Shown here one piece after another: positions 1-15,984 of a stretch of DNA of 15,984 bases. The stretch spans positions 1 to 15,984 of the forward strand of contig JAWBON010000028.1 of the NCBI GenBank assembly GCA_038826135.1. The letters run 5' to 3'. Within the stretch, counting starts at the first letter, position 1. The number at the start of each line of letters is the position of its first letter. The stretch comes from Candidatus Odinarchaeota archaeon. Lineage in GTDB: Archaea; Asgardarchaeota; Odinarchaeia; Odinarchaeales; Odinarchaeaceae. The notes beneath the pieces are model-generated. The model ran no database searches. It saw nothing but the letters and a program-made list of their open reading frames with translations, and was not told the origin of the DNA. A program made the translations under genes and the position numbers.

Positions 1-1
1 T

Positions 2-127
2 GTAAAGATAATTTATGTTAACACCTGTTCCGCAGTCAACCATTATAAGTTCATCTTCACCAATAAGATAACAGTTCGAATCATATAAAACACCGGGAAT
101 AAAGTAAAGATAATCTAGAACCTTCAT
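2..127 (-). CDS. MBL-fold metallo-hydrolase, N-terminal 42 aa (runs off the left edge; not in the ORF track)
   Basis: Manual translation from ATG at 127 gives MKVLDYLYFIPGVLYDSNCYLIGEDELIMVDCGTGVNINYLY. The S-N-x-Y-L-I...V-D-x-G pattern is typical of MBL-fold N-termini. A GAGG SD-like site lies at 136-139 on the minus strand. Confidence 0.8.
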   Translation of the reverse strand, partial: MKVLDYLYFIPGVLYDSNCYLIGEDELIMVDCGTGVNINYLY

Positions 128-142
128 ATTAAACGCCTCTAC

Positions 143-154
143 AAAAATTTATAT
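143..154 (+). promoter_or_regulatory. Putative archaeal BRE/TATA promoter for the 201..1412 gene
   Basis: AAAAATTTATAT (A-rich BRE plus TTTATA) about 47 nt upstream of the ATG. The identical 12-mer precedes the tRNA (1773-1784) and the CoA-binding gene (6330-6341). Confidence 0.55.
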
Positions 155-200
155 CAGCTAAAAGTATTATATTATTTAACTCTTATCGATGTGACGGAAA

Positions 201-1412
201 ATGGCAGAAGAAATTGAGAAATTAGTAGATAAACTCAAAACTGGGATAAATCTTCCGAATGTACGTGTAGGATTATTCGACATTCAAGGCCACATATTAT
301 ACTCCTCGCTCGGTGAGAAAGCGTCTGAATTAGCTTCAAAGCTTACTAAAGGAGCTTTCGCTGCTTGGGATATAGGCGACTACCAGGTGAAACACTTAGA
401 GAAAGGGTGTCTGCTAGTATCTAGGGTGACTGAAAAACTAGCATTAGCTATCGATTCATTTGAGAGAGAGGGACTTGTAATAGTCACTATGGGGGCTTTG
501 ATGAAAAGATTTGCAGATGAGTTTGAAAAAATAGATAAACTATTACCTGGGAAACCTATATCGGTACCAATCCCGGAGGAGAAACCTGTCGCGGAGGCTC
601 CTGCAAAAATAGAAGCCAAGCCTGAACCTGTTAAACCCGTCGCGGAGACTGCTGTTAAAACCCAGCCTACTTCGCCTTTAATTAACATAACCCCGGACCT
701 TATTCTAACAGTTTCCCAGGCGAATATTAACAAAATTGAAATGGATCCTATAATGCTCTCTCTGATACGGGGCTTCGACGGTATTAAACCTGTTTCAGAG
801 GTTATTAAAATAGCTGGAGTTGATTTTAATAATGCAATGCCCCGTATCACTAAACTTGTTGAAAATAATATTTTAAAAGTTGTTTCAAAACCAGAGGAGG
901 ATAACCTCACCTATCAATATGTTTACGAGCTGGTCCCTCCTTACACACCGGATAATGTCGCTGAAAGAGCGTGCGCTGGTAGAAGCGATGAAGTGGTTAC
1001 TATAATGGTTAATTTAGATAGGGGTTATACGGTGGAAGAACTATCCGTCGGTCTTTCAAAAGTAGGTCTTAAGAAAACACCTCAAGAAGTATACGAGATA
1101 TTAGAATATTATAGAGGCATAAACGTTGCCAAGATTAAGCAGATAGGAAGCGGAGATATCAGTGAATTACTGAAGAACCCGGCTTACCAAGCGATTTACA
1201 CGTACACTCCTGGCATGAAATATGAGGAGGCTGTTAAAAAACTTGTAATCGGCGATAGGAAAACTATTATTGTGTTAAGAAATATTGATTTAAGAAGACC
1301 GGTTGCGGAAATATATAATGGTATACGAAGCCTTAACATTGAAACAACACCTGAGGAAGTGTTAAAAATATTTGAAGAGTTGGAGAGAAGAGGGATAATT
1401 AAAAAAACATAA
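201..1412 (+). CDS. Hypothetical multidomain protein: roadblock/LC7-like N-terminal domain, Pro/Glu/Lys-rich linker, three winged-helix-like repeats
   Basis: aa 1-115 follow an alpha-beta-beta-alpha-beta-beta-beta-alpha pattern (VRVGLFDIQGHILYSS). aa 116-160 are a low-complexity PEEKPVAEAPAK linker. aa 182-229, 238-313 and 329-403 are wHTH-like, and repeats 2 and 3 align by eye (YQYVYELVP...KTPQEVYEILEYY vs YQAIYTYTP...TTPEEVLKIFEEL). The CDS is certain; domain calls are from pattern recognition. Confidence 0.6.
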   Translation: MAEEIEKLVDKLKTGINLPNVRVGLFDIQGHILYSSLGEKASELASKLTKGAFAAWDIGDYQVKHLEKGCLLVSRVTEKLALAIDSFEREGLVIVTMGALMKRFADEFEKIDKLLPGKPISVPIPEEKPVAEAPAKIEAKPEPVKPVAETAVKTQPTSPLINITPDLILTVSQANINKIEMDPIMLSLIRGFDGIKPVSEVIKIAGVDFNNAMPRITKLVENNILKVVSKPEEDNLTYQYVYELVPPYTPDNVAERACAGRSDEVVTIMVNLDRGYTVEELSVGLSKVGLKKTPQEVYEILEYYRGINVAKIKQIGSGDISELLKNPAYQAIYTYTPGMKYEEAVKKLVIGDRKTIIVLRNIDLRRPVAEIYNGIRSLNIETTPEEVLKIFEELERRGIIKKT

Positions 1413-1472
1413 CCGGGATTTTATAAAAAATTAAATAATACTTATATGATATAATTAATTGAAGGTGGTGTT

Positions 1473-1703
1473 ATGACTGTTGTTTTCATGTTAGTGGAGG
1501 TTGAGACTGGGAAAATACATGACGTGTTAGAGAAGCTGAAGCTGATAGAGGGTGTTAAAGAAATCTACGCTATTACAGGCCCCTATGACATAATAGCGAA
1601 AGTGTCAGCTAAGGATATGGAGACTGTTAAAAATATTGTTGAAAAAATTCACGGTATAGAAGGGATTGTTAGAACACTCAGCTCTATAGTGCTGCCTTTC
1701 TAA
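1473..1703 (+). CDS. Stand-alone Lrp/AsnC ligand-binding (RAM) domain protein, no HTH
   Basis: 76 aa with VFMLVEVETG...EGVKEIYAITGPYDIIAKV...IEGIVRTLSSIV. SD GAAGGTGGTG immediately upstream. Confidence 0.9.
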   Translation: MTVVFMLVEVETGKIHDVLEKLKLIEGVKEIYAITGPYDIIAKVSAKDMETVKNIVEKIHGIEGIVRTLSSIVLPF

Positions 1704-1772
1704 AACCCTGCTCATTTCCTTTTTTATTACACTATAATTAATAAAGAGTTTAGTTTATTCACCGGAATATAA

Positions 1773-1784
1773 AAAAATTTATAT
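1773..1784 (+). promoter_or_regulatory. Putative BRE/TATA promoter of the tRNA-Gln gene
   Basis: AAAAATTTATAT ending about 35 nt upstream of the mature tRNA 5' end, consistent with a short 5' leader. Confidence 0.65.
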
Positions 1785-1856
1785 TTTGAAGAATTTATTC
1801 GGTATTCTAGGTTAGCGTAGCCCGGTGGTGTAGTGGCCAAGCATCAGGGACTCTGG

Positions 1857-1889
1857 TCAGCTCATAACTTTGATTACGAGCTGGTGGAA
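1857..1889 (+). other. tRNA intron 1 (33 nt, canonical position 37/38)
   Basis: Inner helix CAGCTC(1858-63)/GAGCTG(1878-83); bulges G1855-G1856-T1857 and A1888-A1889-A1890; relaxed central helix CUCU/GUGG (1 C-G, 2 U-G, 1 mismatch). Confidence 0.9.
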
Positions 1890-1899
1890 ATCCTTGGAC

Positions 1900-1926
1900 A
1901 GTGGTTAGTTAAAATACCACCCTGAA
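1900..1926 (+). other. tRNA intron 2 (27 nt, non-canonical position 48/49, variable region/T-stem junction)
   Basis: Three registers give the same mature tRNA, but the best BHB is at 1900-1926: inner helix GTGGT/ACCAC, central UUGG(1894-97)/CCUG(1921-24) with 3 of 4 pairs, bulges ACA and AAA, outer helix TCC(1891-93)/GGA(1928-30). Confidence 0.85.
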
Positions 1927-1937
1927 AGGAGTTCGAA

Positions 1938-1964
1938 GTATTAAGCTATATGCTTAAACGGAAA
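1938..1964 (+). other. tRNA intron 3 (27 nt, non-canonical position 59/60, T loop)
   Basis: Central helix UUCG(1932-35)/CGGA(1959-62) fully paired including one G-U; bulges AAG and AAT; inner hairpin TTAAGC-TATAT-GCTTAA; the outer helix is the T stem. Confidence 0.9.
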
Positions 1965-2030
1965 TCTCCTCCGGGCTACCATTTTATATTTCAGCATCAT
2001 GGTTTTCAAAATGGTTTAAGAGGTTATGAG

Positions 2031-2714
2031 ATGATTAAACTTGTTTTATTCGATCTTTATCTAACATTGATCAATATCAGCGGTGTTGATCAGGAGGAGC
2101 AGAATAAAGCAGCGTACAATGTTTTATGCCATGCTGGTTATAACCTAGAGTTTGAAAAATTCAAAGAAGTTTTCAAAAAAAATTACGATAAATGGAGACA
2201 GTACAGGCAAAACTCTCTTATCGAAGTTAACCCACGTGTATGGTGGCAAGAAACGTTGTTAAAATTAGGTGTGCCCTCTAAATTTAAACTCGTAGAGAAT
2301 ATTCTAGAAGAAAGGCATAAAATATTTTTGAAAGGGATTGAACTGTATGATGATGTAATAGATGTTTTAAATCGCTTAAAAGAAGCGGGTATACTGATAG
2401 GTATAATGAGTAATTGTTCGGATGCTAGGTATGCTAAAGAGGAGTTAGAATATTTAGGTATATCCTCCTATATCGATGTTTTCATATCTTCAGCGGATTA
2501 TGGGAGGAGAAAACCTGATATAAATCTCTTCTCGGATGTGTTATCCAGCCTCCCTTTTACAATGGAGCAAATTATAATGGTCGGAGACGATTATAAAAAT
2601 GATGTGGAGCCGTGGGGGAGACTAGGAGTTAAAGCCTATTTATTAGACAGAGATGGGAAAAACACCGGCAGCAACATCATACACACATTATATGAGTTAG
2701 AGAGTATTATATAA
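2031..2714 (+). CDS. HAD-superfamily hydrolase (subfamily IA-like); start corrected from 1950 to 2031
   Basis: Motif I FDLYLTL just after M2031, motif II IMSN, motif III RKPD, motif IV VGDDYKND. The ORF-track N-terminal extension overlaps the tRNA. AAGAGGT SD-like site upstream of 2031. Confidence 0.9.
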   Translation: MIKLVLFDLYLTLINISGVDQEEQNKAAYNVLCHAGYNLEFEKFKEVFKKNYDKWRQYRQNSLIEVNPRVWWQETLLKLGVPSKFKLVENILEERHKIFLKGIELYDDVIDVLNRLKEAGILIGIMSNCSDARYAKEELEYLGISSYIDVFISSADYGRRKPDINLFSDVLSSLPFTMEQIIMVGDDYKNDVEPWGRLGVKAYLLDRDGKNTGSNIIHTLYELESII

Positions 2715-2718
2715 CGCA

Positions 2719-3675
2719 TTAAACTACTTTAGCACCGCATTCGCTGCAGAACTTAGAGTTATTAGAGAGCTCTGCACCGCATTTACTGCAAAACTTATTT
2801 CCAGTTTTTGTCGGCTTTAAAGGCTGACCGCATTGTAAACAGAAATTAGCGGAGACAGGTGATTGAGCACCGCAGTTAGAGCAAACCATCATTCTCATAG
2901 CAGGTTGCTGGGCTTGCTGTAATAGTTGAGGTATAAGCATCATACCTGTGCCGATTGAGGCTGAACCTGATTTACCAAGCTCCTTAGCTGCAGCTTTAAC
3001 AGCTTCCAGCGTAGCCATTTTATCAGCTGGCACACCGCTAGTAATCCAGAAAACTCGTTCCCTATACTCGTCGGTGGTATCTAAACCTAGGAATTTTAAC
3101 TCTGTTAAATCAATACCCCATCTTTTAAACATGCTTCTTACATTAGCTTTCACCCTTTCACTTGTCTCATCCACCTGTGTGAAAACAGTTTTAAGATCAT
3201 GCGCTGCTAGGTAATCCATACATTTCTCCACTATGAATGAGCGGAGAAAATTAGTAACTGATATAGTATCATATGTATGCTGATTGCCGACAACATTGAT
3301 TACGAAAAGTTTCGGATCCTCGATTTTAAAATAGAATTCTCCGTGAAACAGTAACGGTACAGGGTCACTTGATTGCCCTCTTCCCCCAAATTTACCTTGA
3401 ATCTCGGAGCGTGTGACAAAGATAACCTCAGCTGTGAAAGGGCTTTTATCCCACCCTCTAATCGTCTGATATATTTTTGTAAGTAAAGGTAAATTAGCCG
3501 TGGTTAACTCATGTCTTCCAGGCCCGAAAACATCATAAGCTTTACCGTCTCTGTAGAAGATGGCTGACTGATTCTCTCTAACTATTAGTGCTGAACCCCA
3601 GCCAAGTCTATCCACAGGATATTTCCATACTATTTCATTCGCCCCAGCATTACTCCATTCAATAACTTGCGGCAT
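2719..3675 (-). CDS. SPFH/Band-7 domain protein with C-terminal zinc ribbons (YdjI-like)
   Basis: N-terminal IVWKYP...LIVRENQSAIFYRDGKAYDVFGPGRHELTTANLPLL...FTAEVIFV is characteristic of this SPFH subfamily. Four CxxC motifs (CSNC, CLQC, CSKC, CSEC) at the C-terminus. ATG 3675 preferred over TTG 3699, which overlaps the upstream gene. Confidence 0.88.
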   Translation of the reverse strand: MPQVIEWSNAGANEIVWKYPVDRLGWGSALIVRENQSAIFYRDGKAYDVFGPGRHELTTANLPLLTKIYQTIRGWDKSPFTAEVIFVTRSEIQGKFGGRGQSSDPVPLLFHGEFYFKIEDPKLFVINVVGNQHTYDTISVTNFLRSFIVEKCMDYLAAHDLKTVFTQVDETSERVKANVRSMFKRWGIDLTELKFLGLDTTDEYRERVFWITSGVPADKMATLEAVKAAAKELGKSGSASIGTGMMLIPQLLQQAQQPAMRMMVCSNCGAQSPVSANFCLQCGQPLKPTKTGNKFCSKCGAELSNNSKFCSECGAKVV

Positions 3676-3691
3676 AACACATCCGTCCCAA

Positions 3692-4240
3692 TCAGTCAAT
3701 AAATCCGTTCATATACTCTTCTCGTTTAGAAAACTTATCTTCAAATTGAGATACAGTATCTTCAACCCTTCTAATAAGGTTTCTAAGCTTTGAAACACTA
3801 GGCTCATAGCTTTCATCAATTAGGTCTCTCACCACCTCACGTATAATATCAATGTCTTCTATAAGAGAGGCATCGAAACTGTACATTCTATCAAGTTCAC
3901 GCTCATTTATTTTAATCGCGTTGAAAAAACCACTGTAACCGTAATCGCTGTAAAGAACTCTCTGAGACACCGTGTCAAAACGCGCTATTAGATTTTCAAT
4001 AGGAGACCACAATTCTTGTAAACCAGCTTCAACAATTCTATCTCGTGTATCCTTTAATTTATCCAATGAGCTTTTCAGATGCGAGTATAAGTTTTCACGT
4101 AATATTTTATCCGCTTCTCTTCGAAGCTCCTTGCTTTTATACCCATGGTATAATGGGATATACCTTATTATTTTTTCTAGAAAGGTCCGCTTAGAATCCT
4201 TAGCTACTTTTTGTTTAATTCTCTCAGATTCATCAGCCAA
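3692..4240 (-). CDS. Hypothetical all-helical protein, co-transcribed with the SPFH gene
   Basis: About 182 aa with conserved-looking motifs IPLYHGYKSKELRREADKILR and GYSGFFNAIKINERELDRMYSFD. TTG 4240 has GGTGTG upstream; GTG 4249 is the alternative start. The gap to the SPFH ATG is 16 nt. Confidence 0.75.
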   Translation of the reverse strand: MADESERIKQKVAKDSKRTFLEKIIRYIPLYHGYKSKELRREADKILRENLYSHLKSSLDKLKDTRDRIVEAGLQELWSPIENLIARFDTVSQRVLYSDYGYSGFFNAIKINERELDRMYSFDASLIEDIDIIREVVRDLIDESYEPSVSKLRNLIRRVEDTVSQFEDKFSKREEYMNGFID

Positions 4241-4356
4241 ATTCCACACCGCTTAATAAAATCTTTTAAATTAATTATTCACTAACCTAGAATATTGTAG
4301 AGCTGTTAATATAAGAGTTTTGTAAAAAAAATAGGGAGAAATAGTAAAAGTATTTC

Positions 4357-5709
4357 TTAGATTACTCCCTGGGCTATCATAGCTTTAGCCACTTTTAAGA
4401 AGCCTGCGATGTTAGCCCCTACCACATAGTTGCCGGGGGAACCATATTTACTAGCGGTCTCATATGTGGTTTTATGAATGTTAACCATTATGTCTCTCAA
4501 TTTAGCTTCCACTTCTTCTCTAGTCCAGCTGAGTCGTTGACTGTTCTGAGACATTTCAAGCCCGCTTGTAGCTACACCACCCGCGTTTGCGGCCTTACCA
4601 GGCCCGAAGGCTACACCGTTTTTCATAAGATATTCTGTAGCATCCAATGTTGTTGGCATGTTAGCGCCTTCGCAGACTATTTTAACCCCGTTTTTAACAA
4701 GCGCTCTTGCATCTTCTATGTCTAATTCATTCTGAGTAGCACACGGAATTGCCACATCCACATGAGTTCCTATTCTCCAAGGACGCTGATTTGAGAGGTA
4801 TTGTACGTTACCACCGAAGTGATCAGCATACTCCTTTATTCTACCTCGCTTAACATTCTTCAATTCTAGTAGGTAATCCAGTTTTTTAGCGTCAATACCG
4901 TCAGGATCGTAAATTGTTCCGTCAGAGTCACTAGCCGTCACAACTTTACCGCCTAGCTGTGTTACTTTCTGAATAGCGTACTGGGCTACGTTACCTGACC
5001 CGCTGATCATTACAATCTTACCTTTAAAGTCCATTTTCTTTACCTTCAACATTTCAGAAGCAAAGTAGGTTACACCGTAGCCGGTAGCCTCTGTTCTCAC
5101 AAGAGAGCCGCCCCATTCTAAGCCTTTCCCTGTAAGAACACCTGTGAACTCGTTTTTAAGCTTCTTATACACACCGAACATGTAGCCGATCTCGCGGGTA
5201 CCTACACCGATATCTCCGGCCGGAACATCTGTATCAGGTCCAACATGCCTAAATAATTCTAGCATAAAGGCTTGGCAGAATCTCATGATTTCTGTTTCAG
5301 ACTTACCTTTAGGATCGAAGTCAGCTCCACCTTTACCTCCACCCATAGGCAACCCTGTAAGAGCGTTTTTAAAGATTTGCTCGAAACCTAAGAATTTTAT
5401 TATACCCTCGTAAACAGTGGGGTGGAATCTTATACCACCCTTATAAGGGCCTATTGCAGAGTTAAACTGGATTCGCATACCTCTGTTAACCTGGATCTCG
5501 CCTTTATCGTCAACCCATGGAACTCTGAAGATTACTTGACGCTCAGGTTCTACTATACGTTCAAGTATTTTATGTTGTTTAAACTCTGGGTGTTTCTCAA
5601 TAGCAGGTCTGAGTGATTCTAAAACTTCTTTAACAGCTTGATGGAATTCTTTTTGAGCCGGGTTTTTTTCAACAACCTTCTCGTATACACTAGTAATGTA
5701 ATCAACCAT
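4357..5709 (-). CDS. gdhA: NADP-specific glutamate dehydrogenase (GdhA, E. coli-like subfamily)
   Basis: GPYKGGIRFHP, KNALTGLPMGGGKGG, DVPAGDIGVG, TGKG...RTEATGYG, GSGNVAQY, EGANMP and KAANAGGVA motifs. ATG 5709 (SD GGGGT) preferred over TTG 5718. Confidence 0.97.
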   Translation of the reverse strand: MVDYITSVYEKVVEKNPAQKEFHQAVKEVLESLRPAIEKHPEFKQHKILERIVEPERQVIFRVPWVDDKGEIQVNRGMRIQFNSAIGPYKGGIRFHPTVYEGIIKFLGFEQIFKNALTGLPMGGGKGGADFDPKGKSETEIMRFCQAFMLELFRHVGPDTDVPAGDIGVGTREIGYMFGVYKKLKNEFTGVLTGKGLEWGGSLVRTEATGYGVTYFASEMLKVKKMDFKGKIVMISGSGNVAQYAIQKVTQLGGKVVTASDSDGTIYDPDGIDAKKLDYLLELKNVKRGRIKEYADHFGGNVQYLSNQRPWRIGTHVDVAIPCATQNELDIEDARALVKNGVKIVCEGANMPTTLDATEYLMKNGVAFGPGKAANAGGVATSGLEMSQNSQRLSWTREEVEAKLRDIMVNIHKTTYETASKYGSPGNYVVGANIAGFLKVAKAMIAQGVI

Positions 5710-5760
5710 TTCAAACAACCCCTACAAGAATAAATACTTTAACGCTTTAAACAGTGAAGC

Positions 5761-5778
5761 AAAGTTTTATATAACTTT
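5761..5778. promoter_or_regulatory. Near-palindromic TATA-containing element in the divergent gdhA/rpl13e gap
   Basis: AAAGTT-TTATAT-AACTTT reads as BRE plus TATA on both strands. On the minus strand it lies about 55-65 nt upstream of the gdhA start. Confidence 0.45.
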
Positions 5779-5920
5779 ATCGATGAATGTTTTAAACCAG
5801 TAATAACAATGATACTTATTAGTTTAAATATTATTTCAGTAAGCTAGCTTAGTGAATAATAGTATCATGCTGGTGAAAACAGTAATTAATTAAATTTTCA
5901 TGAGAAAGGGTGATTGGAAT

Positions 5921-6274
5921 ATGGAATTACCGAGAAGCCTAGTAAAATGTCCTTACACACCTTATATTATCCGGGCTGGACGCGGCTTCAGTCTAGGAGA
6001 GATAAAGGAGAGCGGTTTGAAAGTAGACTTGTTGAAAAAATTAGGCGTATACATTGATAAGAGGAGGAGAAGTGTGCACAAAGAGAATATTGAAGCTTTA
6101 AAGAATATTATTAAAGAGCAGAAACCAGTAAGCCCCACTGAAAAAAGCGGTGCAGCAGCCAAGAAAACCGAAGTTAAAGTTAAGAAGACAGGTGGGGGAA
6201 CAACAGAGACCAAGAGAGGGGGGAGAAGAACATCTAACCTCAAAGTTAAACGTGAAAAAACAGCCAGTCAATAA
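5921..6274 (+). CDS. rpl13e: Large-subunit ribosomal protein L13e (eL13) with a basic C-terminal tail
   Basis: IRAGRGFSLGEIKESGL...LGVYIDKRRRSVHKENIEAL is the eL13 signature. ATG 5921 has SD GGGTGA; ATG 5900 is the alternative start. Confidence 0.93.
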   Translation: MELPRSLVKCPYTPYIIRAGRGFSLGEIKESGLKVDLLKKLGVYIDKRRRSVHKENIEALKNIIKEQKPVSPTEKSGAAAKKTEVKVKKTGGGTTETKRGGRRTSNLKVKREKTASQ

Positions 6275-6329
6275 ACTGGGTGCATGCTTTTCCCATATTT
6301 TAAAAAGCCGGTTTTAAGAACTCACATAA

Positions 6330-6341
6330 AAAAATTTATAT
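6330..6341 (+). promoter_or_regulatory. Putative BRE/TATA element upstream of the CoA-binding protein gene
   Basis: Third copy of AAAAATTTATAT, about 65 nt before the ATG at 6407. Confidence 0.4.
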
Positions 6342-6406
6342 TTAATAGGAAGCGGGCTTAAAAAAGTTAAAATATATTCTAAACTTTCAATATATTGGTG
6401 AAGTGA

Positions 6407-6856
6407 ATGAGTAAAAAAGGCGTATCTCAAATTTTAACCATGGGATCAGATGAAATTCAAAAAATACTTTATAAAGCCAAGGTTATCGCCGTTGTAGGTA
6501 TGTCAAGGGATCAGAGTAAACTGGCGCATATAATACCTAAATACTTACGAGAACATGGTTATCAGGTCATACCTATCAACCCTAATGCAAAAGAAATTCT
6601 AGGATTAAAATCTTATAGCACGCTTGATGAAGTCCCAAGCGATGTGAAAATAGATATTTTAGAAATTTTCAGGCCTCCGGAAGAGATACCTGGTTTAGTT
6701 GAAGCTGCGCATAAAAGGAATATCCCTGTTGTATGGTTACAGGTAGGGTTGAGAAGTAGGGAGGCTGCGGAGAAAGCTGCTAAATACGGTATAATATTCA
6801 TAGAGAATCTGTGCATACGGAGAGAGCATATGTTAATGATGGGCACATTCTTCTAG
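6407..6856 (+). CDS. CoA-binding protein (YccU-like Rossmann fold)
   Basis: IAVVGMSRDQSK...GYQVIPINP...ILGLKSYSTLDEVP...IDILEIFRPP...VWLQVG...FIENLCIRREH. SD GGTGA upstream. Confidence 0.93.
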   Translation: MSKKGVSQILTMGSDEIQKILYKAKVIAVVGMSRDQSKLAHIIPKYLREHGYQVIPINPNAKEILGLKSYSTLDEVPSDVKIDILEIFRPPEEIPGLVEAAHKRNIPVVWLQVGLRSREAAEKAAKYGIIFIENLCIRREHMLMMGTFF

Positions 6857-7011
6857 AGACACTGCATAGTTGAAATTAGGAATTAAAGTGTTTTCAGCCT
6901 TCAAAAACAATTCATTCTATGATTGTTAAATCATAGCGTCTTACTGGAATTCACATATTCTTAAGGAGTTTATTCAAGTATACAGCAACCAGTAGGTTTC
7001 GTAAAAATATA

Positions 7012-7932
7012 TTACAATCTTTTTATAATATTCAGTCTTCTTTGAACCTCACTAAGGGTCATGTCGAATTCAGGGCCCGTATACTCTACCATTATAGATG
7101 ATGCTGCTGACGCAAAGTAGGCTGCTTCTAAAAGACTGGCCCCTTTTAAAAGCTGCGTTATAAACGCTCCAGCGTAACTATCACCAGCCCCCGTGGGATC
7201 CCGGGCGAAAGTTTGGTAGGGTGGAATTCTGAAAACACCATCCTTAAAGGCTATTATTGAACCTCTATCACCTAAGGTTACTATTGCCACTTTTCCCCCG
7301 CACCATTCCATGAATAAGCGAGCGGATTTAAATGGATCCTTTAATCCGCTTATAGCCTCAGCTTCAAATTCATTAGGTTTAACGATGTCAACTACACCTA
7401 TTATCTCACGAACAGTGTCTATGTTAAAAACTTTTTCCACCATGCCGTCGGAGCCGACTCTACGGATAAGGCCTTGAGGATCAAGAAAGATTTTCGCCTT
7501 ACTTATTCTCTTCACCGCCTTTATAAAATCCAAGTCAATCTCGTTTAATATAGGCCCGAGCAGTATAAACTTAGAATTTCGTAAAGCTTCAACAGTTTTA
7601 TTTGAAAGAGTTTCAAACAATATTTTCCCAGCTACACCTAAGACTTGAAGCGTTCTATCCCCGTTTTCTAAATATACCAGTTTAAATCCGCCGGTATTAT
7701 CACTCTTTAAAACCTGTAAGTCCTCAACACCGAATCTTCTAATATCTTTAATAAATCTTTCATGATAATCTAATCCAACACAACCAATAAGTCCAACCCG
7801 GTTTACCCCAAGTTTTTTAGCTACTAATGCAGCGTTTGTACTACATCCAGATAGAACCCGCCCGTTCGTTGAAATATATGGAGTTATTATTTCATCATAT
7901 ACAGGGTTCCCTATCGCTACCAGATCGAACAT
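7012..7932 (-). CDS. PfkB/ribokinase-family kinase, probably of the myo-inositol kinase subgroup
   Basis: GNPVYD, SGCSTNAA, VKPNEFEA, TLGDRGS and DPTGAGDSYAGAF (anion hole/catalytic Asp) motifs, plus a DPQGLIR motif. ATG 7932 follows the upstream stop by 1 nt; GTG 7941 is the alternative start. Confidence 0.9.
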   Translation of the reverse strand: MFDLVAIGNPVYDEIITPYISTNGRVLSGCSTNAALVAKKLGVNRVGLIGCVGLDYHERFIKDIRRFGVEDLQVLKSDNTGGFKLVYLENGDRTLQVLGVAGKILFETLSNKTVEALRNSKFILLGPILNEIDLDFIKAVKRISKAKIFLDPQGLIRRVGSDGMVEKVFNIDTVREIIGVVDIVKPNEFEAEAISGLKDPFKSARLFMEWCGGKVAIVTLGDRGSIIAFKDGVFRIPPYQTFARDPTGAGDSYAGAFITQLLKGASLLEAAYFASAASSIMVEYTGPEFDMTLSEVQRRLNIIKRL

Positions 7933-7933
7933 A

Positions 7934-8539
7934 TCACTCACCCTGGGTCATACTCCAAGTATATTTAAGACGTTGCACTACGGTGATCTGAGATAAGATG
8001 GCAATCAGTAACAGGCAGATGTCTAGGATTGTATAATCTAAAATTACAGGTAAACTGTAAAAGTAGGTTAGTAAACAACCAATTATGAGAATTAAAAGCT
8101 TTTCCTGCCTTTCAGCTATACCCACTGTGCATTTATCTAGTTTGCCAACAGATTCAGCTTTAGCACGTACGAAACTTGCCATAATCATACTGAATATAGC
8201 TACAAAAGGTATATACCATGTCGAATATATGCTGAACGCTATGCCGAAAACTATACTAAATTCAGCATACCTATCTAGCAGATGATCCCATACAGCGCCG
8301 AATCTTGTAGCTCTTCCAGTAGCTCTTGCAACAGCTCCATCTAACATGTCAACTAACCCTGTTAACACTATGAATAAGACGCCTAAAACCAGCTGGTTAA
8401 AAGCTAGAAGCAGCCCAGCGCAGATGCTTACAATAAAACTTATAAACGTTATAATATTAGGGGTTAAACCTAGTTTTGAAAAAGCCTCACCCACTGGCAT
8501 CATCATCTTCTGATATTTTTCTCTTAATTTACCGAACAT
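7934..8539 (-). CDS. CDP-alcohol phosphatidyltransferase, likely archaetidylinositol-phosphate synthase (AIPS/PgsA-like)
   Basis: LTPNIIT, the signature DMLDGAVARATGRATRFGAVWDHLLDR, SFVRAKAE and GIAERQE, with multiple TM segments. ATG 8539 has a GGTG SD; 8563 is the alternative start. Confidence 0.9.
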   Translation of the reverse strand: MFGKLREKYQKMMMPVGEAFSKLGLTPNIITFISFIVSICAGLLLAFNQLVLGVLFIVLTGLVDMLDGAVARATGRATRFGAVWDHLLDRYAEFSIVFGIAFSIYSTWYIPFVAIFSMIMASFVRAKAESVGKLDKCTVGIAERQEKLLILIIGCLLTYFYSLPVILDYTILDICLLLIAILSQITVVQRLKYTWSMTQGE

Positions 8540-8667
8540 AATAACACCGTAAACATCATTCACTAGCTATATTTTTAAACAATATGTTACTTGGTTTAAT
8601 AGATGATTATTCATTTTCCGATAGGTGTAAAAAGACTATTTAAATCAATCTTTATTAAGTGATAGTA

Positions 8668-10323
8668 ATGGATGACGGAAAACTCTGGGTAGATGAAATT
8701 GTTAACGAAATATTGGAGCGCGGAGCAGATAAGATTATAATTAACTCGGGTAAATCAATAAGCGGTCGAATACATATTGGAATATTCAGAGAGCTTTTCA
8801 TCTGCGATAGTTTAACAAGGATTCTAGAGAAAAAAGGCTGTAATGTAGAATTCTATTTTATATTGGATGATTACGATCCAGCTAAACGGTTCCCACCTTA
8901 CATTCCCGCCCATTATGATAAATATACAGGTGTTCCCTTCTCTGATATACCAAGCCCGTTCAGTAGCGGTGAATCATACGCTGAGTTTTTCGCTAACGAG
9001 TTGATTTCCACCTTCCCCTCATTTGGATTAAACCCTAAAATTTTATGGACTTCCAAGTTATATAGCAAACCAGAGATGAAGAATATAATCAGAACCGTGA
9101 TTAACAGAGTTGACGAAATCAGGAGTATACTCGTAAGCTATGTCGGTGAAACACTAAGCGGAGAAGATGCGGAAGAATACAAAAAAGAGATAGCTGGGAG
9201 ATACCCTGTAAGCGTGGTTTGCAAAAAATGCGGTAAAATGCAAATAATTGAGAAAGGCAGAATTATTCCGAATAGAATGTTGGATTATGTTAAGGAAACT
9301 GATGAAGTGGTTTATTTCTGTCATTCATGTAAAGAAGAATTCAAGGAAAAACTTGAATCCGCGCGTTTAAAATTAACCTGGAGAGTTGACTGGCCTGCTA
9401 AATGGTTCCTGCTAAAAGTAACATGTGAACCAGCGGGCAAAGACCACACCGTTAAAGGGGGAGCTTATGACACAGGGCTTCGGATATGCAGAGACATATT
9501 CGGTTACGAAGGCCCTGTTAAGGTAAGTTATGAATGGCTAAGATACGGGGATGTGGATATGAAGACACATAAGGGTATTGTTTTCACTCCCGGAGAATAC
9601 TTGGACATAGGGCCTCCTGAAGTCCTAAGATATTTGATAATCAGAACACCCCCCACTAAACATATAAGTTTCCGACCTGAACTTCTACCCCAGTACATAG
9701 ATGAGTACGAGAGAGTTGAGCGACTGTTCTTTAATCAGGAACCTGATGCAGGTGTCGAAGAGAAATATGAGGCGGATACACTTTACCCACTAACACTTAT
9801 CGACTATAAGTTACAGAGATTAAAACCGAGGTTACCTTTCAGGTTCGCGATCATATTCTCACAGTTAAAAGAGATTATGAGCTGGCGGAAAATACTGGAT
9901 AAAGCTCAAGATGTTGTTAAAAAAATATATAAAACAGAGCATATAACAGATAGCACGTTGAAAGAGATAGAGGATACGATAAGAAAAGGGGAGAGATGGG
10001 TTTTAAAGTACGCGCCTGAAAACTATAAGATAAATATTTCAAACACTGTAAGCGAGGATATTAAAAAAAGCCTCACAGAAACTCAAAAAAACTTTATTAA
10101 AAAAATTATTGAACTACTATTAAATACAGAGTTAACAGAGGAGACAGTTCAGAATCAAATATTTAATATTATAAGAAATATTCAAGGACTAGATGTTAAA
10201 AAAGGTTTTGAAACAATATATATGATAATTCTCGGTAAAAAATTCGGGCCTAGACTGGGCTCATTCATACTATCACTAGACAGAGACTGGTTAATTAAAA
10301 GATTAAAAACCGTGTTAACGTAA
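8668..10323 (+). CDS. lysS: Class I lysyl-tRNA synthetase
   Basis: SGKSISGRIHIGIFRE (HIGH region), DDYDP, CxxC pairs (CKKC, CHSC), KLTWRVDWPAKW, EPAGKDH...GG and C-terminal GPRLG. ATG 8668 preferred over GTG 8659. Confidence 0.97.
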   Translation: MDDGKLWVDEIVNEILERGADKIIINSGKSISGRIHIGIFRELFICDSLTRILEKKGCNVEFYFILDDYDPAKRFPPYIPAHYDKYTGVPFSDIPSPFSSGESYAEFFANELISTFPSFGLNPKILWTSKLYSKPEMKNIIRTVINRVDEIRSILVSYVGETLSGEDAEEYKKEIAGRYPVSVVCKKCGKMQIIEKGRIIPNRMLDYVKETDEVVYFCHSCKEEFKEKLESARLKLTWRVDWPAKWFLLKVTCEPAGKDHTVKGGAYDTGLRICRDIFGYEGPVKVSYEWLRYGDVDMKTHKGIVFTPGEYLDIGPPEVLRYLIIRTPPTKHISFRPELLPQYIDEYERVERLFFNQEPDAGVEEKYEADTLYPLTLIDYKLQRLKPRLPFRFAIIFSQLKEIMSWRKILDKAQDVVKKIYKTEHITDSTLKEIEDTIRKGERWVLKYAPENYKINISNTVSEDIKKSLTETQKNFIKKIIELLLNTELTEETVQNQIFNIIRNIQGLDVKKGFETIYMIILGKKFGPRLGSFILSLDRDWLIKRLKTVLT

Positions 10324-10337
10324 ACTGGTGGAGAATT

Positions 10338-10568
10338 ATGGCAAAAATAATATCATATATTTTAATAACAACTAAAATAGGTAAAGAACATGAAATAGCT
10401 GAATTAACTAGAAAAATCAGAGGAGTAACTGAAAGCCTTATAGTTTACGGTCAATTTGACCTAATCGTCCGCATAGAAACATCTGATCTCCAAGAATTAG
10501 ATCAAGCCGTCACTTTAATAAGAAAAATGGAGGGCGTTGAACAGACAAGCACATTAATATCATCATAA
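10338..10568 (+). CDS. Stand-alone Lrp/AsnC ligand-binding domain protein, no HTH
   Basis: SYILITTKIGKEHEI...GVTESLIVYGQFDLIVRI...MEGVEQTSTLI. SD GGTGGAG; 14 nt downstream of lysS. Confidence 0.9.
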   Translation: MAKIISYILITTKIGKEHEIAELTRKIRGVTESLIVYGQFDLIVRIETSDLQELDQAVTLIRKMEGVEQTSTLISS

Positions 10569-10591
10569 GATAAAGATATTGGGTTCAAAAA

Positions 10592-10885
10592 TTATCCGAG
10601 GAATTTTCTAACAGCCACATCCCCCTTATCTCCTTTAACTACACCTAAACAGCTTGCAGCGCTTGTTAAATCCTGAACAGCTGAGTTTAACATATCCTCA
10701 AAACTGCTAACACCTCTAACAACAGCCACAGGGGCATTGAATTTTTCAGCCACCTTTAAGTCAAAATAGCCACATGACAGTATACCCTTCTCCCCTATTA
10801 TTAAAAGGAGAGGAGGGGATATCGCATCAACCTTTACGCCTACCGCTCTTTTACCGTCGACAACAATAGATTTAACCAAAAACAT
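10592..10885 (-). CDS. YunC/DUF1805 family protein
   Basis: PLLLIIGEKGILSCGYFDLKVAEKF...AVVRGVSSFEDML...A..LGV..G is the family pattern. Confidence 0.88.
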   Translation of the reverse strand: MFLVKSIVVDGKRAVGVKVDAISPPLLLIIGEKGILSCGYFDLKVAEKFNAPVAVVRGVSSFEDMLNSAVQDLTSAASCLGVVKGDKGDVAVRKFLG

Positions 10886-10970
10886 TTAACATCACCGTAA
10901 ACTATTAAATAAGATAATAAATTAGATTATGTTATATTAGTTGTAGTGGAACTATTTAACGGTGTTACTT

Positions 10971-12347
10971 ATGCCAAAGGCTCTAGCATTGTTAAAATGG
11001 GATAATGTGATGGGGGCTGTTCTAGATACTAGGGTTCCAGCCAATTACAACGTCAACGACGAGGAAATTATGAGAATATACATGTCGCATACAATCGGCA
11101 ATGCTGAAGCCCACCCTGTGTTAACGATGAAGCTCGGCGAGTTAAATGTAGCCAGCAAATTTGTAAAACTAGCTAACGGCGAACAGCTTGTGGTTGTATT
11201 CTTCTTAAAAGAAGATGAGCCTGCGGATAAATTCACTAGAATACTTGATGAAGTATCGGACGGAATAATCAACCGAAGAGGAACAGAGGGATTCGAAGAT
11301 TATTTAAAAGATTTACTTGAAACAGTTGAAGCTCAGATAAGACTGGAAGAGGAGATTCCTAGAAAAATATTAGCAGAGTACGGTCTTAGCAGAGAGGAGA
11401 CTGAAGCGTATCTTGCCATGGTTGATAAAGGCCCTATTTCAATCGGTGAAATCGGCTTATACGCTAATGTTCAAGAGACTCAGGCTTCGGGGATAGCGGA
11501 CAGATTACTTAAACTAGGCTTATTAAAATCCATTCCCGGCACTAGGAGATATTTTCAAGCAATACCCCCCTACACAGCTCTTTTAAAACAACTAGGAGAT
11601 TTTAGAGAGTTCCTAGGCTCCATACACAGCGCTGTGCCAACAGTGCTAGCGGAACAATTCCAGCTCTTCGAAGAAGAGGTGAATAATGTTAAATCAAAAA
11701 TATCTAAGGCTTTTGAAGACCAGCTTAAAATGAAGGTTTTCAAAACATTCATAGAGAATATGGTTCAAAACATTGTAGGAAAAGAACTTGACCAGTTAAA
11801 AAATCTCTTCCAAGAAAGAGTTATAGAAGCTTTAAAGGATATAATAACAAACATAGACGGGCATATATCAGTATCCGAGGACACTATGTCAGCGTTATGG
11901 AAGAGAGCTAAATCCACTATAACGTTCAAATTCACAGACGTATGGTTTGTAACAGGTAGAGAGGGGTTCAAGGCTCAAATATCAGATATGTTAAGCAGAG
12001 CTAAAACAAGAATACTAATAGTCACACCTGAGTTAAAGGATCTCGAACCAAGTTACTTCGCGAATTTAAAGGAGTGGGTTAACGTTAGAATATCTACGAA
12101 CATGAACCCCAATAACGGAGAGGATAAGAAAATCTACGAGGAACTGACTAAAAACCCGAATATTAGCATAAAACTCTATTCTAGAAAAGACCTCTGGGCT
12201 ATGGATAAGGATCGGGAGGAGATCCTCATAGGCGCTGTCGCGGAGCAGGGTACACCCGTGGGAATAGCATCCATTGTACCAGAGCATATCAGAATGTTTA
12301 TGCCTATAATTGAACAAGCCTGGGTGGAGGCGCGTAAACTTATTTAA
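10971..12347 (+). CDS. TrmB-like protein (wHTH, helical insert, PLD-like C-terminal domain) with an extra N-terminal longin/uDENN-like domain
   Basis: aa ~137-203 LAEYGLSREETEAYLAMV...LLKLGLLKSIPGTRRYFQAIPP match the TrmB N-terminal HTH. aa ~326-461 VWFVTGREG...AKTRILIVTP match the TrmB effector/PLD-like fold. aa 4-125 are longin-like. The GTG at 10962 is really the SD (GGTG) of ATG 10971. Confidence 0.7.
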   Translation: MPKALALLKWDNVMGAVLDTRVPANYNVNDEEIMRIYMSHTIGNAEAHPVLTMKLGELNVASKFVKLANGEQLVVVFFLKEDEPADKFTRILDEVSDGIINRRGTEGFEDYLKDLLETVEAQIRLEEEIPRKILAEYGLSREETEAYLAMVDKGPISIGEIGLYANVQETQASGIADRLLKLGLLKSIPGTRRYFQAIPPYTALLKQLGDFREFLGSIHSAVPTVLAEQFQLFEEEVNNVKSKISKAFEDQLKMKVFKTFIENMVQNIVGKELDQLKNLFQERVIEALKDIITNIDGHISVSEDTMSALWKRAKSTITFKFTDVWFVTGREGFKAQISDMLSRAKTRILIVTPELKDLEPSYFANLKEWVNVRISTNMNPNNGEDKKIYEELTKNPNISIKLYSRKDLWAMDKDREEILIGAVAEQGTPVGIASIVPEHIRMFMPIIEQAWVEARKLI

Positions 12348-12360
12348 TGAAGGGGATAAT

Positions 12361-12798
12361 ATGAGGTTCCTACTCATCCATGCTAAAACTATGAAGTACA
12401 GGGTTACAAAAGAAGTTAAAATATCCGCGAAAGACCCTGCGGATGAAGAGGGCACATGGTTTGAATTTAAAAATGTTTTAGTAGCTTTCACTGCAGTTGA
12501 AGGGTCTGATGAAACTGATCCAGAGGGGATAGCGGAAAAAGGCGTTAAAGAGTTACTCCAAGTAAATGAAAAGATAAAAGCGGAGAGAATTTTAGTCTAC
12601 CCTTATGCTCACTTATTCGCAGACCAGCTTGCAAAACCTAAAATCGCAATACAGATCCTAAGCCTACTAGAGGAGAAACTCAAAGAAGAGAATGTGGAAG
12701 CGTATCGAGCTCCATTCGGCTGGTATAAAGAGTTTAATATTCACTGCCTCGGACACCCGCTCTCAGAAAGCTCAAGAACAGTCTCACTAACCGGTTGA
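12361..12798 (+). CDS. Free-standing archaeal threonyl-tRNA synthetase editing domain (DTD-like fold)
   Basis: MRFLLIHA, LVAFTAVE..D, ILVYPYAHL, RAPFGWYKEF and GHPLSESSR motifs; 145 aa, ending after the editing domain. SD GAAGGGGA before ATG 12361, which also removes the overlap with the upstream gene. Confidence 0.93.
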   Translation: MRFLLIHAKTMKYRVTKEVKISAKDPADEEGTWFEFKNVLVAFTAVEGSDETDPEGIAEKGVKELLQVNEKIKAERILVYPYAHLFADQLAKPKIAIQILSLLEEKLKEENVEAYRAPFGWYKEFNIHCLGHPLSESSRTVSLTG

Positions 12799-12945
12799 AA
12801 AGCATTTCAAAATTCCGCTGTTAAACAAGCCTATATTCCTAGAACTATCACTAATTTTTTATTACAGATTAACTGGGATAATATAAGCACCAACATGGAG
12901 CTGAGAATAAGATAACAGCTTACAAATAAACAGAGAGGCTTTAAC

Positions 12946-14010
12946 TTGAATAGAATTAACAAGTTTAAGAAAATAATAGAGGAAAAAGAAATTAATAATT
13001 TCCTTATAAACTCCCCTAGCAATATCTATTATATAACCGGCTTTCATCCAACCACTGAAGCCTATCTTCTATATACAAAGGGTTACGGTTTCGAACTCCA
13101 CGTTACAGAAATAGACTATCAGGAAGCGAAGGATTTAGAGAAAGACTTCACAGTTATTAAAACACCGATTGAATTAACGATCAGCGACCACATGAAAAAA
13201 AGATTAGAAACTCTAGAAGGGGAAGTATACTTAGAGTACACTTATCTAAATTACGCTCTCTTCAATAAATTTTTCATAAACAATAAAAAAGTGAATTTCT
13301 CAAACGGTGACGAGCTAATTACATCGATGAGAGAGGTGAAAGACAGAGGCGAGCTTGAAAAGATCACTAAAGCTATTAAAATAACTGAGAAAGCTGTCAC
13401 AACAGCTCAAATAAATATCCGTCAAGGAAAAACAGAGTTAGAAATAGCTGCTGAAGCGGAATACGAAATGAGGCGAAACGGCGCCGACTGGTTCGCTTTC
13501 GAAAGCTTAATCATAGCTGGTTCAAGAACCGCAAACCCGCATGCGAAAAGTACGATAAACAAGTTGAATAAAGGCGATACAGTAATAGTAGACATAGGAT
13601 GCAAATATGAAGGATACTGCGCAGACATAACAAGAACATTCACTGTGGGAGAGGCAGACAACCGGCAAAGAGAGATATATGGGTTAGTTAAAGAGGCTCA
13701 GGAACTGGCTTTAGAAAAAATCAAGCCTGGAGTTAAAGCAAGCTTTATAGATTTAACAGCCCGCGAATTTTTAAAGGAGAAAGGGTATGATAAATATTTC
13801 ATACACACTTTAGGACACGGCTTAGGTTTAGACGTTCATGAAGCCCCGTCAATTTCTTTCAGAAATCATGAAGAAATAAAACAGGGAAATGTGATAACAA
13901 TCGAGCCTGGAATTTACATTCCAGGTTGGGGTGGTATAAGAATAGAGGACATCGTGGTTGTTGAGGGAGAGGGTGCTAGAATACTCAGCAACCTACCAAA
14001 AGCGATTTAA
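12946..14010 (+). CDS. pepQ: Xaa-Pro aminopeptidase/prolidase (peptidase M24B)
   Basis: Creatinase-like N-terminal domain; metal ligands in DIGCKYEGYCADITRT, HTLGHGLGLDVHE, TIEPGIY and IRIED. TTG start with GAGAGG SD. Confidence 0.93.
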   Translation: MNRINKFKKIIEEKEINNFLINSPSNIYYITGFHPTTEAYLLYTKGYGFELHVTEIDYQEAKDLEKDFTVIKTPIELTISDHMKKRLETLEGEVYLEYTYLNYALFNKFFINNKKVNFSNGDELITSMREVKDRGELEKITKAIKITEKAVTTAQINIRQGKTELEIAAEAEYEMRRNGADWFAFESLIIAGSRTANPHAKSTINKLNKGDTVIVDIGCKYEGYCADITRTFTVGEADNRQREIYGLVKEAQELALEKIKPGVKASFIDLTAREFLKEKGYDKYFIHTLGHGLGLDVHEAPSISFRNHEEIKQGNVITIEPGIYIPGWGGIRIEDIVVVEGEGARILSNLPKAI

Positions 14011-14111
14011 GAGGGAATCGCTACAATAGTATCGGGATCAACTGGCTAATAATAAGCGCCTGAAGACTTACAATTATTTTAAGCAGTTGCTCTTACAAGA
14101 GGTTTAATTGA

Positions 14112-14879
14112 ATGGTTGATTTACTTAGCCCAATCTATAAAATTTATAAATGGAAGCTATGGAGGCAGATAAAAAACGGGGAAATGCCACAGCATATAGG
14201 GGTAATATTAGACGGTAACAGAAGATATGCGCGGGAAAGAGGGTTAAACCCCCTCCTAGGTCATAGAATAGGGGCTGAAAAGGTCCGAGATTTTTTAAAA
14301 TGGTGCTGGCATCTCAACATTCAAGTAGTAACCTTATACGCGCTATCCGTGGAAAATCTTCAACGCGATCGAGAGGAAGTTGAACACATATTTGAAATAG
14401 CCCGGGAGAAATTTCAAGAGTTACTCACCGATCCGAGTATTAAAAAAAACCAGGTTCGTGTGAGAGCATTAGGGAGGAGAGAGTTGTTAAGCAAAACCCT
14501 CCTACCAGTAATCGAGGAGGCTGAGAGAACAACAGAAAACTATAATAAACACTTCTTAAACATAGCACTCGGTTACAGTGGAAGAGGAGAGTTAACCGAT
14601 GCTCTTAGAAAAATATCCGACCAAATAACGAAAGGTGTTTTAAAACCTGCGGATATTACAGAAGACCTTATAAGCAAACACCTATACACAGCGGGTTTAC
14701 CGGATCCTGATCTAATAATTAGAACATCAGGAGAGGAGCGCTTATCAAATTTCTTATTATGGCAGTCAGCATACTCTGAATTATATTTCTGCGATGTTTA
14801 CTGGCCTGAAGTTAGAGAAATAGATCTTTGGAGAGCGATCAGAATATATCAGAAGAGGAAAAGAAGATTTGGTAAGTAG
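14112..14879 (+). CDS. uppS: cis-prenyltransferase (undecaprenyl/polyprenyl diphosphate synthase)
   Basis: PQHIGVILDGNRRYA, YALSVENLQR, YSGRGE, PDPDLIIRTSGEERLSNFLLWQSAYSELYF and a C-terminal RRFG (RxG) motif. Confidence 0.96.
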   Translation: MVDLLSPIYKIYKWKLWRQIKNGEMPQHIGVILDGNRRYARERGLNPLLGHRIGAEKVRDFLKWCWHLNIQVVTLYALSVENLQRDREEVEHIFEIAREKFQELLTDPSIKKNQVRVRALGRRELLSKTLLPVIEEAERTTENYNKHFLNIALGYSGRGELTDALRKISDQITKGVLKPADITEDLISKHLYTAGLPDPDLIIRTSGEERLSNFLLWQSAYSELYFCDVYWPEVREIDLWRAIRIYQKRKRRFGK

Positions 14880-15115
14880 CGAAATAAGTAAGCTTAATCG
14901 ATACATGCAAGTCTTTTTAGAATAACAGTAAATTTTAGTAATCTTAATAATATGTTAACAAACTATATAAGTTAAAGAAGACATCAAACATTTACTGGTA
15001 AAAATACGTATAAAAACATAATTCTAACTAGAATTACGCATGTTAAATAATAAGATTTAAAAATTGATTAAAAAATGGTTTTGAAGATTAACTATTACAA
15101 CCATAGGCGAGCTAT

Positions 15116-15595
15116 ATGAAAGAGGAGAAAAAGAAAGGTATAAAAGACATTATTAAAAGCAAGCTGAAAAAGATTTCGAATATCGCGCTTATAGTCGACG
15201 GTTCAAGCATAGAGAAAGAGGATCTTATAACCCAGCTTAAAAATATTAAAAAAGCTATAGAAGACGTAGGGAAACTGAGAACCTCTAAAATAGTTGTTAA
15301 AACACTACCCTCAGAAGAAGAGGTTAAGAAAATCCAGAAATTAGGGTTCGAAATAATAATCAGAGCTAGTGAAACAGACGTCTACTTTGTTCTAGAAGCG
15401 ATGGAGCTATTATATAATCCGAAAATAGAGGCTGTGGCGATTTCGACAAGAAACGAAGAGTTCCTGCAAATACTCAACAAAGGAAGAGAGAAAGGTAAAA
15501 AAACGATTTCAATAAATCCCTCAGGCAGCACAATAGACACGGAGATGTTAAAAAACCTTTCAGATATTACAATAGATCTTAACGTAACCGGATGA
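15116..15595 (+). CDS. NYN/PIN-like domain protein (TIGR00288/DUF88-like) with degenerate acidic motifs
   Basis: IALIVDG, ETDVYFVLEAMELLYNPKIEAVAISTRNEEFLQILNKGREKGKKTISI and LKNLSDITIDL. Confidence 0.78.
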   Translation: MKEEKKKGIKDIIKSKLKKISNIALIVDGSSIEKEDLITQLKNIKKAIEDVGKLRTSKIVVKTLPSEEEVKKIQKLGFEIIIRASETDVYFVLEAMELLYNPKIEAVAISTRNEEFLQILNKGREKGKKTISINPSGSTIDTEMLKNLSDITIDLNVTG

Positions 15596-15724
15596 AAAAA
15601 TAAATTGAACTGAAAAATCTACCGCTAATATTTCTTTAACTGTTTAATTTTAAAGTGTGTTTAAGATTCTAATATTTTTATAATTAATATGATTTAGTCA
15701 ACATTCTGTTAAGTTATAGTTAAA

Positions 15725-15982
15725 CTAATCTATTTTTATTACAGAGCCTGCTGCTATTCTCACAGCTTTTTCACTGTATTTTTCCAGTATTTTCTCCTTG
15801 TGTTTTGTGCAATGGCTTGGCATGATTTTGTCAACGCTGTTTAAAATATCTAATTTATTAAAATCGTGGAAGCCGCCTATTAGATAATTTACTTTACCTA
15901 TGCTAGATGCCTCTTCAAGTATTTTTTCTAATCCTGGGTGCGCGCAGCCAGATACAACTATAATATTATTTTTATGCTTTAT
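15725..15982 (-). CDS. MBL-fold metallo-hydrolase (COG1237-like, annotated as 7,8-dihydropterin-6-ylmethyl-4-(beta-D-ribofuranosyl)aminobenzene-5'-phosphate synthase family), C-terminal 85 aa; not in the ORF track
   Basis: Manual translation: IKHKNNIIVVSGCAHPGLEKILEEASSIGKVNYLIGGFHDFNKLDILNSVDKIMPSHCTKHKEKILEKYSEKAVRIAAGSVIKID*. The GCAHPG, GGFH and PSHCT motifs are diagnostic. Confidence 0.88.
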   Translation of the reverse strand: MKHKNNIIVVSGCAHPGLEKILEEASSIGKVNYLIGGFHDFNKLDILNSVDKIMPSHCTKHKEKILEKYSEKAVRIAAGSVIKID

Positions 15983-15984
15983 TA

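Follow-up and report, generated by a model that had tools for sequence, protein, structure and literature searches.

A roadblock protein with a tail of three winged helices in Odinarchaeia, a probable cousin of the GATOR1 subunits NPRL2 and NPRL3

The locus and its neighbours

The window, meaning the whole stretch of DNA that was analysed (15,984 nucleotides from a Candidatus Odinarchaeota archaeon), carries on its forward strand at 201..1412 a gene for a protein of 403 amino acids. The gene was delimited as an open reading frame and by its homologues, and is laid out as a roadblock domain, a linker and three winged helices (wH1, wH2 and wH3). Ten full-length homologues with identities of 46-94% were found, several of them named Candidatus Odinarchaeia, and the gene is therefore considered real. 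One homologue (P0010) is labelled Hodarchaeota by NCBI, and a matching sequence is present in a genome of the host's own order. The host genome (1.26 Mb, 93% complete) holds a single copy of the gene. Among 301 Asgard genomes the complete architecture was restricted to the two families of the host's order; a genome that is 78% complete had just a 5' fragment, located at a contig end. Single-sequence searches against PDB sequences and NCBIfam gave no significant match. The ESM Atlas, used for leads only, returned unnamed Asgard clusters when searched by features and weak rows, including NPR2 and the bacterial PatA_N/DUF8082 (TM 0.2-0.3), when searched by shape.

Upstream, the 5' end of a divergent metallo-beta-lactamase (MBL)-fold gene occupies 2..127 on the reverse strand, 73 bp from the 403-aa gene. 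This open-ended reading frame continues on contig C72, whose end overlaps the window start by ~120 bases, so that both contigs join across the MBL-fold gene. Downstream, 60 bp after the 403-aa gene and on the same strand (1473..1703), lies a gene for a stand-alone Lrp/AsnC ligand-binding (RAM) domain of 76 aa (Pfam PF01037, E 3.8e-17). In every orthologous locus examined (~8 species) the MBL-fold gene was divergent upstream and the stand-alone RAM gene directly downstream, while the outer flanks varied. Fusion of the RAM domain to an HTH was not seen at these loci, in all of which a stop codon and then a gap precede the separate RAM reading frame. Five other Odinarchaeia genomes encode a RAM orthologue with an identity of 78-97%, which at that cut-off was confined to the host's order, and across families its identity is 78-79%, compared to 46-48% for the 403-aa protein. 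As 29 of the 53 neighbouring pairs (55%) of a sister-family genome also adjoin in the host genome, this linkage is no more than suggestive, and the RAM protein is regarded as a possible partner of the 403-aa protein. At least seven short RAM-only reading frames are present in the host genome. In line with the earlier note on this DNA, no small-GTPase gene was found in the window.

Several other genes of the window were recorded. A second stand-alone RAM reading frame of 76 aa (10338-10568, forward strand) directly follows a 554-aa reading frame (8659-10323) resembling a class I lysyl-tRNA synthetase. Further on, at 10962-12347 (forward strand), a 461-aa protein is encoded with a TrmB-type wHTH at aa 137-203; by eye, its N terminus resembles a GAP-type longin, with Trp-Asp and then Gly-Ala in the position of the GP motif, and leads into a coiled coil and then a C-terminal domain that is TrmB-like. 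On the reverse strand (2719-4249), the gene of an SPFH/Band-7 protein that has a double zinc ribbon overlaps a conserved, helical reading frame of 185 aa without a Pfam family, and L093 retains both as a pair.

The roadblock head

The roadblock domain (aa 1-115; 201..545, forward strand) was assigned from its model and structural matches. The full-length fold computed from 11 sequences was unreliable over aa 1-157, and the N-domain was refolded with 52 rows, giving a model of aa 1-115 with a pLDDT of 93.7. Its elements follow the order helix-strand-strand-helix-strand-strand-strand-helix and it opens with a helix at residues 2-15, which is the roadblock order; in the model, the five-stranded sheet lies between helix 2 and the terminal helix pair, as in the roadblock/LC7 fold. 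The best structural matches were all roadblocks, MglB among them, and the profile of the domain matched 8yqk, 7f8m and 7yh1. The roadblock/MglB-like N terminus proposed in the earlier note was thus recovered by both types of search. Pfam Robl_LC7 misses this head, which, judged from its sequence, is a divergent subfamily that escapes detection by that profile.

The domain is predicted to form a homodimer with helix 2 and strand 3 (aa 44-65) at its interface, with a score of 0.45 against 0.00 for the best control. Of 30 solved homo-pairs, 20 attained the mark applied, as did 1 of 23 single chains, and the predicted score may mirror mere likeness to solved roadblock dimers. Pairwise identity among orthologues is 72% for the roadblock domain. 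Its least conserved element is helix 2 (56% in orthologues and 18% family-wide), whereas the strands reach 88-91% in orthologues. The helix-2 face is the surface that MglB-type dimers offer to GTPases. The turn between strands 1 and 2 consists of Gly30 followed by His or Asn in 11 of 11 orthologues, and the GP motif is missing there. The sole candidate arginine of the head, R75, closes strand 4 ahead of a four-residue turn and is invariant in the 11 orthologues, yet 28 of the 52 family rows have Lys in its place.

The linker and the winged-helix tail

A variable linker (aa 116-160; 546..680, forward strand) with a pLDDT below 50 connects the head to the tail. It is rich in Pro, Glu, Ala and Lys, as had been noted earlier for P, E and K, and its pairwise identity among orthologues is 31%. 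The tail comprises wH1, a 'DG-type' winged helix (aa 161-229; 681..887), wH2, the most conserved unit (aa 238-315; 912..1145), and wH3 (aa 329-403; 1185..1409), all on the forward strand. The three units were modelled confidently, with block means over aa 161-403 of ~67-97, nearly all above 80. Cross-HMM scores between wH2 and wH3 had a median of 26-36 bits against a shuffled maximum of ~6, and the two are clear duplicates. For wH1 against wH2/3, no HMM or hhalign alignment exceeded shuffled controls, a single hhalign match being just the overlap between both alignments. Three tandem wHTH repeats had been described previously; the number holds, but the units are unequal, as wH1 could not be aligned to the duplicated pair. 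From its distribution in the architecture census, the third winged helix looks like an Odinarchaeia-specific duplication.

The wH1 profile gave its best sequence matches with Lrp/AsnC DNA-binding HTHs (E 7e-7), followed by NPRL2 (E 8.8e-5), a match that extends to the first strand of the next unit. A weak profile match of wH1 to SNF8/Vps22 was also recorded (E 0.013). In structure, wH1 superposes on NPRL2 162-236 and NPRL2 heads the lists, so that the resemblance of this repeat to NPRL2, first suggested in the earlier note, is now backed by homology of the first winged helix to residues ~162-236. The next-best structural neighbours of wH1 include peptide-binding RRE/PqqD domains. With the wH2/3 profile, Fur was the first match and NPRL2/3 chains were absent among the matches listed, though a relationship may still exist; the same holds for ESCRT-II chains, absent from the best 50 structural matches listed. 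Most Foldseek alignments, listed without their ranges, span ~260-280 columns at an rmsd of 15-18 A. Pfam NPR2 scored 11.6 bits on the gene and 16.6 on its best orthologue (cut-off 27.5), and neither NPR3 nor HTH_NPRL3 matched the gene. Over the 301 Asgard genomes NPR2 had zero matches above cut-off, and Pfam is therefore unable to rank Asgard candidates.

Within wH2, conservation is highest in the first strand and the first helices (aa 238-249 and 253-262, 84-87%) and lower in the recognition helix (aa 294-306, 61%). The recognition helices of wH1, wH2 and wH3 are conserved at 42%, 61% and 58%, and carry net charges of -1 to +3, -3 to 0 and -3 to 0, respectively. For comparison, a control Lrp HTH, taken from one genus only, had a net charge of +6 to +10 and a near-invariant helix. 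The winged helices are near neutral overall with acidic or variable recognition helices, and the basic, conserved recognition helix of Lrp/AsnC-type wHTH regulators was not found in wH1-wH3.

Relatives of the protein

In the census of the proteins gathered, the form roadblock-wH1-wH2-wH2 (n=12) occurred in Odinarchaeia only, next to the shorter forms roadblock-wH1-wH2 (n=24), roadblock-wH2 (n=25) and roadblock-wH1 (n=15). Also present were double roadblocks, forms with a longin head and a wH1-wH2-wH2 paralogue headed by a zinc ribbon. Some of the shorter forms are Bathyarchaeota-named and others lie on Chloroflexota contigs, one of these with a Rho gene, so the family is not exclusive to Asgards and an 'Asgard-only' family was ruled out. 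A roadblock tree (116 columns, midpoint root, 69 rows after near-duplicate removal) grouped the Chloroflexota rows as a single clade next to an Asgard family; with node support of only 93/82, no donor is claimed. The shorter relatives have no RAM neighbour. In L165-L176, from Chloroflexota (mostly Anaerolineae), genes of the roadblock-wH2 or roadblock-wH1-wH2 type lie directly upstream of YjeF and MBL-fold genes. YjeF acts in NAD(P)HX repair.

The same wH profile recovered longin-wH proteins (L077, L082, L086, L089), several longin-headed relatives adjoin Rab-like genes (L080, L082), and the host genome itself encodes a longin-wH reading frame of 365 aa (C17:9310-10404). Roadblock-wH1 relatives adjoin V4R/TRAPP-like or gelsolin genes; in L010-L015 and L051, from two Asgard families, roadblock(-wH1) relatives are directly upstream of V4R/TRAPP-Bet3-like genes. 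In two genomes the zinc-ribbon three-wH paralogue is encoded ~14 bp downstream of a Rab-like gene, and in one lineage (P0012) it comes after a ubiquitin gene that borders the ESCRT cluster. The host genome keeps the Rab-like gene (C51), and the zinc-ribbon/'HGxPxH' paralogue was not found in it. This Odinarchaeia paralogue (L103:553-2495, L120:13452-15400, L160:4667-6293) combines the same three winged helices with a Cys-pair, 'HGxPxH' head that has no Pfam or NCBIfam match, and a 90-100-aa protein consisting of this head alone is encoded right after the three-wH paralogue. A Baldrarchaeia gene (L036:1501-2817, P0018 cluster) has the same roadblock head joined to a ~250-aa domain, by eye of nucleotidyltransferase fold.

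Proposed function and alternatives

On balance, and by a slight preference, we consider the 403-aa protein a non-catalytic, homodimeric adaptor or scaffold that binds proteins and links its partners to an NTPase switch. Two roadblock domains would pair via helix 2 and strand 3, as predicted, into the usual roadblock platform, and each flexible linker would carry three winged helices, giving six per dimer. By the homology of wH1, these would belong to the family of the NPRL2/NPRL3 tail and most likely bind proteins rather than DNA, because the related tail binds DEPDC5 and the partner subunit in GATOR1. The dimer might then join partners to an NTPase-type switch, most plausibly a small GTPase of the host. 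The leading ranks of the Lrp/AsnC and Fur HTHs in the profile searches, the possibly unspecific dimer score, the weakly conserved helix-2 face and the absence of a neighbouring GTPase gene from the orthologous loci all speak against such a scaffold.

The last two points also weigh on a function in the manner of MglB, in which the roadblock dimer would bind a Rab-, Rag- or MglA-like GTPase and speed hydrolysis or exchange without contributing a catalytic residue, with the tail as a localising element. MglB works without an arginine finger of its own (PMC13408092) and is among the best structural matches, 16 Ras-family matches (nine strong) were counted in the host genome, and four of the five Chloroflexota that carry the family additionally encode a canonical roadblock as well as a GTPase-like reading frame of 120-186 aa. 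The position of the sister three-wH protein after a Rab-like gene points the same way, but this GTPase-linked paralogue has no roadblock, and we hold the reading to be unlikely. Also doubtful, and a little more so, is a transcription or chromatin factor with tandem HTHs dimerised by the roadblock and served by a separate amino-acid-sensing RAM subunit, as a split Lrp-like system. The best sequence matches, the RAM gene next in all orthologous loci and the closely spaced divergent gene would suit it, and stand-alone RAM proteins are known to bind amino acids and to co-assemble with Lrp regulators (PMC2995911), whereas the charge and conservation of the recognition helices would not.

The earlier note had seen a possible Asgard forerunner of a nutrient-signalling GTPase regulator. 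Under this reading, the protein would act on a Rag-like GTPase, either as the homodimer or paired with the longin-wH protein of the host, under the control of the neighbouring RAM sensor. If true, the parts found in GATOR1 would here make up an archaeal amino-acid-to-GTPase switch that predates TOR. The layout of NPRL2/3 as longin plus winged-helix triad, the description of roadblock and longin as circular permutations of one fold (PMC3521125), the tight linkage and high identity of the RAM gene and the invariance of R75 in orthologues favour it. Still, we regard a small-GTPase control in Odinarchaeia by this NPRL2/3-shaped protein and its co-encoded RAM sensor as improbable: a roadblock stands in place of the longin, the GP motif is absent, R75 is often replaced in the family, the third winged helix is a lineage-specific duplicate, no linked GTPase gene was found, and the shorter relatives occur in bacteria and without the RAM gene. 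Moreover, PF12257 (DEPDC5/IML1) had no match in the 93% complete host genome, although a remote homologue could escape Pfam. A role in the ubiquitin/ESCRT system, as a tandem winged-helix adaptor resembling ESCRT-II, seems very improbable. The weak SNF8/Vps22 match and the paralogue at the ESCRT cluster hint at it, but the position of this paralogue is not conserved, since it adjoins the Rab-like gene in another family, the 403-aa gene never adjoins ESCRT genes, and NPRL2 is ahead in sequence score and structural lists.

Because the longin domain is absent, we favour the related scaffold over a proto-GATOR1 enzyme. The 403-aa protein corresponds in its build to the non-catalytic portions of NPRL2/3 but lies outside that family; it is a cousin of the GATOR1 subunits, not a direct forerunner, and belongs to a shuffled archaeal kit in which a roadblock, longin or zinc-ribbon head is combined with one to three winged helices. 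The NPRL2/3-type tail would thereby be a free archaeal module, and the layout of NPRL2/3 probably also derives from this kit. Nearer candidates for the NPRL2/3 forerunner are the longin-wH proteins of other Asgards and of the host genome. A layout of platform head plus three winged helices is present in Odinarchaeia, probably via local duplication, which informs the assembly of GATOR1 subunits and indicates that domain order is not safely read as orthology. Screens for partners are practical, as the protein is small, single-copy and conserved, no membrane requirement is predicted for it, and the compact genome encodes a limited number of small GTPases.

Comparison with known systems

Among the closest known systems are the peptide-binding RRE/PqqD winged helices, with which the N-terminal domain of FAM91A1 was grouped. 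RREs are defined by three strands followed by three helices (PMC12710340), whereas in the present protein the strands are dispersed and there is no RiPP context. In fold, element order and predicted dimer interface the head resembles MglB, LAMTOR2/3, Thor-RB and MKD1-RB (PMC10933270) and the Loki roadblock-longin protein (8YQK/8YQL). It differs from these dimers in being invisible to Robl_LC7, in its fused winged-helix tail and poorly conserved helix-2 face, and, unlike MglB with MglA, in having no GTPase gene next to it in any orthologous locus examined.

With NPRL2/NPRL3 (yeast Npr2/Npr3; GATOR1/SEACIT) the protein shares a dimerising head of profilin-like fold followed by a winged-helix triad (PMC3521125, PMC3747258). 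In GATOR1, dimerisation occurs through the NPRL2/3 longins, which also provide the catalytic arginine finger, Arg78 of NPRL2, and the tail contacts DEPDC5 as well as the partner subunit (PMC8534245). Longins lack the N-terminal helix and have two C-terminal helices (PMC10933270), and the GP motif between strands 1 and 2 marks those of the GAP type (PMC12290439). In the 403-aa protein a roadblock replaces the longin, a predicted homodimer replaces the heterodimer and a long variable linker is present; its sequence offers R75 as the only candidate arginine and no GP motif, and wH2/3, a local duplicate, give no separate NPRL2 signal.

Asgard roadblocks were already known (PMC10933270), as were longin-headed 'NPRL2-like' Asgard proteins, reported from Thor and a few Loki genomes (Liu et al., 10.1101/2020.10.19.343400, Fig. 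5c), which limits the surprise of the present protein. A literature search of incomplete coverage found no description of the roadblock-headed form with three winged helices. The longin-headed relatives recovered here fit the family of Liu et al., and the 403-aa protein resembles that family in combining a GTPase-platform head with a C-terminal domain of the NPRL2 type, while its roadblock head and three winged helices make up a form found only in Odinarchaeia.

Follow-up and report, generated by a model that had tools for sequence, protein, structure and literature searches.

Three-intron tRNA genes are known from Thermoproteales, for example from Thermofilum and Pyrobaculum (Sugahara 2007/2008; see the review PMC4033280). 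Among the Asgard archaea, 92-95% of the tRNA genes of Atabeyarchaeia and Freyarchaeia were found to be interrupted, more than half of them multiply (Valentin-Alvarado 2024; PMC11291895). A preprint covering 90 Asgard genomes described up to five intervening sequences per gene and reported that T-arm introns mostly form canonical bulge-helix-bulge (BHB) motifs, that many gains map to terminal branches and that there is no general donor route (Goswami 2026; bioRxiv 10.64898/2026.10.13.758758). Odinarchaeia are not named in the main text of that preprint, in which the string 'Odin' does not occur (10.64898/2026.10.13.758758). For Odinarchaeota LCB_4, the tRNA sets published on the basis of tRNAscan-SE 2.0 were reported to be incomplete, and Asgard EndA was described in 2018 as a heterotetramer-type enzyme with L1 loop (both PMC5829648).

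The locus described here lies in a stretch of 15,984 nucleotides, which we refer to as the window, from a metagenome-assembled Odinarchaeia genome of 1.26 Mb in 105 contigs (G000; 38% G+C, estimated 93% complete). Judged from its sequence, the plus-strand interval 1819-1981 is a real and almost certainly functional tRNA-Gln(CUG) gene, with three introns that include non-canonical positions, in an Asgard host. It resembles the published multi-intron Asgard genes (PMC11291895; 10.64898/2026.10.13.758758) in phylum, in having introns of about 20-30 nt and in their canonical, variable-region and T-arm positions; canonical T-arm BHBs, many terminal-branch gains and genes or introns missed by standard tools are further points of likeness. 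The published papers centre on Atabeyarchaeia and Jordiarchaeia, whereas the window gene comes from a small (about 1.3-1.4 Mb) Odinarchaeia genome, and the published genes were partly called, whereas ARAGORN and Rfam miss the window gene wholly. The Thermoproteales genes likewise have as many as three BHB introns, use non-canonical positions and depend on a heterotetrameric EndA of broad specificity (PMC4033280), but Thermoproteales belong to the Thermoproteota, and intron transposition was inferred there from similar introns, whereas no similar copy of intron 3 was found in four genomes of the window's genus. A eukaryotic parallel is the nuclear-type tRNA gene with three ectopic introns that are removed by a protein splicing endonuclease; the intron positions differ, and the comparison is an analogy that implies no intron homology. 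An earlier sequence-only reading of this DNA had presented a triple-intron tRNA in an Asgard genome as a rarity with a bearing on the origin of eukaryotic tRNA splicing. The triple-intron gene itself stands, but multi-intron Asgard genes had already been published, so that rarity in Asgard archaea cannot be claimed. Likewise, the picture of how eukaryotic tRNA splicing originated is unchanged, because both multi-intron Asgard tRNAs and a heterotetramer-type Asgard EndA were on record (PMC5829648). What is new here is the example in Odinarchaeia, what is most simply a species-specific gain of an intron at 59/60, and a clash between splice motifs within one precursor.

The gene consists of four exons of 38, 10, 11 and 17 nt, in sum 76 nt, separated by inserts of 33, 27 and 27 nt:

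1819-1856, plus strand: exon 1, tRNA positions 1-37 (5' strand of the acceptor stem, D arm, 5' strand of the anticodon stem, G37)
1857-1889, plus strand: intron 1, 33 nt, at the canonical site 37/38
1890-1899, plus strand: exon 2, tRNA positions 38-48, 10 nt, without position 47 (3' strand of the anticodon stem and variable loop GGAC)
1900-1926, plus strand: intron 2, 27 nt, at 48/49
1927-1937, plus strand: exon 3, tRNA positions 49-59 (5' strand of the T stem and T-loop TTCGAA)
1938-1964, plus strand: intron 3, 27 nt, in the T-loop at 59/60
1965-1981, plus strand: exon 4, tRNA positions 60-76 (3' strands of the T stem and the acceptor stem, discriminator A, CCA at 1979-1981)

When the four exons were joined, ARAGORN called a full-length tRNA-Gln(ctg) of 76 nt, and removal of the inserts restored a canonical cloverleaf with seven acceptor pairs starting with A1-U72, discriminator A and an encoded CCA. 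By inspection, the tertiary partners G15-C48, T54-A58 and G53-C61 are also present in the joined tRNA. The anticodon CTG occupies 1853-1855 within exon 1. The gene identity and the three intron sites proposed by the sequence-only reading were thereby reproduced with exact coordinates and lengths, as was the encoded CCA that it had noted. CCA is encoded in 27 of the 29 tRNA genes detected in this genome, so its presence in tRNA-Gln(CUG) is normal there. The expectation that simple pipelines would overlook the gene proved right: ARAGORN made no call on the unspliced locus with the intron option on or off, and no Rfam family matched it, either at the gathering score or at E<=10. That both ARAGORN and the Rfam tRNA model overlook this gene matters for genome annotation.

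The geometry of the splice motifs was checked at the three pairs of boundaries required by the cloverleaf. A BHB was taken to consist of two 3-nt bulges, each cut after its second base, on either side of a central helix of four positions, together with an outer and an inner helix. All three introns show the exact register, with the cuts placed in 3-nt bulges that flank a 4-position central helix:

1857-1889, plus strand: BHB of intron 1; outer helix, anticodon stem; central helix C-G, U.G, C x U, U.G; bulges GG|U and AA|A; inner helix 1858-1863 with 1878-1883 (6 bp)
1900-1926, plus strand: BHB of intron 2; outer helix, 1891-1893 with 1928-1930 (3 bp); central helix G-C, G-C, U x U, U.G; bulges AC|A and AA|A; inner helix 1901-1905 with 1916-1920 (5 bp)
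1938-1964, plus strand: BHB of intron 3; outer helix, T stem (5 bp); central helix TTCG with CGGA, four of four positions paired; bulges AA|G and AA|U; inner helix 1941-1946 with 1952-1957 (6 bp)

Each intron therefore has a BHB-type motif of its own, as had been claimed: that of intron 3 has a central helix with all 4 bp, and those of introns 1 and 2 are relaxed forms with three of four central pairs and one mismatch each. The central helix of intron 1 is weak, comprising one Watson-Crick pair, two G.U pairs and the mismatch, and the inner hairpin of intron 3 is offset by one nucleotide from the strict register. Among random genome positions with the same spacing, equally good BHB features were met at a frequency of about 1e-3 for intron 1, 9e-4 for intron 2 and 1e-4 for intron 3. 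In a blind search, all BHB candidates within the 163 nt were listed, up to four of them were removed in combination and ARAGORN was run on every product. Exactly the three introns described above were among the eight full-length hits and had the best BHB features; the other full-length solutions shown had weaker motifs. The same splice search gave decoy solutions at some other hidden tRNA genes and none for two of them, and its results do not represent a complete tRNA census of the genome. By sequence alone, the boundaries of intron 2 could be shifted by one A and those of intron 3 by one or two As with an unchanged product; they are fixed at 1900-1926 and 1938-1964 because the bulge geometry selects these positions. 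For intron 3, independent support comes from the contiguous T arm of three congeneric genomes, which leaves a clean gap of 27 nt in the alignment.

These three genomes represent other species of the genus, and each contains a syntenic orthologue (loci L002, L003 and L004) with introns 1 and 2 and an uninterrupted T arm, preceded by a small ORF with an Lrp/AsnC domain and followed by a HAD hydrolase gene. Their exons differ from those of the window gene in a single D-loop base in exon 1, exon 2 is invariant and the intron positions 37/38 and 48/49 are common to all; like the UUG paralogue at C60:6106-6223, they lack the 59/60 intron. The helices of introns 1 and 2 are conserved in all four members of the genus while their loops vary, and the inner helix of intron 2 contains one compensatory change from U-A to C-G. 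This is a single compensatory pair in four sequences, a sample size at which shuffle controls were uninformative. When named genome records were scanned for exact matches to the pattern, the two-intron architecture turned up in Candidatus Odinarchaeia archaeon RPA3 and Candidatus Odinarchaeota archaeon J65_bin.29, which seem to represent genomes of the genus, in agreement with the Asgard host that had been suspected. One genome of the genus is a single contig (98% complete); its only tRNA-Gln(CUG)-like hit is the two-intron orthologue, so that splicing of introns 1 and 2 must be close to obligatory in that organism. In the sister family, which belongs to the same order, two tRNA-Gln(CUG) genes carry a D-loop insert and an anticodon-loop intron, and the introns at 48/49 and 59/60 are absent from both. 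The D-loop insert measures 10 nt, which would suit either a D-arm intron of very small size or a D loop that has become enlarged; it is shared by the sister-family Gln genes of both isoacceptors (L010, L011, L012, L041 and L044), none of which has a 48/49 intron. The two Gln isoacceptors agree in their intron positions inside each lineage, which hints at concerted evolution.

Since intron 3 is absent from the three congeners and from the two sister-family genes, it most simply represents a gain on the branch of the window's species, and intron 2 most simply a gain in the genus. Intron 3 might instead be ancestral to the genus and have been lost in the other three species. Introns at 59/60 are indeed known in tRNA-Gln genes of other Asgard families and on wetland metagenome contigs, and the window's species was not placed inside the genus when gains and losses were counted. 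We nevertheless regard ancestry as unlikely, because the two sister-family genes lack intron 3 as well, a gain takes one step where ancestry followed by loss takes at least two, and the distant 59/60 introns have no sequence in common with intron 3 beyond the motif that the BHB enforces. A different objection starts from the fact that intron 3 is known from one draft assembly, while the scans may have left out records of the same or a near-identical genome: in a metagenome-assembled genome, the insert could be an artefact of assembly or binning. A random mis-join, however, would not yield a hairpin insert with a canonical BHB and ends that restore the T-loop, and the flanks of intron 3 are collinear with the relatives on both sides, which makes an artefact very unlikely. 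Read as a species-level gain, intron 3 would offer a clean, datable event within one genus.

At least six other T-loop introns at 59/60 occur in the window's genome, in tRNA genes that are otherwise intact. All seven follow one design, in which the T stem serves as outer helix and T54-R57 pair with YGRA-type bases (CGAG in one case) positioned 2 nt upstream of the 3' cut. In total, the architecture of intron 3 matches that of 19 other 59/60 introns (CGAG in two), six in the same genome and 13 at other loci, the latter distributed over two Asgard genomes and eleven metagenome contigs. Two other Asgard families show the same design in their tRNA-Gln genes, as do 11 wetland or peat metagenome contigs, and 59/60 introns follow one stereotyped design across Asgard lineages. 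The tRNA-Gln genes on the eleven wetland and peat contigs (L045-L055) have the T arm and acceptor stem of the window gene and, by eye, three or more inserts per gene in the D arm, the anticodon region and the T-loop. The three-intron allele of the window itself was absent from these 11 contigs in the metagenome scan; their genes are all different and more heavily interrupted.

A donor for intron 3 was sought in its own genome with blastn-short, which returned chance matches of at most 13 nt and one 16-nt hit with a mismatch. Its 21-nt core pattern, allowing up to three mismatches, had hits in protein-coding sequence only in the four genomes of the genus, two of them in an orthologous gene that translates to LLDYMLKQL and one elsewhere. 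Copying from another tRNA gene, in the manner of Thermoproteales, is therefore unsupported, with no similar copy in the four genus genomes. The T-loop TTCGAA is its own reverse complement, which leads to the idea that a BHB could be completed within this loop by a short insert whose last bases resemble CGAA or CGGA and are followed by two more. Any short hairpin insert with YGRA and two further bases at its end would acquire a central helix of 4 bp and two bulges of 3 nt, the T stem acting as outer helix. Whether intron 3 arose de novo very recently in this way, without a donor copy in the four genomes and with the palindromic TTCGAA as landing pad, is a question on which our judgement is evenly balanced. 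If it is true, the orthologues free of this intron and the allele in the window would form a natural before-and-after pair for an origin of endonuclease-type introns, and the pair would sit in the closest archaeal relatives of eukaryotes.

The surroundings of the tRNA gene contain the following elements:

1768-1810, plus strand: conserved block, putative promoter, with an A-run at 1771-1777 (BRE-like) and the TATA-like TTTATATT at 1778-1785
1982-1991, plus strand: T-rich tract TTTTATATTT directly 3' of the CCA
2031-2714, plus strand: HAD-family hydrolase gene (Pfam HAD_2/Hydrolase), start ATG at 2031

Among the four congeneric genomes, the TATA/BRE-like block of about 43 nt is the only nearly invariant part of the intergenic region. 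The TATA-like TTTATATT precedes the 5' end of the tRNA by about 37 nt, and by analogy to archaeal promoter architecture we infer that 1768-1810 is a putative promoter. The TTTTATATTT tract is likely an archaeal terminator. The N-termini of the orthologous HAD hydrolases, M[IV]KAVLFDL, start 46-49 nt past the CCA, corresponding to ATG 2031 in the window. The start at 1950, inside intron 3, that overlaps the tRNA locus is hence an artefact, as had been surmised. As an ORF, 1950-2714 is 27 codons too long for the HAD hydrolase and reaches back through exon 4 into intron 3 of the tRNA gene; a GAGGT precedes ATG 2031. Upstream of the tRNA gene, 1473-1703 on the plus strand encodes a stand-alone Lrp/AsnC ligand-binding domain of 76 aa (PF01037, E=4e-17); this ORF falls below the 100-aa threshold of the ORF listing and precedes the tRNA gene in all four congeners.

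The genome encodes the enzymes that processing of such a transcript would call for. Two EndA-family genes are present. The catalytic-type protein aligns without gaps to the catalytic subunit of A. pernix (3P1Z_B, E=3e-29), including a specific loop and the aligned Lys, to which we ascribe the broad specificity of the crenarchaeal enzymes. The second EndA-family protein, located to C45:5827-6087, has 185 aa and, by eye, no His at the catalytic position, and the EndA of this organism looks like a heterotetramer of catalytic and structural subunits as far as the sequences tell, which fits the enzyme type described for Asgard archaea (PMC5829648). The gene for the catalytic EndA is broken over the contig ends C48:1-420 (minus strand) and C72:2-274 (plus strand); since these ends overlap by about 42 identical residues, this reflects an assembly gap and not a split gene. 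The tRNA ligase RtcB is encoded at C16:2586-5357 (plus strand; loci L036 and L037) in an open frame of 995 aa, in which an intein containing a LAGLIDADG homing-endonuclease domain interrupts the match to RtcB. Judged by homology, an endonuclease suited to relaxed and non-canonical BHBs and an RNA ligase are thus both encoded in the genome. A precursor of about 170 nt would probably be transcribed from the conserved TATA/BRE block, EndA would cut at both 3-nt bulges of each BHB motif and RtcB would then join the four exons.

The three motifs cannot form side by side. The outer and central helices of intron 2 use 1891-1897 and 1928-1930, bases that in the tRNA form the anticodon stem (3' strand) and the T stem (5' strand); its BHB therefore excludes the BHBs of introns 1 and 3 as well as the cloverleaf. 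Consequently, the precursor must refold or be spliced stepwise. The clash between the intron 2 BHB and the cloverleaf also occurs in the orthologues of the congeners and in the UUG paralogue. In the ensemble computed with ViennaRNA at 37 C, conformers with strict BHBs are minor species, and the cost of forming the strict BHB amounts to about 2 kcal/mol for intron 3, 6-7 kcal/mol for intron 1 and 10-11 kcal/mol for intron 2. We assume that binding of EndA would pay this folding cost. Taking out any one of the introns in the computation barely altered the cost for the others, so that no order of splicing can be deduced from thermodynamics. With mutually exclusive splice motifs in one precursor, this RNA would be a suitable substrate for testing refolding or ordered splicing.

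Charging of the spliced tRNA can be expected to follow the archaeal transamidation route, as had been proposed from the A1-U72 pair, which GatDE recognises (PMC2943598). Both subunits of this enzyme are encoded by adjacent genes on contig C2 with scores above the cut-offs (GatE 602 bits, GatD 557 bits), whereas the best hit to the glnS model in this genome reached 218 bits against a cut-off of 426 for GlnRS. With A1-U72 and GatDE present and no GlnRS at cut-off, tRNA-Gln(CUG) is an expected GatDE substrate: a non-discriminating GluRS would load Glu, which GatDE would then amidate.

A search of the 93%-complete assembly for another tRNA-Gln(CUG), or for an uninterrupted CUG anticodon arm in a tRNA context, found neither an intron-less nor any other copy, although one could reside in the missing part. 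The gene in the window completes the decoding set of this Odinarchaeia genome, which would otherwise have no tRNA with a CUG anticodon. The isoacceptor tRNA-Gln(UUG) at C60:6106-6223 has introns at 37/38 and 48/49 and none at 59/60; its acceptor stem and T arm are identical to those of tRNA-Gln(CUG), and its D arm differs in one D-loop base. The existence of this second Gln isoacceptor, together with the restriction of the 27-nt T-loop insert to the window's species, permits the reading that the 59/60 insert is spliced poorly or not at all, that the gene is a recent pseudogene and that CAG is read by tRNA-Gln(UUG) through wobble. Several observations make this improbable. An insert with a full 4-bp central helix, 3-nt bulges that restore the T-loop and the T stem as outer helix is met at only about 1e-4 of random positions, and intron 3 has the same design as the six other T-loop introns in otherwise intact tRNA genes of the genome. 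Compared with the orthologues, exons, CCA and promoter show no decay. Furthermore, CAG is slightly commoner than CAA (12.7 versus 11.1 per 1000 codons). We hence consider it highly probable that the explanation as a whole is correct, namely that this is the only tRNA-Gln(CUG) gene found in the genome and that its processing, charging and intron history are as proposed here.

A scan of the genome for acceptor stem, T arm and CCA uncovered further tRNA genes that Rfam does not see. One of them, at C5:12805-12986 on the minus strand of this assembly, is 182 nt long, has a CAT anticodon and by eye contains four inserts, in the anticodon stem, the anticodon loop, the variable region and the T-loop at 59/60; if all four are introns, it exceeds the three of the tRNA-Gln gene. 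Five more tRNA genes of the same genome went unreported by Rfam and ARAGORN, at C5:24247-24377 (plus strand), C8:17638-17753 (minus), C15:5973-6078 (plus), C16:9622-9741 (minus) and C29:12159-12271 (minus). Each of these five has a 59/60 intron of 16-26 nt with the stereotyped BHB, and most contain a second intron.

Follow-up and report, generated by a model that had tools for sequence, protein, structure and literature searches.

Thermoproteales have tRNAs with up to three introns each and with relaxed splice motifs, and the co-evolution of these features with (αβ)2 endonucleases is established (PMC4033280, PMC4090602). A specificity loop in the endonuclease confers cleavage of relaxed motifs at non-standard positions (PMC3241643), and such a loop has been reported in Asgard EndA, including that of Odinarchaeota LCB_4 (PMC5829648). 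For pre-tRNA-Ile(UAU) of Cyanidioschyzon merolae, which has three introns, the splicing order was shown experimentally and tracks the BHB free energies (Soma et al. 2013, PMC3728597). According to a statement in that paper, the BHB of the last intron forms in some archaea only after removal of the others. According to a preprint of October 2026, Asgard tRNA genes can be heavily interrupted, annotators overlook many of them, and introns were gained repeatedly on terminal branches at BHB-competent sites.

We analysed a tRNA-Gln(CUG) gene at positions 1819-1981 (+) of the window (the whole 15,984-nt stretch of DNA under study), which has three BHB introns at 37/38, 48/49 and 59/60. It resembles Thermoproteales tRNAs in its number of introns (up to three there), in their variable-region and T-loop positions and in the mixture of strict and relaxed motifs, and its host has a predicted (αβ)2 EndA with a specificity loop, as in the Thermoproteales system. 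A further likeness, as far as that statement in PMC3728597 goes, is to cases in Thermoproteales of adjacent introns with interdependent or mutually exclusive BHBs. However, the host is an Odinarchaeon (Asgard) and not a crenarchaeon, the introns are without paralogues in the genome, unlike the transposing intron families of Thermoproteales, and the BHBs overlap as neighbours and are not nested. With the C. merolae pre-tRNA the gene shares the presence of three BHB introns, and here it is the middle one that has the weakest BHB. In contrast, C. merolae is a eukaryote whose introns lie in the D stem, at 37/38 and in the T loop and have independent BHBs, whereas the BHBs here share bases; moreover, the order in C. 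merolae was seen experimentally, whereas the gene here is known from sequence and models.

Like the Asgard genes of the preprint, this gene has several introns, with BHB boundaries preferred; the terminal gains without an identified donor that are described there are a pattern that intron 3 fits. The preprint centres on Jordiarchaeia and Atabeyarchaeia and mentions neither Odinarchaeia, nor the tRNA-Gln(CUG) gene, nor splicing order. Both overlapping BHBs and an ordered splicing of tRNAs with several introns have been described before. On present evidence, the locus is a further example of a known phenomenon, a multi-intron archaeal tRNA with base-sharing splice motifs and a broad-specificity endonuclease.

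Structure of the tRNA-Gln(CUG) gene

Neither ARAGORN nor Rfam called the gene in the unspliced window, and it was also missed in an Rfam scan of the whole host genome (G000; 1.26 Mb, ~38% G+C). In line with an Odinarchaeal host, one protein encoded in the window shares 77-78% identity with proteins from Candidatus Odinarchaeia MAGs. When positions 1857-1889, 1900-1926 and 1938-1964 were cut out by hand, the resulting 76-nt RNA was called as tRNA-Gln(ctg) by ARAGORN. This RNA folds into a canonical cloverleaf, with an acceptor stem of 7 bp, the three arms (D, anticodon and T), U33, a T-loop reading TTCGAAT and an encoded CCA. Every partially spliced form that was given to ARAGORN yielded no call; only the fully spliced form was recognized. 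Independently of the hand splicing, we carried out a BHB-guided splice search, in which BHB-like candidates were enumerated, at most three of them were combined and an ARAGORN-valid cloverleaf was required. The top solution consisted of the same three introns. The practical value of these results lies in annotation, the tRNA-Gln(CUG) gene being invisible to ARAGORN and Rfam.

Exon 1 (1819..1856, +) comprises the acceptor 5' strand, the D arm, AGGGA (1846-50) and the loop CUCUGG with the anticodon CUG (1853-55). It is followed by intron 1 (1857..1889, +; 33 nt) at the canonical position 37/38, which uses the anticodon stem as its outer helix h; its h' pairs CAGCTC (1858-63) with GAGCTG (1878-83), and its helix H is weak (C:G, U:G, C.U, U:G). 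Exon 2 (1890..1899, +) consists of A38, TCCTT (1891-95) as the 3' strand of the anticodon stem and the 4-nt variable loop GGAC (1896-99). At the junction of variable loop and T stem (48/49) lies intron 2 (1900..1926, +; 27 nt), and beyond it exon 3 (1927..1937, +) provides the T-stem 5' strand AGGAG (1927-31) and the T-loop sequence TTCGAA (1932-37). The T loop is interrupted at 59/60 by intron 3 (1938..1964, +; 27 nt), which has a perfect BHB with the T stem as h, an H of TTCG (1932-35) with CGGA (1959-62) and an h' of TTAAGC (1941-46) with GCTTAA (1952-57), a 6-bp palindrome. Exon 4 (1965..1981, +) contains U60, CTCCT (1966-70), the acceptor 3' strand (1971-77), the discriminator A and CCA (1979-81). 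The T-run that we read straight after CCA (1982..1985, +) is likely an archaeal terminator. A BRE/TATA-like A/T-rich element, AAAAAAATTTATAT (1771..1784, +), is located 35-48 nt upstream of the mature 5' end. It is near letter-identical upstream of three congeneric orthologues, the flanks of which have diverged, and it may act as the promoter.

A second register of intron 1, with H = UCUG/UGGA and consequently U38, was thermodynamically better. We rejected it, yet not on energetic grounds: orthologues differ at position 1857 but not in the exons, and the change of T1857 to A in one congener (L004) is consistent with an intronic base. This register is also contradicted by a distant Asgard tRNA-Gln(CUG) (L014), the contiguous loop CUCUGGA of which supports the chosen boundary. 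A mechanically called ORF of 254 aa (1950-2714, +) has its ATG inside intron 3. The downstream gene probably starts at a later ATG near 2030, behind GAGGT at ~2021-2025.

Conservation and intron history

The exons are identical among four congeneric species with the exception of one D-loop base, while the introns diverge. In the three congeneric orthologues (L002, L003 and L004, each from position 1501), introns 1 and 2 are present and intron 3 is absent. The pair T1905:A1916 in h' of intron 2 is replaced by C:G in all three, which is a compensatory change. An intron at 48/49 is found in both Gln isoacceptor genes of all four species of the genus. Its H pair between position 44 and the intron covaries between the paralogues, being G:C in the CUG and A:T in the UUG genes. 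The outer helix behaves differently: in tRNA-Gln(UUG) it comprises 2 bp only in all four species, and at outer pair 39:52 the CUG genes have U:A, whereas every one of the four UUG genes has C.A. This pair does not covary, because base 39 tracks its anticodon-stem partner 31.

In the CUG genes, the exon bases TCC and GGA of this helix are invariant within the genus, and outside it the 48/49 intron is absent. In the distant Asgard tRNA-Gln(CUG), the anticodon arm (...UCCUU) and the variable loop GGAC are the same, but the T stem is different and a 48/49 intron is lacking. A sister-genus tRNA-Gln(UUG) has CC/GG at 40-41/50-51 despite having no variable-loop intron. As judged from these sequences, both the TCC and the GGA strand are fixed by cloverleaf constraints.

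Neither the three congeners nor the UUG paralogue nor the sister-genus gene has intron 3, which points to a recent gain on the terminal branch. Among the loci compared, which also included L036-L038, intron 3 is present only in the host genome and in a near-identical contig from a hot spring. Since the congeners keep intron 2 while lacking intron 3, intron 2 cannot depend on intron 3. We found no paralogues or donor copies of introns 1-3 in the host genome, so intron transposition within the genome is unsupported. One match to an intron, on contig C13, lies inside a protein-coding gene and was rejected as a chance match. The gene offers a clean comparative case, with a terminal-branch gain at 59/60 beside a 48/49 intron conserved genus-wide in both Gln isoacceptors, and could serve to study the origins of Asgard tRNA introns and the motif elements that are truly required.

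Among Logan contigs of three hot-spring runs, one 203-nt contig corresponds to the unspliced gene with all three introns and is uninformative about expression and splicing; the same runs also contain tRNA-Gln contigs from other organisms, and none of the contigs shows a spliced junction. The sister-genus tRNA-Gln(UUG) gene (locus L010 on contig C12 of genome G004, gene at 1501-1586 of the locus) has neither an anticodon-loop nor a variable-loop intron. Its D loop carries an insertion of ~10 nt (...GTGGCCAATAATGGCTAAGCAT...), and this pattern indicates that the positions of tRNA-Gln introns differ between genera of one order.

Overlapping splice motifs and the splicing endonuclease

According to the initial annotation, TCC (1891..1893, +; tRNA positions 39-41) pairs with GGA (1928..1930, +; positions 50-52) as the outer helix of the intron-2 BHB, joining the anticodon stem's 3' strand to the 5' strand of the T stem. 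Our analysis bears this out: the helix h can be drawn as T1891:A1930, C1892:G1929 and C1893:G1928 in precisely the register that a strict hBHBh' motif calls for. It is followed by H, formed by TTGG (1894-97) and CCTG (1921-24) with one T:G pair, a T.T mismatch and two G:C pairs. The bulges are ACA (1898-1900) and AAA (1925-27), the latter including the final two intron bases (1925-26), with predicted cuts after C1899 and A1926, and h' pairs GTGGT (1901-05) with ACCAC (1916-20). Intron 2 also fits the relaxed HBh' class, as H, B1 and h' are present.

The bases of TCC and GGA likewise belong to the outer helices of introns 1 (anticodon stem) and 3 (T stem), as had been claimed. With bulges in register throughout, H has four of four pairs in intron 3 and three of four in introns 1 (C.U mismatch) and 2 (U.U mismatch). 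Flanking helices of at least 2 bp are present on both sides of every intron (h of 5-7 bp and h' of 6 bp in intron 1, 3 and 5 bp in intron 2, 5 bp and, after a 1-nt bulge, 6 bp in intron 3). The strict drawings have 1891-95 in common between BHB1 and BHB2 (5 nt) and 1927-30 between BHB2 and BHB3 (4 nt), so that not all of them can form at once. The proposed mutual exclusivity of the three strict motifs is confirmed. The motifs are overlapping neighbours and not nested, and local sequence suffices to draw all three on the primary transcript, which is not the arrangement of an obligate nested order. Helix h of intron 2 can form only with the anticodon and T stems open. UCCUU (1891-1895) is also fully complementary to AAGGA (1926-1930), that is, the last base of intron 2 and T-stem positions 49-52. 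In the isolated intron-2 region, this 5-bp UCCUU/AAGGA helix was the local MFE structure, in which the 3' splice site is buried and not bulged.

We consider it rather probable that the gene encodes a functional three-intron tRNA-Gln(CUG) whose introns are recognized through local motifs, with TCC/GGA incidental and with neither an obligate order nor a checkpoint. Each intron would most likely be recognized through its own local core of H, 3-nt bulge and h', and the enzyme would be the host (αβ)2 endonuclease with its crenarchaeal-type specificity loop. Introns 1 and 3 would present cloverleaf-compatible BHBs on the anticodon and T stems, and intron 2 would belong to the variable-loop class, which is abundant in the host genome and generally goes without an outer helix. 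We infer that the gene is actually spliced, in this mode of recognition and without strict order.

Two genes of the EndA family (PF01974) are present in the host genome. The product of the α-subunit gene matches EndA α of Aeropyrum pernix (3P1Z_B; 2.7e-29) over an alignment that spans the crenarchaeal specificity loop (CSL/L1), with a Lys aligned to the loop-lysine region (RKPK vs EKPR). By inspection, the EndA-family protein encoded on contig C45 has no His at the catalytic position, and its sequence marks it as the structural β partner. The host endonuclease is predicted to be of the (αβ)2 type with a crenarchaeal-type specificity loop, and the loop suggests that it tolerates relaxed HBh'/BHL motifs. 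The α gene is split over two contig ends (C48:1-420, −, and C72:2-274, +) with an overlap of ~40 aa; this is a break in the assembly and not a split gene.

We surveyed the tRNAs of the host genome in regions anchored on Rfam or ARAGORN matches and resolved 22 of them, which are part of its tRNA genes. Positions 41:50, 40:51 and 39:52 are fully complementary in three of these 22 (Gln-CUG, Thr-UGU and Lys-CUU). Thr-UGU and Lys-CUU are without a 48/49 intron; theirs are located at 46/47, where pairing of 39-41 with 50-52 is out of BHB register. When anticodon-stem 3' strands and T-stem 5' strands were permuted all against all, 6% of the combinations contained a 3-bp run and 19% one of at least 2 bp. 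The TCC/GGA complementarity is not above chance. Approximately ten other variable-loop introns have outer helices of 0-1 bp, i.e. the relaxed HBh' type. They lie at 45/46 in Ala-GGC, Val-UAC and Glu-CUC (where the position was resolved) and at 46/47 in Thr-CGU, Thr-GGU, Thr-UGU, Lys-UUU and Lys-CUU, and are also found in Glu-UUC and Pro-GGG. Their H helices comprise 3-4 bp (four of four in all but Pro-GGG) and their h' helices 3-10 bp. H of these introns draws on bases 41-43 of the anticodon stem, so that a local clash with this stem comes with the class as a whole and does not set tRNA-Gln(CUG) apart.

The claim that the precursor must switch conformation presupposes an outer helix that is required. 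The approximately ten variable-loop introns with 0-1 bp speak against this, and it is also countered by the UUG paralogue with its 2 bp and by the predicted broad-specificity (αβ)2 endonuclease. The TCC/GGA outer helix is probably dispensable. It would be an incidental by-product of two stems fixed by the cloverleaf, giving at most marginal and transient help. As a counterpoint, H of intron 2 is weaker (three of four pairs, one of them G:U) than H of the other variable-loop introns (four of four), and the 3-bp outer helix could compensate for this. Both Gln 48/49 introns have an h of at least 2 bp, as against 0-1 bp in the 45/46 and 46/47 introns, and H and h add up to six pairs in intron 2 of Gln-CUG and likewise in the UUG paralogue.

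Folding models and alternative explanations

We modelled the precursors by nearest-neighbour folding, which takes no account of protein, Mg2+, modifications or tertiary structure and gets the D arm wrong even for the mature tRNA; the modelled values set bounds and do not decide the question. The predicted probability of TCC/GGA pairing in the full precursor was 0.002 at 37 °C and 0.02 at 75 °C. At 75 °C, it rose to 0.11-0.13 after removal of intron 1 and was 0.16 in the mature tRNA. The latter value shows TCC/GGA to be no more than a weak alternative hairpin that the naked RNA adopts close to its melting point. In the full precursor, the strict hBHBh' motif with TCC/GGA cost 9.9 kcal/mol at 37 °C and 7.7 kcal/mol at 75 °C, and the intron-2 motif without the outer helix cost 8.9 and 6.7 kcal/mol, respectively. 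The outer helix is a net cost of ~1 kcal/mol in these models, because two stems must open. At 75 °C, the intron-2 motif became 1.1 kcal/mol cheaper when intron 1 had been removed beforehand and 0.1 kcal/mol cheaper when intron 3 had. Constrained folding of the intermediates had been proposed as a check on the refolding idea, and it did not favour it, TCC/GGA being the costlier form and earlier loss of introns 1 or 3 changing the cost by at most 1.1 kcal/mol. Co-transcriptional folding of 5' prefixes revealed no window that favoured TCC/GGA. The local BHB free energies were −7.4 kcal/mol for intron 1 (−13.2 in the alternative register), −4.7 for intron 2 and −9.3 for intron 3. Intron 2 has the weakest local BHB of the three and, by the correlation of Soma et al. 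2013 (PMC3728597), would be the last to be spliced.

The alternative put forward in the initial annotation is that intron 2 is cut only in a non-cloverleaf conformer with TCC/GGA paired, so that splicing is ordered and depends on refolding, perhaps as a kinetic or thermal checkpoint. A strict order, if true, would amount to a simple way of controlling tRNA maturation, encoded in RNA structure, in the closest prokaryotic relatives of eukaryotes. We regard this model as unlikely. It draws on the exact BHB register of TCC/GGA, on the overlaps of 5 and 4 nt between the strict motifs, on the mismatch in H of intron 2, which could make extra pairs matter, and on the h of at least 2 bp in both 48/49 introns. 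The increase of TCC/GGA pairing and the drop in motif cost upon removal of intron 1 also agree with it, as does the weakest local free energy of BHB2, given the energy-correlated order documented in C. merolae. However, the 3-bp helix is at chance level, its 39:52 pair is not conserved in the UUG paralogue, and the approximately ten variable-loop introns manage with 0-1 bp. The predicted type of the endonuclease, with its broad specificity, likewise argues against a required helix, which makes the modelled motif costlier and not cheaper, and the congeners have intron 2 without intron 3. In addition, helices of 3-5 bp would exchange fast at ~75 °C, which makes a kinetic trap unlikely.

In its bolder form, the proposal is that an obligate, temperature-sensitive order arising from the overlapping BHBs gates the supply of tRNA-Gln, with intron 3 modulating it by delaying the T stem; this we judge very improbable. 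Being probably dispensable and no more frequent than expected by chance, the TCC/GGA helix provides no evidence for a special splicing checkpoint. Of the original interpretation, the mutual exclusivity of the strict motifs is supported; the forced refolding and the checkpoint are not. Under recognition of local motifs, the clash with the top of the anticodon stem (here also with the T stem) would be the generic one of variable-loop introns, and it would probably be resolved by helix breathing at ~70-80 °C and capture by the enzyme, not by programmed refolding. A kinetic preference for splicing introns 1 and 3 before intron 2 is plausible but would be neither obligatory nor a checkpoint.

In the MFE structure of every modelled precursor containing intron 2, bases 1824-31 of the 5' exon pair with 1914-21 and D-loop bases 1834-39 pair with 1902-07, which takes the place of the local hairpin of intron 2 and of the D stem; these bases do not vary. 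It is highly improbable that this long-range helix (G6-U13, 1824-1831, with 1914-1921, plus 1834-39 with 1902-07) governs intron 2 and keeps the D arm and acceptor unfolded until the intron is removed. At 37 °C, the ViennaRNA MFE lay ~19 kcal/mol below a hand-built cloverleaf-plus-BHB structure for all precursors with intron 2, and the helix recurs in the folds of two or three orthologues. However, it is a model prediction, and its bases are either invariant or show changes (T:A to C:G) that the local h' hairpin accounts for better. Furthermore, the MFE structure of L002 at 37 °C is a cloverleaf-like fold with the local hairpin, and the GGUGG/CCACC pairing is short and G/C-biased, in a model that misfolds the D arm of the mature tRNA as well.

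A decaying pseudogene with three unspliced insertions, to which the silence of the standard gene finders might point, is extremely unlikely: the joined exons, which include an encoded CCA, fold into a perfect cloverleaf, and they are conserved in four species whose introns differ and show compensatory changes. In addition, the promoter-like element is conserved, BHB motifs occur at all three insertions, the gene is the sole CUG isoacceptor found, and most tRNA genes of the genome are similarly interrupted.

The host genome is very intron-rich, with most tRNA genes being 95-170 nt long (example loci: C60:6106-6223, C7:2246-2380, C5:24110-24236, C11:25651-25782 and C46:7116-7220). Approximately 12 of the 22 resolved genes contain a variable-loop intron at 45/46, 46/47 or 48/49, and introns at 53/54 are present in four genes (Gly-CCC, Gly-GCC, Gly-UCC and Asp-GUC). 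ARAGORN mislabels several of the tRNA genes, for instance as 'tRNA-Stop(tta)' or 'tRNA-SeC'. Nearly every tRNA gene of the genome has an encoded CCA.
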